Shown here: positions 1 through 64,000 of the stretch, in pieces
Numbering within the stretch: the first letter of the stretch is position 1
Layout: the number at the start of each line of letters is the position of its first letter
Virus record (IMG/VR): IMGVR_UViG_2721755676_000001
Source of the DNA: a virus
Taxonomy: Duplodnaviria > Heunggongvirae > Uroviricota > Caudoviricetes
DNA: 64,000 bases
Strand: one strand, 5' to 3'
Notes under the pieces: model-generated
What the model was told of the DNA's origin: nothing
Databases searched by the model: none
Seen by the model: the letters and a program-made list of their open reading frames with translations, nothing else
Translations under genes and position numbers: made by a program

Positions 1-162
1 AAAGTCGGCGGGCGTCTTGTAGCAGTATTGCCGGGCACTGCGCCAATACTGGACTGGATGACGATGGATAATTACGTTTATGCCAGAGGGAAGTCGTTTA
101 CCAACGAGTTTGAAGACACAGGGATCACAGTCAGCGTATACGTTTTCAAACGCGTTAAATGA
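1..162 (+). CDS. hypothetical protein, C-terminal fragment (5' end outside window)
   Basis: Frame 1 is open from window start to TGA at 160-162; no recognisable motif. Confidence 0.25.
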   Translation, partial: KVGGRLVAVLPGTAPILDWMTMDNYVYARGKSFTNEFEDTGITVSVYVFKRVK

Positions 163-182
163 TAGGTAAATGCTTACTTAAT
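160..182 (+). promoter_or_regulatory. class II palindromic promoter-proximal element (TGATAGGTAA...CTTACTTAAT)
   Basis: Shares the 10-mer TGATAGGTAA with copies near 47806 and 57273; lies about 40 nt upstream of the start at 224. Confidence 0.4.
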
Positions 183-223
183 TTATGTAAGAATGTAGTT
201 ACTAAACGATAAGAGAAAAACAC

Positions 224-928
224 ATGAGCAACCTCCAGTTAGAGCATTTTAACGTCACAGGCCATTCCGATTTTCCTTTCAAGTTTACATTGAAAGGTTA
301 TGCAGAGGATGCGGTAGGCCAGATCATTATTGATAAAGGCATCGTTAAGTTTGAGGGGAATTTTGATGAATCCGCGAAAACATTCATAGACTTCGTTGCC
401 AAACGTTGGAGCGAGCAATGGAAAGACCTGGAAAAGCGCGCTAGTGAGTTTGATCGGTTCATGGATGCAATGGATACAGCAAAAGAGGCTCTTGCTGCCG
501 GGACTCCGTTAGATCTGGAGTCACTTTTCAACGGAGAAGTGGCCTCTGCGATGTTCGCCACCATGTTCGCGGGTGAGTTCGTCCGCAGCGGTGCCAAAAA
601 CTACCTTGAGCTGGATTACAACGTCCCTGCAATTGGCGATTTCGTCGTTACCATCCAACGCAAAGAAGGTAAGACGCCAGGTGAACGCGTCGCAGAGCTT
701 GAGGCCGTTGTGGATCAGCGTAACGGAGAGTGTGACCGTTTGATCAACGAGCTTCATGCACTTCGGGAAGAAAGAATATGCGCGGGTAGCAATACACGTA
801 ATGCAGCGGATATCTACTTCCAGTTAGTTGAGGAATGCCAGATTCCACCAGGCGGCTCTCTTGTCGATTACGTCAGACATTTAATGACGGAAGTTAACTC
901 CAGCCATAAAGATGGTGAGGTGCGCTGA
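224..928 (+). CDS. hypothetical protein (234 aa)
   Basis: Long ORF with ATG start preceded by a class II element; the 15-mer GAAAAACACATGAGC at its start recurs at 55195-55209. No recognisable domain. Confidence 0.55.
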   Translation: MSNLQLEHFNVTGHSDFPFKFTLKGYAEDAVGQIIIDKGIVKFEGNFDESAKTFIDFVAKRWSEQWKDLEKRASEFDRFMDAMDTAKEALAAGTPLDLESLFNGEVASAMFATMFAGEFVRSGAKNYLELDYNVPAIGDFVVTIQRKEGKTPGERVAELEAVVDQRNGECDRLINELHALREERICAGSNTRNAADIYFQLVEECQIPPGGSLVDYVRHLMTEVNSSHKDGEVR

Positions 929-1308
929 TGTTTGGCATTGATGCACAGCGTATAGCAGCTTTTGCAAAAAGCCCTCTTGATAATCCCTTGTCTCGTAGTG
1001 AGCAAATGGCGCTGGCAAGGCTTTTTCTTCACATTCAAAAACAGGCAGACATTTTCAATAACATGCCTAATCAACCTATTCTGGATGGTCACATCCAGAT
1101 GGTCATTAACAGTCATGAGAAAGGCTGGGCTGCAATCGTCCCCTGCACAATTACATACAAGTTGGCGAAAGAGGTTCAAGAGTTTCGTAAAGCCAGTGTC
1201 GAATCGGAGTCTACCAAAGCCGCAATAAACACTCTTATTCGCATGGGGTTCACATGGAACGGTGGAGCCTACTGGCAAGCACCTCACCCCATTTTATCCG
1301 GCAATTAG
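928..1308 (+). CDS. hypothetical protein (126 aa)
   Basis: ATGA stop-start overlap with the preceding gene; weak hairpin GGCCA..TGGCC downstream (about 1341-1357). Confidence 0.5.
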   Translation: MFGIDAQRIAAFAKSPLDNPLSRSEQMALARLFLHIQKQADIFNNMPNQPILDGHIQMVINSHEKGWAAIVPCTITYKLAKEVQEFRKASVESESTKAAINTLIRMGFTWNGGAYWQAPHPILSGN

Positions 1309-1363
1309 ACGCTACAAATCCTTCGGCATGAATAAATAAAGGCCATAAGTTGTGGCCTTAAAT

Positions 1364-1416
1364 AAATTGTTTTCTATCTTTTCTTATTTGTGAAAATAAC
1401 CACAACTAGAAAACAA
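1364..1416 (+). promoter_or_regulatory. class I promoter/operator unit
   Basis: TTGTTTTCT half-site, TGtGAAAAT extended -10-like (1389-1397), AGAAAACAA half-site 10 nt downstream; same architecture and near-identical sequence to units at 4982-5046 and 8915-8955. Confidence 0.45.
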
Positions 1417-1427
1417 CGGAGTTAAGA

Positions 1428-1475
1428 ATGTCTAGTATTTCCGAAGCTCATATGTTCGCCGCTGGCGCTCGGTGA
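1428..1475 (+). other. 15-codon micro-ORF (MSSISEAHMFAAGAR) between class I promoter and terminator
   Basis: ATG with GGAG 7 nt upstream; stops after 15 codons; may be a short transcript or remnant of a truncated early gene. Confidence 0.25.
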
Positions 1476-1572
1476 TGCTGCCAACTTACTGATTTAGTGT
1501 ATGATGGTGTTTTTGAGGTGCTCCAGTGGCTTCTGTTTCTATCAGCTGTCCCTCCTGTTCAGCTACTGACGG

Positions 1573-1605
1573 GGTGGTGCGTAACGGCAAAAGCACCACC
1601 TTTTT
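1573..1605 (+). terminator. intrinsic terminator, plus-strand only (GGTGGTGC..GCACCACC + TTTTT)
   Basis: 8-bp GC-rich stem followed by T5; ends 1 nt before the mrp stop codon. Confidence 0.55.
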
Positions 1606-1606
1606 A

Positions 1607-2707
1607 TCACACTGCGCGGAATGCGATTTCGCCAGGTATTACTTCACCTTGCCAATACATTTGGGCAGCAACGCGATCTGCGAGGTCACGATAAATAGCC
1701 GTAAATTCACTATCTGGACGACTAATAACGGTTGGTGTTCCGTTATCCAGATCTTCACGAAGAGAGATATGAAGTGGCATTTGGCCTAACAACTGCGTGT
1801 TGTATTTCTCGGCCAGTTTCTGTGCGCCACCGGTGCCAAAAATTGGCTCGTGATGACCGCAGTTACTGCAAATATGCACACTCATGTTTTCAACGATACC
1901 CAGTACCGGCACTTCGACTTTTTCGAACATCACAATGCCTTTCTTCGCATCGATCAGCGCGATGTCTTGCGGCGTAGTTACCACAACCGCACCAGTTACA
2001 GGAATGTTCTGCGCCAGCGTCAATTGAATATCACCAGTGCCCGGTGGCATATCGAGAACGAGATAGTCCAGATCAGGCCACAGTGTTTCCTGCAACATCT
2101 GCATCAGCGCCTTGCTGGCCATCGGTCCACGCCACACCATTGCATTGTCGTCGGTGACCAGATAACCAATAGAGTTGGTTGCCAGGCCATGAGACATGAT
2201 AGGTGCCATGTGAGTACCGTCCGGTGAGGTTGGACGTTGGTTTTCCGCGCCCAGCATGGTTGGAATTGATGGACCATAGATATCGGCATCCAAAATACCA
2301 ACTTTCGCACCTTCAGCAGCCAACGCCAGTGCCAGGTTTACCGCCGTGGAGGATTTACCCACGCCGCCCTTGCCTGAGCTGACGGCGATAATGTTCTTAA
2401 CGCCATTAATGCCTGGTTGGTTTTTGACGCGCTTAAGCGTGGCAATGTTGTACGACAGCTTCCAGTCAATAGCCTTTGCGCCAGTGATACGGAGCAGATC
2501 ACCACTACATTGCTCTTTCAGGTCTTCAAAAGGCTTATTCCACACGAAAGGCATGATTAGTTCGACATGCAGTGTGTCATCCATCAACGCAACATGGTGT
2601 AACGCTTTAAGCGTAGTCAGGTTGTGTTTCAGGGTTGGGTGCTGAAAATTAGCCAGCGTACCGGCTACCATTGCTCTCAGGGCATCCGGCGATTTGGACT
2701 CGCTCAT
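1607..2707 (-). CDS. apbC: iron-sulfur cluster carrier ATPase Mrp/ApbC
   Basis: 366 aa; P-loop [11 protein letters not shown]-terminal CSNCGHH; near-identical to enterobacterial Mrp as recalled. Confidence 0.95.
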
Positions 2708-2864
2708 CCCGTCTCCTTTATTTTAATTTGCGCAATTGTCGCCTTGTAGTGTACTCCAGCTACGACATTTAATCATTTATGAGAAATGCTGTTATCACAT
2801 GGCAGACATAAGGCCATTTTGTTACTATCAAGCCCCTTTTCACTACAAAGAAGTAATGCCTACT

Positions 2865-4898
2865 ATGACCCAAGTCGCGAAGAAAATTCTGGTGACGTGC
2901 GCGCTGCCGTACGCTAACGGCTCAATCCACCTCGGCCATATGCTGGAGCACATCCAGGCTGATGTCTGGGTTCGTTACCAGCGAATGCGCGGCCACGAGG
3001 TTAATTTCATCTGTGCCGACGATGCCCACGGTACGCCAATCATGCTGAAAGCACAGCAGCTTGGTATCACACCGGAACAGATGATTGGCGAAATGAGTCA
3101 GGAACATCAGACTGATTTCGCAGGCTTTAACATCAGCTATGACAACTATCACTCGACGCACAGCGAAGAGAACCGTCAGTTGTCCGAGCTTATCTATACT
3201 CGCCTGAAAGAGAACGGTTTTATTAAAAACCGCACCATCTCTCAGCTGTACGACCCGGAAAAAGGCATGTTCCTGCCGGACCGTTTTGTAAAAGGCACAT
3301 GCCCGAAATGTAAAGCGCCGGATCAATACGGCGATAACTGTGAAGTCTGCGGCGCGACATACAGCCCGACGGAACTGATCGAGCCGAAATCAGTGGTTTC
3401 TGGCGCTACACCGGTAATGCGTGATTCCGAACACTTCTTCTTTGATCTGCCTTCTTTCAGCGAAATGTTGCAGGCATGGACCCGCAGCGGTGCGTTGCAG
3501 GAGCAGGTGGCAAACAAAATGCAGGAGTGGTTTGAATCTGGCCTGCAACAGTGGGATATCTCCCGTGACGCACCTTACTTCGGTTTTGAAATTCCGAACG
3601 CACCGGGCAAATACTTCTACGTCTGGCTGGACGCGCCGATTGGCTACATGGGTTCCTTCAAGAATCTGTGCGACAAACGCGGCGACACTACCAGCTTCGA
3701 CGAATACTGGAAGAAAGACTCCACCGCCGAGCTGTACCACTTCATCGGCAAAGATATCGTTTACTTCCACAGCCTGTTCTGGCCTGCCATGCTGGAAGGC
3801 AGCAACTTCCGCAAGCCGACCAACCTGTTTGTTCACGGCTATGTGACGGTGAACGGCGCGAAGATGTCCAAGTCTCGCGGCACCTTTATTAAAGCCAGCA
3901 CCTGGCTGAATCATTTTGACGCCGACAGCCTGCGTTACTACTACACTGCGAAACTCTCTTCGCGCATTGATGATATCGATCTCAACCTGGAAGATTTCGT
4001 TCAGCGTGTGAATGCCGATATCGTTAACAAAGTGGTTAACCTGGCCTCCCGTAATGCAGGCTTTATCAACAAGCGTTTTGACGGCGTGCTGGCAAGCGAA
4101 CTGGCTGACCCGCAACTGTACAAAACCTTTACTGATGCCGCTGAAGTGATTGGCGAAGCATGGGAAAGCCGCGAATTTGGCAAAGCTATCCGTGAAATCA
4201 TGGCACTGGCTGACCTGGCTAACCGCTATGTTGATGAACAGGCTCCGTGGGTGGTGGCAAAGCAGGAAGGACGCGATGCCGATCTGCAGGCGATTTGCTC
4301 TATGGGCATTAACCTGTTCCGCGTGCTGATGACGTACCTGAAACCGGTACTGCCGAAACTGACTGAACGTGCAGAAGCATTCCTGAATACAGAACTGACC
4401 TGGGATGGTATCCAGCAACCGCTGCTGGGCCATAAAGTGAATCCGTTCAAGGCACTGTATAACCGCATCGATATGAAGCAGGTTGAAGCACTGGTGGAAG
4501 CATCCAAAGAAGAAGTGAAAGCCACAGCCGCACCGGTAACTGGCCCACTGGCTGACGACCCGATTCAGGAAACTATCACCTTTGACGACTTCGCCAAAGT
4601 TGACCTGCGCGTGGCGCTGATTGAAAACGCAGAGTTTGTAGAAGGTTCTGACAAACTGCTTCGCCTGACGCTGGATCTCGGTGGTGAAAAGCGTAATGTC
4701 TTCTCAGGCATCCGTTCCGCTTATCCAGATCCACAGGCACTGATTGGTCGTCACACCATTATGGTGGCTAACCTGGCACCACGTAAAATGCGCTTCGGTA
4801 TCTCTGAAGGCATGGTGATGGCTGCTGGCCCCGGCGGGAAAGATATCTTCCTGTTAAGCCCGGATGCTGGTGCTAAACCTGGCCACCAGGTTAAGTAA
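2865..4898 (+). CDS. metG: methionyl-tRNA synthetase
   Basis: 677 aa from the ATG at 2865 ([29 protein letters not shown] motif, KMSKS, zinc knuckle CPKC..C..C, C-terminal tRNA-binding domain); divergent from mrp as in E. coli-type chromosomes. Confidence 0.95.
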
Positions 4899-4920
4899 TT
4901 AAACAACCTCTCTTCGCAAT

Positions 4921-4946
4921 GCCCGGCAACACGCCGGGCATTTTCA
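4921..4946 (+). terminator. intrinsic terminator downstream of metG
   Basis: GCCCGGC aacac GCCGGGC followed by ATTTTCAT. Confidence 0.7.
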
Positions 4947-4981
4947 TATAGACACAACCCCTTCTGACTTTAACAAACTCT

Positions 4982-5046
4982 AAAACAATTTGTTTTCTAC
5001 CTTTTGTTGATTGAGATAATAAGTCATATAAGAAAACAAATTGTTT
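4982..5046 (+). promoter_or_regulatory. class I promoter/operator unit (two palindromes flanking an extended -10)
   Basis: AAAACAATTTGTTTT (4982-4996), tTGaGATAAT (5011-5020), AGAAAACAAATTGTTT (5031-5046) directly before SD AGGAG. Confidence 0.5.
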
Positions 5047-5051
5047 AGGAG

Positions 5052-5300
5052 ATGAAGATGTTTGGAACAGCAAAAGAAATCATCGAGAAACTGAAAAACT
5101 ATCCAGAAGACGAACCCTTACTCATGGTTATGTGGCACAAAGAAGATATTGCTGAAGTAAGGACAGATCTCACTGATGAACAATGCGTACAGGTGATGCA
5201 AAAAATCAGACAATGCCATAACGCTGATGTCGGCGTTAATTGGGAGGTTATATCAACTACGGCGAATGAGTTGTTTCCGAACGGGGTGGTAAAATGCTGA
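5052..5300 (+). CDS. hypothetical small protein (82 aa; start may be the ATG at 5058)
   Basis: ORF immediately downstream of a class I unit and SD. Confidence 0.5.
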   Translation: MKMFGTAKEIIEKLKNYPEDEPLLMVMWHKEDIAEVRTDLTDEQCVQVMQKIRQCHNADVGVNWEVISTTANELFPNGVVKC

Positions 5301-5594
5301 AACTCACCAAATTGTATAAGACGACAGTTAGTAGCCCTACCCTCGTTACACAGCATGACTCTGAGTGTCTACCAAATATCTGTTTCGAGCACCATACAAT
5401 CTCGGACTCAATTGGGTACAGAAACGGAGTATGGGGGAGTCAGGGGAGGGAAGAAAAGCTGCGTGATTACGGTGTCACATAGCAAACCATCAAGAACATT
5501 CGAAAGGTGCTCGATGTAGGATTTGATGCGGTACAATTCCACCCTGACGCTGAAATAGACGATGGTCTGGAAAATTGGAAATTGTGAGGGATAA

Positions 5595-5993
5595 ATGAAA
5601 TATGCACCATTGGCACTAATATTTTTTGTGCTTTCTGCTAATGCCACGCCAGTTGAAGAGCCTAACACTATCGTGTACCCACGATGCATGAAAATAGATC
5701 CGGAAACACACAAGCAATTACCTGGTTACAATATTGTTATGGATATAGGGAATAAATTTAAAATCGTTTCCCCAAATGGGAATTCGGTGATATCCATCTC
5801 GCTTGCCCAAAGTGAAAAAGATAGGAACATGTTCGACGCCTCAGTCGGCGATGTTTACTTCTCTCGTTACCATGTTCAACCTGATGGGAACTTTCTATAC
5901 TCAGCCTGGAGTGAAAAGGCGAAAGTTACAGTGCTGTGTAATGGTAAAAGCGGTGAGCGGCATTACGTTGACCCTATTCATTTCGAGAACTGA
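5595..5993 (+). CDS. hypothetical secreted protein (132 aa)
   Basis: N-terminal signal-peptide-like segment MKYAPLALIFFVLSANA; SD GAGGGA upstream. Confidence 0.55.
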   Translation: MKYAPLALIFFVLSANATPVEEPNTIVYPRCMKIDPETHKQLPGYNIVMDIGNKFKIVSPNGNSVISISLAQSEKDRNMFDASVGDVYFSRYHVQPDGNFLYSAWSEKAKVTVLCNGKSGERHYVDPIHFEN

Positions 5994-6122
5994 CTACACA
6001 AGTAAACAAATCAATCAGTTGATAATGGCGGTCACAATTTGATTCTTTTCTATAAGAATCCGTTGATCGCCACTACTCTTCTTCCATACCCGCAATCACA
6101 TCCTTAAATATCAATAAGTTAT

Positions 6123-6150
6123 AGTTGTTTATACAATCAAGAAAACAACT
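6123..6150 (+). promoter_or_regulatory. class I-type unit with split palindrome around a TACAAT -10-like hexamer
   Basis: AGTTGTTT-aTACAAT-ca-AGAAAACAACT. Confidence 0.35.
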
Positions 6151-6860
6151 GAATAACAGATCAACGAAACATCAACGCTTTCACCCGATTTGGTCTAAAA
6201 AATTGACGTTTTCACACATCACTGCTTATACCCGTAACTCTACGCAGCAGACAGCGCCACAGCGTCCAATTTTCACCACAGACGACCCAACACACTACCA
6301 ACAAAAACACACGCTCAAAATCGCTCCCGTTGCGTTACACAACCATATAAACAACTTATTTTCAGGCATAACAAAACAACTAAATAACACAAATGCCATT
6401 TCCAAAAACAACCAACCTCTTTATGGCAGGCTACCGAAAAGACCCACCTCTTCTCCCCAGGCTACCGGACAACCAACCTAACTTTCACAGGCAATCCGAA
6501 AACATTCATACGCGCGATACCCACGACACGCCATTCCCCAAACAGCGAAGAACACCAGAATCACTGAAACCCCAACGAAGCCTGTAACCGCAAGGTTTCT
6601 CTCAATCCCAAAAGACACGAAACACAACAATCACGGGAAATGCCATTACCCAATACACGAATAACTACAAAAGCCCTTCACGCACTCCAGACAAACAACT
6701 CAAACACAATAACGAAAGGAATCGCCCACCTGCCATTACTCCATACACGGAGAAGAACAATCACCAAAACGACGAGAACACCCCATAGAAGAACCACCGC
6801 AAAACGAACGAAACCACATACACCGACAGAGAGAACAACACACCCAATTCACCAACAGAA
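6150..6860. other. A+C-rich (G/T-depleted) non-coding tract with degenerate internal repeats
   Basis: A+C about 75% on the plus strand (45% A, 32% C in 6601-6660); repeated TGCCATTnCnCnATACACG (6642, 6731); ORFs here are low-complexity artefacts. Confidence 0.6.
6416..6510. repeat. three tandem ~31-bp repeats with core CAGGCTACCG
   Basis: Cores at about 6427, 6458, 6488; homologous array at 9549-9650. Confidence 0.6.
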
Positions 6861-6976
6861 ATAGTTGCCGTATAGAACATTCTGGAAGGAGTGAGCATTA
6901 ACGCCTATAGAGAGGTTGAGACAGATAAAACACAACATGTATAGCGAAGAAGCCAGGTATGTATAAGTGGGGAGGG

Positions 6977-7000
6977 AAGGAGGGGTGTCGCCTCCTTTTT
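6977..7000 (+). terminator. possible intrinsic terminator (AAGGAGG..CCTCCTT + TTT)
   Basis: 7-bp stem with 7-nt loop and short T-run; would end a transcript from the 6130 promoter. Confidence 0.35.
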
Positions 7001-7063
7001 CGTATTTATTCAACTCCTGATTTTATCCCCCGTAACACCCCTACGGTCAGCCTTCGGTCCATA

Positions 7064-7198
7064 CAGGGAAAAGGTTGCATCCCGCTACAGAAACGGCTGG
7101 GTTGCCTTCGGGGAACGGCTGGAGGTTTTCAGGGAAACGGTCGAGTTGCCTGTGTGGATTTCGGGAAAAGGCTCGATGCCGGTTCAGGAACGGCGGCG
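7064..7198. repeat. six direct repeats of GGGAAACGGCT-like core, 21-32 bp period (iteron-like)
   Basis: Copies at 7064, 7088, 7109, 7130, 7162, 7185; related array at 10247-10326. Confidence 0.65.
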
Positions 7199-7507
7199 TA
7201 CCGGCATAGCGAGAGGGAGAGTTGCGGCTACCCACCTGTAATGTGCGGGAAGAAGAGAGGCGCTCACGTAGGCGGACTTACTTACCGCTGGATTCCCTCT
7301 GAATGCCCAGCTACAGCGTAATTGTGCCAGACAGCCAACGGGTCACAATCGATTTCAGTAGGTTTTTGGGGAGAGGATTACTCTGCCACCAGCCACTTTC
7401 GGCCACTAAATCAGAATAATGTAAAAAGTGTACTCGGTACTGAACCTGAAAACTCACTGCCAAAACCACATTCACCGGAATAAAATCCTTTTTCGCCTGT
7501 GCGTTAT

Positions 7508-7542
7508 TGCGATAATAACACCATCAAGAAAACATGTTGTTT
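7508..7542 (+). promoter_or_regulatory. class I promoter/operator unit
   Basis: tTGcGATAAT (7507-7516), 10 nt spacer, AGAAAACATGTTGTTT (7527-7542), then SD AAGGA. Confidence 0.45.
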
Positions 7543-7554
7543 AAGGATTGCTTT

Positions 7555-7884
7555 ATGTTTACAAATATCGACATCAACCAAATCAAGAAATTAACTCAAA
7601 AAGAGTTTGATCAGTTTTATGAGTTAGAAGGTTGGTCTTCCACTCTGATCAATTCAAGATGGGTGCTGGAACTGATGACTCGTGATGACGCACCTGCTTT
7701 GATGATCAGCGACATGGGTGAAGATGCTGACTTTATGGATATGAGCGAATTTTGTGTGGACACATACAACCGCAGCCAGAAGTACTACTTCACATGCGAT
7801 GGCGAAAATGACGTGATTTCTAAGGTCTATCTTCACCTCGTCCAGCATTGGGACGTTCAGGAGTTTCTTGAAGTATTCGAGTAA
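7555..7884 (+). CDS. hypothetical acidic protein (109 aa)
   Basis: ATG at 7555 downstream of operator and SD; the listed 7534 start lies inside the operator. Confidence 0.5.
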   Translation: MFTNIDINQIKKLTQKEFDQFYELEGWSSTLINSRWVLELMTRDDAPALMISDMGEDADFMDMSEFCVDTYNRSQKYYFTCDGENDVISKVYLHLVQHWDVQEFLEVFE

Positions 7885-7990
7885 CCCCAACCAAAGCCAG
7901 CATTGCTGGCTTAATTTCTCTATAGCCGCAGGGAAGAACCTGCATATCGCTCATGCGCCTGATCAATATGCTTTGTAGCCGTTTTCTTAC

Positions 7991-8026
7991 TGGTATTATT
8001 TACGCCATTGAGAAAACAAGTTGTTT
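7991..8026 (+). promoter_or_regulatory. class I promoter/operator unit
   Basis: TGgTATTAT -10-like, then AGAAAACAAGTTGTTT (8011-8026), SD GGAG. Confidence 0.4.
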
Positions 8027-8037
8027 ACGGAGTTGTG

Positions 8038-8349
8038 ATGAAAAAATCATTGGTTCTTGGTCTGGACAAAGACCAGAAGAGAAAAGAGAAGCCTGCGCTG
8101 GTTGCTCAATTAACTTTGCTGGACATCGTTGCCAATGGGACCTCTATTCGTCTGTTCCGTGAAACAGCGGTGTCTTTCGATAAAAACACCTTTACTCGTT
8201 ATGTAATGAATGTTCGTCGCCAGCGTGGAAAAGGCTGGGTGGCATTTCAAAGAATGTGGCCGGAACATCAGCTCGAACTGGCTTTGATGGAAGTTAACCG
8301 CGTGGCCCAGCAAGAGATTCAGAGAGCATCAGTGATGGCAATAGCCTGA
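8038..8349 (+). CDS. hypothetical protein (103 aa)
   Basis: ATG at 8038 after operator and SD. Confidence 0.5.
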   Translation: MKKSLVLGLDKDQKRKEKPALVAQLTLLDIVANGTSIRLFRETAVSFDKNTFTRYVMNVRRQRGKGWVAFQRMWPEHQLELALMEVNRVAQQEIQRASVMAIA

Positions 8350-8383
8350 TAATGTGCAAGTGGTAATTAGTCGACCGTACGAC

Positions 8384-8413
8384 AGCCCCGCCATCCTTAC
8401 GGGGCTTTTTTTG
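8384..8413 (+). terminator. intrinsic terminator
   Basis: AGCCCCG..CGGGGCT followed by T7. Confidence 0.7.
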
Positions 8414-8476
8414 TATTGTAAGTACATACTTACGATCATAGAATAGAAAAATAACCAATACACTACGGAGAGTGAA

Positions 8477-8872
8477 ATGACCGTTAAACGCGAAAAACTG
8501 ACAGTTGATGTTTACTATGCCTCTGAAACCGCCGAAGGTAAGAATGTGGCAAAAATCACCGTTGTTACGTACAACACCGAAACTGGTGCCGAAGTCCAGG
8601 CCAGTACGATCGTGCGTAAAGGTGATGCCTCCGGCGGCGAGTACGCGACTCAATACCAGTCCATTCTCGATGCAACTAACCCGCTGCTGCTGAAAATCGA
8701 GAACTACTTCCGCCAGGTTGATGAAGAGGTGTTTGAAACCATGATGAATATGGTTAACACCGTATTCGCCTCCAGCCTGAATACCAACACCACCTGGATT
8801 GGCCAGTATGGTCTGCGCATTACCTCCGGCATTCCTGCTGACACCTTAATCCCTGAAAGCGTATTCGCTTAA
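8477..8872 (+). CDS. hypothetical protein (131 aa)
   Basis: SD GGAGAG; class II palindrome GTAAGTAcaTACTTAC upstream (about 8420-8436). Confidence 0.5.
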   Translation: MTVKREKLTVDVYYASETAEGKNVAKITVVTYNTETGAEVQASTIVRKGDASGGEYATQYQSILDATNPLLLKIENYFRQVDEEVFETMMNMVNTVFASSLNTNTTWIGQYGLRITSGIPADTLIPESVFA

Positions 8873-8881
8873 TCCTCTTTG

Positions 8882-8909
8882 AATGGCGCGTAAACCGCGC
8901 CATTTTCTT
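8882..8909 (+). terminator. intrinsic terminator
   Basis: AATGGCGCG taaac CGCGCCATT followed by TTTCTT. Confidence 0.7.
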
Positions 8910-8914
8910 ATGCC

Positions 8915-8955
8915 CGATAACAATTTGTTTTCTGCCTTATCTGATTTGTGAAAAT
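8915..8955 (+). promoter_or_regulatory. class I promoter/operator unit
   Basis: AACAATTTGTTTTCT plus TGtGAAAAT; near-identical to the unit at 1364-1397. Confidence 0.45.
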
Positions 8956-8989
8956 GATTTCACTGAAGCAACTTAATAAGGAAACCATC

Positions 8990-9364
8990 ATGGGGCTTGA
9001 TATCTACATCGAGACGCAGCCAAAAAACGATCTGAATAACGAGGCATCCAGAAAGCAGGTTGCTTACTTCCGTAAGTTCAATGCGCTCGTTGGGTGGATG
9101 GAGCGCAACGTAGGTGAAGTCGAAAATTGTGAGCTTTTAGAATTAACGATGAATGACATTTGTCTTCTGAAAGCTCATTTGATGCACATAAACGAAAGCA
9201 ATTGCGAAGAGTACTTGCCTACTCGGGAAGGTTTTTTCTTCGGCAGTCAGGAGTACGACGAAGGTTACTGGCATGACGTGGATAAGCTGAAAAAACTTGT
9301 GGAAGACCTGATCAGGAACCACGACTTTCACAATAACAGACTGACCTTCTGCGCCTGGTGGTAA
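8990..9364 (+). CDS. hypothetical protein (124 aa from internal ATG)
   Basis: ATG at 8990 with SD AAGGAAA; upstream in-frame starts overlap the -10 element. Confidence 0.5.
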   Translation: MGLDIYIETQPKNDLNNEASRKQVAYFRKFNALVGWMERNVGEVENCELLELTMNDICLLKAHLMHINESNCEEYLPTREGFFFGSQEYDEGYWHDVDKLKKLVEDLIRNHDFHNNRLTFCAWW

Positions 9365-9366
9365 AT

Positions 9367-9510
9367 ATGGGCGATTTCAAGAAACGCCTGAAGGAAAGAG
9401 CCGAGATGATCAGAAAGCAAAACGCCTCTTCTGTCATCAGATACGCAAGGCAGTTTAGTCGCAACAACAAATCAGTTGAGGAAAAGATCCTTAGCGTAAT
9501 CGGTCGATAA
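9367..9510 (+). CDS. hypothetical small basic protein (47 aa)
   Basis: ATG 2 nt after the preceding stop; not in the supplied ORF track (below length cut-off). Confidence 0.3.
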   Translation: MGDFKKRLKERAEMIRKQNASSVIRYARQFSRNNKSVEEKILSVIGR

Positions 9511-9548
9511 TTATTAAGGCCATCAGCATTGGTGGTCTTAAATGACCA

Positions 9549-9650
9549 TCCTGTTTCCCTCAGGCTAATAACACCAACCTCTTACCTCCAGGCAACCGAC
9601 AAACCCACCTGTTCCCTTCCGGCTACCGCAACTTTCCACTTTGACGCCTT
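9549..9650. repeat. three tandem ~32-bp repeats (CCTgTTnCCnTCAGGCTAnC core)
   Basis: Homologous to the array at 6416-6510. Confidence 0.55.
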
Positions 9651-9661
9651 ATTCGTACAAC

Positions 9662-9693
9662 GATAATTAACACCAACAAGAAAACAATTTGTT
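9662..9693 (+). promoter_or_regulatory. class I promoter/operator unit
   Basis: GATAAT, about 10 nt spacer, AAGAAAACAATTTGTT, SD AAGGA. Confidence 0.4.
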
Positions 9694-9714
9694 ATTTACG
9701 ATAAGGAATTAATC

Positions 9715-10197
9715 ATGAATTTTATCGCTACTGTAAACGCACCCGCACATGGCAATATCGCTGTAACGTTCTCTGACATTGAAAAACGAGTACTTGGTGC
9801 ATGGCGCGACAATGAGACGGTAGAACTGTCAGCACAAGAAAAATGCATTATTGCACGCGACATCATTGGCAATCGTCGTTACTCGCGGGTATTTGAGAAA
9901 GCATATGTGGTAAATTCTGGATTCGGAACGTTCGTCTTTCCGGTGCGCTCCGGGCGATTCTGCCAGTCCAAGCTGATTGAGTTCGCTACGCAGATTTCTG
10001 TCTGGATTAAAACTCAATCGTCGTTCAAATTTTCCGACGATGAAGCAGTATCGCAGGGGATGCGAATCGCCAACAATGCAATTAAATGCAAAAACATTAC
10101 GTATACCGCTGGCGTTGATACATGGAAACTGTTTTGCGCTAACTTTATGCTGAATGTATACACAAGCAACCGCATCCACATCCTTGATGGCGTGTAA
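9715..10197 (+). CDS. hypothetical protein (160 aa) flanked by repeat arrays
   Basis: ORF with SD; no recognisable domain. Confidence 0.5.
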   Translation: MNFIATVNAPAHGNIAVTFSDIEKRVLGAWRDNETVELSAQEKCIIARDIIGNRRYSRVFEKAYVVNSGFGTFVFPVRSGRFCQSKLIEFATQISVWIKTQSSFKFSDDEAVSQGMRIANNAIKCKNITYTAGVDTWKLFCANFMLNVYTSNRIHILDGV

Positions 10198-10206
10198 CTG
10201 AGAAGA

Positions 10207-10229
10207 GGGCCAGAAACGGCCCTTTCTCT
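10207..10229 (+). terminator. intrinsic terminator
   Basis: GGGCC agaaac GGCCC followed by TTTCTCT. Confidence 0.65.
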
Positions 10230-10246
10230 ATAGCCACCAGCTGCCG

Positions 10247-10326
10247 CAGGGAAATTTTCAGAAACGGCGAGGAACGTATTCATGAGCCGACGGGGAACGG
10301 CCAGGATTTTTTCGGGAAACGGCTGC
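10247..10326. repeat. direct repeats of GGRAAACGGC core (4 copies)
   Basis: Copies at about 10210, 10259, 10291, 10313; ATCAC/GTGAT-rich segment follows at about 10440-10500. Confidence 0.55.
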
Positions 10327-10731
10327 ATTCGCCTTTGTGTAGAAAAAACATCGGGAAGCTGGTGGAATCCAACCAGCGGTTGTCGGACAGGTGAGTGGGG
10401 AAAATTATGATGACTTTCGTCACCTGAGACATCCAGATTTCTTTCGTAGCATAATCACATACGTGATTAAGTGGTGTGATTATGTGAAAAATCACGCGCA
10501 CATAATACGCGAGCGGATACGGAACAAAACAAAATGCCGATCCGCGCCGACAAATAAACGCAGATCATAAAGCAAGACTAAAAGCCAATGATTAACTATG
10601 CGCTATAACGCGTTTTAAGCGCGTTAATGTGTTAAGTAATGGGTATGTACTGGCAAGGATATAAAAGCGCGTCTATGGCGTTATTTTGGCGCTTATTTTT
10701 ATGTTGTTGGAGTGAGTTAAAGACAATAAAA

Positions 10732-10803
10732 AACGCGCCATCAATGGCGCGTTATTGTGGAAGTATTGGAAACGAAAAAAGCGCCCATAGTGGGCGCTCG
10801 ATT
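10732..10803 (-). terminator. tandem intrinsic terminators for the minus-strand operon
   Basis: Minus-strand hairpins AGCGCCCACTATGGGCGCT + T7 (10780-10798) and AACGCGCCATTGATGGCGCGTT + T6 (10732-10753). Confidence 0.6.
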
Positions 10804-11034
10804 TTATTTATGTAAACTGATTTCAAATCCCATTTCTACAAACGCTTTTAACATTAAAAATATATCAGCGTCGTTCACGTCTACTTTTTTTCGCTCCTGG
10901 TCGCTCAATAAGTCAATTTTGCGCGTCGTTTCATCTATAAGCTCGACTGCGCGCCCAGCGTAACCAGCGATCCCAGCGATGCGACTAACATAATATTCAT
11001 TATGGACGTTAACGCCAGCGATAAGAACAAACAT
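10804..11034 (-). CDS. hypothetical protein (76 aa), AT-rich
   Basis: ORF ending directly at the terminator; low GC relative to flanks. Confidence 0.45.
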   Translation of the reverse strand: MFVLIAGVNVHNEYYVSRIAGIAGYAGRAVELIDETTRKIDLLSDQERKKVDVNDADIFLMLKAFVEMGFEISLHK

Positions 11035-11054
11035 GATTAAGCTCCTTAAAAAAA

Positions 11055-11258
11055 TTAAATAGAATTTTGAAGTTTTCCGATTAATGCGCTTAAGCGTAAG
11101 TATTCACGTTTGCGCTTGCAATCTCGCTTGCTGTTAAGCAAATCAGAAAACGTAAAATTTAACTGGTCGCGTTGCGCGATCAAATCATCGATTAATTCTA
11201 GTTTATAAGCGCGATACTTTGCGCGATATTCCGCGCGGATCTTGTCATAGCTGACCAT
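11055..11258 (-). CDS. hypothetical coiled-coil protein (67 aa from second ATG)
   Basis: ATG at 11258 has SD AAGGAG; the longer 11303 start would place a hairpin inside the first codons. Confidence 0.4.
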   Translation of the reverse strand: MVSYDKIRAEYRAKYRAYKLELIDDLIAQRDQLNFTFSDLLNSKRDCKRKREYLRLSALIGKLQNSI

Positions 11259-11275
11259 TTTCAAAGCTCCTTTAA

Positions 11276-11294
11276 AGCGCCCATAGTGGGCGCT
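11276..11294. repeat. hairpin repeat AGCGCCCA-TAG-TGGGCGCT (second copy of the 10780-10798 hairpin)
   Basis: Identical 19-nt hairpin between two minus-strand genes. Confidence 0.5.
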
Positions 11295-11306
11295 TGATTC
11301 CATTAA

Positions 11307-11957
11307 TTACGCTTTGAAAGCATCAGCCAAATAATTGTAGAAATCATTCTTGATAAAGCGATATTGCTGTGTACCAGCTTTTGCGCTTCCCATTCCTTTG
11401 ACTTTCTCAACAAGTCCAAGACGTTCGCAAAGATTGATCAACTGGTTGGCTTGAGTATAGCCAGCGTCCAATTTAATTTCACACGCTTTTTTAGCTTCAT
11501 TCATTAAATCGAAAACAGCGCCATTGGTGAACGTGTCGATCTCGTCGTTAATCATATCGATTAAAGCGAATACACGAGATCCAGACATATCAGCGATGGA
11601 ATAAACGCATTTGCCAGATTTAATTGATTTAACCAGATAAACCAGTTTTTCCAGAGAATAACTATTAGTCATTGCATCACGGAAAAATACTTCTGGCGCT
11701 TGTTTGCTTGCTTTAATCGCATAGTAGAAAACAGAGCATAATTTTTCGTCTTCTACAGCGTTTACGACGTTGTTGATGAAGTAAGCAAGTTTAGTGGTAG
11801 CAGCTTGCATATTTGCTTTGTCTGCTTTGGTGTGCGTACCATTTTTATAATGTTCATTATATGTTTGAGTTGCCAGATCTGCTTTTTCGCGCAGTTCATC
11901 GGATACAATGGAAGCAGCTTCAACGATGGATTTTTTAGAAATGATAATGTTAGCCAT
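11307..11957 (-). CDS. hypothetical protein (216 aa), AT-rich
   Basis: Long ORF; C-terminal region (LINLCERLGLVEKV) is winged-helix-like; no firm family call. Confidence 0.5.
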   Translation of the reverse strand: MANIIISKKSIVEAASIVSDELREKADLATQTYNEHYKNGTHTKADKANMQAATTKLAYFINNVVNAVEDEKLCSVFYYAIKASKQAPEVFFRDAMTNSYSLEKLVYLVKSIKSGKCVYSIADMSGSRVFALIDMINDEIDTFTNGAVFDLMNEAKKACEIKLDAGYTQANQLINLCERLGLVEKVKGMGSAKAGTQQYRFIKNDFYNYLADAFKA

Positions 11958-12254
11958 GATTTTATTCCTTAGTATAAATATTAAAATTTAACTCAAGAAA
12001 GAAAGTGTTTTGCACTCGTTCCTGATGCGTTCAATTATCGACACGCGAAAAAAGATTGCAAGTGTTTTTTTAAGTTTTTTTGCAGGGATGAAAGTCCTAG
12101 AAATAAAAGCTAGATCGTCGAAGGTGTTCCCTAAATAAATAATAAATTCCGGCTTTTGACCTTATATATTTATACGGGGGAGAATTGAATGAGTGTTAAA
12201 CGAATGGCATGTAAAATAATAACCGGACTTAGCCGGTTATTACCCTTATAGAAA

Positions 12255-12773
12255 TTAAAACGGAAGGATTCGTTCAACCCAATCGAAGAAAATAAGTATT
12301 TTTCTACCGTCTTCCAACTTAAGTGTGACTAGACAGGCGTCAACGCCATCTGACGTTCCCTCAATTTCGCGACCGTCTGCCATGTAGACCCTTATAGATT
12401 TGCCGTTTTGGTAAGCCTGACGACATATCTTAAAAAAGTCACGACGTGATGGCTGATTAACCATCTGTTCATTGTTTAGCGTTAGTCGACCTGTGAATGA
12501 AGTGTCAACCTCTTCTATGCCCGACTCAATTGTGCTAATGCGCTCAAGAGGGAGCCTTATACGATTTGTGTTGCTAAGCGGATCTGGTGTGAGGTTCAGC
12601 TTATTTCTTGCGCTCAATAGCCCGTAGACATACATGCAAAATACTTGGCCGTCTTCGAGAGTGACTCTTACAGGAAATTTTGCACTCCGCCAGAAGAGCA
12701 AGGTGCGCTCAGCATGTTCGTAGTCTCGCGGCCAGACTTCAGCCGGTATGCCGTAGGTGATGTCTTTAACCAT
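12255..12773 (-). CDS. hypothetical protein (172 aa), AT-rich
   Basis: Isolated minus-strand ORF with downstream hairpin AACCGG..CCGGTT. Confidence 0.5.
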   Translation of the reverse strand: MVKDITYGIPAEVWPRDYEHAERTLLFWRSAKFPVRVTLEDGQVFCMYVYGLLSARNKLNLTPDPLSNTNRIRLPLERISTIESGIEEVDTSFTGRLTLNNEQMVNQPSRRDFFKICRQAYQNGKSIRVYMADGREIEGTSDGVDACLVTLKLEDGRKILIFFDWVERILPF

Positions 12774-12875
12774 AGTCTACCTTTTTAAGTCTTTTTTGGT
12801 CATTATATACATCTCTATGATGCGTAGACAGACTAACCGTACATTCCACCAAAAATTGATTATGGAATAAGTTTC

Positions 12876-13676
12876 ATGAAGAATGGGGTGAATAAAAAAT
12901 ACTCATTAGCATTGTTAATAGCGGCTTTACTATTAACAGGTTGTGATTCTGATGAAGAGCGAGCCATAAATCTAGTTGAAAAGGATATTCGCTCTACACT
13001 GCTAGATCCTGATGCTGGTCGGTTCACGAATATGCGAGCTATTCAGTTAGGTGAAAATAGCTATTCATATATGGTGTGTGGAGAGGTGAATGGCAAAAAC
13101 GTCTTGAACGCCTATACAGGTGCGACCGCATTCAATGCACACATCTTTGATGTTCGTGAACGTAACCCGATTGTATTCGTTACAATGGATAAAAGTACCA
13201 ACTCGGCAAGAGAACGATTACGTTTTGAACGCCAAAATCTAGCATGTAAAGAAAATGGTGTGAAACTTTATCTGGAAAACGAATCTAAAATCAGGAAGGA
13301 AAAAGAGAAAATAGATGATTTAAAAAAAACTCCATTAGGTCAGGCTGTGTTTGATGCTGCAAGTGATTCTACATATGTGAGTAGAGAGTTGGGCGAATCG
13401 AGAGGTGTTAGTGAAGTGTATGCAAGAGAAAATGATAAATATGCTCTTGTTAGCGTCACCAATTATGACACTCCTGACTTTTACAAATTTAGGAAAAAAG
13501 ACAACGGTGAATTAGAACCTGTTAGAGGGCTGTCTTATACCGGCTATCCATTCGCAGTTGCGCTGTGTCATTCTGAACAAACAGATTATGACAAATGCAT
13601 AACAGAAGAAGAAATCAGGTTGCTTCGAGACGAAAAGAATAAGCTCGACGATTTTGTCGTACCACCAGAAGAATAA
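12876..13676 (+). CDS. putative lipoprotein (266 aa)
   Basis: Signal peptide with lipobox LLTGC; terminator-like 12-bp-stem hairpin downstream (about 13735-13775). Confidence 0.6.
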   Translation: MKNGVNKKYSLALLIAALLLTGCDSDEERAINLVEKDIRSTLLDPDAGRFTNMRAIQLGENSYSYMVCGEVNGKNVLNAYTGATAFNAHIFDVRERNPIVFVTMDKSTNSARERLRFERQNLACKENGVKLYLENESKIRKEKEKIDDLKKTPLGQAVFDAASDSTYVSRELGESRGVSEVYARENDKYALVSVTNYDTPDFYKFRKKDNGELEPVRGLSYTGYPFAVALCHSEQTDYDKCITEEEIRLLRDEKNKLDDFVVPPEE

Positions 13677-14061
13677 CATATACAAAATATTTAATTGCTG
13701 TAAAATTTAATCGTTCAGACATAGGGAAAGCCCGACGCCCTCGACAAATCTTTTTGGTATTGTCGAGGGCGTGTTTCAGATATGCATCCTATTGAACTCT
13801 TCAGATTTATAGGTAGATAGCGTTAATTGGCGTTTTTGTTCTTCTCTTTTTTGTTAATTTCATCACATGCAATATCATCTACTATATTTCTTAGGTCACA
13901 CGTTTTTATAAATTGTCGCATATATCCTCCGAATTTCTTCGGAGGCGAAGCCTACAAATATCATTCAGCCTATCAAGATCTTTTTTCAGCCGAAGGTATA
14001 TACATTCAAAAATGTGATGAGTGTCACATGCAGGTGCTCTCATACACCTGCATGTAGACTA

Positions 14062-14628
14062 TTAATCATTCAATAATCTATATTTTCTTTTGATTAAATC
14101 TTCACCTTTTTTGGTGAACACAAAACCAAATTGCGATTTTTTGTTCAGCCTAAGGACTCTGTTATCCAACGCATCGGTTGATGGAATCAATGTTTGATCA
14201 TCTATCCAATTAAGTAGCGTAAGAAAGTTCAGCAGCCTCAACGTTGTTGTGCGAAGCTCTTTCGATATATTTTCAATGCTGGCAATTCGTCTTTCTTTTT
14301 TCTCAGGTGGTACAGATAATTGTTCTTGAGGTTTCGTGGGTAGATAATCAATTTCGTTTGCTGAATCGAATGATATGTGTGGCGTAATTTTGCTAAAAAA
14401 GCCTTTCGCTGACTCACTTGATAATAAACCAGACCTATTCATATCGTTTGTTATTCTGTACAGGAGTGGACTGTGTTTCATTTCAGGATAACGTTGATAA
14501 AAGTTAAGCAATTCAAAAGCAGCATTAGCACCAACAAGAAAATCAGAAGGATCGCTGACTTTCCAGAAAGAATGATTTTTCTTAGCGCCAGTGGTGTCAA
14601 CAAATGATAATTCTTTTAACCAACTCAT
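14062..14628 (-). CDS. hypothetical protein (188 aa from ATG with SD), AT-rich
   Basis: ATG at 14628 preceded by AAGGAG; last gene of the helicase operon. Confidence 0.45.
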   Translation of the reverse strand: MSWLKELSFVDTTGAKKNHSFWKVSDPSDFLVGANAAFELLNFYQRYPEMKHSPLLYRITNDMNRSGLLSSESAKGFFSKITPHISFDSANEIDYLPTKPQEQLSVPPEKKERRIASIENISKELRTTTLRLLNFLTLLNWIDDQTLIPSTDALDNRVLRLNKKSQFGFVFTKKGEDLIKRKYRLLND

Positions 14629-14693
14629 GATGTGCTCCTTTCTAACAAGTGAGCACATCATAGAATTAGTAGATAGGGGGTAAATATGAAATG

Positions 14694-14972
14694 TTACGGC
14701 AACCTGCTCAGTATTTCCTCTAGATCTTTTTTTGTCATATTGGAGTTCTCATAGATGCGCATGATTTTCTCACGCGTCTTAGCGGAAACCCCAACGGCAG
14801 ATGTGACTTTGTCAAATTCAGCCATAGTCATCGTCTCCAGAATGGCATTGATAACTTCAGCCTTAGACATCTTGATTTTTTTCTCTTTGAGTTTTATTTG
14901 AAATTTTCCAAGTTTTTCATTGGCCTTATCAGACAATGCCACTTGGCAATAAGTTGTTTTCTTTTCGCTCAT
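14694..14972 (-). CDS. small putative ribbon-helix-helix DNA-binding protein (92 aa)
   Basis: N-terminal beta-strand-helix pattern (TYCQVALSDKANEKLGKF); 3-nt gap to the helicase stop. Confidence 0.45.
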   Translation of the reverse strand: MSEKKTTYCQVALSDKANEKLGKFQIKLKEKKIKMSKAEVINAILETMTMAEFDKVTSAVGVSAKTREKIMRIYENSNMTKKDLEEILSRLP

Positions 14973-14974
14973 AA

Positions 14975-16534
14975 CTAATCTCGTTTCAGAACTCCAAAAT
15001 CGAATGCGCCATCAACAGGCAATACACCTTCTGCAAAGCCAGGTGTGGTGTCGATGATGTGTTTTCGCTCATAAGAGTGAGACAACAGGTATTTGTTGCT
15101 AATGTCAATGAAATCAGTGATAAAACACACGTTTGCCTGATTCTTCTTGGCTCGTAACCCACGACCGACACGTTGTCTCATTTCAACTTCTGCTTTCCCA
15201 CCACCAGCAAGAATGACCGCACCAACGCTTGGCACATCAACACCGACATCCAGAATAGTCGAGCCTATTAAAACATCTATGTCGCCAGACGCTAAACTGT
15301 TCAGCTTTGCTTGCCTTGTCGACTGGTTCGATTCCCCATAAATGAAGTCAACTCTAAGGCCGGACTCTTTCATCATTTCCATCAGGATTTGCCCGTGGCG
15401 TTTAAGACGAACCAGAGTCATACAATTGAGAGAATGTTGCTTATAGAGCAATGCTTCGCGAACAATGGCCTCATTACGTCCCAAATTATACACGATCCCC
15501 AACTGATAAGCCTTTTGGTAGGCAGTGCTCATACCTACTCTAAAATTGAGGTGTTTGTTGGCAAGTTCTGCCTTGATTCTGGCCTCGTCCGGCTTGTAGG
15601 CAACTTTATGATAAAGGAAGTATGGCTTTGCCAGAATGCCTCTATCAATCAGGTACTTTTCCGTGACTTTTATTTCAATTCGCCCGGCCACTGCCATCAG
15701 ACGCATGTTGGCTTCCGTAGAATCCTTCATGAACGGCGTTGCCGTAAGCGCCAGGCGATAGTCTGCGTTCGCACATAATCTGGCAATGTCATAGAAATTA
15801 GAGCCTGAAGACTCATGCGCCTCTTCCAGAATAAGAAGAGAGACACTTGAAAGGAAGCGTTTCACCAAGTCCCGACGTTTGAGGTGGTAGCTCTTCTTAT
15901 CTGGAGTTGCATCGCGTGGTGGTTCTTCAAGGAAACTTGCCAGAGTTTGAACTGTAGCGACGTTGATATGTCGTGATACCTGGAACTCACCCGAGCCAAT
16001 GACTCCAACCTTTTGGTCTTTTAACCACGGTTCGCCATTTTCAGCGCGGTAGTCGATGGATCTCTGGAAGTTTTCGGCCATCTGAAACATCAGAACAGAG
16101 CGGGTTGTTAAAAATAATGTCATTCGACCGATACGTGCAGCTGCTTTGCAGGCAACATTAGATTTCCCGCCACCAGTAGCGATCTGCGCAATCATCATTC
16201 CCTCTCGAACCAGTGTTTCCACAGTCTGATCCTGATATGCATAATCAGGATTGTATGGGAATGGGTTGACCGCCGGATTTGGCTTTCCAAGCGCCGGAGC
16301 TTTGTCTTTGCGGATATGAACACATTTGATGCCCGTCTTGTTCAAGTTCGCCGCTACAGGCTTGGCAAAGCCAGCAGGGAACGAGTTTTTACTCCAGTTG
16401 AACATCGTGCTTGTGCCCTTCCAGTCGCCAGTCTCGACTTCGTAGCTCAACATCTGTTGCACCAGTTGCTTTACCTTGTCATCTGCGCCAGAAATAAGTG
16501 CATTTACTGCGTTAGATACAATCCGAACAGTCAT
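14975..16534 (-). CDS. superfamily 2 DEAD/DEAH-box helicase (ResIII-like)
   Basis: Motif I ATGGGKS, motif II LILEEAHE, motif III TATP, motif VI QRVGRGLR. Confidence 0.8.
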   Translation of the reverse strand: MTVRIVSNAVNALISGADDKVKQLVQQMLSYEVETGDWKGTSTMFNWSKNSFPAGFAKPVAANLNKTGIKCVHIRKDKAPALGKPNPAVNPFPYNPDYAYQDQTVETLVREGMMIAQIATGGGKSNVACKAAARIGRMTLFLTTRSVLMFQMAENFQRSIDYRAENGEPWLKDQKVGVIGSGEFQVSRHINVATVQTLASFLEEPPRDATPDKKSYHLKRRDLVKRFLSSVSLLILEEAHESSGSNFYDIARLCANADYRLALTATPFMKDSTEANMRLMAVAGRIEIKVTEKYLIDRGILAKPYFLYHKVAYKPDEARIKAELANKHLNFRVGMSTAYQKAYQLGIVYNLGRNEAIVREALLYKQHSLNCMTLVRLKRHGQILMEMMKESGLRVDFIYGESNQSTRQAKLNSLASGDIDVLIGSTILDVGVDVPSVGAVILAGGGKAEVEMRQRVGRGLRAKKNQANVCFITDFIDISNKYLLSHSYERKHIIDTTPGFAEGVLPVDGAFDFGVLKRD

Positions 16535-16616
16535 AAACCTCTTTCCTTAGTGCCTTTTGTATGTTATTTGGCTATTATAATAAGTAAGTGATTACTTAAT
16601 GGATTGTAGCAATAAA

Positions 16617-17297
16617 ATGGATGTAAAAATCACGATTTTGCAGGTTGATGTTGCCAACCTTCGCCCGAATACCTGGAACACCAATTCGGTTGGTGCGCAG
16701 AATTTCGAAAAACTGAAAGGTTCTATCGAAAAATTGGGCTTTTTTAAGCCAATTTTGGCTCGTGAACTTGAAGATGGATTTTTTGAAATCCTCGGCGGCG
16801 AACATCGCTGGCGTGCTGCTATTGAGCAAGGGATTTCAACGGTTCCGGTGCTTTCTGTGGGCAAAATTAGCGATGTCGTAGCTAAACAGATGTCACTGGT
16901 GGACAACGAGCGATACGGTGAAGACGACCAAATCGCATTGCAACGCTTCATTGAAGAAATTCAGTCAGAACTTGACTATCAACTGTCTGAAATCGCTCCG
17001 TATGACGACGAAATCTCGATGGTTTTAGCAAAAGAGGCGGCAATCGACCTTGAAGCACTGGAGGCGTTGTCTCGTGGTAGTGATGAGCCTGTCGATACCG
17101 ACAAACGAGAGAAAACCGAACGTGTGGGTGCGGAACATCAGACCATGCGCTTCAAAGTAACTTTCGATGCGTCAGATCGTGTTGCAGAAACCATAAAAAA
17201 CATCATCAAAGAGCAGGCTATTAACACCGGTAATGAAATGGAGAACGCTGGTGAGGCTCTGGTGTGGCTGGTCGACTACTACAAGGAGCGTATGTAA
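16617..17297 (+). CDS. ParB/Srx-fold (ParB-like nuclease domain) protein 1
   Basis: GGEHRWRAA matches the ParB box II GERRxRAA pattern; class II palindrome TAAGTAAGTGATTACTTA overlaps the alternative 16599 start. Confidence 0.65.
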   Translation: MDVKITILQVDVANLRPNTWNTNSVGAQNFEKLKGSIEKLGFFKPILARELEDGFFEILGGEHRWRAAIEQGISTVPVLSVGKISDVVAKQMSLVDNERYGEDDQIALQRFIEEIQSELDYQLSEIAPYDDEISMVLAKEAAIDLEALEALSRGSDEPVDTDKREKTERVGAEHQTMRFKVTFDASDRVAETIKNIIKEQAINTGNEMENAGEALVWLVDYYKERM

Positions 17298-17965
17298 TGA
17301 CCAAAAAGTTTGAAATCGTATATCGCGACCCGGCAGATCTTATTCCCTATGAGATGAATGCCAAAAAGCATGATGAACAGCAGATCCGAGATCTAGCTGC
17401 AGCCATTAAAAAGCGCGGATTTGACCAGCCAATTACGGTCGATAAGAACGACGTAATTATTACTGGCCACGGCCGCCGTGAGGCTGCAATTTTTGCTGGA
17501 CTTGAGCGCGTACCGGTTATTGTTCGCGATGATCTCAGTGATGACGAGGTTCGTGCGAAGCGCCTTGAAGATAACCGACTTGCCAGCATTGATTACGATG
17601 CAATTAAGCTACAGAAAGAGCTTGAGTCGCTTGTTCTGGACGATATCGAGGTTTTCGGCTTTGAAGAGCGTGAGTTGAATGTTCTCGTTGGCAGTATGAC
17701 AGAAGAAATGGACACCGACTCGCTAGTTATCGATCTTGGCGAAGAAACTAAACGACAGAAGGATGAACACACCGAGATCAGTCGTGAAGTTGCAGCGGAA
17801 GAAGTACGTGTTGTCGACGTATTGGGCTTTAAAACGCTCCCTGCTGGCTCTGCCATTGTTGTTGGTGATTTGCTTGCCCACATGGAAGAAATGACGGGAG
17901 AAAGCGGGGTAGACGCATTTGTGGCATATGCGGAGAAGATCTCTTCCGGGGAGATGGCTGCATGA
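17297..17965 (+). CDS. ParB/Srx-fold (ParB-like nuclease domain) protein 2
   Basis: GHGRREAA motif in the N-terminal domain; TAATG stop-start overlap with the preceding gene. Confidence 0.65.
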   Translation: MTKKFEIVYRDPADLIPYEMNAKKHDEQQIRDLAAAIKKRGFDQPITVDKNDVIITGHGRREAAIFAGLERVPVIVRDDLSDDEVRAKRLEDNRLASIDYDAIKLQKELESLVLDDIEVFGFEERELNVLVGSMTEEMDTDSLVIDLGEETKRQKDEHTEISREVAAEEVRVVDVLGFKTLPAGSAIVVGDLLAHMEEMTGESGVDAFVAYAEKISSGEMAA

Positions 17966-18627
17966 GCAAATACATCATCAAAGTATCGTTTCAGACACGC
18001 GTAAATAAAACCACTCGCACGTTGGAAATCGCTGAGTCGTTCGGGCTTGGCCTGGACGAAAAAGAGTGGACGCTTTACGACAATCTGGAGCTGGAAGTGA
18101 AGCAGGGCGATGTGGTGTACATCACCGGCCAATCCGGTTCCGGCAAATCCGTTGTGCTGCGCGAGTTGCAACGACAGATGAAGGATGAAGGGCTGTCTGT
18201 AGCCTCCATCGATGATTTTACCTTCGATAATGAGGTTAACGTCATCGATCAGTTGGGCAAAACGACCAGTGATGCGCTTGGGTTGTTATCTATGGCTGGT
18301 CTGAACGATGCATATCTGTTTGTTCGCAAGCCTTCTGAAATGTCAGACGGCCAGAAATATCGTCTCAAGATTGCCAAACTGATTGAGTCAGGCGCTAAAG
18401 TATGGGCTGCTGACGAGTTCGGCGCTGTTCTCGACCGTGTAACCGCTCAGGTTGTGGCGTCTAACCTCCAGCGTGCCGCTCGAAAGGTTGGTGCGACGGT
18501 AATGGTGGCGACGACTCACGAAGACCTGAAGAACGCGCTGCGCCCGGATATGCAGATCACCAAGCACTACAAAGAACGCGTGAAGGTGGAATATCACAAT
18601 GGTAGTCATGATGAGGTCCATTCATGA
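17962..18627 (+). CDS. minimal ABC-type ATPase (221 aa, no transporter partner)
   Basis: Walker A GQSGSGKS, signature SDGQ, Walker B VWAADE, H-loop TTHE; ATGA overlap with the preceding gene. Confidence 0.7.
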   Translation: MSKYIIKVSFQTRVNKTTRTLEIAESFGLGLDEKEWTLYDNLELEVKQGDVVYITGQSGSGKSVVLRELQRQMKDEGLSVASIDDFTFDNEVNVIDQLGKTTSDALGLLSMAGLNDAYLFVRKPSEMSDGQKYRLKIAKLIESGAKVWAADEFGAVLDRVTAQVVASNLQRAARKVGATVMVATTHEDLKNALRPDMQITKHYKERVKVEYHNGSHDEVHS

Positions 18628-19514
18628 CGGACATCATCATTAAACGCTACCGCCCTGAAGAGTTCCCGCGTCATCTGGACTTTCTGGAGCGAATGACTGT
18701 TACAAAGGGAACTGTAGAGGACTGGCACGCTCTTAAGTCGCTTCACTACAAAACAGACGGCAAACCTTTCGCGCCAACTTACTATCGCTGCGAACTTGAT
18801 GACCGTCTGGTGGGCGTCGTGGTTATGGCTTACCCGAAACTACTGCTGGCACCTCGCCACCGCATGTTTCCTAAGTTGAAACCAACCACTAATACCACCG
18901 TGGCTAACCAGTACTGGGGTCGGTACGTGAATAACAACTTTGCGGTGATCAGTCGCTCAGTTGTGGATACTCAGTATCGTGGCGTAGGCGTCTCTTATCG
19001 AATGATTAACCTGGTTAGCAGGATGCATGACCGGCCAATCATTGAGATCCAGTCCTCGATGAGCAAATACAATCCCTTCGCCATGAAAGCAGGGTTTAAG
19101 TTCATCCGCCCTGAGCGACCGAAGAGCTATGAAAGTGCACTGCGTGTATTCCAGCGCCATTTCCGTTCCGACCCGGGTGATAACGAGGCGATCGTCAAAG
19201 AGTTGTTCGCAATGAGCGAGTCTCGTCGTCGCCGTGCACTGCGTGATCTGGTGGCGGACTACCACAAGAACAGTTCCCTGGCAAAAGCTGGGCGGAATCG
19301 TGGCACGACGATTCAGGACATTGCCGACAGTCTGGTGGACGAGGCCAGCATTGTGAAGCTGCTCAAGGACATTCACAATCTGAGCTTTACGTCTCCGTTG
19401 TATGGTGTGTATCGAAACCCTGACTTTGGTCGTCGACTGCCTGACACGCTGCCACTGCTGGCATTCGACAAACAACCTTTGGATAAACCGTTAGAAATTG
19501 CTTTGCCGGCATAA
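18624..19514 (+). CDS. GNAT-like acetyltransferase-fold protein (296 aa)
   Basis: QYRGVG fits GNAT motif A (Q/R-x-x-G-x-G/A); start overlaps the upstream stop. Domain call is inference. Confidence 0.45.
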   Translation: MTDIIIKRYRPEEFPRHLDFLERMTVTKGTVEDWHALKSLHYKTDGKPFAPTYYRCELDDRLVGVVVMAYPKLLLAPRHRMFPKLKPTTNTTVANQYWGRYVNNNFAVISRSVVDTQYRGVGVSYRMINLVSRMHDRPIIEIQSSMSKYNPFAMKAGFKFIRPERPKSYESALRVFQRHFRSDPGDNEAIVKELFAMSESRRRRALRDLVADYHKNSSLAKAGRNRGTTIQDIADSLVDEASIVKLLKDIHNLSFTSPLYGVYRNPDFGRRLPDTLPLLAFDKQPLDKPLEIALPA

Positions 19515-19523
19515 GGATTTGCC

Positions 19524-19790
19524 ATGACGTTAACCGATAAACAAAAGGACATCATCAAAACGCTCAATCTCGGTTATGAGCGAGGTCATCTACTTGACCT
19601 GGACGAATTGCTTGAAGTTTTGCCGTACAAGACAACCAAGCAAAGTATCCAGTTCTCAATTCGCGCTCTGATAAAAAAGGGGCTGGTGGAGAAAGGGCAT
19701 ACGCGCCAACGCAGTGACAATCGCTATCACCGCCGAACTCTTGGGTTAACCACTTTAGGTCGAGCCAAAGCGAAGTTACTGGTGATGTAA
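19524..19790 (+). CDS. small winged-helix DNA-binding protein (88 aa)
   Basis: Helix-turn-wing pattern (IRALIKKGLVEK), basic C-terminus. Confidence 0.4.
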   Translation: MTLTDKQKDIIKTLNLGYERGHLLDLDELLEVLPYKTTKQSIQFSIRALIKKGLVEKGHTRQRSDNRYHRRTLGLTTLGRAKAKLLVM

Positions 19791-19814
19791 TCGGTCTGGG
19801 AGCTTATTTAAAGA

Positions 19815-19869
19815 CCTGCTTCTGTATATATAAATAATAAGTAACTTATTAAATATATACGGAAGCAGG
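19815..19869. repeat. 55-bp near-perfect palindrome (copy A)
   Basis: CCTGCTTCTGTATATATAAATAATAAGT|AACTTATTAAATATATACGGAAGCAGG; second copy at 52829-52881; outer inverted repeat GGTCTGG/CCAGACC. Confidence 0.7.
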
Positions 19870-19905
19870 CTTCGTAAGACATGCCAGACCTAATTAAACA
19901 CCCCA

Positions 19906-19947
19906 GAAAACAAGTTGGTTAGCAGATGCAGTAAACAAGTTGTTTTA
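19906..19947 (+). promoter_or_regulatory. two class I operator palindromes upstream of terS
   Basis: AGAAAACAAGTTGGTT and TAAACAAGTTGTTTTA, followed by hairpin AGAGCGC..GCGCTCT and SD. Confidence 0.45.
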
Positions 19948-19985
19948 GAGCGCATGGACGCGCTCTGTGTGTTTTAGAGGGATCT

Positions 19986-20618
19986 ATGACGGTCGAAAAA
20001 GACGAGGTAAAAACTCGCCTGACACCAGCGGAGTGGGCCGAAGCTGAAGCCAAATGGACGTCAGGCGAATATACACTCTCAAAGCTGGAGGAAGAGTACG
20101 GCATTCGTCGTGAAACACTCTCCAGACATTTCAAAAAGCGAGGATTAGAGAAAGGCGCGGACTCTGTTGGGAAGATGGTTCGTGAGTCTCTTAAATCTGA
20201 CGCAGAGCTTCGCGCTAAAGCCCGTGCGGAAAAGATAGAAGAACGTCGTACACGTTATGACGGCTGGGCGTATGCGTTGGGGCAGATGGTGATGGTCGAA
20301 GTCACTACGGCCAAACGTGAGGGTAAGCCTTTAGGGGCGATTGAGGATTCTCTCAAGAGCTTACAGAGAGCCAGTAATACCCTTGCAAAATGCTTTGAAG
20401 TTTCGTCCAAAGCATTGGGCATGGATCATGCGGAAAATGACGAGGAAGAAATTCCGAACCTGGTATTTGGTGAGCTTACGCCTTCCCAGGTGGCGAAATT
20501 ACGTCAGGAAGACGACGAGCCTGAAATCATCGATGACGAATTGCTTGAGACGTTGGAAGAAGAAGCTCTAAGCGAATTTGATGCGACAGATGATGGAAGT
20601 GAAGGGGAGGACGAATAA
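19986..20618 (+). CDS. terminase small subunit (putative)
   Basis: 210 aa, helical N-terminus, very acidic C-terminus, directly upstream of and overlapping the large-subunit gene. Confidence 0.6.
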   Translation: MTVEKDEVKTRLTPAEWAEAEAKWTSGEYTLSKLEEEYGIRRETLSRHFKKRGLEKGADSVGKMVRESLKSDAELRAKARAEKIEERRTRYDGWAYALGQMVMVEVTTAKREGKPLGAIEDSLKSLQRASNTLAKCFEVSSKALGMDHAENDEEEIPNLVFGELTPSQVAKLRQEDDEPEIIDDELLETLEEEALSEFDATDDGSEGEDE

Positions 20619-21874
20619 TGGCAATCCCGTCCTCGCTCAGTCTTGTGCAACTGCATTCTGGACAGATGAAAGTCTTCCAGTCTCCGCATCGATTTAAAGT
20701 TGTTTGTGCTGGTCGACGCTGGGGAAAATCCCGGTTGTCGATCTCCACTATTATTCGTGCGGCGGCAAAGGAAAAAAAGCAAAGGGTCTGGTATGTCGCT
20801 CCTACTTACCAGATGGCTCGCCAGATTTTGTGGGACGATCTACAGGAAGTTCTGCCTCGTAAGTGGGTTAGGAAAAAGAACGACACCACGATGACAATCG
20901 TGTTGAAGAACGGTTCGGAGATCGCCCTCAAAGGTGCTGATAAGCCTGACACTCTGCGCGGCGTAGCGTTGCATTTTGTAGTGCTTGATGAATTTCAGGA
21001 TATGAAGGCTGACACCTGGTACAAGGTGTTACGACCTACTCTTTCATCGACACGCGGCGGTGCACTGATCATTGGTACGCCAAAAGGCTTCTCGGAATTT
21101 CACAAACTGTGGACTATAGGCCAGAACGTAGAGCTGCAAAGAAAGGGACAGTGGAAGAGCTGGCAGTTTGTAACTGCCGATTCTCCGTTTGTGCCTACGG
21201 CGGAAATTGAAGCTGCTAAGAACGATATGGACCCGAAATCGTTCGCTCAGGAGTACCTGGCGAGCTTTGAGAACATGTCCGGGCGCGTTTACTACCCGTT
21301 CGATCGTAACGTGCATGTAAAACTGCTTCAGTTCAACCCTCGGTTGCCTATATGGGTAGGGCAGGACTTCAACATTGACCCGATGTCTTCCGTAATTTTG
21401 CAACCTCAGCCAAATGGTGAGCTATGGGCAATTGATGAATTGGTGCTCTTTTCCTCTAACACGGCAGAAGTTTGTGATGAGCTTGAGAGACGCTTCTGGC
21501 GCTGGAAATCACAGGTAACGGTATTTCCAGATCCGGCAGGTGCTTATCGCCAACATGCTCGTGGGGAGTCTGACGTAGACATATTCAAAGAGAAGGGATT
21601 CTTACGTGTCGATTATTCGAAAAAGCACCCGCCAATTGCGGATCGTGTTAATGCTGTTAACCGAATGCTGATGTCCGCATCTGGAGATATCCGGCTGTAT
21701 ATCGATCCGAAGTGCAAGCATTTGATTGATTCACTGGAAAAAGTCATCTACAAGCCTGGAACACGAGATATGGATAAGACAGGTGGCATTGAGCATAGTG
21801 CAGACGCATTGGGCTATCCAGTACATCGTAGGTATCCAGTCAAAAACCGTGTTATTCTTGGTGGTTCTCGATAG
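20618..21874 (+). CDS. terminase large subunit
   Basis: Walker A CAGRRWGKS, Walker B VVLDEFQD, C-terminal nuclease-like acidic residues. Confidence 0.85.
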   Translation: MAIPSSLSLVQLHSGQMKVFQSPHRFKVVCAGRRWGKSRLSISTIIRAAAKEKKQRVWYVAPTYQMARQILWDDLQEVLPRKWVRKKNDTTMTIVLKNGSEIALKGADKPDTLRGVALHFVVLDEFQDMKADTWYKVLRPTLSSTRGGALIIGTPKGFSEFHKLWTIGQNVELQRKGQWKSWQFVTADSPFVPTAEIEAAKNDMDPKSFAQEYLASFENMSGRVYYPFDRNVHVKLLQFNPRLPIWVGQDFNIDPMSSVILQPQPNGELWAIDELVLFSSNTAEVCDELERRFWRWKSQVTVFPDPAGAYRQHARGESDVDIFKEKGFLRVDYSKKHPPIADRVNAVNRMLMSASGDIRLYIDPKCKHLIDSLEKVIYKPGTRDMDKTGGIEHSADALGYPVHRRYPVKNRVILGGSR

Positions 21875-21900
21875 GTAAGTAATTATCTAAGGTTATTCAA

Positions 21901-23475
21901 ATGGAATTGAACGACAAACAAATTAAGGATCTGGTGGCGCGACGCCACCCGGAATACGAAAAGAAAAAAGAACATTGGGACTTCCTCGCCAGCACTTACG
22001 CTGGCGGGCGTGGTTGGTTTACAGACAATATCTTTCGTTACTTTAAAGAGGGAGATCAGGAGTTTAAGGAGCGTGTTGAGCGTGCCTATCGCTTCAACCA
22101 CACTCGTGAGGTGGTAAACCTCATCAACAAATATCTCTTTAAAGAAGACATTCATAGAAATATCGAAGAGGCACCAGAGCAGATCCGCAATTTCTGGAAA
22201 CGTGCGACTCGCCAGAATGCCTCTATTGACTCATTTATGGCCGCCATTGATTTGCAGTCGTCTATTTACGGTCGCATATGGGTTGTTGTCGATAGCACGA
22301 TGAGTGGTGATGTTGAGTCAGTAGCTGACGAGAAAAAGAAAGATGCTCGCGCCTACGCCTACTGGATTTCACCTCAGCAAATGCTGGATGTGGCATGGGA
22401 CGACGACGGGAATATGTTATGGGCGTTAATTGTGGAAGTCGCTCGCGATGACGCAGACCCTTTTACTTCTACAGGTCAGGAATACCAACGTTATCGTCTG
22501 TGGACACAAAACGAGTGGTATCTGTTCCGTGAGGAAGTGAAGAAGGGGGCTGGTGGAGCAGGTCGTCGTCAGGCAAAAGTTATTTTAGAGGACAGCGGTG
22601 AGCATAATCTCGGCGTAGTTCCTGTGTTTCCTGTTGATTGTATTGGAGAAAGTGAATCACCGTATTTCAGCCCATCGTTGATCGATGATATCGCTTATCT
22701 TGATCGTGCGGTTGCAAACTATCTGTCAAACCTTGATGCCATTATTCAGGATCAGACATTTAGCCAGTTGGCTATACCGGTACAGTCGCTTTTACCTGGT
22801 GATGAAAACCACACTAAAGTGCTTGAAATGGGCACAAAGCGAGTCTTCACCTACGATTCTGAAGGTGGAAACCAGCCGTTTTATCTGTCACCAGACCCGA
22901 AACAAGCTCAGATGATCATCACTACGATTAAGACGGTGATTAACGAAATCTACCATTCAGTTGGTGTAGCTGGTGAGCGAACGAAGCAGGACAACGCACA
23001 GGGAATCGATAATTCATCTGGTGCCGCAAAAATGTATGACTTCCAGCGTGTAAATAGCTTGCTTGTCACAAAAGCAGAGCGTCTGGAAAGGGCTGAACGC
23101 CAAATCATGCTACTGGTTGCGAAATGGATGGGGGTAGATCTGGACGAAGACCACTCTTTAATTGCGTATCCAGAAAGTTTCGATATTCGTGGCCTTACTG
23201 ATGAATTTTCTGTTGCCGAGAAACTGTCATTACTTCAGGCACCGGACTCTGTACGTCGTCACCAGATGGAAATGCTTATTGAGAAGATTTTCCCGAACAT
23301 TACTGAGGCGATGAAAAAGGAATTTGATAAAGATCTCTTGAATTTTCCTCCAAAAAATGATCTAAATACCCTTGAAAATAAGTCAGTACTTACTTATGAT
23401 CGTGGTGCAGCCCAAGAAAGCGGGCAAGATCAACCCCGAGGGAATGGGGACTCATCTACTCAAGAGAACGAGTGA
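21901..23475 (+). CDS. portal protein
   Basis: 524 aa, position after terminase, acidic C-terminus; class II element and SD upstream. Confidence 0.7.
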   Translation: MELNDKQIKDLVARRHPEYEKKKEHWDFLASTYAGGRGWFTDNIFRYFKEGDQEFKERVERAYRFNHTREVVNLINKYLFKEDIHRNIEEAPEQIRNFWKRATRQNASIDSFMAAIDLQSSIYGRIWVVVDSTMSGDVESVADEKKKDARAYAYWISPQQMLDVAWDDDGNMLWALIVEVARDDADPFTSTGQEYQRYRLWTQNEWYLFREEVKKGAGGAGRRQAKVILEDSGEHNLGVVPVFPVDCIGESESPYFSPSLIDDIAYLDRAVANYLSNLDAIIQDQTFSQLAIPVQSLLPGDENHTKVLEMGTKRVFTYDSEGGNQPFYLSPDPKQAQMIITTIKTVINEIYHSVGVAGERTKQDNAQGIDNSSGAAKMYDFQRVNSLLVTKAERLERAERQIMLLVAKWMGVDLDEDHSLIAYPESFDIRGLTDEFSVAEKLSLLQAPDSVRRHQMEMLIEKIFPNITEAMKKEFDKDLLNFPPKNDLNTLENKSVLTYDRGAAQESGQDQPRGNGDSSTQENE

Positions 23476-23496
23476 TAAGTAACAAAAGGAATTTTT

Positions 23497-24384
23497 ATGA
23501 ATCTGTGGCAAATGCTTTTGGCCCGTCGTGGTCTGATGGATGTCGCTGAAGCGCATGAGCGTGGAGGCGCTGGCGGTGTAGCTGCTGATAATGAGCAGAG
23601 CACACAAGATCCTGACAAACAGGGTGAACAAAAAGAGCAGCCGAAGGGCGATGACGAATACGCTGGGATGACTCAGGAAGAGTTACTGGCCGAACTTCGT
23701 AAAACCAAGAAAGCTGGTGCTGAACTGCTGAAGGAGAACATGAAGCGCAAAGAGAAAGAGCGCACATTGGCCGATCAGCTTGCTCAGTACGGTGATATCG
23801 ACCCGGCGCGTGCTCGCCAGCTTTTAGAAGCTGAACAGGCCGCAGAAAATGCACGTCGTGAGGCGGAGCAAGCTGAACTGGAGCGTCGTGGTGAGTTCGA
23901 TGCTGTTAAAAAACAGATGATCGAAGCACACCAGGCAGAGCTGGCACAGCGTGACGAACGTTATACAGCACTGGAAAGTGAAAACGCATCACTGAAATCT
24001 CAATTAGTCGAGATGACCGTGGGCGCTTCCTTCAGTAACTCTCTCTTCCTACGTGACAAAGTTCTGATGACCCCGGCAAAAGCCCGCGTGATCTACGGTT
24101 CTCATTTTGAAGTGGGTGAAGACGGTAGCGTAGTGGGTTATGACAAACCGGCAGGTCATAAAGAACGAGCTGTTCTGGTTGACGGTGAAGGTAAGCCGTT
24201 GCCGTTTGAATCCGCGATTGAACGCATTGTGCGGGCAGATCCGGAAGCTGACGCATTGATGCGTAGCGAAGCCAAGCAGGGTGTAGGCTCACATTCCAAA
24301 TCGACCTACACAATATCCCAACCGAAGAACAAGTCGACTATGGATAAGTTGGCCTCCGGTCTGGGGAAAATTGGACTTAAGTAA
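23497..24384 (+). CDS. head scaffolding protein (putative)
   Basis: Glu/Ala/Arg-rich coiled-coil protein between portal and capsid genes. Confidence 0.5.
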   Translation: MNLWQMLLARRGLMDVAEAHERGGAGGVAADNEQSTQDPDKQGEQKEQPKGDDEYAGMTQEELLAELRKTKKAGAELLKENMKRKEKERTLADQLAQYGDIDPARARQLLEAEQAAENARREAEQAELERRGEFDAVKKQMIEAHQAELAQRDERYTALESENASLKSQLVEMTVGASFSNSLFLRDKVLMTPAKARVIYGSHFEVGEDGSVVGYDKPAGHKERAVLVDGEGKPLPFESAIERIVRADPEADALMRSEAKQGVGSHSKSTYTISQPKNKSTMDKLASGLGKIGLK

Positions 24385-24409
24385 CATCTAAATCAAAGGG
24401 AATTGATAG

Positions 24410-25285
24410 ATGCCATTACTGCGTGAAGAAGCTGAAAAGCTGTCTAACAACGAACTTGAACAGGGTGTGATCGAAACTATCATCGATCGCGATGACCTGT
24501 TTGCCATCCTGCCTTTTATGAAAATTAATTCAAAGGCATATCTGTACAACCGTGAAAAAACGCTGAGCGAAGCTACTTTCATTGATGTGAACGACACCAT
24601 CACCGAAGGTGCAGCAACCTTCGAAGAGAAAGTTGCGAAGCTGCGCATTCTGGCTGGCGACGTTGACGTCGACAAATTCCTGGCTACCACTATGGCTGAT
24701 ACCAACAACCAGCTGGCTATCCAGGTTCGTCAGAAAGTCAAAGGTCTGGCTCGTGCCTTCCGTCGCAATCTGATTGTTGGCGACTCCACCACTAACAACA
24801 AAGCCTTCGACGGTATTCCGAAGCTGATGCATGACGATCAGAAGATCGACATCTCCGGCGCATCCATGACTTTCTCTATGTTCGACGAACTGGTCGACGC
24901 AGTTAAAGATCTGGGCGCAGACTGCATCATGATGCGTTCTGAGCATCTTCGCGCATATCGTGCGCTGCTGCGAACTGTAAACGTAGGCCCGTCCGAAATC
25001 ATGATGGAAAACTTCGGTCGACCAATGCTGTGCCATAACGGCGTTCCGTTTATCGTAAACGACTTCATCCCGACCGATGCTGGCAAAGCAAGCATCTACT
25101 GCCTGCATCTGTCAGAAGAGAACGGCGTTACTGGTCTGTATGGCGGCGACAACGCAGGTATCGTTGTTGAAAACATTGGTACTGTACAGAACAAAGACGC
25201 AGTACGTACCCGTGTGAAGTGGTACTGCTCTCTGGCGAATAAGCACGATAAGGCTATCGCTGCACTGACCAATGTAAAAATTTAA
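24410..25285 (+). CDS. major capsid protein
   Basis: 291 aa, position and composition typical of HK97-fold capsid proteins. Confidence 0.75.
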   Translation: MPLLREEAEKLSNNELEQGVIETIIDRDDLFAILPFMKINSKAYLYNREKTLSEATFIDVNDTITEGAATFEEKVAKLRILAGDVDVDKFLATTMADTNNQLAIQVRQKVKGLARAFRRNLIVGDSTTNNKAFDGIPKLMHDDQKIDISGASMTFSMFDELVDAVKDLGADCIMMRSEHLRAYRALLRTVNVGPSEIMMENFGRPMLCHNGVPFIVNDFIPTDAGKASIYCLHLSEENGVTGLYGGDNAGIVVENIGTVQNKDAVRTRVKWYCSLANKHDKAIAALTNVKI

Positions 25286-25319
25286 TCAGTGTGGTAGATA
25301 AGTAATTATCTATGTTTAA

Positions 25320-25345
25320 GGGTGGGCTATACGCCCACCCTTTTT
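25320..25345 (+). terminator. intrinsic terminator after capsid gene
   Basis: GGGTGGGC tatac GCCCACCC followed by T5; class II palindrome AGATAAGTAATTATCT just upstream. Confidence 0.7.
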
Positions 25346-25358
25346 GTAGGAGCAAGAA

Positions 25359-26279
25359 ATGCCAGAACAAAAGATGAAGATTACGGAAGAGGCATTTTCG
25401 GATTTTACGGGGCATATGTGCCGCGCCGGATTTACCAATTCTATCTCCGATGAACCTTTAACCGAGCGGCAACAAAGTCAGCTATCTGCTTGTTTGCAGG
25501 CGGTTCCCTTCTCCCAATCCGTAAACATAACTCCGGCTTCACCATCAGTTTTGGTTGGGAAAACTGTTCAACTTAGTGCAGGTATTAGTATGGGTAAGAG
25601 TGCCAGTTCATTCACCTGGAAGTCAGCCAATGATCAAATTGCAACCGTTAACGGCACTGGATTAGTAACTGGCGTAGCCCCAGGCAAAGTAAAAATTACT
25701 GCAACTGATCAGGAAACCCAGCTTTCCGCTTCAGTGGAAGTCACCGTAAATCCGGTAGCCGTTCAATCCGTAACGGTAACGCCAGAATCAACGTCTGTTG
25801 AGAAAGGGAAATCAGTCAGTCTGAAAGCGAATGTTCAGCCGTCAAATGCGACGAATAAGGCTGTTACCTGGTCTTCCAAAAATGAAGATAAGGCAACGGT
25901 AGACCAGAGCGGGAACGTAACTGGTGTAGAAGTTGGCACTGCGACGATTGAGATCGTTTCCCAAGATGGTAGCAAAAAGGCAACTGCAACGGTGGAAGTA
26001 ACTGCGCCTGTTGTGGCTGTTACAGGCGTCGAAATCGACCCAAATAGCACAACCGTTGAGGCAAACAAAACTGTTCAGCTGACCGCAAATGTCGAGCCGG
26101 CAGGAGCCACAAATAAAACCGTTACTTGGGAATCCAAAAATACCGAGTTTGCAACGGTGGACAGCGAAACCGGTGTTGTAACTGGTGTTGCGGCTGGCAC
26201 TGCCACAATCGAGGTTACTACCCAAGATGGTAGCCACAAAGCGACAGCGACCGTAGAGGTCACTGCCGCACAGGAATAA
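25359..26279 (+). CDS. Ig-like (Big_2-type) domain protein, probable head decoration
   Basis: Three repeats of the pattern VTV.P.S..V..GK.V.L.A.V.P..ATNK.VTW.S...ATVD..G.VTGV..G.ATI. Confidence 0.65.
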   Translation: MPEQKMKITEEAFSDFTGHMCRAGFTNSISDEPLTERQQSQLSACLQAVPFSQSVNITPASPSVLVGKTVQLSAGISMGKSASSFTWKSANDQIATVNGTGLVTGVAPGKVKITATDQETQLSASVEVTVNPVAVQSVTVTPESTSVEKGKSVSLKANVQPSNATNKAVTWSSKNEDKATVDQSGNVTGVEVGTATIEIVSQDGSKKATATVEVTAPVVAVTGVEIDPNSTTVEANKTVQLTANVEPAGATNKTVTWESKNTEFATVDSETGVVTGVAAGTATIEVTTQDGSHKATATVEVTAAQE

Positions 26280-26323
26280 CCGACATTGGGCGGCGAAAGC
26301 CGCCCAAGAGGAGAGAAAGCGTT

Positions 26324-26758
26324 ATGAAACCAGCAAAAATTGTTTTATTAGAACCGCAATTTTCCGGTTATTCGGGAATGCTGTGCGGCGTTCAGTTCGA
26401 GAACGGGGTATCCGTAGCGGAGTTGCCTTTTATCGATCAGCAGAGGATTTGTGCTTCAATGCGAGCGTCAACAGTAGAGGGCAAAAATGTCTCTCCGTCT
26501 GCCGCATACAGTGATCGTGGTGAATTGACAGCAGACCTGATTACCGAGCCAGCAGCGCCTGACATTGTGCCAATGAAACGTGGAACACCAGATGAACCGG
26601 CCAAACAGATCCAGGCTTTCACACGAGAAGAGCTGGAGTCAATTGCAGACAACGAAGGTATTGCCGGTCTACGAATTATTGGTAATCAGGTTGGTGTCAA
26701 AGCGAAAGGAATTGTCGAAATGATTGACGGCATCCTGAAAGCACAAGGCGGTGAGTAA
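26324..26758 (+). CDS. hypothetical head-associated protein
   Basis: ORF in the head module; no motif. Confidence 0.4.
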   Translation: MKPAKIVLLEPQFSGYSGMLCGVQFENGVSVAELPFIDQQRICASMRASTVEGKNVSPSAAYSDRGELTADLITEPAAPDIVPMKRGTPDEPAKQIQAFTREELESIADNEGIAGLRIIGNQVGVKAKGIVEMIDGILKAQGGE

Positions 26759-27591
26759 TGGCGCAGATCGACTCGTATCGTAGCGGTGAAGCTGTTTCCC
26801 TTTCATTTGCCTTCAACGTGCTGGATATCGAATCTGCTACCTACACAGTAAAGGACAGCACCGGGGCTATTCTCGTTGATGGCGAGCCGCTAGAAATTAC
26901 CAGCGGTCAAATGTCGATCCCGGTTGTCGTGTCGGCTGAATATAACCAGCTCTCTGAGAAAGAGCGAGATCTGCGGTACGTCATTGTGAAGGCTGTTGCA
27001 TCGGGTCTGACGCATGAAGAGCGGCAAATGTATGTTCTGCTGAATAGTTTTGAACTGTCGATACCAGAACAGTCGTTTGCAACTGTCGCTGATGCTCAAA
27101 TGCAGGCGATCGATATGCTGAATGGGGACACTTTGCTGTCGGATGGTGAAGGCTTAATGCGCAAGCGTCTCATTGAGGCTACCAGACGAATTAAAACTTT
27201 ACCGTTCTCAATCCGCAAAATTCTACGTATCGACTTTGACCGATACGATCGCTCTCAAAATATGCTGAATGTGTATGACATTCCGTGGGGAGCAGATGGA
27301 GCGTACCGGCATGATTTAGTCGATTGGGAAAAGATGACGCAGGAGAAGTTTGAAGAGTTCCCTGACTACTTCAAAGAAGCGTTGATGCTTGCCGTTGTCA
27401 ACGAAGCGTGTGAGATCGCAAATGGCAATGATGTAGCCGCAGCACGAGAGGATGGCATTTTGTCAGAGTCCATCGGTGAAACAACCAACATGTACCGTAC
27501 CGGTAAAGCTGCAAACGTGCATGTGGCTCGTAGTACCTGGCGCTTGCTGGTCAGTTACATCAACAACCGTATGATTGTTCGCCGTGCGTAA
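26758..27591 (+). CDS. hypothetical head/connector protein
   Basis: Stop-start overlap with the preceding gene. Confidence 0.4.
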   Translation: MAQIDSYRSGEAVSLSFAFNVLDIESATYTVKDSTGAILVDGEPLEITSGQMSIPVVVSAEYNQLSEKERDLRYVIVKAVASGLTHEERQMYVLLNSFELSIPEQSFATVADAQMQAIDMLNGDTLLSDGEGLMRKRLIEATRRIKTLPFSIRKILRIDFDRYDRSQNMLNVYDIPWGADGAYRHDLVDWEKMTQEKFEEFPDYFKEALMLAVVNEACEIANGNDVAAAREDGILSESIGETTNMYRTGKAANVHVARSTWRLLVSYINNRMIVRRA

Positions 27592-27670
27592 CGCCAGTCG
27601 CATTATTTACTTTTGGTCGAAAGGTTTTTTGGCCAGTAATGAGAGCGACCGACAACAACAGGGAGAGAGC

Positions 27671-28015
27671 ATGAATATTTCATGGCAAACAGAAATTGCG
27701 ATATACCGATTTGGCGCAAAGAATGTTTACGGCGAGGCGCAATTGCAATTCGTCAGGAAGACGAATGTCGGCGTGGTTAAGTTCGAACAGAGTAATGAGA
27801 AATCGTCAGTTCGTGCTGATAGCTCTGGTAGTCGTGGTAAGGCGAGCCTGGAACTGTTTGATGCTGTGTTAGTTGTCCCTTTGGAAGCGGCTGTACAACT
27901 TGATGATGTACTGATCCTTGAAGGTCAAAAATTAAAGGTGTCCAGTGTTCATCGCCGCTGGGGGCTACGAGGAAGACCAGGGCATCTTGAAGTGGGGGCG
28001 AATATATGGGTCTGA
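27671..28015 (+). CDS. hypothetical head-tail joining protein
   Basis: ATG at 27671 with SD GGGAGAGAG. Confidence 0.4.
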   Translation: MNISWQTEIAIYRFGAKNVYGEAQLQFVRKTNVGVVKFEQSNEKSSVRADSSGSRGKASLELFDAVLVVPLEAAVQLDDVLILEGQKLKVSSVHRRWGLRGRPGHLEVGANIWV

Positions 28016-28479
28016 AATACGATGCGCATCAGTTCAAACGTGCGGGGAATAGACTCAATAACAGCCAGAAAGCATTTAAGCGATATCTTATTCGGGACAT
28101 GGAAAAGCTGGCGCGTTTGGTTGAGCGTCTCAGCCGTGCAATGGCCCCGCTGGAAACCGGATCTCTGGAGACAGCCATCTTTGCCAGGGTGATTAAAGAA
28201 GGTTATTCAGGGCTGCGCATTGAGCTTTCTGTGTCTGGAGCAAAACCACGTCAGGGGCATCCGGGCGTAGAAGTCGGTGACTATGCTAAGTACATGGAGC
28301 TGGGTAAATACCGACTCGGTTATCTTTCTCGAATGAAGAACGTGACAAACCCACCAATTGCCGGTGTTAAACCTCGTGTTGGGCCACACTTTCTGGAAAG
28401 AGCGGTGGAAATTAGCGAGAAGCAGTTCTCAGAAGCGATTCTTGAGGCTGCCAGAAAAGCCGGTTTTACGAGAGGTTAA
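28006..28479 (+). CDS. hypothetical head-tail joining protein
   Basis: Overlaps the preceding stop; position in the connector region. Confidence 0.4.
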   Translation: MGLKYDAHQFKRAGNRLNNSQKAFKRYLIRDMEKLARLVERLSRAMAPLETGSLETAIFARVIKEGYSGLRIELSVSGAKPRQGHPGVEVGDYAKYMELGKYRLGYLSRMKNVTNPPIAGVKPRVGPHFLERAVEISEKQFSEAILEAARKAGFTRG

Positions 28480-28480
28480 T

Positions 28481-28864
28481 GTGTTTATTGAAGCGTTTGC
28501 AAGTTTGATGCAGAAGGCAAAGATTGGCACGGTCGGGACTGACATTTTCTGTCACTACTTGCCTGCCAATGTGAAATCTGGCGTCCTGCTTATTAACCCA
28601 AATACCGGTATCAGCATCGATCATGAGCTACAGGGCTTTTACCACGAATCATTCACAATAATTGTGCGTGGTTCGTCAATTACTACGACGGTTGAGAAAG
28701 CCAATAAAATCATTGAGATGTTTCCAGTAGAGGAAACGGAATCTGGTGGTGTTTATTTTCGACTGGTACGACCGATGGCGATGCCAATCATTTATCCCAA
28801 AAATGATGGAGCATTAATAGAAGCAGGCATTCCTGTTGAATTTGCTGGCTATTTATTGAATTAG
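28481..28864 (+). CDS. hypothetical tail completion protein (GTG start)
   Basis: GTG 2 nt after the preceding stop with SD GAGAGG; the listed upstream extension overlaps the previous gene. Confidence 0.4.
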   Translation: MFIEAFASLMQKAKIGTVGTDIFCHYLPANVKSGVLLINPNTGISIDHELQGFYHESFTIIVRGSSITTTVEKANKIIEMFPVEETESGGVYFRLVRPMAMPIIYPKNDGALIEAGIPVEFAGYLLN

Positions 28865-28938
28865 GTTAATCGGTAGGTATATACTTACTGTTAGCGCAAT
28901 GAATGCGTAGAATTAACGGAAAAAGGAGTTTTCCATCA

Positions 28939-29685
28939 ATGTCTAATACCCATGTAAAAAACATCAAACTTGGTGCCTGTAAGGTGTCGTTTGGTGGTGT
29001 GGATTTGGGTTACACCAAAGGTGGTGTTCAGGTTGAAATCGCAACCGAAACGCTGAAAGTGACCGTAGACCAGCTGGGCCAGACCACGATCTCCGAGCTG
29101 ATCCAGGGCCGTAACATCACCATTACTGCGCCGCTGGCTGAATCCGTGTTGAAAAACATGGTCGATCTGATGCCAGGTTCCACGCTGAGTTCTGGCGAAG
29201 ATATCGTAACCATCACGTCTGCGCAGGGAGTGAACCTGATCGACGTTGCGAAAGAGTTGGTGCTGACCCCGCAGGATGCGACGGATTATGTTCTGACCAT
29301 CCCTAAAGCAGCAACCGCGGGTAACTTCACCATGACCTACCAGTCTGACGACGTTCGCGTGTTCTCAGTTGAGTTTTCCGCTTACCCGGACGACGCTGGC
29401 GTGTTGGGGAAAATGAGCCTCCCAAAGCCGGTTGAGAGCGTCACGCTGACCCCGTCTTCACCGACCGTAAAAGTGGGCACTAAAGTTCAATTGAGCGCAA
29501 CCTTCACCCCGGCCGATGCAACCAATAAGACTGGCGTGTGGAGCTCTGATGCGACTGATAAAGCGACCGTAGATCAGAACGGACTGGTAACTGGTAAAGC
29601 TGTCGGTTCAGCCAATATCACCTTCACAACTAATGACGGTGCCAAGAAGGCGACCAAAGCCGTCTCTGTAACTGCCGCAAGCTAA
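28939..29685 (+). CDS. major tail protein with C-terminal Ig-like domain
   Basis: ATG at 28939 with SD AAGGAG; C-terminal Big_2-like repeat as in lambda gpV-type tail tubes. Confidence 0.7.
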   Translation: MSNTHVKNIKLGACKVSFGGVDLGYTKGGVQVEIATETLKVTVDQLGQTTISELIQGRNITITAPLAESVLKNMVDLMPGSTLSSGEDIVTITSAQGVNLIDVAKELVLTPQDATDYVLTIPKAATAGNFTMTYQSDDVRVFSVEFSAYPDDAGVLGKMSLPKPVESVTLTPSSPTVKVGTKVQLSATFTPADATNKTGVWSSDATDKATVDQNGLVTGKAVGSANITFTTNDGAKKATKAVSVTAAS

Positions 29686-29746
29686 ATTGTGATAACCCAA
29701 GAGGCCCATGGATGGGCCTCTGTATGAGTTTAAAAGGATTTAAACC

Positions 29747-30064
29747 ATGACCAAATTACTCGATCTCGACTCCATTCTGCCGCCGAAAAAAAGCATCAAA
29801 TTTGGTGGCAAAGAATATCCCATCGTTGAAATGACCGTCGGCCTCTTTGTTTCCATCAAGCAGATGGAAGGCAAAGATCTCATGAACATGACTCCTGTTG
29901 AGCAAGTGACAGCTTATGCAGATCTGGTTCGTAAGGTTATCCCTTCAGTACCTGACGAAGTTCTTGAAAAACTGACTGTTCCGCAACTCCAGCAGATCTT
30001 CACCTTCGCTATGGAAGTGATTGATGAAGAAAACGAAAAAGCGGCTGGCGAAGGGGCAAAGTAA
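29747..30064 (+). CDS. tail assembly chaperone (G-like)
   Basis: Small acidic protein immediately before the tape-measure gene; -1 frame open across its stop. Confidence 0.55.
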   Translation: MTKLLDLDSILPPKKSIKFGGKEYPIVEMTVGLFVSIKQMEGKDLMNMTPVEQVTAYADLVRKVIPSVPDEVLEKLTVPQLQQIFTFAMEVIDEENEKAAGEGAK

Positions 30065-30144
30065 TTTCCCGCGATGAATCCGGGACAAGGACCGTCTCAA
30101 TAGATCTCGGATTCTATTTCAGTCGTGTAGTTGCTCACTACGCC

Positions 30145-30414
30145 GTGTCGCCATTAGAGCTACTGAACGTTCCTCTCACGATGTTCTGGATGCTCAGTCG
30201 CAATATAGACCGTCTGCGTGCGGAAGAGGATGTCCGCAACTTACAAGTCGCTCGTGCGTCCCAGGCGGATGGCGAGGCTGTGAAGGCGTTCATGGAGGGT
30301 TTGCAACTCAGGATTGGAAGACCAGTCGTAACAGATAAAGTCTACGATCCAAGCCAGGATAAGGCAGACCCTGACGCCAAAGAGCAACTGATGCAAATAT
30401 TTGGCAGAGGATGA
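30145..30414 (+). CDS. T-like frame, probable C-terminal part of a G-T frameshift product
   Basis: -1 frame relative to G is open from about 30031 to 30414 and overlaps the tape-measure start. Confidence 0.35.
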   Translation: MSPLELLNVPLTMFWMLSRNIDRLRAEEDVRNLQVARASQADGEAVKAFMEGLQLRIGRPVVTDKVYDPSQDKADPDAKEQLMQIFGRG

Positions 30415-33400
30415 CAAGGGAATGTCACAAAACGTAGAGTTTATCCTGTCGCTGGAAGACAAACAGTTTACAGCGTCAATCGATCGTGCGGGGAAACTGC
30501 TTACTCGATTTGGTGAGCAGGTAACAAAGCCTGCTCAAAAAATCCAAACCTTTGAACGCTCTTTGGGTTCGGTCGCCCGTATCATTGGCGTTCTGGAAAG
30601 CAAGCTCGATTCTACGGCAGATAAACTACAGGATGTAGCTGCCGGTTTTGAGCTTGCTTCAGATGCTACGCGTAAAATGCGTGGCAACATCACCAGCCTC
30701 AATTCTGGTCTTAAAGCCCTGATTGAGCGCGTCGATACGACAACTTCTTCAGTAGATAAACTCACCGCGTCATTACGTAAAGTGCAATCAGAGCTAAATG
30801 ATTTCTCTGATTGGGCGACCTATGCAAGCAAAAGCGCAAGCCGCTTTGGTACGGAGGTCAAAGAAGCCTCTGCGTCCGTGAGTGGCATGAATACGCGCCT
30901 TAATACCACGACGAAGCGACTCAGTAATTGGGGTGTCACAACGAGTCAGGCTGCCGAGGGACTGAAAAAGGTTCGTGAGCAGATGGACGAAGTTATCGGA
31001 CGTCAGCAACTGATTAGCAAGCCGGTACGCGTTCGTACATCTGGAAGTGGCGATGGTGGCAGCGGGCGGCGTAGCGGCTCTGGCCATAGCGATAAAAGTA
31101 ACGAAGGAGGTATGTTCTCTGGCCTTCGTGGCAACATTTTCCTGCTTGGCGAGATCGGAGATGCAGCCAGAACGGTTACTGACATCATGTTTGGGTGGCA
31201 GAAGCCTATTGTTGAAGCTGCGGCCGAAATGGAACGTATGCGGGTGATGCTTCGAGGGTTGAATAAGGAGAAGTCCAACCCGGGCCAGGCTGCCGCTGAT
31301 GATATGAAGTACATCGTAGACATGGCTCAAAATGCGCCGTTCGCGATGCAGGCGTTAACAGATTCCTTCGTGAAGTTTCGTTCTGCTGGCTTAGATCCAA
31401 CCGATGGCTCTCTGAAGGCGCTGGTGGACTCCGTTGCTCGTTTTGGTGGTGATAGTGAGCTGTTGAAACGTGCGGCTGTGGCCGTTCAGCAGATGTCCGG
31501 TAAGGGCGTCGTGTCAATGGAAGAGCTACGTCAGCAATTAGGTGAAGCCGTTCCTAACGCGATGCAGGCAATGGCAGACGCCGCAGGCATCACTATGGGG
31601 GAACTGACTAAAGCCGTTGCCAGCGGTACGGTTGAGGCAAAACAGGCGTTGTCTCTGATGTTTGTTGGTCTGCGTGCGGAGAATGAGAACGCAGCGAAAG
31701 ACATGATGCAAACCTACACAGGTGCGCTGGCGCAACTTCAGACGTCATTCACGTTATTTGCTGATCGGGTTGGTCAGGCCGGATATCTGGATTCTCTATC
31801 GAAGGGGATGAAAGAACTGGCTTCAATCATGAATAGCGCCGAAGGGATTTCGTTTGCCAATTCTTTAGGTTCGGGGTTAACAACGGCAATCGATGGGTTG
31901 CGTCAGCTTGCTCAATGGTTAGCAAAGAACCAAGAGCTGGTAATTAATCTCGGTAAGGTCGTGGCCGCGATGGTTGCGTTCAAACTGATGCGAGCATGGA
32001 TCATGGGGGTAGTTGGCGCTGGGAGCCAGATGGTTAGCACCTTTGCCACGATGGCGACCGCCATACAGACTCCATTTAACCTCGGCGCTACAGCAGTAAC
32101 TCGATTCAATCGTGCGGCACGTATGGGGCTGGCTCCGATCCCCTCTCTTATTTTCGCCATCCGTGGGGCGATTACGGGGCTTAAAGGCGCTTTTGCTGGC
32201 CTGACTGCGTTTATTGCGGCGAATCCGATAGGTTTTGTTTTCACTGCTGCAATGACCGCTGTTGCTGGCTTAATCACGTATATGACCATGCTTCGTAGCG
32301 AAACTTCAAAGGTCGTTGACGAGATTAGGAAAATACCAGAAGCGATGACGGCGGCTAAACGTGCACAGATGGCCGAGTATAAAGCGCGTCTTGAGCAACA
32401 AATCACGCAAAAGGAACAAGAGTTAAAATCTGGCGAAAAGGTGGTTTATGGGCCGGGTATGGCCGGAACTACAGTAAAGATTAATCATGATGAACGTAAG
32501 CGAATAGAAAATGAGCTAAATGAACTTCGTAAGAAACGCGATAAAACCAATGAAACTATTGCCAGAGGGGATTTGGCTGTAGCCAAACGTCTGGCAAAAG
32601 AGACGGCAGAATCCCAGATAGAGAAAATACTCGAAGAGAATAGAGACTTTGCGGCAACGTTCGTGAAAGCTCGTCAGGAGGCTCTGGAGAAAATCCAGAA
32701 AATCAAGGATGACGGTTCACTTTCGGATGACGAAAAGAACAAGCTATTGGCACCGTTACGTGAAACGGTAAACAAAAGCTATCTGGAGCCTGCGCAAAAA
32801 CTGGTTGATTCACTTTCTTCTCGTAAGAATGCGACCGAGAAGCAAATCGCGACTCTTAATGATCAGCTTGAAAAAGCGAAAAAGGAAGGAAATACCGAGC
32901 AGATTCAGAAACTGCAAGGAAGTATTCGTGGCTATCAGGAGCATTTGGAAGTCGTTGCTCAGGAACTGACTCAGGCAGAGTTTAAGAGGGATAACGCGGC
33001 CAAAAGTGGTAATGGCTTAGTGTCAATCAATGGAGATGTTCTGGGGTTAGGTACAACTGATAAAGCTGCTCAGAAGGCGCTGGCGCAATATATGCGAAAC
33101 CAGATGGATTCTGCGACTTATCAGCGTACTTTGCCTGACGGCACTCCGATGATGGACTTCGAAGGTAAGCCGATTATTGGGCCTAAACAACTCAAGACGC
33201 AGCTTAATTTGCAGAAAGCATCCAGCGCCAGCTCTCTGGAGAAAATGAGCGATGAAGAGCGTGCCGCAGCCATTGCTGCACTAACTAAAGCTCGTGAACA
33301 GGATGCAGCAGCTGCCGAGAAAGCAGCCCAACGATCAGCTAACGCCTCGCAGCGTGCGGCCAAGAAGGAACAGGCAGCGCAACAGAAACTGGCAGCCGGA

Positions 33401-34978
33401 TACCAGAAGGCTCTGGACAAAGCCGATCAGCTTATGGGGCAAATGGGTGAAAGCTCTAAGGCTACGGTATCGTTTGATCAGTCTCTTCGCGATACAACGA
33501 AATCGCTGACAGATTTGGCTAATGCGGTTCCTAACGAGTTCATCACTCAAGAGATGATCGACAAGGCGAAAAAACGTCTTGAAGACCTCAAAAATGCGAC
33601 ACCTGAATATCGCGAGATGTTTAATCGCCGCAATGTTGAGCAGATGATCTCCACTTGGGCACCGGAGGCGGATTCCATTATTAGTGCTGGCTATACGCCG
33701 TCTCGCGAAGAGAAAGTTGCTGATTTCGAAGACACCTACAACCGCAATCTCAAAGCGTTGATAGAACTTCGTGATAAGGCGTCTGATCCTAAAGTTGTGG
33801 CGCTTTATACAAAGAAAATCAATCAACTGATTGCTGCTGGCAATACCGCGCTTATTAAAGAGACGGGGACTGCGACGCAGAAGTTGGCACTGGAATACGA
33901 AAACCTGGCAGAGCAGATCGAAAGCACCTGGACTGATTTGTTTAGTGGCTTAACTGATGTCCTGACTGATTTCGTTATTAACGGGAAGATGAGCTTCTCC
34001 AGCCTATCTCAGTCCATTTTGAAAGATATCACCAATATGGTCGTGAAGTCGCAGATCACGCTGCCTCTAATGAACATGTTGGGGATGGGAACCACCGCAG
34101 CTGGTAGTTCACAGAGTGGTAATTTGCTGACCGGGGTTGCTTCCGCCGTTGCCAATCAAGGGGTACGAATGGGCAACACTGTTAACGGCGACAAGTCGGT
34201 AGGAGAAGCCACGAAGGAGACGTCCAGTTCGGTAACTGGATTGGGGCAAACAACACAGCAGACCACCAGCGCAATTGGCACTGCAACAAATGCGATTGGT
34301 AGCTGGGTATCAGGGCTATTTGATAGCACTGAAGCCAAAGATGCCGAGACAAAAGCCGTGAAGGACTCCATCTTCTCGATGCAGAACCTCAGCTCTGTTA
34401 CCGGCGCGCTGTCTGCCGCGTTTGCAATGCTTGGAGCTAATGCTTCCGGCTCTGGTAATAAGTGGTTGAGTTTTGGAGCAACGGTTGCATCTGGTCTTGT
34501 TTCAGCTTGGGCTGGCGGTGGTTTCGACAGCGTGACATCAAGCTCTGCTAAAACCGCAACCAGCAGTGTGGCTGACGGAACTAAAGGCATTCCTGCAATC
34601 CCGAAGTTTGCAAATGGAGGAATATTCGGAAAAGACGGCGTGATCCCGCTCCGTGCATACCAGAAAGGCGGTATTGCTAACTCGCCTCAATTAGCGTTGT
34701 TTGGGGAAGGTTCTATGAATGAGGCGTATGTTCCATTGCCTGATGGCCGAACAATCCCTGTAACGCTCAGTACCGATGGTATGAGTGGAGGCGGAAATGT
34801 TCTTTCTCCTGTATCAATTGAGATCAACGTCCATAGTGACGGTAGCACGACAGAATCCGGCGATACAGAAAGCATATGGAACAATGCCGCTCAACGGATG
34901 AAAGCAATCGCGCTTGAGACTATCGCTCAAGAGAAACGCCCTGGCGGATCACTCAACCCAAACACTCAACGTAACTAA
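30401..34978 (+). CDS. tail tape measure protein
   Basis: 1525 aa, coiled-coil-rich, Gly/Ala/Ser-rich C-terminal region, position in tail module. Confidence 0.85.
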   Translation: MAEDDKGMSQNVEFILSLEDKQFTASIDRAGKLLTRFGEQVTKPAQKIQTFERSLGSVARIIGVLESKLDSTADKLQDVAAGFELASDATRKMRGNITSLNSGLKALIERVDTTTSSVDKLTASLRKVQSELNDFSDWATYASKSASRFGTEVKEASASVSGMNTRLNTTTKRLSNWGVTTSQAAEGLKKVREQMDEVIGRQQLISKPVRVRTSGSGDGGSGRRSGSGHSDKSNEGGMFSGLRGNIFLLGEIGDAARTVTDIMFGWQKPIVEAAAEMERMRVMLRGLNKEKSNPGQAAADDMKYIVDMAQNAPFAMQALTDSFVKFRSAGLDPTDGSLKALVDSVARFGGDSELLKRAAVAVQQMSGKGVVSMEELRQQLGEAVPNAMQAMADAAGITMGELTKAVASGTVEAKQALSLMFVGLRAENENAAKDMMQTYTGALAQLQTSFTLFADRVGQAGYLDSLSKGMKELASIMNSAEGISFANSLGSGLTTAIDGLRQLAQWLAKNQELVINLGKVVAAMVAFKLMRAWIMGVVGAGSQMVSTFATMATAIQTPFNLGATAVTRFNRAARMGLAPIPSLIFAIRGAITGLKGAFAGLTAFIAANPIGFVFTAAMTAVAGLITYMTMLRSETSKVVDEIRKIPEAMTAAKRAQMAEYKARLEQQITQKEQELKSGEKVVYGPGMAGTTVKINHDERKRIENELNELRKKRDKTNETIARGDLAVAKRLAKETAESQIEKILEENRDFAATFVKARQEALEKIQKIKDDGSLSDDEKNKLLAPLRETVNKSYLEPAQKLVDSLSSRKNATEKQIATLNDQLEKAKKEGNTEQIQKLQGSIRGYQEHLEVVAQELTQAEFKRDNAAKSGNGLVSINGDVLGLGTTDKAAQKALAQYMRNQMDSATYQRTLPDGTPMMDFEGKPIIGPKQLKTQLNLQKASSASSLEKMSDEERAAAIAALTKAREQDAAAAEKAAQRSANASQRAAKKEQAAQQKLAAGYQKALDKADQLMGQMGESSKATVSFDQSLRDTTKSLTDLANAVPNEFITQEMIDKAKKRLEDLKNATPEYREMFNRRNVEQMISTWAPEADSIISAGYTPSREEKVADFEDTYNRNLKALIELRDKASDPKVVALYTKKINQLIAAGNTALIKETGTATQKLALEYENLAEQIESTWTDLFSGLTDVLTDFVINGKMSFSSLSQSILKDITNMVVKSQITLPLMNMLGMGTTAAGSSQSGNLLTGVASAVANQGVRMGNTVNGDKSVGEATKETSSSVTGLGQTTQQTTSAIGTATNAIGSWVSGLFDSTEAKDAETKAVKDSIFSMQNLSSVTGALSAAFAMLGANASGSGNKWLSFGATVASGLVSAWAGGGFDSVTSSSAKTATSSVADGTKGIPAIPKFANGGIFGKDGVIPLRAYQKGGIANSPQLALFGEGSMNEAYVPLPDGRTIPVTLSTDGMSGGGNVLSPVSIEINVHSDGSTTESGDTESIWNNAAQRMKAIALETIAQEKRPGGSLNPNTQRN

Positions 34979-35020
34979 CTATCGACTGCCCCGACCGGGG
35001 CAGTCTCACAAGGATGTGAG

Positions 35021-35356
35021 ATGGAAAGACAAACGTTTAATTGGTATCCAGATTACGAATCTGAAAAGAGCGTAAAACCGAATGTAACGGTACTTAATTT
35101 TGGTGATGACTACGAGCAGCGACAGGCTCAAGGTCTTAATCGTATTAAAGAAGAATGGTCGTTAACCTTTACCAGGTCATACAACGAAATTAATGCAATC
35201 GATGATTTCCTGACTGAGCGATCAGGTGTTGAATCGTTCTATTGGGTTAATCCAAGAGGCAAGCAGATTGTAGTTGTATGTGACAGTCATACGGTCAAGC
35301 GATATCAGGGGTACTGTGTCTTAACTGCTACATTCAGACAAGTATTTGAGGCTTAA
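35021..35356 (+). CDS. minor tail protein, lambda gpM homologue
   Basis: 111 aa; conserved FGDDY.QR..GLN and SFYWVNP pattern matches lambda M as recalled. Confidence 0.75.
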   Translation: MERQTFNWYPDYESEKSVKPNVTVLNFGDDYEQRQAQGLNRIKEEWSLTFTRSYNEINAIDDFLTERSGVESFYWVNPRGKQIVVVCDSHTVKRYQGYCVLTATFRQVFEA

Positions 35357-35438
35357 GCATCTGGATAAGTAAGTACTAATTTACTATCATTGTGGCGCTG
35401 ACAGGATGTTAGCGCCTACTTATTTCAAGGATGAAACA

Positions 35439-36137
35439 ATGGGAATTAAAGCTGATATTCAGAGCTTATCTCCCTCTGCACTCATTGAGTTGTTCGTACT
35501 GGATATGTCGAACACAACTTCAGGGGGGAAGCTATTCTTCCACGCCGGAACAAACGAACTGATGCAACCGGTCGTCTGGCAAGGAGTGACATACGAGCCG
35601 TGGCCAATCAAAGCATCAGGCTTTGACAAAACTGGCCAGGGAACGTTGCCACGTCCAAAAATTCAGGTATCGAACTTTGCCGGAACCGTCTCTGCGGAAG
35701 TTCAGGCGAACGACGATCTTGTTGGCTGCCGCATTATTCGCAAGATGACGCTGGCTCGCTTCCTCGATGCCGTTAATTTTAAAGATGGTAATCCAACAGC
35801 AGATCCAAACCAACATTTCCCGGATGAAATGTGGTTTATCGAACAGAAAACGCTCGAAACTCATCAGGTTGTCGAGTTTGAGTTGTCCAGTGTGTTCGAT
35901 TTGATGGGGGTGCAACTGCCGTATCGTCAGATCATTAAAAACACCTGCCCGTGGAAATACCGAGGGCCAGAATGCGGCTATACCGGTCCATATTTCGACA
36001 AAAATAACCAGCAGACGTCTATGTCTGGTGCTGATTACTGCACAAAACGTTATGACGCCTGTAATGCGCGTCGGAATTATTTTGCCAACGGAGTGATCCA
36101 TTTTGGCGGGTTTATTGGAGCTACGCGATATGGGTAA
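35439..36137 (+). CDS. minor tail protein, lambda gpL homologue
   Basis: WQG..Y.P.PI, RFLDAVNF, NTC.W.YRG.ECGY.GP and C-terminal NFGGF motifs match lambda L as recalled. Confidence 0.85.
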   Translation: MGIKADIQSLSPSALIELFVLDMSNTTSGGKLFFHAGTNELMQPVVWQGVTYEPWPIKASGFDKTGQGTLPRPKIQVSNFAGTVSAEVQANDDLVGCRIIRKMTLARFLDAVNFKDGNPTADPNQHFPDEMWFIEQKTLETHQVVEFELSSVFDLMGVQLPYRQIIKNTCPWKYRGPECGYTGPYFDKNNQQTSMSGADYCTKRYDACNARRNYFANGVIHFGGFIGATRYG

Positions 36138-36927
36138 TAAAGCAATCCCTGAGCTTGGCTCTGATGTTATGCAGCAAATCTATCTCTGCGCCATAAATCG
36201 CTACCCTAATGAAGCGTGTGGCTTTCTGGTGAGAACTAATGGCGACAAATATCGCTTTATGGAAGCGCGAAATGTTTCGGAGAACCCGCAGAACACTTTT
36301 GTAATGCACGTTGACGACATTATGGCGGCAGAGGATGCGGGTGATGTTATCGCAATCTGGCATTCACATACTGATGAATCAGCAGAAGCATCTGATGCCG
36401 ATCGTGCAGGCTGTGAAGCGACGGAAGTTCCGTGGATGATTCTGGCTATTCGCAAGAATGTTGAGGGAGATGCCCCTTTCCATTTTAGCGAGATGAATGT
36501 GATCACACCTGATGGTTTCGAAATGCCATACCTGGGTAGACCGTATGTATTTGGCGTATTCGATTGCTGGATGTTGTGTCGGGACTATTTGAAGCGTGAG
36601 TTTAACGTCGAACTAAACCCGAACGCACACCTGCATATTCCATCGTGGTACACCGGCGATAACGACATTCTCGATCAGAACTACCGTAACGAGGGATTGG
36701 TGCGTCTTGCGCCCGGAACAGAGCCTCAACGTGGGGACGTATTCTTTATCCAATACGGAAAAATGCCTGACCACTGTGCGGTTTATATCGGCGATGGAAT
36801 GATTCTTCATCACCAGATCGACCGCCTTAGTTGTCGTGCTTATTACGGCGGGATGTATCAGAAACATACGACGCATCACTTGCGTCACAGAGACTTGCTC
36901 AAGGGAGATGAGACGTGTCTGAGTTAG
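36130..36927 (+). CDS. tail assembly protein K-like (JAMM/MPN + NlpC/P60)
   Basis: JAMM motif H-x-H-x7-S-x2-D (HSHTDESAEASDAD); Cys/His-containing C-terminal peptidase-like domain; ATGGGTAA overlap with L. Confidence 0.85.
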   Translation: MGNKAIPELGSDVMQQIYLCAINRYPNEACGFLVRTNGDKYRFMEARNVSENPQNTFVMHVDDIMAAEDAGDVIAIWHSHTDESAEASDADRAGCEATEVPWMILAIRKNVEGDAPFHFSEMNVITPDGFEMPYLGRPYVFGVFDCWMLCRDYLKREFNVELNPNAHLHIPSWYTGDNDILDQNYRNEGLVRLAPGTEPQRGDVFFIQYGKMPDHCAVYIGDGMILHHQIDRLSCRAYYGGMYQKHTTHHLRHRDLLKGDETCLS

Positions 36928-37508
36928 TTCATGTGCAGCTTGGCGGCCCTATGGCCAAACATTTTGGCCGCCACTGGCATCTAAAGGTGCGCAATACAAA
37001 ACAGGCTCTGGATTTAATTGAGGCCAACAAGCCTGGGTTTAAAGCATGGATGAAGCGCAACATCAAAACCTATGACAGATACCACATCCAGATCACCAAT
37101 AAACAGGGCCACAAGTGGTCTGTGGACGAGAGTGAATATCAGATGATGGGGCAGTCTGACAACATAGCCAAAATCCGCATTACCCCTGTTCCGCGAGGAA
37201 GCGGCGGTTCTGCTTTTGGGTGGTTTCAGACGGTAGTAGGAGCCGCTTTGTTGGTTGTATCGGCGGTAATGATGCCCGCTCTTGCGCCTCTCGGTTTGTC
37301 ACTGATGATGGGCGGTATAGCGCAAATCATATCTCCGCAAGCCACTAACGAAAGTGTGAGGCAGGCGGATAACTCGAACTCTTATTACTTTGATGGACCT
37401 CAAAACACAACAAACCAGGGGAACCCTGTACAGCTTATCTATGGCGAGGAAATTTTAGTTGGCTCACAGGTCGTGAGTTCTTCTATCACCATCGACCAGC
37501 TTATGTAA
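36915..37508 (+). CDS. tail assembly protein I-like
   Basis: GTG start with SD AAGGGA overlapping the K stop; hydrophobic/Gly-rich C-terminus; position between K and J. Confidence 0.6.
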   Translation: MSELVHVQLGGPMAKHFGRHWHLKVRNTKQALDLIEANKPGFKAWMKRNIKTYDRYHIQITNKQGHKWSVDESEYQMMGQSDNIAKIRITPVPRGSGGSAFGWFQTVVGAALLVVSAVMMPALAPLGLSLMMGGIAQIISPQATNESVRQADNSNSYYFDGPQNTTNQGNPVQLIYGEEILVGSQVVSSSITIDQLM

Positions 37509-37519
37509 TCAAGGATTTT

Positions 37520-40500
37520 TTGGACATGGAACAGTTCAAGAAGAAAAAATTACCGCTTCTTATTGCCGGTGCTGGTGGCAAGAAAAGTAAAAGCTCCAGC
37601 CGTACCCCGGTTGAAGCTGATGATACTGTCAATTCTCGTGCTATGGCAGCCATCCTCGACCTTCTTGGCGAGGGGGTTATCGGTGGCCTGGTAAATGGCG
37701 CAAAGTCGATCTTCATCGACGATTTACCGATCTTGAATGAAGATGGCTCTTCCAACTTCAGCGGTATTACATGGGATTTTCGTGACGGCTCACAAGACCA
37801 GACGCCAATGGCTGGTTTTGATTTTGTTGAAACGCCTAAGTCCGTAAATATTCAGCTTAAAAAAACACACGACGTTACGGTTTCAATCGATAACGATGAA
37901 GCTGATCGCGTTCGTGTCATCATGAAATTCCCCTCTTTACGTAGCGTTGATAAAAGCTCTGGCGATACAAATGGCACTACGGTGAAGTACAAATTCCAGA
38001 TCGCCAACGCAGACGCAACATTTTCTGATGTAGTGGCAGAAGGTGAGAAAAGCGTTGATATCACGCTAACGGCAAAGAAAACCGGCGTGTATTACCGTAG
38101 CTATGAGCTGAAACTGCCTAAGCCTGGTCGTGCATACAAGGTTAGGGTGATTCGTCTTACAGATGATAATAGTAGCCAGTACCTCTACAACGACACATGG
38201 GTTGATTCCATCGGTGAGATTGTCGACACGCCAATGAACTACCCTAACTCTGCTCTTGTTGGCTTGAAGGTCAATTCAGAGCAGTTTGGTAGCACAATGC
38301 CTTCCCGTTCGTATTTGGTGCGCGGTATCAAAATCCGAGTACCGTCAAACTACAACGAATACACCAATACTTATGTCGGCGTATGGGACGGTACTTTTAA
38401 GCTGTTGTCTTCTTCAAACCCTGCGTGGATTCTCTACGATTTGCTTACCAATACTCGGTATGGTCTTGGGCAATTTGTGTCGGAATCCATGATTGACCTC
38501 GGCCAGCTCTACCAGATTGGTCGATATTGTGACGAGGAGGTCGATGATGGCTTTGGGGGTAAAGAGAAACGTTTTGCAATCAATACGCAGATCACTAGCC
38601 GACAGGATGCATACCGATTAATTCAGGATATTGCCGGTGCATTCCGCGGCATGGTGTTTTGGGCTGGTGGCATGGTTAACATCATGCAGGATAGCCCATC
38701 AGATCCGGTAATGATGTTTACCAACTCCAACGTCAAAGATGGACTGTTTACCTATAAAGGTTCTGCGCGTAAAGATCGCCCATCCGTTGCGCTCGTAACC
38801 TACAACAACAAGGAGGACGGTTATAAGCAAAATATCGAGTACGTTGAAGATCAGGACGCAATGCGCCGTTATGGTGAGCGTAAAACAGAAGTCGTAGCAT
38901 TTGGATGTACAAGCCGAGGCCAGGCTCACCGAGTTGGTTTGTGGCTTTTGTATACCGCCAGAATGGAGTCGGATGTAATTACATTTACTGCCGGCTTAGA
39001 CGCCTCATTTCTGATGCCTGGTGAAACCGTTCTGATTCAGAACAAATATCGTGCAGGTAAACGTAACTCCGGTCGAATTGTGGAGTTTACCAAAAACAGC
39101 ATCACTCTCGATGCGCCTGTGTCGTTAGCTAAAAGCGGCAGCTTTATTCGGATATTGAATCAGGAAGGCAAAATCGTTGAACGCGATGTTCTTGAAACTG
39201 GCGAAAACATAACAAAGGTTACGTTTTCAAAAGCCCTGTCGTCAGCGGAAACGCCTGTTTTGAACGGTGTCTGGACAATTACAGAACCAGATCTCGAACC
39301 TATGCGCGTTCGCATCGTTAACATCGCACAGGGGGAAACGCCGGGTAGCTTTGACATCACCGCTGTTGAGAACAATCCGTCTAAATATGAGGCAATCGAC
39401 AATGGTGCAACGCTGATCCCGCAGAATACGACGGTATTGGACCCAACTTACTCCAAGCCATCTAATCTGCAAATCACTGAAGGGACTTATCTCTCAAGCC
39501 CGGGCAACCTGTCAGTAAAACTGACTGCAACATGGGAAGGGAAGTCTCCAGAGTATTGGATCAGTTGGCGACGTTCTGATGAAAACAATGTATCGAACTG
39601 GCAATCGGCGCGTGTAACCGAAGAGCAATACGAAATCGTTAATGTCGCGGAGAATGGACGCTACGACTTCCAGCTGTATGCGGTTTCATTCAACGGTAAA
39701 AAAACAGAGATTATCAGTACCGTTTATCAGGTGTTGGGCACAATGACACCGCCTGATGCCCCAACGTCATTAACGGCCGTTGGAGACTATCGTAATGTGA
39801 TACTGAATTGGGTTAATCCAGATTCGGTAGACCTTGATCACATTAATGTTTACGCATCCCAGACCAACAATCTGGATACGGCGAAACTGATCGCAGAGTC
39901 TGCAAGCACCACCTTTACACATGCTGGTCTTGGGGATAGCGAAACGTGGTATTACTGGGTTCGAGCATCGAACAAGCGAGGTATGTTAAGCCCTCCGAAC
40001 TCAAACTTGGGTACAGAGGCGACAACTCGCGATGTACTGTCGTTCCTGGCTGGCAAAATTACATCTTCCGAGCTTGGTCAGGCTCTGCTTGAGGACATCA
40101 ACAGCAAAGCCTCTCAAGAAGCAGTTGACGAGTTAAATGAGCATATCAACCAGAGCGTCGAATCTTTAGAGGGGGCGGTAAACGACGTTAAGGAAGATAT
40201 AGCTGAATTAGATAAGCAGTTCAGCGATAACCTCGCGGATTTTGAAATAAAATTCAACGAGCGTAGCGATGCTTTGGAGAACGCACAAACCGAGCTTAAA
40301 GGTGAGGTTTCGGCAACGATTGACAAGGTCAATGAAGCGTTTGAAAAAATTGATGCTACTGATGCTGCAATTGTTGAAATCGAAAACACCGTATCTGAAC
40401 ACGATAAAGCTCTCGCTAATACAGTCGAGGCAATAAAGGCTGCAAGAGATGAAGCGGCGGCTCTTATTGCTAAGGAAAGCGAGGCTCGTGTTGAAGGCGA

Positions 40501-42250
40501 TGCTGCAAACGCTAAACAACTGGAAGTGTTGCAGTCAACGGTAGAGGAAAGCTCCGCTGCCGTTGAAGAAATGAAAAAGACGGTTGCAGAGGTCGATCGT
40601 GCCAGTGCAGAACTGACTACGAACATTGAGGCGTTAGCCAAAACAAATATTGACCTGGCTCTTCGTCAAGATGAAGACCAGCACAAGCAGATGGTCAATA
40701 ACGCGAAGATCGCAACAACACAGAAAACCTTTGCTGATGATATGTCTGCAATGGCCACGAAGGTTGAGGAAATTCGCGTAGAAATTGGCGAAGACATTAA
40801 GGCCAGTATTCTGGAAGAGTCCACCGCTCGTGCCGATGGCGATGAAGCGTTGGCAAAGCGTGTCACTCAGCTGCAATCTAAGTTTGAAGGAGATATCAGC
40901 GCGGCGATTAGTACAGAGCAGGAGGCTCGTACATCTGCCGATGAAGCTCTGACGACACAAATCACTCAGCTTGAGTCGAAAGTAAGCAACGATATCGTCG
41001 CAGCTATTAAGGAAGAGCAAGAAGCCCGAGCAACGGAAGATTCGGCTCTGGCAAGCCAGATCACCCAACTTCAGGCAAAGGTTGATGATGATATTTCTGC
41101 TGCAATACGTAGTGAGCAGGAGGCCCGAGCAAGCGGGGACTCTGCGTTAGCCAAACAAATAAACCAGCTTCAGTCAAAGGTTGACGGTGATATATCCGCT
41201 GCCATCACTCAGGAGCAGGAGGCCAGAGCAAGTGCTGACCAGGCGCTCTCACGAGAAATTAACAGCCTGCGAGCACAAACCGGAACTGATATTGCCGCAG
41301 CGGTTGCTGTAGAGACAAAAGCAAGGACTGATGCCGATAGTGCATTGTCTACCCAGATTACGTCTCTTACAGCAAAAGCTAATGATCTCAAGGCGTCTCT
41401 TGCCAGAGAAACAACGGCTCGTGCAGATGGTGATACCGCTTTAACAAAAGAGGTTTCAAGTTTAAAAGCACAGACAGCGAAAGATATTAGTGCGGCCGTT
41501 GCAGTTGAAACGCAGGCTCGAACTGATGCTGACTCGGCGTTGTCGTCTCAGATCACCAAGCTGACCTCTCAATACAAAGAGGATATTAAAGCGGCTGTAG
41601 CAACCGAAACGAAAACACGTACAGAGCAAGATGCTGCATTGGCGACTCAAATCACAAACTTAGAGTCTCAAACGGCAGCCAACATTTCCGCGGCGGTCAC
41701 AACTGAAACGACAGCGAGAACGCAGGCAGATAATGCTCTGAGTGGGCGAATCGATACTCTGAAAGCAGAGGTGAATGGAAATACCGCGACAATTCAACAG
41801 CAGGCAACAGCTATTGCTGATACCAACAAAAAAGTGTCAACCGCGTGGACGTTGAAAATGGAGACTTCAACGAGCGGAGGGCAGAAGTATGTTGCCGGTA
41901 TTGCGCTTGGTATTGACACCACTGGGCTATCTCAGTTTTTGGTTCAGGCGGACAGGTTTGGTTTGGTCAACTCTGTTAACGGGAAGATCACAACGCCATT
42001 TGTTATCGAAAACAGTATCGCCTATATGAATGGAGCGTATATCAAGGATGGCACAATCACCAATGCAAAAGTAGGCGATCTGCAATCTACCAATTTTGTT
42101 AGCGGTAGATCTGGATGGCGATTCGGCAAAAATGGAACGCTTGAGATCAACGGTAATAGCGGCGGCAATGGGCGATTGGTTATAAATGGTCAGCGGATTG
42201 ACGTTTATGACGATAACAACGTCTTACGAGTAAGAATTGGCCGTCTGTGA
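37520..42250 (+). CDS. central tail fibre / host specificity protein J-like with coiled-coil repeat insertion
   Basis: 1576 aa following M-L-K-I; about 570 aa of heptad-like repeats (DISAAI..EQEARA.ADEAL..QITQL) before the C-terminal domain. Confidence 0.85.
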   Translation: MDMEQFKKKKLPLLIAGAGGKKSKSSSRTPVEADDTVNSRAMAAILDLLGEGVIGGLVNGAKSIFIDDLPILNEDGSSNFSGITWDFRDGSQDQTPMAGFDFVETPKSVNIQLKKTHDVTVSIDNDEADRVRVIMKFPSLRSVDKSSGDTNGTTVKYKFQIANADATFSDVVAEGEKSVDITLTAKKTGVYYRSYELKLPKPGRAYKVRVIRLTDDNSSQYLYNDTWVDSIGEIVDTPMNYPNSALVGLKVNSEQFGSTMPSRSYLVRGIKIRVPSNYNEYTNTYVGVWDGTFKLLSSSNPAWILYDLLTNTRYGLGQFVSESMIDLGQLYQIGRYCDEEVDDGFGGKEKRFAINTQITSRQDAYRLIQDIAGAFRGMVFWAGGMVNIMQDSPSDPVMMFTNSNVKDGLFTYKGSARKDRPSVALVTYNNKEDGYKQNIEYVEDQDAMRRYGERKTEVVAFGCTSRGQAHRVGLWLLYTARMESDVITFTAGLDASFLMPGETVLIQNKYRAGKRNSGRIVEFTKNSITLDAPVSLAKSGSFIRILNQEGKIVERDVLETGENITKVTFSKALSSAETPVLNGVWTITEPDLEPMRVRIVNIAQGETPGSFDITAVENNPSKYEAIDNGATLIPQNTTVLDPTYSKPSNLQITEGTYLSSPGNLSVKLTATWEGKSPEYWISWRRSDENNVSNWQSARVTEEQYEIVNVAENGRYDFQLYAVSFNGKKTEIISTVYQVLGTMTPPDAPTSLTAVGDYRNVILNWVNPDSVDLDHINVYASQTNNLDTAKLIAESASTTFTHAGLGDSETWYYWVRASNKRGMLSPPNSNLGTEATTRDVLSFLAGKITSSELGQALLEDINSKASQEAVDELNEHINQSVESLEGAVNDVKEDIAELDKQFSDNLADFEIKFNERSDALENAQTELKGEVSATIDKVNEAFEKIDATDAAIVEIENTVSEHDKALANTVEAIKAARDEAAALIAKESEARVEGDAANAKQLEVLQSTVEESSAAVEEMKKTVAEVDRASAELTTNIEALAKTNIDLALRQDEDQHKQMVNNAKIATTQKTFADDMSAMATKVEEIRVEIGEDIKASILEESTARADGDEALAKRVTQLQSKFEGDISAAISTEQEARTSADEALTTQITQLESKVSNDIVAAIKEEQEARATEDSALASQITQLQAKVDDDISAAIRSEQEARASGDSALAKQINQLQSKVDGDISAAITQEQEARASADQALSREINSLRAQTGTDIAAAVAVETKARTDADSALSTQITSLTAKANDLKASLARETTARADGDTALTKEVSSLKAQTAKDISAAVAVETQARTDADSALSSQITKLTSQYKEDIKAAVATETKTRTEQDAALATQITNLESQTAANISAAVTTETTARTQADNALSGRIDTLKAEVNGNTATIQQQATAIADTNKKVSTAWTLKMETSTSGGQKYVAGIALGIDTTGLSQFLVQADRFGLVNSVNGKITTPFVIENSIAYMNGAYIKDGTITNAKVGDLQSTNFVSGRSGWRFGKNGTLEINGNSGGNGRLVINGQRIDVYDDNNVLRVRIGRL

Positions 42251-42343
42251 TGGTGGAAAAAAAATTTTATATCGGTAAAAATAGGTAAGTATCTACTTAA
42301 TAGCGGGCAAGGATAGCCCGCCAAATCAAGGAGCATATTCAAC

Positions 42344-45300
42344 ATGTGGTACAGGGAAGGTACTATCACATTTACACAGGGCAGCAATACTCTGGTTGGG
42401 GCAGGGACAGCCTGGAACGTAACAGCTAATGGTGTGTTGCCGGGGATGATCGTCATTGGCCCCGACAATAAGCTGTATGAGATCAAGCGCGTAACCAGTG
42501 ATACGAACATTGTTCTCTCAGAACCTTATACCGGCGAAACTCAGTCTGAAGTTCCGTGCCGAATCATTACGACCTATGAAGGCGACTTAACACAGTTTAG
42601 CGCGCGCTTTACTGCGCTAATGTCGCGTATGTCGGCTGATTCCAAGTCCATACGCAGTTGGTTGACTGCGCTGGATGAGGTGACAATCGAGCGTGAAGAC
42701 GGTACAGAAGTGACCGTTAAGCCGCTAATGCAGATCGCCAACGAGCACAACGAAAACGTTGAGTGGTATAAAAATAACACTGACGCGATTGATGCTGCTG
42801 GCGACAAAGCTCGTGAGGCGGCGGCCAGTGCTGCCGCAGCAGCAAAAAGCGCCAATGCCGCTGGAGAAAAAGCCTCTCAAGCGTCTCAAAGTGCATCCGC
42901 TGCGGCATCCTCACAAAGTGCCGCAAGTGCGAGTGCAACTGCTGCGAAAAAATCTGAAACGAATGCTGCAGCGTCACAAAAATCTGCAGCCACTTCTGCA
43001 TCCACCGCGACCACGAAGGCGTCAGAAGCTGCCACCTCAGCCCGGGATGCGGCGGCCTCAAAAGAGGCAGCGAAATCATCAGAAACGAACGCATCCTCAA
43101 GCGCCAGTAGTGCCGCTTCCTCGGCAACGGCGGCAGGAAATTCCGCGAAGGCGGCAAAAACGTCCGAGACGAACGCCAGGTCTTCTGAAACGGCAGCGGG
43201 ACAGAGCGCCTCAGCTGCGGCAGGCTCAAAAACAGCGGCTGCGTCGTCTGCCAGTGCCGCGTCAACAAGTGCCGGGCAGGCCTCAGCCAGTGCCACCGCC
43301 GCCGGAAAATCGGCAGAAAGTGCCGCATCGTCTGCTTCAACAGCCACAACGAAGGCTGGCGAAGCCACTGAACAGGCCAGCGCAGCAGCGAGGTCTGCTT
43401 CCGCAGCGAAGACATCCGAAACGAACGCGAAAGCGTCGGAAACCAGCGCAGAATCCTCAAAAACGGCTGCCGCATCGTCCGCCAGTTCGGCGGCGTCATC
43501 GGCATCATCGGCGTCTGCTTCAAAAGATGAGGCGACCAGACAGGCGTCAGCAGCGAAGGGCAGCGCCACGACGGCATCCACGAAAGCAACAGAGGCGGCA
43601 GGCAGTGCGACGGCAGCATCTCAGAGCAAAACTGCTGCTGAATCCGCTGCGACTCGTGCGGAAGCTGCTGCTGATCGTGCTGAAGAGATTGCCGGTGCAG
43701 TTGCGATGGAAGACGCAAGCCTTACAACTAAAGGTGTTGTGAAACTTAGCAGTGCTGTCGACAGCACCAGTGAATCGCTGGCCGCAACGCCAAAAGCAGT
43801 TAAAGCAGCCAATGACAATGCGAATAGCAGGGTGCCATCTAACCGAAAAGTTAACGGTAAAGCACTGACTGCGGATATCAAATTAACGCCGAAAGATATT
43901 GGTACTTTAAATTCAGTAACGATGTCTTTCTCTGGCGGGGCAGGGTGGTTCAAACTGGCTACGGTTACCATGCCACAAGCGAGTTCCATCGTTTACATCG
44001 CATTGATTGGTGGCGCTGGTTACAACGTCGGCTCCCCACATCAGGCAGGCATTTCAGAACTGGTTCTACGAGCAGGCAATGGAAACCCCAAAGGGATTAC
44101 AGGTGCTTTGTGGAAGCGTACAGCTGTCGGATTAACGAATTTCGCCTGGATCAACACATCCGGCGATACATATGATATTTACGTTGAGATTGGCAATTAT
44201 GCGACTCGTGTAAATATCCATTGGGATTGTACTGCAAATGCGACAGTTTCTATTTATACCTCGCCAACATATTCAGCGAGTAAGCCTTCCAGCGTTACCG
44301 ATGGTGTTGTTTATACGATGTATAGCACACATCAGAAACCGACGCCGTTAGATATTGGAGCACTGCCAACAACCGGAGGAACAGTTTCAGGTCCGTTGTC
44401 TGTTACAGGTGGATTAACTGGTTCATTGAATGGTAATGCAAGTACAGCCACGAAATTGCAGACGGCAAGATCTATCGGTGGAGTTGTTTTCGACGGTTCT
44501 GCAAATATTAACCTTCCAGGTGTAAACACTACGGGTAATCAGAACACCACTGGTAATGCTGCAACTGCTACAAAACTTCAGACTGCAAGAAAAATATCCG
44601 GTGTTCCATTTGATGGTTCTACTGATATCACTTTAACCGCTGCGCATGTTGCCGCTTTCGCAAGAAGGGCAACAGGGTCATATGCGGATGCTGATGGTGG
44701 CGTGCCGTGGAATGCTGAATCTGGTGCTTACAATGTAACTAGAACAGGCGACAGTTATATTCTTGCCAACTTTTATACCGGTGTAGGTAGTTGCCGGACC
44801 CTGCAGATGAAGGCGCATTACAGAAATGGAGGTCTGTTCTACCGTTCCTCAAGAGATGGCTATGGTTTTGAAAGTGGTTGGGAGCAGGTTTACACGACTG
44901 GATTTATGCCTCAGCCGGCTGATATAAACGCGCCAACCGCTGCCGCTGGATGGTTAAATAGTGGTAACGGAACGGCATTTACGACTGCTCAATTTATAAC
45001 TTGGCTAAATAATCAGGGGGCATTTACAAACAAACATTGGATCGCACGGTGCTCATGGGCTTACGCCAACAATAATTATATAGACGACACTGGTTGCGGT
45101 AGGATCGATCTATCTGGTTCCGTGATTGAGGTGTTTAGTAATAAGGCAACAAGCCACTACACTATTCGTGTTACAACGACAACAACATCGGGTCATGGTG
45201 GTGTTAACAATGCGGAATTTATTTATGTGTACAATGGAAGTGATTATGCACCAGGCTGGCGTCGTTCTTATAACACTAGAAACAAACCAACAGCTTCTGA

Positions 45301-46642
45301 TGTAGGAGCATTATCGCTTTCTGGAGGAGCGTTAACTGGCGGATTAACTGCTGCTGGCGAGATTATTTCAAAATCGGCGAATGGTCTGCGCATTGCCTAC
45401 GGAAACTACGGATTCTTTATCCGAAACGATGGTTCAAGCACATACTTCATGTTGACCGATTCGGGTAACAGCCTGGGAACCTATAATAGTTTAAGGCCGC
45501 TTATCATTAACAATGCCAATGGTGCTGTTAGGATCGGTAATGGACTCAATGTTACTGGCGGCATCAATGGTAGTTTGAACGGTAATGCTTCAACAGCTAC
45601 GAAGTTGCAAACAGCGAGAAACATCAATGGTGTTAAGTTTGATGGTTCAGGCGATATCAACATTAATACATTGGTATCTCGTGGCCGAGTTACGGCGTTA
45701 AGCGGCTCTACTCAAGGCACTGCTGGCATTCAAATGTATGAGGCGTACAACAATAGCTACCCGACCACGTATGGCAACGTATTGCACATGAAAGGTGCGA
45801 GTGCTGCTGGTGAGGGCGAGTTGCTTATTGGCTGGAGTGGTACGAGCGGTGCACATGCGCCAGTTTTCATTCGCTCACGAAGAGATAACACAGGTGCAGC
45901 ATGGTCAGCGTGGGCGCAGGTATATACCGCTAAGGATTCAATCCCTGGTGTGAATACAACTGGTAATCAGAACACTACTGGTAATGCCGCAACCGCCACA
46001 AAATTGCAGACAGCAAGGAAAATTGCTGGTGTGGCGTTTGATGGCTCTGCCGATATAACTTTGACTGCGGCTAACCTTAATGCTTACACGAAAACAGAGG
46101 TAGCAAACCTTCTAAGCTCCTATGCAAGCAGATCATCACTGACAGGCTATAGTGGCAACCTGGATATTGTTGCTGAAACACTGGTTGTCAAATCAGGCGG
46201 TAGTGGAGGGTTTGCTATATGGGATATTGGCACAACTACTAGCGGTGCCAATATGTACATTGATCCAAACCCAGGTATCAATACAGTTTGGCGTTCAACG
46301 TCTTCAAGGCGCTATAAAAAGGATATTGAAACATTACAAGATCGATATGCTGATGAACTTTTGTCATTAAGACCTGTTTGGTATCGTTCAATTTGTCGAG
46401 GTGACCGAAAGGATTGGGGGTATTACGGCCTTATTGCTGAAGAGGTTGGTGAGATTGCCCCGCAATATGTCCATTGGCGTGAACCAACAAATAATGATTC
46501 TCCAGAAGATATTTCCTCAAATGGTATGGTCGCTGAAGGAGTGATGTATGAGCGTTTGGTTGTACCACTCATTCATCATATTCAGCAATTGACCAAAAGG
46601 GTTGAGGAGCTTGAAACGAAGTTAAATTCACCTAAAGAATAA
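42344..46642 (+). CDS. side tail fibre protein with C-terminal intramolecular-chaperone (peptidase S74-like) domain
   Basis: Ala/Ser-rich low-complexity region, three GNASTATKLQTAR..GV.FDGS fibre repeats, C-terminal DIVAE...RRYKKDIE...GLIAEEV segment. Confidence 0.8.
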   Translation: MWYREGTITFTQGSNTLVGAGTAWNVTANGVLPGMIVIGPDNKLYEIKRVTSDTNIVLSEPYTGETQSEVPCRIITTYEGDLTQFSARFTALMSRMSADSKSIRSWLTALDEVTIEREDGTEVTVKPLMQIANEHNENVEWYKNNTDAIDAAGDKAREAAASAAAAAKSANAAGEKASQASQSASAAASSQSAASASATAAKKSETNAAASQKSAATSASTATTKASEAATSARDAAASKEAAKSSETNASSSASSAASSATAAGNSAKAAKTSETNARSSETAAGQSASAAAGSKTAAASSASAASTSAGQASASATAAGKSAESAASSASTATTKAGEATEQASAAARSASAAKTSETNAKASETSAESSKTAAASSASSAASSASSASASKDEATRQASAAKGSATTASTKATEAAGSATAASQSKTAAESAATRAEAAADRAEEIAGAVAMEDASLTTKGVVKLSSAVDSTSESLAATPKAVKAANDNANSRVPSNRKVNGKALTADIKLTPKDIGTLNSVTMSFSGGAGWFKLATVTMPQASSIVYIALIGGAGYNVGSPHQAGISELVLRAGNGNPKGITGALWKRTAVGLTNFAWINTSGDTYDIYVEIGNYATRVNIHWDCTANATVSIYTSPTYSASKPSSVTDGVVYTMYSTHQKPTPLDIGALPTTGGTVSGPLSVTGGLTGSLNGNASTATKLQTARSIGGVVFDGSANINLPGVNTTGNQNTTGNAATATKLQTARKISGVPFDGSTDITLTAAHVAAFARRATGSYADADGGVPWNAESGAYNVTRTGDSYILANFYTGVGSCRTLQMKAHYRNGGLFYRSSRDGYGFESGWEQVYTTGFMPQPADINAPTAAAGWLNSGNGTAFTTAQFITWLNNQGAFTNKHWIARCSWAYANNNYIDDTGCGRIDLSGSVIEVFSNKATSHYTIRVTTTTTSGHGGVNNAEFIYVYNGSDYAPGWRRSYNTRNKPTASDVGALSLSGGALTGGLTAAGEIISKSANGLRIAYGNYGFFIRNDGSSTYFMLTDSGNSLGTYNSLRPLIINNANGAVRIGNGLNVTGGINGSLNGNASTATKLQTARNINGVKFDGSGDININTLVSRGRVTALSGSTQGTAGIQMYEAYNNSYPTTYGNVLHMKGASAAGEGELLIGWSGTSGAHAPVFIRSRRDNTGAAWSAWAQVYTAKDSIPGVNTTGNQNTTGNAATATKLQTARKIAGVAFDGSADITLTAANLNAYTKTEVANLLSSYASRSSLTGYSGNLDIVAETLVVKSGGSGGFAIWDIGTTTSGANMYIDPNPGINTVWRSTSSRRYKKDIETLQDRYADELLSLRPVWYRSICRGDRKDWGYYGLIAEEVGEIAPQYVHWREPTNNDSPEDISSNGMVAEGVMYERLVVPLIHHIQQLTKRVEELETKLNSPKE

Positions 46643-46702
46643 ACAACTTCAATCGGGGCTGGAGCTAAACCAGCCCCTGCTTAAAAGTATAAGGATATAT
46701 TT

Positions 46703-46957
46703 ATGAGCTATGGTGCACAGGTTTGGTCGCCATCAAGACAGGAGATGGTCAATGCGTTGGCCCCTGTTTATTACCTCGATTATTTTACTCCCTCTGGTTC
46801 AGGAAGTAGAACATATGAGGTTGAGGCGGGATTGGGAATCGACTATTACATAATGGACGTAACCAATGGAAAGTACACAAGTCTTACGGTTTCTGGAAAT
46901 ACCATTTCGTGGTCTGGAGCTAGTGGTAATTTAAACATATTGGTTTTTCAAAAATAA
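46703..46957 (+). CDS. hypothetical protein (84 aa)
   Basis: Terminator hairpin GGGGCTGG..CCAGCCCC and SD upstream. Confidence 0.4.
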   Translation: MSYGAQVWSPSRQEMVNALAPVYYLDYFTPSGSGSRTYEVEAGLGIDYYIMDVTNGKYTSLTVSGNTISWSGASGNLNILVFQK

Positions 46958-47565
46958 TGTACGGAAGCAAGATATATCGATCTGACGGGAAGGTCTGGAT
47001 GTCTCCTTCTTTGTCTCCTATCGTTTTTCAGAGAAAGCAGGTTGTTTCTTTGTCCGGCGGGACAGAGTTTAACACCAAAATATCTCCAGATCGTTCACCG
47101 ATTATTTTTGTTGCCTATTCGAAAGCTGTTTCATTAATAGCCAACAGAATAGTGCGTAACAACCAGGTGATTTACAGTTTCGGAGGTCGGGGTAGCGACT
47201 CTAGTGCCACGATATACGTATTTTCGAAAGGTATAGCCAAAAAAGAAACTTGGGGCATGAGTTTTTTCAATGCACAAGGGGGGGAAATCTATAATACGGC
47301 AAATATCCCACTTTCATTTACCTTTCTTAATAATACGGAGTGGAACAGCTCTGGAGGGCATGTTTTTGATTACCCTCCAGCGATAATCCCAACATATGCG
47401 AATGTGTTCGCTGTTCCAGTACCGGGCGGAGCCATGACAATGGTTTATGGATATGCGGCGTATGGAAATACTGTTAGCTCGATATTCGTAAACCAACTTA
47501 ATGGCGGCCATAGTTTTAGCGTAAATGGCAGAGTACCGGTAATAAATAGAAATCTGTATAACTGA
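46957..47565 (+). CDS. hypothetical Gly/Ser-rich protein (202 aa)
   Basis: TAATG overlap with the preceding gene. Confidence 0.4.
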   Translation: MYGSKIYRSDGKVWMSPSLSPIVFQRKQVVSLSGGTEFNTKISPDRSPIIFVAYSKAVSLIANRIVRNNQVIYSFGGRGSDSSATIYVFSKGIAKKETWGMSFFNAQGGEIYNTANIPLSFTFLNNTEWNSSGGHVFDYPPAIIPTYANVFAVPVPGGAMTMVYGYAAYGNTVSSIFVNQLNGGHSFSVNGRVPVINRNLYN

Positions 47566-47572
47566 TGAGTAA

Positions 47573-47806
47573 ATGATGAAAAGATTATTTCTAACAATAG
47601 CTGTTGTTCTCTCTCTTACTGGCTGCCAGAAATTGCCGACACCTATATGTTATGGTGAAGCTATCATTGGTGGACAGGAGACAGTCATACCCATATATGC
47701 TGTTAAAAAAGTGAACGACTATACCTTATACAAAGCGGGTAGCATCTATAACTGGCGATGGGTTGGAGTAGGTGCTTTCTCATCAATCGGTTGCAATGCT
47801 GAATGA
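47573..47806 (+). CDS. small lipoprotein (77 aa), candidate superinfection-exclusion factor
   Basis: Signal peptide with lipobox LTGC, directly downstream of the fibre genes. Confidence 0.6.
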   Translation: MMKRLFLTIAVVLSLTGCQKLPTPICYGEAIIGGQETVIPIYAVKKVNDYTLYKAGSIYNWRWVGVGAFSSIGCNAE

Positions 47807-47875
47807 TAGGTAAGTACACACCTACAACAAAAGGGTGAAATGTGATATAAATCCGCCATCCCGATTTGACTTTTC

Positions 47876-48211
47876 ATGGAGGAAAACATGTCGAACGAGA
47901 TGGCGGGCGTTACAACAGAGCAAGTTGAGCGTATTGCCGCGATCGTTGCTCGGGAGGTTGTTGGCAAATTAGGTAAAGAGCTACGTGAAGAAATTGGCCA
48001 GGAGGTCAATGATCAGCTGAAAACCTACTTTGGTGATATGACCCCGGCGCAACATAGTATTCAACACTCCAATCTGGACAAACTCCTTAACCGGTTAGAT
48101 TCCATCTCAAGTGGGTTCTTTGGCGGCATTGTTTCTAAAATAACGTCGTTCATTATTACCGCACTGCTTTTGGGGTTAGCCGCGTATGGCGTAAAAAGTG
48201 GACTGCAATAA
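47876..48211 (+). CDS. membrane protein with C-terminal TM segment (possible holin)
   Basis: One hydrophobic helix (ITSFIITALLLGLAAYGV) at the C-terminus; immediately precedes the lysin gene. Confidence 0.4.
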   Translation: MEENMSNEMAGVTTEQVERIAAIVAREVVGKLGKELREEIGQEVNDQLKTYFGDMTPAQHSIQHSNLDKLLNRLDSISSGFFGGIVSKITSFIITALLLGLAAYGVKSGLQ

Positions 48212-48224
48212 CAGGAGATCAAGG

Positions 48225-48917
48225 ATGAAGACTCCGAGAGGCATTCGTAATAATAACCCCGGTAATCTTGATAAAGGATCACCGTGGCAAGGTCTGGTTG
48301 CGAATCCAGACGAACCGCGCTTTTGCACGTTTAAAGACCCTGTTTGGGGGATTCGTGCGCTGGCGGTGACTCTAATTACCTACCACGATAAACGTCGCGC
48401 AAAAGACGGCTCAAGTATCGATACCATTCGTGAAGTTATTGAACGCTGGGCACCGCCGAATGAAAACAATACTGACGCCTACATTAATGAGGTGTCTAAA
48501 GCCGTTGGTGTAACCGCAGACATGATCATCGATCTGCATGATTACGACATCCTTCGACCTTTGGTTGAGGCAATCATTCGCCACGAGAATGGCCGAGGCC
48601 CGCTAAAAACGCTGAACACCTGGTATGCGGCAGAAGTTATTGAGGAAGGTCTGCGTCGAGCTGGCGTTGTTAAGCCGGTGAAAACCGTGAAGGCTGTTCC
48701 TGTAACTAAAGAAACCGCAGGCGCAACTGTTACAGCAGGTATTGGTCTGGCGCAGCTGGCCGATGTTATGCCGCAGGTTTCCGCTGCTATGGATAAAGCA
48801 CAAGGTCATATCTCTAGCGGGGATACAGTACGCATCATCTTCGGTATTGCCACTATTGTTGTGGCAGGATTCATTGCCTGGTCGCAGGTAAGAAAACACC
48901 AGAAAGGGATGGTCTAA
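48225..48917 (+). CDS. putative endolysin with C-terminal membrane anchor
   Basis: ATG at 48225 with SD CAGGAG; position in lysis cassette; N-terminal GIRNNNPGNL-containing domain, C-terminal TM (IIFGIATIVVAGFIAW). Enzymatic class not determined. Confidence 0.45.
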   Translation: MKTPRGIRNNNPGNLDKGSPWQGLVANPDEPRFCTFKDPVWGIRALAVTLITYHDKRRAKDGSSIDTIREVIERWAPPNENNTDAYINEVSKAVGVTADMIIDLHDYDILRPLVEAIIRHENGRGPLKTLNTWYAAEVIEEGLRRAGVVKPVKTVKAVPVTKETAGATVTAGIGLAQLADVMPQVSAAMDKAQGHISSGDTVRIIFGIATIVVAGFIAWSQVRKHQKGMV

Positions 48918-48918
48918 T

Positions 48919-49170
48919 ATGCTAGGCAGCCTGATGACAAAGCTAAAAGTTGCTTTGATTACGCTGGCTGCCGTTCTTTTCGTTCTGGTCGGCGCTTACA
49001 CGATGGGCGGAAATGCGGCGCGACGAGCAATGGAAGAGAAGGCAAAACAGGAAGACAGGAAACGACTTCAAAGCACAGTGGATGTCAAAAATGAAACGGT
49101 TAATGAAGTGCGGCAAAAAGATGCCTCTGGTGTTCATCGCGAGCTGTTTGATAAATGGGTGCGTGATTAA
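48919..49170 (+). CDS. i-spanin (Rz-like)
   Basis: N-terminal TM helix then charged coiled-coil periplasmic region; follows the lysin. Confidence 0.55.
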   Translation: MLGSLMTKLKVALITLAAVLFVLVGAYTMGGNAARRAMEEKAKQEDRKRLQSTVDVKNETVNEVRQKDASGVHRELFDKWVRD

Positions 49171-49318
49171 GACGCAGGCTCCAGGCGTGCTATTCTGCGA
49201 TGCTGCAAATCCTATCTATGTGAGTAGAGAGGATTTTATGACTGAGGAAACGGAGCGACAGTTGCTTATCCACAATACGATAGGTGAAAGGCTGTGTGAG
49301 TGGGGGCACCTGAACTGA
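49091..49318 (+). CDS. o-spanin (Rz1-like lipoprotein), overlapping +1 frame
   Basis: Start inside the i-spanin gene; signal peptide with lipobox FIASC. Confidence 0.5.
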   Translation: MKRLMKCGKKMPLVFIASCLINGCVIKTQAPGVLFCDAANPIYVSREDFMTEETERQLLIHNTIGERLCEWGHLN

Positions 49319-49542
49319 GTCGATGATTGATGAGTGGTCTCAGTTTACCTTTTATCCTAAAGATGGCATCTTCACTCATATACACGCCTGTTCACTCAAG
49401 CTCATGTTGAATCATTTAGTAATTTGATGTAGATTTATTAGGCATCCACGTAAGTGGGCACATACAGGCTACGCATCCTCGTAGCCTTCAACCCCGAGAG
49501 GGGTGCCGCAATGACACTTGTGTTAACGGCTAAGGTGGATAT

Positions 49543-49962
49543 ATGCTAAATTATCATGACAATACGCGTTCTATGCAGACGATCCGCACCAATACTGCGG
49601 TCATCGACAGCTTTCCTATGCGTATTCACAACAGTGAAGACGCAGTAGAAGTGCGACGTATGTTGTGCCGTGAATCAGCTAACCGCCAGCACTTCATCGT
49701 CACTTTTAAGAGCGATGTGGCGCGTGCCGAAAAGATCTCTAATTCTACGTCACTGGTTAAACCGTTGGCCGAGGTTGTCGCTAACGGTAAACGAACCTCT
49801 TTTGTTTTAGATGTTGCTGAACAATATCCTGACTTGAAGTGTTTAGATCGTGATATTTCTTCACGAATCAAACAAGTTGTAGAGTCTTTTATGAAGAAAT
49901 TCTGTAAAATCGATGATATGGAACCATCAACGGCACAGAATACTTCATGGCACCATCTCTAA
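49543..49962 (+). CDS. hypothetical protein (139 aa)
   Basis: ORF after a 220-bp hairpin-rich intergenic region. Confidence 0.45.
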   Translation: MLNYHDNTRSMQTIRTNTAVIDSFPMRIHNSEDAVEVRRMLCRESANRQHFIVTFKSDVARAEKISNSTSLVKPLAEVVANGKRTSFVLDVAEQYPDLKCLDRDISSRIKQVVESFMKKFCKIDDMEPSTAQNTSWHHL

Positions 49963-50720
49963 TTGGTCAGGCGAACAGATTAATCCCTGAAATAGAAGAC
50001 TACAGCAAGGTCTTGTCTGAAATGCCGAGAGCGACGAGAATTATCGCTCTCGGTGAGTTCTATTTTATCTCCCGAGGTTTCGATCTAATTCGATTTACCG
50101 AATACGAGCTTGTTGATTCGGCCTATGAACGCTGTATTGTTGGCGAGTGTCTTGAGTCATGTGATCCTGATTACCAAGAGCAGGAAGTTAAGCGACTCAA
50201 ACGTGCTGGTTACACACCTCTTGAGATAGGAGCAGAAATTGAATCCTACAAGTTGCATGTGGGGCAGCCAGTCCAAACAGTCTTCCGCGTGGCCTACTGC
50301 GAGTTTCCAATCAAGGATAAATCTGGAGTAAAAGTCAGCGCCAAGCAGATTAGAGGGGTTTTTACTCATGCTGATTATATGGGATTAGGCATCGCAAGTT
50401 TTGCTTACCTTTATCTCGTAGATAAGTATCAGTACTTGGTTTGCGATACGTTACAGACGGTAAAAGGCGCAACTCTTTGGGCTGTGAGTATGCGCAAACA
50501 TGGACTGGTCGAAATTTACGATACGAAGAACGAAAATTTTATAGAGGAATTGGGTGAGGATGCCTGTGGCGTAAGTGGTTTTATTCCGTGGGATATCGGT
50601 AAGTCTGACGGAGGCCAGATGCGAAGACGTGAAGAGTGGGGGACTAATAAAATCAATCTCACCCCAGGTGCTTGTACTCATATAGTGAACATTCTGACTA
50701 AACGATCTATGAATCAATAA
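49947..50720 (+). CDS. hypothetical protein (257 aa)
   Basis: Overlaps the preceding gene end; followed by a strong terminator. Confidence 0.45.
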   Translation: MAPSLIGQANRLIPEIEDYSKVLSEMPRATRIIALGEFYFISRGFDLIRFTEYELVDSAYERCIVGECLESCDPDYQEQEVKRLKRAGYTPLEIGAEIESYKLHVGQPVQTVFRVAYCEFPIKDKSGVKVSAKQIRGVFTHADYMGLGIASFAYLYLVDKYQYLVCDTLQTVKGATLWAVSMRKHGLVEIYDTKNENFIEELGEDACGVSGFIPWDIGKSDGGQMRRREEWGTNKINLTPGACTHIVNILTKRSMNQ

Positions 50721-50741
50721 ACCCGCTACGGCGGGTTTTTT
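50721..50741 (+). terminator. intrinsic terminator
   Basis: CCCGC tacg GCGGG followed by T6. Confidence 0.7.
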
Positions 50742-50810
50742 GTTATTAAGCCCCCCCTATGTACCTATCATTAAACCTTTACACCGCAGCCGTAGGCATT
50801 TAGGCTATAT

Positions 50811-50834
50811 CACATATAAGAAAACAAGTTGTTT
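50811..50834 (+). promoter_or_regulatory. class I operator upstream of parA (CATATAAGAAAACAAGTTGTTT)
   Basis: Same TATAAGAAAACAA junction as at 5025-5046. Confidence 0.45.
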
Positions 50835-50869
50835 CAGACGATAATTATATACGCAAAGGGAACTCTCCA

Positions 50870-51538
50870 ATGACCAAGATCTTTGTGGTTGGCGGCACAA
50901 AGGGCGGGCCTGGCAAATCCACCGTTGCCCAGCAAATTGCCGTTTGCCTGAAAGTCAAAAAGAAGAAGAAGGTTTATATTACCGATATAGATATTCAGCG
51001 CACGACAACGAGCTGGTGTGAAGACCGTCGACAGAACGAAGACCTTGAGCTGATTCCTTTTGCATACGTTCAGGATGACATCATTAAGCACCTAAAATCG
51101 CTTCAGGGTAGAGCTGAGTTTGTAGTGGTAGATGCTGGTGGCTTCGACTCCGAAATTCAGCGACAAGCGATGCTGATGGCTGACGTTATCATTATCCCGC
51201 TGCGTCCTAAGCGTCGTGATTTGAAATCTTTACGTGACATCGATCCTATTATCGACAATGTTCGCAATGTAAACGATAAAGTGAAGGTCCGCGCGGTCAT
51301 GAACCAGTGCCCGGCTTTGCCATCACAAGTGTCTCGCATTCTGGCGGCTAAAGAGATTGTTGAGACGTTTGGAATCGAGTCTGCGCCAGTCAATCTATAT
51401 AACCGCAACGTCTATGATGATGCGGAAGAGTCTGGTCGTTCTATCTTTGAAATGACCGGTAGCGAGCGCGACAAAAAGGCGGAAGCCGAGTTTGAAGAAT
51501 TTGTAGATTATCTGTTGAGTCTGGAGGAAGAAGAATAA
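50870..51538 (+). CDS. ParA-family partition ATPase (small, Type Ib-like)
   Basis: Deviant Walker A GGTKGGPGKST; 222 aa with no N-terminal HTH; acidic tail. Confidence 0.85.
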   Translation: MTKIFVVGGTKGGPGKSTVAQQIAVCLKVKKKKKVYITDIDIQRTTTSWCEDRRQNEDLELIPFAYVQDDIIKHLKSLQGRAEFVVVDAGGFDSEIQRQAMLMADVIIIPLRPKRRDLKSLRDIDPIIDNVRNVNDKVKVRAVMNQCPALPSQVSRILAAKEIVETFGIESAPVNLYNRNVYDDAEESGRSIFEMTGSERDKKAEAEFEEFVDYLLSLEEEE

Positions 51539-51897
51539 TGTCCATGAAAATGGGTGACCTAGCAAAGCGCAAAGAGCCTGATGCACCGGCTAAGAACACA
51601 ACTCCTTTGCGCCAACCAGTCAGACCACAGGGACGCCCGACTCGTGGCAAAGAGAAAATTAAAAGCCGCACAATGTCACTGGAGGACGAATACTTCGAAC
51701 TGCTGGAGATGATGAAGTTCATCCCTCGCTTCGAGAAGTTCACTCGTTCTGACGTGATTCGAGCAGCCATTTTCCATCTGGCAGAGAAGTCACCGCAGGA
51801 AATCGAGGACATCGTGAAATTGAATGAGGCGATCACCGCTGCCGATGTCACGATGCGTACCGATGAAATCAAACGAGAGTTGATGAAGAAAGGTTAA
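51538..51897 (+). CDS. putative ribbon-helix-helix centromere-binding partner (ParG-like)
   Basis: ATGA overlap with parA; basic disordered N-terminus and RHH-like KSRTMSLEDEYFELLEMM segment. Confidence 0.55.
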   Translation: MSMKMGDLAKRKEPDAPAKNTTPLRQPVRPQGRPTRGKEKIKSRTMSLEDEYFELLEMMKFIPRFEKFTRSDVIRAAIFHLAEKSPQEIEDIVKLNEAITAADVTMRTDEIKRELMKKG

Positions 51898-51902
51898 AAA
51901 TC

Positions 51903-51933
51903 ATGCATTGGCGCGTACATTGCGCCAATGCAT
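51903..51933 (-). terminator. terminator hairpin (12-bp perfect stem) between convergent genes
   Basis: ATGCATTGGCGC gtacatt GCGCCAATGCAT; T-run only on the minus-strand side. Confidence 0.6.
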
Positions 51934-51949
51934 AACTACAGTGTCAGCT

Positions 51950-52717
51950 TTATGCCGCGCTAACACTATGTTCAGTCCTAACCACCCCAACCTTCACAAA
52001 AGGGCTACCGTAGCTTGGTGGCTTCTTGATTAATTTGCCTACATACAGTTTTCTAATATGCTCATCGGCTATTCTGCCAACAAATTCATAACGTTTTGTG
52101 TCGGGGCCAAGAGCTATATCCCTTGTAAAGTACTGCTGAGAACCGGCTTTGACCCAGCATTCAATCTGATAAACTTCCATTATCAGCCCACCATATGTAG
52201 CGTAGGCATATTTGAGATTCTCGTCTCTTGGAACCTTTGCCCATACGCCACGCGTAGCTTCATATAATGCCAGAGCGGACATTCCTGACTTGTAGGTGCT
52301 GTTTAGCAGGAAGGCAAGACCGGCGTGCTCAGGAGCAATTTCAGTTTCCTCTTGCAGCACTAAGTGATGGTAGGCGTCCAGTGATATTCTGCCCATCATG
52401 GAACCACTTCCTCGTACCTTATTCGTAAGCTCTCCGACCCCCATAAGGTCGATGCATGTCGCCTCAACAAGTTTGGCTGTGGTTTCATCCATACCATGAC
52501 GAAGTATATCTATGCCTAATTTTTTATTAGCCAAAAGTTCTTTGATCCGCATGGATTTGGGAGAGTCATCGGGATACTTGATGTGATCGAGACAACGAGT
52601 CGATTTGCCTTTTCCTATGTAAAACGGTCTTTTCATCTTGTCTTCTGTATCATAGAGACAGTAAACATAGTATTTAGCCTTATCCAATGATCTCGCGTAT
52701 ACCGATAAATCGTCCAT
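51950..52717 (-). CDS. GIY-YIG nuclease-domain protein (255 aa)
   Basis: N-terminal YYVYCLYD...RPFYIGKGK motif; C-terminal ~150 aa of unknown type. Confidence 0.6.
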   Translation of the reverse strand: MDDLSVYARSLDKAKYYVYCLYDTEDKMKRPFYIGKGKSTRCLDHIKYPDDSPKSMRIKELLANKKLGIDILRHGMDETTAKLVEATCIDLMGVGELTNKVRGSGSMMGRISLDAYHHLVLQEETEIAPEHAGLAFLLNSTYKSGMSALALYEATRGVWAKVPRDENLKYAYATYGGLIMEVYQIECWVKAGSQQYFTRDIALGPDTKRYEFVGRIADEHIRKLYVGKLIKKPPSYGSPFVKVGVVRTEHSVSAA

Positions 52718-52828
52718 TATTGCATCTCTTTGCTACTGACTAATGCGTTCTATTTTACACATAAGTTTTTAATCAATTTAACAGGCTCAAAGTGTAGAGC
52801 TTCTGGGCGTCTAAGACGACAAGTTATG

Positions 52829-52881
52829 CCTGCTTCTGTATATAAATAATAAGTAACTTATTAAATATATACGGAAGCAGG
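52829..52881. repeat. 53-bp near-perfect palindrome (copy B)
   Basis: Same sequence as 19815-19869 minus 2 bp; lies in the divergent region before the replication module. Confidence 0.7.
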
Positions 52882-52988
52882 TCTTTTAAAAGACACCACC
52901 AGAACAACTCCCTTCCGTTTCCACTTCCAAAAACTGCCACCAGTCGCTATCATCCGCTCATTGTGATAAGTAAGTAACTACCAACTAG

Positions 52989-53738
52989 GTGAGCCACATG
53001 AGCCAAATCTTTTTCGATACCATCGACAACGACCAGTACGACTTCATGACAGAGTGGAATACCGCTGTTATGGACAAGTGGGTCGCTGAAAACATTGGTT
53101 TGTCGCGCTGTAAAGACGAGGCTGAACTCTTCGAGACGAAGTGGTTTGATTACCGCGACATGCATCCTCTCATGGCCACCTGTCTTTTTACGGAGGCATA
53201 CAAACGTCAGTACTCAAATATCATGCTGACGCACGGTCGCGAACACTTTGAAACAGCTCCGTTCACCACCGGGTTAAAACGCCTGCCTTATCAGGAGTTG
53301 TCGACTGCCAATAAAACGTCGCTATGGAAAGCACGCCAGTTTGCGGATCGCTATTGCTGCTCATACGACTACTTTATCTCCACCGTTCTTTCCGCAGCTG
53401 CACGACGGCTGTGGGACAAGCTGCCGCGCCCACAGCATTTATGGCAGCCAGAACTGATTGAGATATTTGAAGAGAAATTAGCCAGACGCGCAACAACCCG
53501 TCTGGATGACTCTCTGGTTAGCTTTAAGCATATGGGAGACATGCAGTTCAACCCGATTCAGGAAAGCTATTTTGAGTGGATTCTGGAGCGTTTGCGCACC
53601 ATCCCTCGCAGCAAGCGCATACGCGCAATTTTCTCCGCTATCTGGCTAATGGAAATCGTTCCAGAGCGCCTTATTTCCGCCCACTTTCCAGAAGAACTGG
53701 AAGAAGCACGGCGGTTTATTGATCCCCTATCTAATTAA
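52989..53738 (+). CDS. hypothetical replication-associated protein (start GTG 52989 or ATG 52998)
   Basis: First gene of the replication operon; class II element TGATAAGTAAGTAA upstream; no NTP-binding motif. Confidence 0.45.
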   Translation: MSHMSQIFFDTIDNDQYDFMTEWNTAVMDKWVAENIGLSRCKDEAELFETKWFDYRDMHPLMATCLFTEAYKRQYSNIMLTHGREHFETAPFTTGLKRLPYQELSTANKTSLWKARQFADRYCCSYDYFISTVLSAAARRLWDKLPRPQHLWQPELIEIFEEKLARRATTRLDDSLVSFKHMGDMQFNPIQESYFEWILERLRTIPRSKRIRAIFSAIWLMEIVPERLISAHFPEELEEARRFIDPLSN

Positions 53739-53746
53739 CTAATACT

Positions 53747-53762
53747 AGAAAACAATTTGTTT
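53747..53762 (+). promoter_or_regulatory. class I operator (AGAAAACAATTTGTTT) upstream of the helicase gene
   Basis: Perfect palindrome 19 nt before the ATG. Confidence 0.45.
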
Positions 53763-53781
53763 AAAAAACAAAGGAAAGCAC

Positions 53782-55122
53782 ATGACCGAACTTTGCCATA
53801 CAGGACGCGGGCTGTCCGAAGAGTTTGATGAAGATTTCCAGAACAGACTGACGGCATATTTTTGTCGTGATCACGAGTTTCTTACTCGTGCGGGAGATCT
53901 GGTTGTGCCTAGCCAATTTGCCAATGCGGCCAATGCCATATTGGTTAATATGGTTTCGGGCTATTACCGTATGTACAAGAGCGCGCCCTCTTCATCTGCA
54001 ATTCTGGATATGCTTAAGCGTGCGAAACGCGATAAGACTATCCGTGAGGAACTATTCGCCGATGTTGTTGCTGCGTTTAAGCGCATTCTTGCAGAAAAAT
54101 TGTCCGATACCTCGTACATGGTTGACCAGGTATCAACCTTCGCAAAAAGTGTAGCGTTTGATGATGCTCTGATTAAGGCTGCTGAACTGAAAGAGAAAGG
54201 CGACTTTCACGGGGCGATGGCAATCATGGCCAAGGTTCAGCAGATTGGATCGAACGAAGCGACCGGAATCTATGACTACTACACCTCCGCAAGTGAGCGA
54301 TTGAAAGCGCGTGAATATGAGGCTTCAGAGGAGTATGTACCAAACAGTATTACAACTGGACTCCCTCTTCTCGATAGGTTGCTGTACCAAAAAGGCTGGG
54401 CAAAGCGCGAAATGGTGCTCTTCATGGGGTTCGCTAAATCCGGTAAATCGACCGCAATGGGTGAGTTTTCCATAAACGCAACACTTGCTGGCTACAATGT
54501 TCTGTATCTCTCGCTGGAGGTTCACACCACCATTTTATCCGACCGTTTTGATGCAAGATTGTCGGAGACGGAAATGTCCAAGCTGGTGGAACGGCGCGAT
54601 GAGGTTCATCGTAAGTTGGCAGAGTTGGGAGCCACGAAGGGGATTGGTAGTTTGTGGGTGGTTGAGCGTCCGTCAGGAAGTATGTCACCGGCAGATCTGG
54701 ACCGTATGCTTAACAGCATGAAAGCCAATGGCATGGTGCCTGACATGGTTGTTGTCGACTACGCAGATTTGATGCGTGCCAGTTATGATCTTCGTGATGA
54801 TCGCGCCAACATTCGTAGTATCTACACCGATTTACGTGCTCTTTATGACAAGCATAACGTTGCTGGGATCACGGCATCGCAGACAAACCGTGAAGGTGGC
54901 GCGTCAGAAGTTGCCACAATGATGCACGCTGCCGACAACATCGAAAAAGTACGTATTGCTGACCTGGTAATAACGATCAACAAAACCGAAGAAGAAGAAG
55001 CGAAAGGAGAGGCTCGTCTCTACTTTGCTGGTTCACGTAACCAGCAGGGAGGGATCAGCATTCGCGTTAAACAAAACCTCGAACAAATGCGCTTCATTGA
55101 GCGAATCTTAGACGTTACCTAA
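53782..55122 (+). CDS. DnaB-like replicative helicase
   Basis: RecA-type core: Walker A GFAKSGKST, Walker B VVVDYADLM, ITASQTNREG. Confidence 0.8.
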   Translation: MTELCHTGRGLSEEFDEDFQNRLTAYFCRDHEFLTRAGDLVVPSQFANAANAILVNMVSGYYRMYKSAPSSSAILDMLKRAKRDKTIREELFADVVAAFKRILAEKLSDTSYMVDQVSTFAKSVAFDDALIKAAELKEKGDFHGAMAIMAKVQQIGSNEATGIYDYYTSASERLKAREYEASEEYVPNSITTGLPLLDRLLYQKGWAKREMVLFMGFAKSGKSTAMGEFSINATLAGYNVLYLSLEVHTTILSDRFDARLSETEMSKLVERRDEVHRKLAELGATKGIGSLWVVERPSGSMSPADLDRMLNSMKANGMVPDMVVVDYADLMRASYDLRDDRANIRSIYTDLRALYDKHNVAGITASQTNREGGASEVATMMHAADNIEKVRIADLVITINKTEEEEAKGEARLYFAGSRNQQGGISIRVKQNLEQMRFIERILDVT

Positions 55123-55203
55123 AAAATAAGCGTGGAGAACACCTCCACGCTTGATTCATTGGTGAAACAACTTTTCTTTTGCCAAACCACAAAAGAAAAA
55201 CAC

Positions 55204-56385
55204 ATGAGCCTTTATGTTATATCAACATTTAGGTTGGTCACAATATTGCCTGTTAAAAGTGGAATTATCGTGAGCGAGCTGAAAGAGCTAATTACCGAAT
55301 TAGATTTTGAACAATGGTTGGATACTGAAGGTATCGTTTATCGACGTGGAGGCGTGAGTACTCGCGGTCGTGAAGTGAATATCAAGGAGTGTCCGGTATG
55401 TGGCAGCTCCAACTGGAAGGTATATTTCAATCTGACCAGTGGCGTCGGTAAATGCTTCGCTGGTGATCATCCCGAAGAGATTCAGTTCAATAAGCTGGTC
55501 TTCCTCAAGCACTACAGCGGCAAATCACGACGACAGTTCGAGGAATATGTGCAGAACGCCCTTCTTTCCCAGGGGTGGGCACCAAAGAAAGAAGAGCTAG
55601 TGCTTGCAAGCACAGTCGAGTTAGAGGGGCCAGTTGCACTCCCTCGTCATTACGAGCTTCCTATAGATGGCCGTCTTCCAGACTATCTGGTTGAACGAAA
55701 CATATCGCCTGAAATGGCAAAGTATTTTGACCTACGATACTGCGTCGAAGGCAAGTACGCCTATGTAGATCCGTATACAGATCAGGTTAAAGGACAGATA
55801 TTCGATATGCGAATACTGATACCGGTTTACGATCTGGATGGGGTAATGAAGACATTTCAGGGACGAGACATTACCGGTACAGCAGAACGCCGCTACCTCT
55901 TTCCTATGCAACTTCCAGCTTCAGGTAAGTTTCTCTACAACGGCCATAATGCAGTCGGCAAACAGACTGTAGTTGTCTGTGAGGGGGCGTTCGATGTTAT
56001 GGGGGTTAAACGAGCTATTTTTGACGAAGAAACATTACGTGATTACGTGGAACCAATAGGAACGTTCGGGATGCATCTATCTGGTAACACCACTCAGGAT
56101 GCAGAAGATCAGTTAGGCGCGTTCCTGACGCTCAAGGCGCGTGGGTTACGTAATGTGATCATGATGTGGGATAGTGAAAAGCAAGCTATACGCAACACTA
56201 TGGCCGCAGCCAGGCGACTGACCAGTATCGGTCTTAATGTCAAAGTTGCGTGTTTGGGTGAGGAAGGACTCGACCCGGGCGGTGCAACGCCAGAACAAAT
56301 TATCAAAGCCTATTATCGGGCAAAACCGTATACCAAACAGTTGGAGTTGCAAAGCAAGGTTTTGGGCATTAAGGCTCTATCATAA
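55204..56385 (+). CDS. DNA primase (zinc ribbon + Toprim)
   Basis: CPVCGSSNW...C..GDH zinc-binding element and VVCEGAFDVMG Toprim motif; ATG 55204 chosen because the listed 55132 start spans the upstream regulatory motif. Confidence 0.7.
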   Translation: MSLYVISTFRLVTILPVKSGIIVSELKELITELDFEQWLDTEGIVYRRGGVSTRGREVNIKECPVCGSSNWKVYFNLTSGVGKCFAGDHPEEIQFNKLVFLKHYSGKSRRQFEEYVQNALLSQGWAPKKEELVLASTVELEGPVALPRHYELPIDGRLPDYLVERNISPEMAKYFDLRYCVEGKYAYVDPYTDQVKGQIFDMRILIPVYDLDGVMKTFQGRDITGTAERRYLFPMQLPASGKFLYNGHNAVGKQTVVVCEGAFDVMGVKRAIFDEETLRDYVEPIGTFGMHLSGNTTQDAEDQLGAFLTLKARGLRNVIMMWDSEKQAIRNTMAAARRLTSIGLNVKVACLGEEGLDPGGATPEQIIKAYYRAKPYTKQLELQSKVLGIKALS

Positions 56386-56460
56386 CAATCACCTTTAAAA
56401 TAAGTAGATGATTACTTATCTTTCTGTGAGAATACTTTCATCTGTTAGCTAGGAGTTGGT

Positions 56461-57243
56461 ATGAAAGACGAAATTCAGAAATTAGCCTGCGACATCATTG
56501 ATAAAACTGGTTTAGAAATCAGCGAGAGCAATCGGCTAGACATCATTGAAAAAGCCGTAAAAACAGCAATGGATCATATCGCCACTCGTTTGGTCGAGAT
56601 CCCGCTACCGGGGCTACCTTATCTGAAGGTTAAGTTACACGTATGGGGTGAACCTTCTTGTGCACGGCGTTCTGCATTAGTTGTTTTTATTAGCAAAGAA
56701 AACCCGATCAGTCTTAAAGTGCAGGTTGGGGCATGGATGGATGGCAAAGTGATCTACACAAATACCGTTTTTTGTGCGTCAAATGACAGTATTATTGAAG
56801 AGGCTATTCAAGAATCACTTCTAACTATGCATAGCTTATTTTTGCTGGAAGACAAGCAAAACTACGAAGAGTACTTGCGGTCGATAAAAGGTGAGAGAAC
56901 ATTGTCACTTAAAGCCGATTTCGTTACCCCGACAAACCTGTTGGAAGTCTTGCTTAATAAAGGGGCTAATGATGCCGTAAATGTAATCAGAGAGAGTGAG
57001 TATGCGTCTCTTTGCGACATGTGCAAAAGCCAGTTGGATCTGGTGCATATCGTTATTGATGCTGGGAAGGCATGTGATGGCGTAATGGCGGAGTTTGCTG
57101 GGAAGATGGTCAGGATTGCTAACGAATTACCGATGATAGAGCAAGAGGCTAAATCATACGCCACCAATCATGTCACAGAGCTTCTTGTCCCCTATCGCTT
57201 AGAAAGCGATCAGCGCAAGATGATTAGCTGGGGAAGTTGGTAA
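56461..57243 (+). CDS. hypothetical protein (260 aa)
   Basis: Class II palindrome ATAAGTAgatgatTACTTAT upstream. Confidence 0.45.
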   Translation: MKDEIQKLACDIIDKTGLEISESNRLDIIEKAVKTAMDHIATRLVEIPLPGLPYLKVKLHVWGEPSCARRSALVVFISKENPISLKVQVGAWMDGKVIYTNTVFCASNDSIIEEAIQESLLTMHSLFLLEDKQNYEEYLRSIKGERTLSLKADFVTPTNLLEVLLNKGANDAVNVIRESEYASLCDMCKSQLDLVHIVIDAGKACDGVMAEFAGKMVRIANELPMIEQEAKSYATNHVTELLVPYRLESDQRKMISWGSW

Positions 57244-57298
57244 GCTCTCAGTGTGTCGTTTTTTACGCAAATAATGATAGGTAAGCACAAGATTATTT

Positions 57299-57781
57299 TT
57301 GGCGGTAATTGTGAAAGCTGATTTGTCAAAAATCCCCTCTATTTCAGGAAATAATGGTTATTCACTTCGTTGTGAGGAAGTAAAGATAAACGGTGAGTCG
57401 GCATATTGCAGCTACTCCGTTTGCCAGCACACCATTCTTGCCTTCAAAGAAAACCGTCTTCCTCGAACTTCATTCCAGTCGTGCGCAACCGCTATCAAAG
57501 CAGGCAAATGCAAGGCGTTAAAAATGATGGTTGAAGAGATTCGTAAAGGAGAATCTCTGTATTTCGAAGATATGACCGCGCTCATTAAGGAGGTTGAAGA
57601 ACGGAATAAACAAGCCAGAACTTTAAAACGAAAACGTGACAGTGTAACGATTAATAGCATGGTTAAGAAGAGCACCACATCACAAACAGCGATCACTGAC
57701 GTGTATGCGGCGTTGCTTGAAGAAACAACAAAAGAAACACATGAGCAAATCGATCAACATATGGAGGTAAAACAACAATGA
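57299..57781 (+). CDS. hypothetical Cys-rich protein (160 aa; start uncertain, TTG 57299 or GTG 57311)
   Basis: ORF with class II element upstream; overlaps the ligase start. Confidence 0.4.
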   Translation: MAVIVKADLSKIPSISGNNGYSLRCEEVKINGESAYCSYSVCQHTILAFKENRLPRTSFQSCATAIKAGKCKALKMMVEEIRKGESLYFEDMTALIKEVEERNKQARTLKRKRDSVTINSMVKKSTTSQTAITDVYAALLEETTKETHEQIDQHMEVKQQ

Positions 57782-59100
57782 AAAAGTTGATCGCACTTAA
57801 GCATAAGCTGGACGAAATGAAAGCTATGGGAACCAATGCAAAAAAAGAGGCATTGGCCAACATGGATGACTTTGAACAAAGCATGGTTTCATTGATGCTC
57901 AACCCTTTCATCCGTTTTGGGGTAAAGAAATACAAAGTGGCAGAGCCGCTTAGTGAGTCCATCCCAAGTGACGAAAAAGCCATTGATGTACTGAATAAGC
58001 TGGCCTCTCGCGAGCTAACGGGGAACGCAGCAATAGCAGCTGTTGAGTCTATCGTGGCGTCAATGTGCGCCGATGGGCAGGACGTGTTCCGTCGTTTCCT
58101 CTTAAAAGACCCGAAAGCAGGTGTTGGGATTAGCCTATGCAACAAGGTTTTTGAAAATCCCATTCCGAAATTCGAGGTGCAGCTGGCGTCAACGTATAAA
58201 GAAAAAGGCGACAAATACCCCTTCAAGCCAAATCCTAAAGCAAAATGGCCGATGATTGGCAGTCTTAAGCTCGATGGTTTGCGAGTAATTTGCGAGGTTA
58301 TTGTTGACGAGGAAGAGGTTAACTTCCTTTCTCGTACTGGTAATCCAATCACGTCTCTCGATCACCTAAAGCCAGCCATGCTCGAATTAGGCAAACTTTC
58401 AGGCCACAAACACATCTTCTTCGATGGCGAAGGAACTGCCGGTTCATTTAACCAGTCCGTATCTGCATTGCGCAAAAAGAACGTGCAGGCAATTGGCGCT
58501 ATTTATCATATTTTCGACTTCTTCCTACCGGAATGGCGAGCACAGGCTAAATCCAAAGAGTATGCAAAGACAGGTATGAAGCTGAAAGAGCGCCTGGCTA
58601 TGCTGGTGGCGTTGTTCAAAAACGATCGCAGTGAAGGCTACACACAAGACATTCACCTGCATCCGTTCTATATCATCCATAGCCACGAAGACTTCATCGA
58701 ACGCTTCATGAAACGCCTGGACGATAACGAAGAAGGGGAGATGGGCAAAGATCCGAACTCTGTTTACGAGTTTAAACGTACCCGCAGCTGGTGGAAGTTA
58801 AAAGACGAAGATTCAGAAGATGGTGAAATTATCGACTTTGAGCCGGGCGATCCGGACTCTGGTTTTGCCAACACGCTTGGAAAAATTGTTATTCGCCTTG
58901 AAAACGGTGTGATTGTTCGTGCGAGCGGCATTAAGCATAAATATCTGGACGAGATCTGGAACAACAAAGAGAAGTACCGTGGTCGTATTGTCGAGGTTCA
59001 TTGTCACGAGAAAACACCTGATGGCAGCTTACGCCACCCACGACTGAAATGGCCGCGTTGCTTACGCGATACCGAAGATCGAATCGGAGATAAAGAATGA
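57778..59100 (+). CDS. ATP-dependent DNA ligase
   Basis: Adenylation motif I KLDGLR (MIGSLKLDGLRVI); 440 aa. Confidence 0.75.
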   Translation: MKKLIALKHKLDEMKAMGTNAKKEALANMDDFEQSMVSLMLNPFIRFGVKKYKVAEPLSESIPSDEKAIDVLNKLASRELTGNAAIAAVESIVASMCADGQDVFRRFLLKDPKAGVGISLCNKVFENPIPKFEVQLASTYKEKGDKYPFKPNPKAKWPMIGSLKLDGLRVICEVIVDEEEVNFLSRTGNPITSLDHLKPAMLELGKLSGHKHIFFDGEGTAGSFNQSVSALRKKNVQAIGAIYHIFDFFLPEWRAQAKSKEYAKTGMKLKERLAMLVALFKNDRSEGYTQDIHLHPFYIIHSHEDFIERFMKRLDDNEEGEMGKDPNSVYEFKRTRSWWKLKDEDSEDGEIIDFEPGDPDSGFANTLGKIVIRLENGVIVRASGIKHKYLDEIWNNKEKYRGRIVEVHCHEKTPDGSLRHPRLKWPRCLRDTEDRIGDKE

Positions 59101-59312
59101 TCGTATTAAGTAAAAGGGAGAAAGAAACGCTTCATGAAATCAGTAAGTGGCCGGAGTTCCCTGAGTACTGGAAGCCTAAAACGCGAGCTAAGTTAGAGCG
59201 TTTAGGGTTGGTTGCAAACGTTTCTGAAACGTGGTGCTCGGCCAACTACCAGTTAACTGATAAAGGGAAAGTATTGCTACAGCAATTAGTAGAATCAGGA
59301 GTGTTAAAATGA
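59097..59312 (+). CDS. small winged-helix-like protein (71 aa)
   Basis: ATGA overlap with ligase; KLERLGLV pattern. Confidence 0.4.
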   Translation: MIVLSKREKETLHEISKWPEFPEYWKPKTRAKLERLGLVANVSETWCSANYQLTDKGKVLLQQLVESGVLK

Positions 59313-59461
59313 TTCCATACATCTCATTAGCTTTTATGGGTGGCTTCCTTATCGGCTTCGGCATCTGTCGTGATTTAATTAAGCAGGAACTTAAAACCAA
59401 AACACTGTGCATCGGAAAGCGTGTGTATCGGGTAGTTCATGAAACAAAGGTTAGAAAATGA
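59309..59461 (+). CDS. small membrane peptide (50 aa)
   Basis: ATGA-coupled ORF with one hydrophobic helix; below the ORF-track cut-off. Confidence 0.3.
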   Translation: MIPYISLAFMGGFLIGFGICRDLIKQELKTKTLCIGKRVYRVVHETKVRK

Positions 59462-59748
59462 GCAATTTAACTTCTTGGGACTGGTGGTTGGCCACCTATT
59501 TCTTAGCGGCCGGAGTCGCATTCGCCTTTTACGTAGGTCAGTTAGTCGTAAAACTGCTGCTGATTAAATTTGCCAGTCATAAACGTATCGATGATGGTCT
59601 GTGGCGTCTTGGCACCCTGGTGGAAACTCGCTACGGGCAACTTAAGGAGAACGAAACCATTACTATCCAAGCGAAACGGTTCACTGCCACCATCACAAGA
59701 ACACCTAGTCGTAGAGTGGCATTGATCAAAAAAGTCACAACCGAATAA
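59458..59748 (+). CDS. small membrane protein (96 aa)
   Basis: ATGA-coupled; N-terminal TM helix; terminator-like palindrome GATAAGTA..TACTTATC + TTTT downstream. Confidence 0.4.
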   Translation: MSNLTSWDWWLATYFLAAGVAFAFYVGQLVVKLLLIKFASHKRIDDGLWRLGTLVETRYGQLKENETITIQAKRFTATITRTPSRRVALIKKVTTE

Positions 59749-60138
59749 AAACATATTGATAAGTATTTACTTACTTATCTTTTATGTATAAGATGACTTT
59801 GTTTTCGTTGAGACGCGACTGTTTGAACTTAAATACAAGTGCAAACGAAGAAGTCTATCTGGCAGTAGCCTAATAAGCCAAACACCAGCGAGGTCAGTTT
59901 CCAGCCTCGTTACCGAAATGGGACACACTGAGCGAGTGTGATTGCAGAACGCAGGAGGGAACATGAATGTTCCCTCCGATGAAGTAACAGAATGGGCGGT
60001 TGGTATATTTTCAACTCCATATGACTCCCGGATTCTTAGCCACTGACCGCCCATCCTGTTACGTCATTTTGTTCAATTATGTCGTTTATACTGGGTTAAA
60101 AAGCGGCGACGTAGCCCGGCTGGTATGGTTAGCCAGCA

Positions 60139-60260
60139 CACAACGTTGAGGCCATTACATTTTTATCAATTCTAAGGTTCTATTCACAGAGATACCGGCG
60201 AGCGTTGATATGTAACATGTTGGGCAAACATTCAATCGGAGTAGTGGCCTCAACGTTGTG
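60139..60260. repeat. long inverted repeat: 16-bp perfect arms CACAACGTTGAGGCCA / TGGCCTCAACGTTGTG around about 90 nt
   Basis: Perfect complementarity; related arms at 61087-61164. Confidence 0.5.
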
Positions 60261-60526
60261 AAGACAGGATTGTTGTGTAGGTTTAACCACTGTTGCCATT
60301 GGTGCCTGTTTTCACAACAAATGATTCCATACATCACATTGTATAAATTACAAAGTAGGTGCTGTCCTCAGAAACATCATCTACTTAAAGATTTTGCCTT
60401 CTACTATTGAGCGAAGTCGAAAGCGTCTGGCACTAACGAAAAGTGCAAGTAGCGGTGCGTTTCCTGGCAGAAACTAAACCGTTGCGATTGGCACTGTTGA
60501 GTAATAAATACTGGCAGTGCTGAATT

Positions 60527-60601
60527 GATGGTGTAGCTCAGCGGTAGAGCAGTTGGCTGTTAACCAACTGGTCGGTGGTTCGAATCCACCCACCATCGCC
60601 A
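60527..60601 (+). tRNA. tRNA-Asn (anticodon GTT)
   Basis: Canonical cloverleaf with T-loop TTCGAAT and 3' CCA; sequence differs from chromosomal E. coli tRNA-Asn as recalled. Confidence 0.9.
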
Positions 60602-60606
60602 ATTTA

Positions 60607-60693
60607 GGGGAGTTAGTCCGTAGGGGCAGCGGAGTAGACTGTAAATCTACTGTCATGGCGACTCGGGTGGTTCGACTCCATCACTCCCCACCA
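60607..60693 (+). tRNA. tRNA-Tyr (anticodon GTA)
   Basis: Class II tRNA with long variable arm, anticodon loop CTGTAAA, 3' CCA. Confidence 0.85.
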
Positions 60694-60697
60694 AATT

Positions 60698-60773
60698 GCC
60701 GGTTTAGCTCAGTTGGTAGAGCGCCTGCCTTGTAAGCAGGATGTCAGCGGTTCGAGTCCGCTAACCGGCACCA
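60698..60773 (+). tRNA. tRNA-Thr (anticodon TGT)
   Basis: Perfect cloverleaf with anticodon loop CTTGTAA, T-loop TTCGAGT, 3' CCA. Confidence 0.9.
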
Positions 60774-60845
60774 ATACAACGATAAGATCATTACGGTTAA
60801 TCGTCGTTCATGTGCACAATGACTGGTCGAAAGGTAGTGATCTTA

Positions 60846-60995
60846 CCGTTGTGGTGGATTCGCAGACTGATGCGATAGCTTTCTTGGATGTTAGGGAAAT
60901 GCGGCCGCAAATCTTCCCTTTCGCGAGCGGTGATCGTCCGTAGTCCTAATTGGCTGCACCGTATGCCGGAGATTCAGTACCGGCCACCACAACGG
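60846..60995 (+). ncRNA. structured RNA-like element between tRNA-Thr and tRNA-Ser (function unknown)
   Basis: 12-bp closing stem CCGTTGTGGTGG/CCACCACAACGG around internal hairpins; ends 2 nt before tRNA-Ser; no canonical tRNA fold. Confidence 0.3.
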
Positions 60996-60997
60996 CC

Positions 60998-61084
60998 GGA
61001 GAGTAGGGAGCATGGTGCTCAAGCGGTCTTGAAAACCGTCCCATTGCGCAAGCGATGATGGTTCGATTCCATTACTCTCCGCCA
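60998..61084 (+). tRNA. tRNA-Ser (anticodon TGA)
   Basis: Class II tRNA with 3-bp D stem, long variable arm, anticodon loop CTTGAAA, 3' CCA. Confidence 0.85.
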
Positions 61085-61086
61085 GA

Positions 61087-61164
61087 CACAGCGTTGAGCG
61101 GTTTGGCCTTTTAATCACCCAGATTAAGACTCCGCTAACATAAACCAGACCGCTCAACGCTGTG
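61087..61164. repeat. long inverted repeat: 16-bp perfect arms CACAGCGTTGAGCGGT / ACCGCTCAACGCTGTG around 46 nt
   Basis: Starts 2 nt after tRNA-Ser; arms resemble those at 60139-60260. Confidence 0.5.
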
Positions 61165-61241
61165 ATAGACAATTACGGCAGACGTTCTTAACCATAGCTT
61201 GCTAACATCCTAGCAACACTTTTTTCAGCGCAAAATTCAAA

Positions 61242-61260
61242 GGGGCTTCGGCCCCTTTTT
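61242..61260. terminator. bidirectional intrinsic terminator
   Basis: GGGGC ttcg GCCCC with A-run upstream and T5 downstream; abuts the stop of the minus-strand gene at 61262. Confidence 0.65.
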
Positions 61261-61261
61261 G

Positions 61262-62158
61262 TTAATGATTATCTAGGTATGCTATTAACTCATTTTTAAT
61301 GATAAGTGAATATTCTAAAATCTCACCTAGTAAATATTCTGCTTTTTTAAAATGCCAACCCATATAGCCTAATTTTTCTGAAGGTCCTTCTAACAACATT
61401 ATAATATCGCTGTCTTTCTCTTTGGCAATGTATTGTCTTATTTCTATCTCAAAATTATTTCTTGTCTTCCCACTTATTGATGATTCATCCAAAACTTTAG
61501 TTATAAACTTTTCCGTGTCGATGAACTTTCCTGCATTATGCACAATTGTATGTCTTAGCAGCTCAATTAAAGTGATCTCGAAACGATAGTTTTTACCTAT
61601 CTTGTTATTTATTTCTACGTCTCTAAAATTGGGTAACTTTCTTCTAAATACTTTCAGGATTTTTTTTGGTGCTTTATTATTTCTTTTTATCGCATTGTAG
61701 TAGGTTTCCATGTCTCCATTTTGTTCGATCTGAACATTTTTAAATTCACTAGGTTGCCAAAAATGGTCATGAATACTCACTGTATGGGCATATATTTTCT
61801 TAATATAGTCTTCAAACAATTCATATGCTTCGGTTATAACCCATTGATACTGTTTATTTTTTAACACTTCACATAACTTTATCTTCTCTGAAAGATCTGT
61901 TCTAGTATGCCCAATTCCAAATGTTGAACCTGTATATGGATTTGAGCATGTATGGTTTGCTAACGTTGTCCCGCATGTTAATGGGAAAGTATTATTAGCA
62001 TCTAGATTTTGTACGTTTTCAAGTGTATGCTTAAATCGCTTTATGTTGTCTTTCGTTGTAACATTTATATGACCTAACAAGTCACAACGTAAAATTATTT
62101 CATTTCTTAAATCAGTGAATATTTTTTCGACAAAAGAACCTGATGGGTTTTCAATCAT
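61262..62158 (-). CDS. AT-rich hypothetical protein with HEPN-like Rx4H motif (possible abortive-infection-type protein)
   Basis: 298 aa, about 30% GC versus about 50% for flanks; RHTIVH fits R-x4-6-H; stand-alone gene between terminators. Confidence 0.55.
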   Translation of the reverse strand: MIENPSGSFVEKIFTDLRNEIILRCDLLGHINVTTKDNIKRFKHTLENVQNLDANNTFPLTCGTTLANHTCSNPYTGSTFGIGHTRTDLSEKIKLCEVLKNKQYQWVITEAYELFEDYIKKIYAHTVSIHDHFWQPSEFKNVQIEQNGDMETYYNAIKRNNKAPKKILKVFRRKLPNFRDVEINNKIGKNYRFEITLIELLRHTIVHNAGKFIDTEKFITKVLDESSISGKTRNNFEIEIRQYIAKEKDSDIIMLLEGPSEKLGYMGWHFKKAEYLLGEILEYSLIIKNELIAYLDNH

Positions 62159-62333
62159 CTAAACCTCTACGAAAATCTTACCTATAAGACAGTCCTTAAT
62201 GTAATCTGTTTTCTCCACTACTTCAAATTACCTCACAATCTATTGATAGGTGACTACCTACTTACATACAAAGTTGATTTATAGTATAGTCCCTCTGTTG
62301 CGTATTAGTATTTTAAAAGGCATCTGTTAAGTT

Positions 62334-62579
62334 ATGACGATCACTATCTACGGACGAGATAACTGCTCATACTGCAAACGTGCGGTCGAGCTGGCGAAGC
62401 AACTAAAGGGACATGGCTACGGTGATTATAAGTACATCGACATCACCACTGCCGGTATCGATAAGGAAAAACTTAGCGAAATTGTTGGAAAACCGGTAGA
62501 GACTATCCCCCAGGTGCTGATCGATGGCCAGCCGATTGGCGGATACACAGAGATGGCATCTTTCGTAAGTTTCTTATAA
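62334..62579 (+). CDS. glutaredoxin-like redoxin
   Basis: 81 aa thioredoxin-fold protein with CSYC active-site motif near the N-terminus. Confidence 0.7.
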   Translation: MTITIYGRDNCSYCKRAVELAKQLKGHGYGDYKYIDITTAGIDKEKLSEIVGKPVETIPQVLIDGQPIGGYTEMASFVSFL

Positions 62580-62616
62580 GTAAAGGCCACATCTTTGTAT
62601 ATATAGTACATATAAC

Positions 62617-62641
62617 AAAAAAGGCCCATGTGGGCCTTTTT
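62617..62641. terminator. bidirectional intrinsic terminator
   Basis: A6 - GGCCC atgt GGGCC - T5. Confidence 0.65.
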
Positions 62642-62763
62642 CATAACTTCTAGCTAATCACTACAGAGGCTTAAAGACCACTTCACCCTTGCGTTCAGCT
62701 TCAGCTTTAGCAGTCATGAATCGTTTGATCATTTCGACTTTGCTAGCATGGATAGTTTTAAAA

Positions 62764-63318
62764 TCAATCTTCCCTTTGTTTTGGGTAGTGTTGTGTTCGT
62801 ATCGCATAGGAAGCTCCGTCATTTAAATAAGTTAGGCCACGCTCTTGTGTAAATCTCTTCACATATCTCTTGTATGTGGCCATCAGTTCTTCGCGTTCTG
62901 CCGCAAAGAATAAAATCTGTATGCCTTCATTGTCGGCAACTTTGAGCATTAAGTCAACTAAAGTACCGTAAAGGTATTGAAGTTCACCTAAAGTAAGATT
63001 AAAAGACCCTTCGGGTTTGGCAAATACGTTAATTGGCTCTTCCGCTCCAAGAGCAGCATTCTGGAGCTGTTCTTGCTGCCTGTCAAGTTGAATCATGTCC
63101 ACAAAACTAACGACAGATACACACAACCCATAAACATCAGCACCTAACATATTATGCATAGTTTCTGCGGCAACAGGATCTAAAGAAGGAGGGCAAAAGA
63201 CTAAACGGTATCTAGCCTTACGAGCTTCATTGCCAGAGAAAACAAAGTCTATATCTAAATATGACAGATCACCCGGCAATGAAGCCAAACCAGGTGTAAC
63301 CAACTTATGCAAGTGCAT
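62764..63318 (-). CDS. hypothetical protein (184 aa)
   Basis: Minus-strand ORF; a 48-codon ORF with SD overlaps its 3' end (about 62663-62807). Confidence 0.45.
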   Translation of the reverse strand: MHLHKLVTPGLASLPGDLSYLDIDFVFSGNEARKARYRLVFCPPSLDPVAAETMHNMLGADVYGLCVSVVSFVDMIQLDRQQEQLQNAALGAEEPINVFAKPEGSFNLTLGELQYLYGTLVDLMLKVADNEGIQILFFAAEREELMATYKRYVKRFTQERGLTYLNDGASYAIRTQHYPKQRED

Positions 63319-63453
63319 CTGTCTCGAATCCCTCTTTATTAGTATAAGTTGTCTTATTGTACCCTACCAAACGTTTATATGCATTGTTATGTATTATTTT
63401 GATTTTCAATATTACCTCCTAGAACGAAGGGTAGATTTCAAAAAACGCATCCT

Positions 63454-63488
63454 TAATGATTCCATACCTACTATGTATGGAATCATTA
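63454..63488. repeat. 35-bp palindrome with 14-bp perfect arms (TAATGATTCCATAC ctactat GTATGGAATCATTA)
   Basis: About 100 bp upstream of the recombinase-like ORF. Confidence 0.45.
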
Positions 63489-63585
63489 GTGAAAATGAGT
63501 TACTTTTACTCTTGATCCTATAAGAATCTATGCCTAATATACTGTTTACTTATACAGTGAATCGGCGTAACTCGGTGATTGTCAT

Positions 63586-63999
63586 ATGAAAAATAGCTTT
63601 GACAGAGCACGCGCTGCGGAGAACACCTCAAAAGAGGCGATAGAGTATCTCGAAAGAGCATCTCAAATGCAGGCCGTTATGATCTCCCAGGTCAGCAATG
63701 ACATGAGATTCTCGGACGCATTCATGTTATTCACTCGCTTATCTCTGCTGATAACCAGACGTCGGCCAGAGATCGCTGTTCATTGTATTTTGATACATGT
63801 TTTGCCGCACATTGCCGATGTAAAAGTAAGTGACATTAATAGGTTCATGGTGAACCAACTGGTCAACCCACTAATACTGGATGGCAAAATTGTTATGGGC
63901 CGCCGCGTTTTCTCTCTGATGAAGCAGTTCCTTAGCTGGTGCGCCTTCCAGGGGATGATAGACGTGTCACCGTTAAACGATATGTCACTAAACAAAGTT
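63586..63999 (+). CDS. tyrosine recombinase/integrase-like protein, N-terminal part (truncated by window end)
   Basis: Frame open from ATG 63586 to window end; segment VKVSDINRFMVNQLV...GRRVFSLMKQFLSWCAFQGMIDVSPLND resembles the core-binding region of P4-type integrases; catalytic domain not in window. Confidence 0.4.
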   Translation, partial: MKNSFDRARAAENTSKEAIEYLERASQMQAVMISQVSNDMRFSDAFMLFTRLSLLITRRRPEIAVHCILIHVLPHIADVKVSDINRFMVNQLVNPLILDGKIVMGRRVFSLMKQFLSWCAFQGMIDVSPLNDMSLNKV

Positions 64000-64000
64000 G

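Follow-up and report, generated by a model that had tools for sequence, protein, structure and literature searches.

A divergent PD-T4-3/CMoRE-family nuclease as probable anti-phage defence cargo of an SSU5-like Escherichia coli phage-plasmid

A lone minus-strand gene (51950-52717) between the partition and replication modules of an SSU5-like E. coli phage-plasmid encodes a 255-aa nuclease that, on sequence grounds, is a divergent subfamily member of the PD-T4-3/CMoRE restriction endonucleases and probably serves as anti-phage defence cargo, a reading to which we assign a probability of about 0.82. The window, by which we mean the whole 64,000-nucleotide stretch of DNA analysed, belongs to the SSU5 group of phage-plasmids, because the DNA around the gene shares 99% identity with Escherichia phages CMS-2020a and PhiR41_1 and with many ~110-kb E. 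coli plasmids, and 82% with Salmonella phage SSU5. Earlier publications already cover the nuclease family, how it works and its occurrence on SSU5-group phage-plasmids; a recent preprint gives PD-T4-3 and PD-T7-5 among the DefenseFinder calls for such elements of E. coli and Shigella (10.1101/2025.09.12.675607). The present analysis contributes the assignment of this divergent protein, the observation of its short lid loop, the anatomy of the slot in which its gene sits and the evidence that cassettes are exchanged there.

The nuclease gene starts with ATG and its product begins MDDLSVYARSLDKAKYYVYCLYD...PFYIGKGKSTRCLDH, the N-terminus containing the segment KYYVYCLYD...PFYIGKGKSTR. The stretch holding Y33-I-G, R41, E85 and N99 is encoded at 52406-52684, and a putative modified-base-sensing domain of predicted PUA-like fold (approximately residues 107-247) at 51977-52399, both on the minus strand. 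The gene is convergent with a plus-strand ParA/MipZ-type ATPase gene (parA, 50870-51538) and, directly 3' of it, a parB-like gene for a 119-aa protein (51538-51897). On its other side lie plus-strand genes for a 249-aa protein (52989-53738), a DnaB-like helicase (53782-55122) and a primase (55132-56385). The 119-aa protein has no Pfam match and its role as a partition adaptor is assumed purely from position; in phage Cyrano the gene carries the annotation "RelE/ParE putative toxin", and elsewhere it is listed as hypothetical. An earlier note on this DNA had reported a 255-aa gene with an N-terminal GIY-YIG motif, transcribed against its neighbours, ending at a terminator with a 12-bp stem and inserted between the partition and replication modules. 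The reading frame and active site are indeed intact, the flanking genes all run on the opposite strand, and the insertion is borne out by a relative (NZ_CP148383.1) that has just 32 bp at this position.

The terminator (51903-51933, minus strand) was also recovered. Its arms (51903-51914 and 51922-51933) form a perfect 12-bp stem around a 7-nt loop, 16 nt beyond the nuclease stop codon and, read on the plus strand, 6 nt 3' of the parB-like stop. Folded as RNA of the minus strand, it reaches -25.5 kcal/mol (z = -4.2 relative to shuffled sequences) and is followed by GAUUUUU; a simple terminator scanner did not list it, and folding confirmed the hairpin. In the related element CP088502 (locus L007, 1613-1619) the loop at 51915-51921 is reverse-complemented, with GTACATT against AATGTAC in cassettes that are otherwise near-identical, which is a small hairpin-loop inversion. 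The 111 bp upstream of the gene (52718-52828, minus strand) are cassette-specific, form part of the high-identity cassette described below and presumably hold its promoter and ribosome-binding site. An AAAGAG sequence sits 9 nt ahead of the ATG, a scan of this region for a consensus sigma-70 promoter found none, and the gene's own promoter is thus predicted only. Alignment of upstream regions revealed a motif common to enterobacterial chromosomal and plasmid homologues; the window carries no more than a weak version of it, and a promoter is therefore not assignable for the phage-plasmid copy. In four enterobacterial loci whose proteins are 73-79% identical to the nuclease, the upstream DNA reads CTTAAGTTC...GCCGATA(A/G)T..AAAT, a candidate promoter or operator; the upstream sequence of the phage-plasmid copy is largely unlike this motif region.

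To which family does the protein belong? PD-T4-3 (Vassallo et al., 2022, as cited in PMC12923530) has been renamed CMoRE and is a single-protein type IV restriction endonuclease, in which a GIY-YIG N-terminal domain cuts DNA and the C-terminal domain binds 5-hydroxymethylcytosine (5hmC) in crystals (Liu et al., 2026, PMC12923530). Systems of this type derive from E. coli ECOR68, APEC O1 and O157:H7 (PDB 9U7U, 9U7Z, 9U75, and 9U8D), and the native PD-T4-3 gene protects the clinical E. coli isolate NILS69 from Tevenvirinae. The PADLOC model for PD-T4-3 (PDLC04031) matched residues 11-231 of our protein with E=1.3e-23 and 81.9 bits, covering positions 11-238 of its 256 (89%). A sequence search of the PDB returned solely the CMoRE chains 9U7U/9U75, with residues 12-230 aligned to 17-243 at E=2e-15, and a profile built from 48 homologues raised the CMoRE match to E=2.4e-23 across both domains. 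Identity to CMoRE is ~32% by tblastn and ~30% to any characterised member. No other gene of the window is CMoRE-like. The PHROGs search placed the whole protein in phrog_5356, of unannotated function (E=1e-99), and the NCBIfam search gave no match.

Our protein and CMoRE agree from end to end in sequence, profile and fold. Both are products of single genes of about 250 codons, with an N-terminal GIY-YIG domain that contains an extra tyrosine and the catalytic Arg and Glu, followed by a homologous C-terminal sensor domain. In the 48-sequence family alignment Y17, Y19, Y33-I34-G35, R41, E85, and N99 are invariant, and Y17, Y19, Y33, R41 and E85 align with Y17, Y19, Y31, R39 and E93 of CMoRE. The third tyrosine of the "GIYxY-YIG" motif, found in all CMoRE systems (PMC12923530), is present here as Y17-V18-Y19. 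The earlier note had called the C-terminal domain uncharacterised, which no longer holds, as it is homologous to the characterised CMoRE sensor domain, with which it has core motifs in common, and it matches PUA-like readers. The gene stands alone in its cassette with no cognate methyltransferase, the single-component layout of the family. Pfam recognised residues 32-104 as PF22945, a LEM-3/ANKLE1-like GIY-YIG domain (E=5.5e-7, 30.1 bits against a cut-off of 27). No ankyrin or LEM domain was found in the protein; PF22945 is a domain label only and implies no functional equivalence to LEM-3. A LEM-3-like repair nuclease was rejected as the primary reading, since the homology is to a restriction enzyme.

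Proteins of the subfamily (50-79% identity, ~246 aa) are widespread in Gammaproteobacteria. They lie within a wider two-domain superfamily, a continuum for which clustering at 50% identity gives 632 representatives at E<=1e-10. Chromosomal homologues in diverse Gammaproteobacteria are solitary and sit among housekeeping genes with no methylase adjoining, as expected for type IV enzymes; when defence islands were sought around them (Providencia, Shewanella and others), only one locus proved to be near such an island, of the AlpA/Fic kind. That these homologues are mostly outside obvious islands weighs against the defence reading, as do the low identity to characterised members, the altered lid and sensor loops and the negative promoter scan. 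Two-domain homologues with ~28% identity over 85-88% of the protein also occur in lytic jumbo phages of Serratia (Moabite, locus L017, 2968-3732) and Pectobacterium, with partial matches in Klebsiella phage N1M2 and Pseudomonas phage OBP. Depositors annotated these as GIY-YIG or "homing" endonucleases, and they may be modification-dependent nucleases used in phage-phage competition.

In CMoRE the lid between α2 and α3 is an autoinhibitory loop of 15 residues that includes a run of four acidic ones, and mutation of these yields a toxic enzyme (Liu et al., 2026, PMC12923530). In our protein this loop is shorter by five residues (HIK-----YPDDSPKS against HMRGEVAAVDDDELLN) and keeps only D50-D51 of the acidic run. 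Residues 44-60 include four acidic and four basic side chains, and the short loop recurs throughout the subfamily. The full autoinhibitory loop with its four acidic residues is not found here. An acidic loop is ascribed to "most" members of the family (PMC12923530); as it is not universal, a short loop is compatible with membership, although regulation may differ from that of CMoRE. The sensor domain of our protein carries a four-residue insertion, YKSG, among other loop changes. CMoRE functions only as a tetramer, a dimer of dimers with interface residues V92 and L96 (PMC12923530); the first of these corresponds to V84 here, whereas L96 is replaced by C88, an invariant cysteine in the subfamily, and R80 corresponds to R73. 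A nine-residue disordered C-terminal tail and carriage on a phage-plasmid further distinguish our protein. It is conceivable, if on balance doubtful, that these features mark a distinct CMoRE subfamily with a truncated safety-catch and a remodelled sensor, perhaps directed at other or broader modifications, and, separately, that its location defines a hitherto undescribed slot of SSU5-like elements, dedicated to the exchange of defence cassettes and anchored by the parB 3' end and a palindrome.

Such differences bear on specificity, which is where the realistic uncertainty lies. CMoRE degrades solely DNA that contains 5hmC or 5-glucosyl-hydroxymethylcytosine (5ghmC), and T4 with unmodified cytosine escapes (PMC12923530). 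Its cut is CN11/N9G and leaves 2-nt 3' overhangs. An enzyme of the same family and with the same defensive role could instead have a sensor that reads a modification other or broader than these, for example the N6-carbamoylmethyl-adenine of Mu or other hypermodified pyrimidines or purines, in which case its targets would not be T-even phages, or not only those. Identity of ~32% to CMoRE, the insertions and deletions in the sensor domain, truncation of the acidic lid that in CMoRE limits activity on ordinary DNA, and the size and continuity of the superfamily all lean in this direction. So does a homologue from Capnocytophaga, PD-T4-3Capno (48% identical to PD-T4-3), which cuts T4 and Mu DNA and leaves T4-GT7 uncut (PMC12366544). 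By its description this enzyme resembles ours in family and as a modification-dependent nuclease encoded by a lone gene, and differs in that DNA of T4 (glucosyl-hmC) as well as of Mu (mom-modified adenine) is cut, which shows that specificity is plastic within the PD-T4-3 family. Against this, all members characterised to date, whose identity to PD-T4-3 is 48-100%, depend on cytosine modification in their restriction of T-even phages, and core sensor motifs are common to our protein and CMoRE. We regard a different specificity within the family as rather improbable, though it deserves to be kept in view.

The surroundings of the gene support its reading as defence cargo. In comparisons with Cyrano, SSU5 and four further relatives, homology ends at 51895 and resumes at 52819-52829, and these breaks define a 933-bp cassette (51896-52828, with the nuclease gene on its minus strand) that runs from the parB-like stop codon to a conserved palindrome, with a GC content of 43.5% against 48% in the flanks. 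The last 66 nt of the parB-like gene are 88-98% identical in all relatives, and divergence begins inside its stop codon, which is TAA here and TGA in the others, so this codon marks the left border of the slot. Identical borders were found in eight elements. Relatives carry at least six unrelated cargos in this slot and also an empty allele, the last in NZ_CP148383.1, where the 32 bp run from the parB stop to the palindrome. Cyrano carries a DUF2971 protein (PADLOC candidate PDC-S31) alone, NZ_CP073997.1 combines a DUF2971 protein (PDC-S31) with PD-T7-5 (E=1e-139), and SSU5 has three genes, PDC-S31/DUF2971 among them. A KAP-family NTPase (PDC-S49) occupies the slot in an O104:H4 plasmid (NZ_CP022085.2), and several elements have versions disrupted by insertion sequences. 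Two further cargos are unannotated minus-strand genes, one of 350 aa in NZ_MT773673.1 (locus L005, 1659-2711) and one of 225 aa in NZ_CP019283.1 (locus L014, 1437-2114); neither has a Pfam or PADLOC match, and their position makes them candidate defence genes. Every alternative cargo has its own distinct hairpin right after the parB stop. The interval between parB and the palindrome is therefore a defence-cargo hotspot of the phage-plasmid. It resembles the hotspots of temperate phages and satellites such as P2 and P4 (PMC13586616), where unrelated defence cargos likewise interchange at a fixed intergenic site with conserved borders, and differs in its location on an SSU5-like phage-plasmid, where partition and replication genes flank it and the parB stop codon and a 53-bp palindrome are its limits. 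A non-exhaustive literature search found no description of this slot.

Related backbones number roughly 730 in PLSDB. Among 5,426 complete E. coli genomes, 263 contain the backbone region and 106 the cassette, which was located on plasmids in every case and on no chromosome; ~35-40% of E. coli relatives with the backbone thus carry the cassette and ~60-65% lack it. Its presence on plasmids in 106 genomes indicates that it is tolerated by Dam+/Dcm+ hosts, and stable carriage in such E. coli argues that 6mA and 5mC, as in Dam/Dcm-methylated DNA, are not substrates. In CP088502 the cassette is 98-100% identical to ours although the flanks are only 73-90% identical, and the tract of high identity ends just past the palindrome. 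The same pattern recurs in several other backbones of 86-90% overall identity, and near-identical cassettes in diverged backbones imply recent movement between them. That movement does not depend on the nuclease, since unrelated non-nuclease cargos share the same borders. Exchange likely proceeds by homologous recombination between the conserved sequences on either side, the 3' end of parB on the left and the palindrome on the right.

These data also bear on the proposal, made in the earlier note, that the gene may encode a homing endonuclease of the I-TevI/Seg type. Such an enzyme would cut genomes that lack it near the junction of parB and the palindrome and be copied there by repair. The GIY-YIG catalytic domain, the approximately fitting size of the protein, its presence or absence between two conserved genes, the near-identical cassette in diverged backbones and the annotation of distant jumbo-phage homologues as "putative homing nuclease" would all accord with homing. 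However, the C-terminal domain is a CMoRE-like reader of modified bases and not a sequence-specific DNA-binding module. Unlike I-TevI and SegA-G, the protein has no linker, zinc finger or helix-turn-helix: Pfam at E<=1 gave no match to NUMOD, IENR1, zinc-finger or helix-turn-helix domains, and the PHROG homing endonuclease match was insignificant (E=0.28). Its family, moreover, is widespread as solitary chromosomal genes, and close homologues stand among housekeeping genes in diverse Gammaproteobacteria. The polymorphism need not stem from the nuclease either, because at least six unrelated cargos that are not nucleases replace one another in the slot. The tract of high identity stops on one side at the conserved 3' end of parB and on the other shortly beyond the palindrome, and since that 3' end is about as conserved (88-98%) in cassette-less relatives, its higher identity is no evidence for co-conversion of flanks. 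We consider homing very improbable, and it was rejected as a primary reading for these reasons. The broader alternative in the same note, a nuclease effector, stands in the broad sense. Two of the checks it proposed, with domain models and by comparison of relatives, gave a GIY-YIG domain (PF22945) and the PD-T4-3 model (PDLC04031) with no homing DNA-binding domain, and a site polymorphic among relatives, with empty and alternative-cargo alleles; the findings it named as grounds for doubt were not encountered, as the homology points to a restriction enzyme instead of a repair protein, and some relatives lack the gene.

Equally improbable is a nuclease that serves not host defence but the phage-plasmid life cycle or competition between elements, for example by degrading DNA of the host or of a competitor plasmid during lytic growth in the manner of T4 EndoII, or an inactive remnant: attack on cytosine DNA would be suicidal for an element whose own DNA is unmodified, the gene is dispensable, as ~60-65% of related E. 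coli phage-plasmids lack it, and the catalytic residues and both domains are clearly conserved; EndoII-like degradation of host DNA was accordingly rejected as a primary reading.

The palindrome at the right border of the slot (52829-52881) has 26-nt arms with 88% complementarity and folds at -30 kcal/mol (z = -8). The earlier note had the gene abut one copy of a 55-bp palindrome. A copy is adjacent, but it lies 111 bp upstream of the nuclease start codon and measures 53 bp; the 55-bp copy is at 19815-19869. The two copies are 96% identical, each forms a long hairpin (z ~ -8) with GC-rich ends and an AT-rich centre, and they lie ~25-30 nt 3' of the end of a plus-strand reading frame or, for the copy at 52829, of the end of the cargo slot. 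This copy is followed by UCUUUU, whereas the copy at 19815 lacks a U-run. The palindrome is present in all slot alleles, the empty one and that of SSU5 included, and therefore belongs to the backbone and not to the cargo. A terminator (including the ancestral one of parAB), a partition or operator site, and a recombination anchor were considered as its function.

How might the nuclease act? As long as the phage-plasmid is maintained in its plasmid state, the nuclease would be made from its own putative promoter in the 111-bp upstream region, insulated from parAB by the convergent hairpin. By homology with CMoRE, its C-terminal PUA-like reader would bind a flipped-out hypermodified base in incoming phage DNA, most probably the 5-hydroxymethyl- or glucosyl-hydroxymethyl-cytosine of T-even phages. 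The reader would retain the DNA and the GIY-YIG domain, through Y17, Y19, Y33, R41, and E85, would then cut it. Host and phage-plasmid DNA would contain canonical bases plus Dam/Dcm methylation only, and as this DNA lacks hypermodification it would go unbound and a partner methylase would be unneeded. Defence would be direct and not abortive, and the 0.93-kb cassette would be swapped among phage-plasmid backbones, likely by homologous recombination through its flanks. The Mu result for the Capnocytophaga homologue and the altered loops leave room for other specificities. Coupling of a PUA-like reader to a nuclease has parallels among type IV enzymes such as the EVE-HNH protein VcaM4I and those with McrB N-terminal domains; in contrast to these, the nuclease here is GIY-YIG and not HNH or McrC, the domain order differs and sequence similarity is undetectable.

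RefSeq currently lists the protein as "LEM-3-like GIY-YIG domain-containing protein" or "hypothetical", and re-annotation as a probable modification-dependent restriction enzyme would be appropriate. Should the defence reading be true, ~2% of sequenced E. coli, those that carry this phage-plasmid variant, would withstand T-even-type phages, a point of relevance to phage therapy. The short-lid subfamily would offer a natural experiment on how CMoRE-type enzymes spare unmodified DNA, and a possible source of enzymes for 5hmC detection with other properties. The slot between parB and the palindrome is a defined place in which to seek new defence genes, beginning with the 350-aa and 225-aa cargos.

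Upstream of parA, the interval 49543-50720 looks like a second variable slot. In the window and in PhiR41_1 it holds two plus-strand reading frames of 139 aa and 257 aa with no Pfam match; Cyrano has a KacT-type acetyltransferase toxin with its antitoxin at this site, and several plasmids have a DUF1778 antitoxin gene. A plus-strand tRNA cluster lies at 60527-61084 and comprises Asn-GTT, Tyr-GTA, Thr-TGT, and Ser-TGA, three of which are confirmed at the Rfam gathering score.

Follow-up and report, generated by a model that had tools for sequence, protein, structure and literature searches.

A cluster of tRNA genes in a phage sequence of 64,000 nt (the window, i.e. the whole stretch of DNA that was analyzed) raises the question of what is encoded by a 150-nt segment between the genes for tRNA-Thr and tRNA-Ser, and of what role the inverted repeats upstream and downstream of the cluster may have. 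The window is an SSU5-type phage-plasmid, and its positions ~59,765–61,262 are a non-coding RNA operon of ~1.5 kb, comprising a candidate promoter, a conserved structured leader, tRNAs and a terminator.

The RNA operon, its tRNA genes and its inverted repeats

The features of the operon are:

59754..59795, plus strand: candidate promoter (TTTACT, 17 nt, TAAGAT), overlapped by an operator-like 24-nt repeat
59800..59953, plus strand: 5' leader domain, near-invariant among SSU5-type elements
59954..59977, plus strand: leader hairpin with an 11-bp stem, 4 pairs of which are changed on both sides in relatives (alignment columns 218-251)
59979..60067, plus strand: leader hairpin with 22-nt arms and a variable loop (fold z-score -5.1)
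60139..60260, plus strand: upstream A-family hairpin, arms CACAACGTTGAGGCCATTAC / GTAGTGGCCTCAACGTTGTG (60139-60158/60241-60260), 82-nt loop (fold z-score -6.7)
60255..60318, plus strand: short stem GTTGTGAAGACAGG...CCTGTTTTCACAAC, which has GTTGTG in common with the preceding hairpin
60527..60601, plus strand: tRNA-Asn (GTT); ARAGORN, and Rfam tRNA above threshold
60607..60693, plus strand: tRNA-Tyr (GTA); ARAGORN, and Rfam tRNA above threshold
60698..60773, plus strand: tRNA-Thr (TGT); ARAGORN, and Rfam tRNA above threshold
60771..60857, plus strand: hairpin A of the A+B module, a related third hairpin (fold z-score -4.8)
60846..60995, plus strand: element B, a tRNA-like structured RNA (model R1, 66.2 bits, E about 1e-17)
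60998..61084, plus strand: tRNA-Ser (TGA) with an atypical D arm; ARAGORN; 2 nt 3' of element B
61087..61164, plus strand: downstream A-family hairpin, arms CACAGCGTTGAGCGGTTTGG / CCAGACCGCTCAACGCTGTG (61087-61106/61145-61164; fold z-score -9.7)
61239..61258, plus strand: intrinsic terminator AAAGGGGCTTCGGCCCCTTT followed by a T-run, ending the RNA operon

The candidate promoter includes a block, GTATTTACTTA...TA(A/T)GAT, that is common to SSU5, pJN2-26 and KPC53; its 8 of 12 consensus matches lie under the cut-off of the consensus scanner, and it is therefore given as putative only. A second copy of the overlapping 24-nt repeat is located at 62241-62264, and the homologous operon of P7 is under the control of a C1 operator. 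Nearly all columns of the leader alignment (A2) are identical in the E. coli, Salmonella and Klebsiella relatives, and neither a conserved ORF nor an Rfam family match was found for the domain at 59800..59953; the arms of the 59979..60067 hairpin are kept in relatives with G-C/G.U alternation. The stem at 60255..60318 has an arrangement like that of element B, without the kissing hairpins, and its equivalent in the Klebsiella relatives, as read from the alignment, is a 13-bp stem of other sequence. The terminator is kept in Cyrano and KPC53. Neither it nor the two leader hairpins nor hairpin A had been noted in the preliminary description.

ARAGORN predicted exactly four tRNAs in the window, all on the plus strand and together spanning 558 bp, which agrees with a preliminary description of four tRNAs within 560 bp. 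The Rfam tRNA model recognized those for Asn, Tyr and Thr; the best Rfam model for tRNA-Ser was tRNA-Sec, with 46.6 bits against a gathering score of 47. The gene for tRNA-Asn is found in every SSU5-type relative examined and is the only one at this site in SSU5, and tRNA-Tyr is a variable member of the cluster, present in SCU-175 and absent from Cyrano, P7 and D6. Cyrano, which has a phage integrase 1.8 kb away, also lacks the entire Thr-Ser spacer, and SCU-175 and P7/D6 carry extra modules. Parts of the cluster thus come and go, as the preliminary description had anticipated; the variable units, however, are tRNA-Tyr and the A+B module (hairpin A plus element B), and they are not bounded by the two flanking repeats. 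The proposal that these repeats bracket a mobile tRNA cassette was given up: the upstream hairpin lies ~270 nt before the first tRNA, within a leader that is conserved in the Klebsiella relatives and in SSU5, i.e. also where tRNA-Asn alone is present.

The repeats themselves are real hairpins, far beyond chance (0 of 200 shuffles fold as well as either), and the relatedness of their arms was borne out by the motif CACARCGTTGAG, of which each arm holds one copy (four in the window, with 0.03 expected). The arms, taken earlier for perfect 16-bp repeats, are 20 nt long, each repeat with 19 Watson-Crick pairs and one U.G wobble; a hairpin scan of the 64 kb gave no further hairpin of the A kind. 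Both repeats recur in relatives, the downstream one not in all of them: the upstream hairpin is retained in SSU5 and the Klebsiella relatives through compensatory changes (GAGGCC/GGCCUC to GAGACC/GGUCUC; AUUAC/GUAGU to ACUGG/CCAGU), and the downstream hairpin, which begins 2 nt past the CCA of tRNA-Ser, is present in Cyrano, SCU-175 and the Klebsiella relatives and degenerate in SSU5. The similarity to SCU-175 stops exactly at the end of the downstream hairpin (61164).

Hairpin A begins at the CCA end of tRNA-Thr, and its 3' arm (CCGTTGTGG) belongs to the closing stem of element B as well. P7, D6 and SCU-175 have 265-330 nt in place of the hairpin loop (60795-60833) and retain the arms, and such a hairpin precedes 68 of 79 enteric copies of element B. 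An RNA-level function of the A hairpins, whose stems are ~20 bp, is favored by the compensatory changes, by a U.G wobble that recurs at the corresponding pair of all four A hairpins examined (the other strand would have A.C), and by their start 0-2 nt past tRNA CCA ends. Since the evidence favors a function as RNA hairpins, processing sites appear to be the better half of the alternatives first offered for the repeats (processing sites, or MITE-like or recombination sites), and the long CACAAC...GUUGUG hairpins may serve as RNA-level punctuation and as processing stems directly 3' of tRNA ends.

Structure and conservation of element B

The perfect 12-bp stem that had been described as closing the 150-nt segment is present (CCGTTGTGGTGG / CCACCACAACGG at 60846-60857 / 60984-60995), and the segment has a folding energy of -55.8 kcal/mol; by itself this energy is weak evidence, because 4 of 200 shuffles do as well (z-score only -2.4). 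The decisive evidence, as far as alignments can provide it, is comparative. A family, termed element B, and its covariance model R1 were defined in this analysis; the segment is the sole match of R1 in the window, and has both hairpins with complementary loops, a stem of at least 7 bp abutting hp2, and a 3-nt linker. Its parts are:

60848-60856 / 60985-60993, plus strand: closing stem, extendable to 12 bp
60857-60859, plus strand: linker GAT (family consensus AAU)
60860-60875, plus strand: hp1, UCGC AGACUGAU GCGA
60876-60964, plus strand: variable centre
60965-60984, plus strand: hp2, GCCGG AGAUUCAGUA CCGGC
60866-60870 with 60974-60978, plus strand: loop-loop pairing, ACUGA with UCAGU

The family core comprises a 7-bp closing stem that abuts a 5-bp hairpin (hp2; GCCGG stem, AGAUCAGCA loop) without a spacer, and an AAU linker followed by a 4-bp hairpin (hp1; GCGC stem, AGGCUGAU loop). 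The two loops are near-invariant and pair over 6 bp (GCUGAU with AUCAGC); the hp2 loop is 9 nt long and lacks a T-loop consensus (in the window 9-10 nt, with no UUCRA motif). A hypervariable centre of 12–190 nt separates hp1 from hp2, and the shortest copies, of 67-70 nt, are nearly without it.

In alignment A1 (54 sequences), 95.0% of the cells were paired compared with 29-52% for slid partners, and 17 of the 24 pairs were altered on both sides; none of 500 shuffles reached the observed values. For a second set of 87 distinct sequences, mostly non-enteric, the corresponding values were 93.6% and 33-46%, with a covariation score of 0.474 versus 0.119. When loci were anchored by hp2 only, hp1 and a complementary closing stem were nearly always present (84 matches, E<=1.5e-8, across 86 loci). 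The inner seven pairs of the closing stem are 92-100% paired, and pairs 8 and 9 only 45-69%; many closing stems exceed 7 bp, up to 21, and in this respect are unlike a canonical RNase P substrate. The closing stem joins hp2 with zero nucleotides between them, and 128 of 146 elements have AAU as their linker. Pairing in the loop-loop helix amounts to 98.5%, with a sole variable position (G-C 45, G.U 7, A-U 2; among 91 enteric copies G-C 74, G.U 10, A-U 5, A.C 2). G.U also exceeds A.C, 18 versus 6 (p=0.023), in 51 closing stems unselected for pairing; 37 distinct closing-stem sequences were detected, and 51 in the unselected sample. No conserved CCA tail was found (NCCA in 9 of about 66 distinct tails), and the tail in the window is ACGG rather than an encoded NCCA. 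On these comparative grounds the 150-nt segment is shown to encode a structured RNA that belongs to a large family, as the preliminary reading of a structured non-tRNA RNA had implied, and the core of element B is shown to have the geometry of the upper half of a tRNA.

The element B of the window is 96-98% identical in P7 and D6. Its centre is about 75% identical to that of BUCT_49532, with a compensated stem (GGGAA/UUCCC versus AGCGA/UCGCU) around a conserved loop, and several copies with differing centres are found within one phage (SCU-175, P7/D6); judged by this compensated conservation and by the differing centres, the centre looks functional. It had no BLAST-detectable chromosomal match, or complement, in 5,426 E. 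coli genomes (phage-plasmids only), and thus has no evident antisense target.

Distribution of element B and comparison with known RNAs

The enteric form of element B was found in 628 of the 5,426 complete E. coli genomes, and the family occurs in lambdoid, P1-like, SSU5-like, N4-like and siphoviral genomes. It lies on the strand of the nearest tRNA in 40 of 40 cases, and at 15 loci a tRNA begins 3-10 nt 3' of it (2 nt in the window); for roughly three in four elements, the fetched locus contains no tRNA. Its sites are tRNA arrays, including their distal ends, the gap between Q antiterminators and holins, positions after CI-type repressors, and also a position just past the tR' terminator, ahead of the late genes; neighboring Q, holin, lysozyme, Rz and CI genes are co-directional with it. 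In HC6, element B lies between two genes of opposite orientation, with tRNA-Ile after it, and a promoter-like TTGACA...TAGATT and a terminator-like hairpin are readable in the sequence. The CPS-53 remnant of E. coli K-12 does not contain the element, so that K-12 transcriptomes were not usable. A cross-phylum scan of 185,579 genomes with an 18-nt hp1 core as query yielded 26 complete elements out of 120 by the strict detector; most matches were due to chance, in GC-rich coding sequence, and a spread across phyla was dropped. Where the organism was readable, the complete elements were all proteobacterial except for one Desulfocarbo contig.

No Rfam 15 family reached its gathering threshold on element B in the window or in ten short-copy loci, including searches at E<=10; the models without a match comprised tRNA, tmRNA, YrlA, C4 and self-cleaving ribozymes, and the best unrelated scores were far under the gathering scores. 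Neither ARAGORN nor the Rfam tRNA model (even at E<=10) found a tRNA in 60774-60997, and element B was rejected as a tRNA, being without anticodon arm, T-loop consensus and encoded NCCA. No annotation of element B was present in the RefSeq rows inspected. Literature searches with exact-sequence strings and keywords gave no description of it, and a 2023 catalogue of 8,495 phage RNA candidates may include it unnamed; the RNAs of a 'Pas sRNA' preprint are others (Hfq-type sRNAs near tail genes).

The likeness to T4-type tRNA clusters that had been noted holds for the arrangement and not for homology. As with element B, rnaC (species 1) and rnaD (species 2) of T4 are non-tRNA genes in a tRNA array, co-oriented with and a few nt from a tRNA, and rnaC, which ends in a canonical T-arm and then an acceptor-like 3' strand, is also tRNA-like with a large insertion; we know of no function for either. 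However, R1 gave no match at E<=1 in T4 69500-74000 with filters off, by which homology was ruled out, and element B differs in its 6-bp Watson-Crick loop-loop helix in place of a D-loop/T-loop contact, in its hypervariable centre, and in its occurrence far from tRNAs (Q-holin, after cI).

Other RNAs share single traits with it. The c4 antisense RNA of P1/P7, like the RNA proposed here, is a small structured phage RNA cut out of a longer transcript; RNase P acts on its precursor by virtue of a tRNA-like fold, and its loops carry the specificity. Element B also occurs in P7 and D6, but in the trn-ban operon rather than in immI, and its two conserved loops form pairs between themselves, not with a target mRNA. 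With tRNAs and tRNA-like domains it has in common a 7-bp end stem that stacks directly on a 5-bp hairpin, a 4-bp hairpin that follows a short linker and whose 8-nt loop starts with A, and a loop-loop 'elbow' contact, and its insert is at the anticodon position, as in tmRNA; the six Watson-Crick pairs between short neighboring hairpins differ from the tRNA elbow, and the resemblance in three dimensions is putative. In YrlA this topology is reversed. Three-way junctions of purine riboswitches likewise have a variable closing helix and two hairpins with conserved, mutually pairing loops, but element B has a hypervariable inter-hairpin strand and no conserved ligand pocket, and is not the 5' regulatory leader of one gene class. 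Finally, Ponchon and Dardel reportedly devised a synthetic 'tRNA scaffold', in which a foreign RNA replaces the anticodon arm for processing and stabilization; element B would resemble a natural version, although the synthetic one is a true tRNA with T and D loops.

A proposed role for element B and its alternatives

We give a probability of about one half to the reading that element B is a tRNA-mimicking scaffold RNA, excised from the tRNA transcript by host tRNA-processing enzymes and acting in trans. The closing stem would be acceptor-like, with hp2 in the position of the T-arm and hp1 in that of the D-arm; the loop-loop pairs would replace the D-loop/T-loop contact, and a lineage-specific insert would take the place of the anticodon arm. 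The RNA would be transcribed within the tRNA transcript and then cut out, its 3' end set where RNase P releases the 5' end of tRNA-Ser, 2 nt further on, and its 5' end by the tRNA-like core along with a cut in hairpin A ahead of it; this RNase P processing is deduced from geometry. The product would be a stable trans-acting small RNA, with the core as scaffold for processing and stability and the variable centre as the specific part.

The same RNA might instead act in cis only, with the fold and hairpins punctuating, stabilizing or directing the cleavage of long phage transcripts (the tRNA operon, the late-operon leader, the cI 3' region) and the centres as tolerated expansions, a possibility that we take seriously but consider rather unlikely. 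It accords with the fact that element B always forms part of a longer transcript, where it occupies untranslated gaps (between Q and holin, after CI, tRNA arrays), with hairpins that abut tRNA ends and terminators, with the 67-70 nt copies that have almost no centre, and with lambda, which has kept hairpin A and lost the kissing hairpins; it does not accord with centres conserved with compensation in sub-lineages, with multiple copies of different centres in one phage, or with two loops that are near-invariant across very different phages, which suggests a specific partner over generic structure. A processive antitermination or anti-Rho RNA, comparable to HK022 put or the rrn boxA system, by which polymerase would read through long untranslated RNA, was given only a slim chance. 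An operon of 1.5 kb that encodes only RNAs would be open to Rho, one site of element B closely follows the tR' terminator and precedes the late genes, and the 3' arm of hairpin A reads UGCUCUUU, which is also the rrn boxA core; this string, however, is base-paired inside hairpin A, the Q-modified polymerase is already terminator-resistant, antitermination makes little sense at the distal ends of tRNA arrays or after cI, and a closing stem of distant strands with up to 190 nt between them is not put-like.

That the inverted repeats and the A+B module are recombination sites or a MITE/attC-like cassette, and their structures by-products of terminal inverted repeats, is improbable, though it draws on several observations: the presence/absence variation of the A+B module and tRNA-Tyr, the direct (C/T)ACAAC bordering the filled A+B site as against a single ACACAA at the empty Cyrano site, mosaic breakpoints at hairpin arms (60792, 60836, 61107, 61164), and HNH endonuclease genes that adjoin eight elements. 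Yet the flanks of element B are complementary and not direct, their 37 (51 unselected) stem sequences are those of an evolving RNA helix and not of recent transposition with target duplication, the excess of G.U over A.C and the wobble shared by the four A hairpins point to RNA, and element B points strictly in the direction of transcription. The RNA design itself accounts for the direct CACAAC repeats, which would allow precise short-homology deletion without a recombinase. With its single copy in the window and no transposase among the gene clusters that recur beside element B, a MITE or transposon origin was rejected. Integron attC sites have cores RYYYAAC...GTTRRRY with extrahelical bases and an associated IntI integrase; the hairpin ends CACAAC...GTTGTG share only AAC...GTT with these cores, and no integron-type integrase was seen among the neighbors. 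A small self-cleaving ribozyme that processes the transcript is very improbable: phage ribozymes are often found beside tRNAs, and the compact junction, the loop-loop tertiary contact and a few invariant unpaired purines (AAU, AG, AG..A) would suit one, but no Rfam ribozyme model matched even at E<=10, the loop-loop helix accounts for nearly all invariant nucleotides, and hp1 and hp2 can lie 12-190 nt apart, with any sequence at their junction. Least credible is a decayed tRNA gene, i.e. a functionless pseudogene with an insertion. The location in a tRNA array, the cloverleaf-like topology and the T-arm-like fragments in the hairpin-A loops of some relatives may recall one, but purifying selection is evident (covariation, near-invariant loops, wide phage spread, the 628 E. 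coli genomes) and ARAGORN and Rfam see no residual tRNA signal; this alternative is already largely refuted by the conservation pattern.

If element B is the trans-acting scaffold RNA proposed here, a conserved and easily recognized RNA gene is unannotated in the genomes examined, including about 12% of the complete E. coli genomes, with P7/D6, SSU5-type phage-plasmids, N4-like and other siphoviral phages and many proteobacterial prophages as further carriers. The sites of element B are classic 'moron' positions; among them is the well-studied interval from Q to the lysis genes, in which lambda keeps a remnant. The finding would provide a testable, sequence-defined handle on the role of non-tRNA stable RNAs in phage tRNA clusters and a natural case of RNA scaffolding through tRNA mimicry, and R1 and the motif permit annotation of the family and target mining of the variable centres. 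More tentatively, and with low confidence, element B may represent a new class of phage small RNA, a natural 'tRNA scaffold' whose frame ensures excision and stability whatever the transcript and which displays interchangeable cargo domains. The mature RNAs would target host or rival-phage factors in trans, for instance as decoys or sponges of tRNA-binding immunity nucleases or toxins, or as carriers of regulatory or aptamer domains. Phages would then shuffle RNA 'morons' along with their tRNAs.

tRNA cluster, leader and flanking genes

The region is an RNA-only operon; no ORFs of more than 93 codons were found within 59749-61262, and the indels of relatives in this interval are not multiples of three. 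tRNA genes were called with ARAGORN, with Rfam models as a second check.

Features of the RNA operon (window coordinates; tRNA calls by ARAGORN)
~59767-59795: candidate promoter (TTTACT, 17 nt, TAAGAT); conserved block, below the scanner's consensus cut-off
59954-59977, 59979-60067, 60139-60260: three leader hairpins, maintained via compensatory or wobble changes in relatives
60527-60601, + strand: tRNA-Asn (GTT)
60607-60693, + strand: tRNA-Tyr (GTA)
60698-60773, + strand: tRNA-Thr (TGT)
60771-60857: hairpin A member, beginning at the tRNA-Thr CCA, with an overlap into element B
60998-61084, + strand: tRNA-Ser (TGA)
61239-61258: strong intrinsic terminator

The four tRNAs of the preliminary description were recovered, all on the + strand and within 558 bp (described as about 560 bp); Rfam supports three of them. 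tRNA-Ser(UGA) is below the Rfam tRNA threshold and scores highest with the tRNA-Sec model (46.6 bits; gathering score, 47), apparently because its D stem is long, with a loop of 4 nt. This gene was also flagged by the annotators of phage D6.

Judged by its sequence, the TTTACT/TAAGAT block is the putative promoter of the RNA operon. It is overlapped by the first copy of a 24-nt direct repeat (59754-59777, TATTGATAAGTATTTACTTACTTA; 62241-62264, TATTGATAGGTGACTACCTACTTA); this copy could be an operator. The homologous tRNA operon in phage P7 is annotated as being under C1 operator control. The 750-nt leader upstream of tRNA-Asn is conserved in SSU5 and two Klebsiella elements, with the first ~220 nt nearly invariant. 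Its segment 59800-59953 is nearly invariant across E. coli, Salmonella and Klebsiella SSU5-type elements, although the overall match to these relatives is at 81-84% identity. The segment may represent another conserved RNA domain, or may be regulatory; no Rfam match was obtained, and the helices predicted there show too little variation to be tested. A 22-nt direct repeat, AAATGATTCCATACATC(T/A)CATT, has one copy at 59307-59328 and another inside the leader (60319-60340), and the core of the latter, AAATGATTCC.TACATC, is nearly invariant in SSU5 and the Klebsiella relatives.

Right after the terminator, a 298-aa ORF (61262-62158, - strand) occupies an island of 31-33% GC; Pfam and PADLOC gave no match for it, and its sole match is phrog_35492 (unknown function). 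Cyrano carries other genes at this site, which thus looks like a variable 'moron' slot.

Escherichia phage CMS-2020a is 98% identical to the region, and phage Cyrano is close; both are SSU5-type phage-plasmids of ~108 kb each. The tRNA cluster is partly common to the region, the P1-like phages P7 and D6, and N4-like phages.

Element B: structure, distribution and strand

Element B, as we term the structured RNA between tRNA-Thr and tRNA-Ser (60846-60995), is a conserved structured RNA gene inside the tRNA transcript, whose core helices have tRNA dimensions. The 150-nt segment is closed, as was described, by a 12-bp perfect stem (60846-60857/60984-60995), and is unremarkable by fold energy alone (z = -2.4). 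In BLAST searches with the spacer, both ends but not the centre matched lambdoid, N4-like, Jedunavirus and other siphoviral phages (hosts: Escherichia, Klebsiella, Salmonella, Erwinia), and the ends were also matched in 217 plasmid records. Two IMG/VR pattern scans (5'-end anchor; 3' hairpin anchor only) gave at least 120 loci each. In all, 146 distinct elements were extracted, and their closing stems have 37 unrelated sequences.

The consensus comprises the closing stem, AAU, a first hairpin (hp1; GCGC stem, AGGCUGAU loop), a variable centre of 12-190 nt (one outlier, 273), and a second hairpin (hp2; GCCGG stem, AGAUCAGCA loop), with no spacer before the 3' strand of the closing stem. In the core, the end stem of 7 bp stacks on a 5-bp hairpin, a short linker leads to a 4-bp hairpin whose loop has 8 nt, the two loops close on each other, and an insert takes the anticodon position.

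In an alignment of 54 sequences, 95.0% of the cells are paired (29-52% with partners slid) and both sides change in 17 of 24 pairs; none of 500 shuffles reached any observed measure. The loop-loop helix GCUGAU/AUCAGC is 98.5% paired, its sole variable position being G-C, G.U or A-U; among 91 enteric copies this position is G-C in 74, G.U in 10, A-U in five and A.C in two. A covariance model built from the alignment matched the window once only (60848-60993; 66 bits, E ~1e-17), and gave 84 hits (E<=1.5e-8) in the 86 loci chosen by the 17-nt hp2 motif alone. For those 87 distinct, mostly non-enteric sequences, pairing was 93.6% (33-46% when slid) and the covariation score 0.474 vs 0.119. Pairing at the inner seven positions of the closing stem is 92% or higher in both sequence sets, and falls to 45-69% at positions eight and nine.

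The 18-nt hp1 core also matches by chance in conserved Xanthomonadales/Lysobacterales coding sequence and other GC-rich genes (L217-L267, others); pattern-only searches therefore overcount the family. In three viral contigs (L028, 958-1012; L038, 1003-1110, - strand; L061, 324-430), sequence upstream of element B gives weak recurrent matches to the Rfam permuted-tmRNA model, at ~26 bits (gathering score, 47).

Wherever a tRNA lies within 1 kb (40 elements), element B is on the strand of that tRNA, and in 15 of these elements the next tRNA begins 3-10 nt downstream; recurrent gene neighbours are co-directional. In 51 closing stems taken with no pairing requirement there were 304 Watson-Crick, 18 G.U, six A.C and 29 other pairs (G.U vs A.C, p = 0.023), and the 5' strand is 85% G+U. 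In phage HC6, the element and then tRNA-Ile occupy a gap between oppositely oriented genes, with a promoter-like TTGACA...TAGATT and a terminator-like hairpin readable at its two ends. Together, these results favour reading element B as a + strand RNA.

All contexts are untranslated, transcribed 'moron' positions. Upstream on the same strand are two unrelated Q antiterminator families, PF06530 (median 171 nt) and PF03589 (501 nt), and NinG; downstream on the same strand are holin (244 nt), lysozyme and Rz. Other elements follow a CI-type repressor (20 elements), lie beside HNH endonucleases (eight elements) or within tRNA arrays. The enteric junction 41-mer is carried by 628 of the 5,426 complete E. 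coli genomes, and none of the 25 matches listed has an annotated feature beneath it; one example has an antitermination protein on one side and a class II holin on the other, and a second lies between XRE/ParA genes and yfdPQR.

Hairpin family A and presence/absence of cluster parts

The inverted repeats flanking the cluster are both present; their arms, described as 16 bp and perfect, measure 20 nt, each repeat having 19 Watson-Crick pairs and a single U.G wobble. Both hairpins are far more stable in fold energy than their shuffles (z = -6.7 and -9.7). The relatedness of the arms was borne out: the motif CACARCGTTGAG is found in the window at four arms only (0.03 expected). With 60771-60857, the window holds three such CACAAC...GUUGUG hairpins (hairpins A). 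In all relatives examined they start 0-2 nt past a tRNA CCA end or past a terminator. Hairpin A precedes 68 of 79 enteric B elements, and its 3' arm ends in GUUGUG, the start of the closing stem of B; 44 different 5' arms occur among enteric hairpins A, each complementary to its own partner. In the three window hairpins and in that of lambda, the U.G wobble is the fourth pair of the conserved arm, counted from its inner end; on the opposite strand it would read A.C. In lambda, tR' is immediately followed by hairpin A and then by a degenerate B (stem GTTGTGCTG...CAGCACAAC) without the kissing hairpins.

Hairpin A has the 3' arm UGCUCUUU(CC)GUUGUG (lambda L336, 1048-1063; A arms generally). UGCUCUUU is identical to the rrn boxA core, and the G/U-rich stretch after it is reminiscent of boxC; the arm is base-paired within the hairpin. 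T-arm-like hairpins (CAGAGTTCGACTCTCTG, GGGTTCGACTCCC) occur in hairpin A loops of some relatives, and in the N4-like locus several tRNA-like fragments with good T-arms were left uncalled by ARAGORN, next to one 'tRNA-???' call (loci L002, ~2853-2939; L011; L006, 2660-3270).

Comparison of the cluster across relatives, as had been proposed, revealed parts that are present or absent. tRNA-Tyr (60607-60693) is found in the window and SCU-175; Cyrano, P7 and D6 lack it. The CCA-A(T)TT junctions on either side of it offer short homology that could have mediated its gain or loss. Cyrano has the order Asn, Thr, 8 nt (ACACAATT), Ser, and also lacks the 224-nt spacer. The Thr-Ser distance is ~490 nt in SCU-175 and 446-465 nt in P7 and D6, where the final 150 nt of the spacer are 96-98% identical to 60846-60995. 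In the Klebsiella relatives the order is Asn, hairpin A, a centre-less B-like variant of 58 nt, Ser, a hairpin homologous to the downstream one, and the terminator; most relatives have element B, or a variant resembling it, ahead of tRNA-Ser(UGA). The centre-less variant (L003, 2668-2725; L338, 2416-2508) also occurs in P7 and D6; it scores 13-19.5 bits and has the hp2-like loop AGAUAAGCA. P7 and D6 carry an extra diverged B-like element past tRNA-Ser (L003, 3245-3364; L004, 3264-3388; 22-25 bits).

Mosaic breakpoints coincide with hairpin arms (60792, 60836, 61107, 61164). The A+B module has the order CACAAC...GUUGUG...CACAAC, so that its ends are short direct repeats, and its precise loss in Cyrano, leaving a single ACACAA, is explicable without a dedicated recombinase. 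The proposal that the repeats mark a mobile tRNA cassette did not hold: the leader hairpins are kept in relatives, which makes the upstream repeat (60139-60260) part of a conserved leader, and SSU5 has the same leader with tRNA-Asn alone.

Proposed working of element B and related RNAs

The closest analogues of element B are T4 rnaC and rnaD; the suggested likeness to the stable RNAs of T4-type clusters thus stands for the arrangement, which is the same, but not for homology, which is absent. T4 rnaC ends in a T-arm. Partial resemblances, with no family match, exist to c4 RNA of P1/P7, the tRNA-like domains of tmRNA and YrlA, and kissing-loop three-way junctions. No description of element B was found in the searchable literature; it could be among the unnamed phage RNA candidates catalogued in 2023.

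From its sequence and position, we propose that element B would be excised by the tRNA-processing machinery, its 3' end being generated by the RNase P cut at tRNA-Ser, 2 nt downstream, and its 5' end through cleavage of hairpin A together with the tRNA-like core; a stable RNA would then accumulate, with the variable centre as its specificity. Counting against this proposal, no conserved CCA tail was found among B elements, there is no T-loop, and many closing stems exceed 7 bp. A functional centre is supported by the window and BUCT_49532 centres, which are ~75% identical and have in common a conserved loop enclosed by a stem with compensatory changes, and by single phages that hold several copies with different centres; the window centre has no match in E. 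coli chromosomes.

The preliminary observation is confirmed and its interpretation partly supported: the object of interest is not a mobile tRNA cassette but a widespread, unannotated, tRNA-shaped RNA family with an associated hairpin family.
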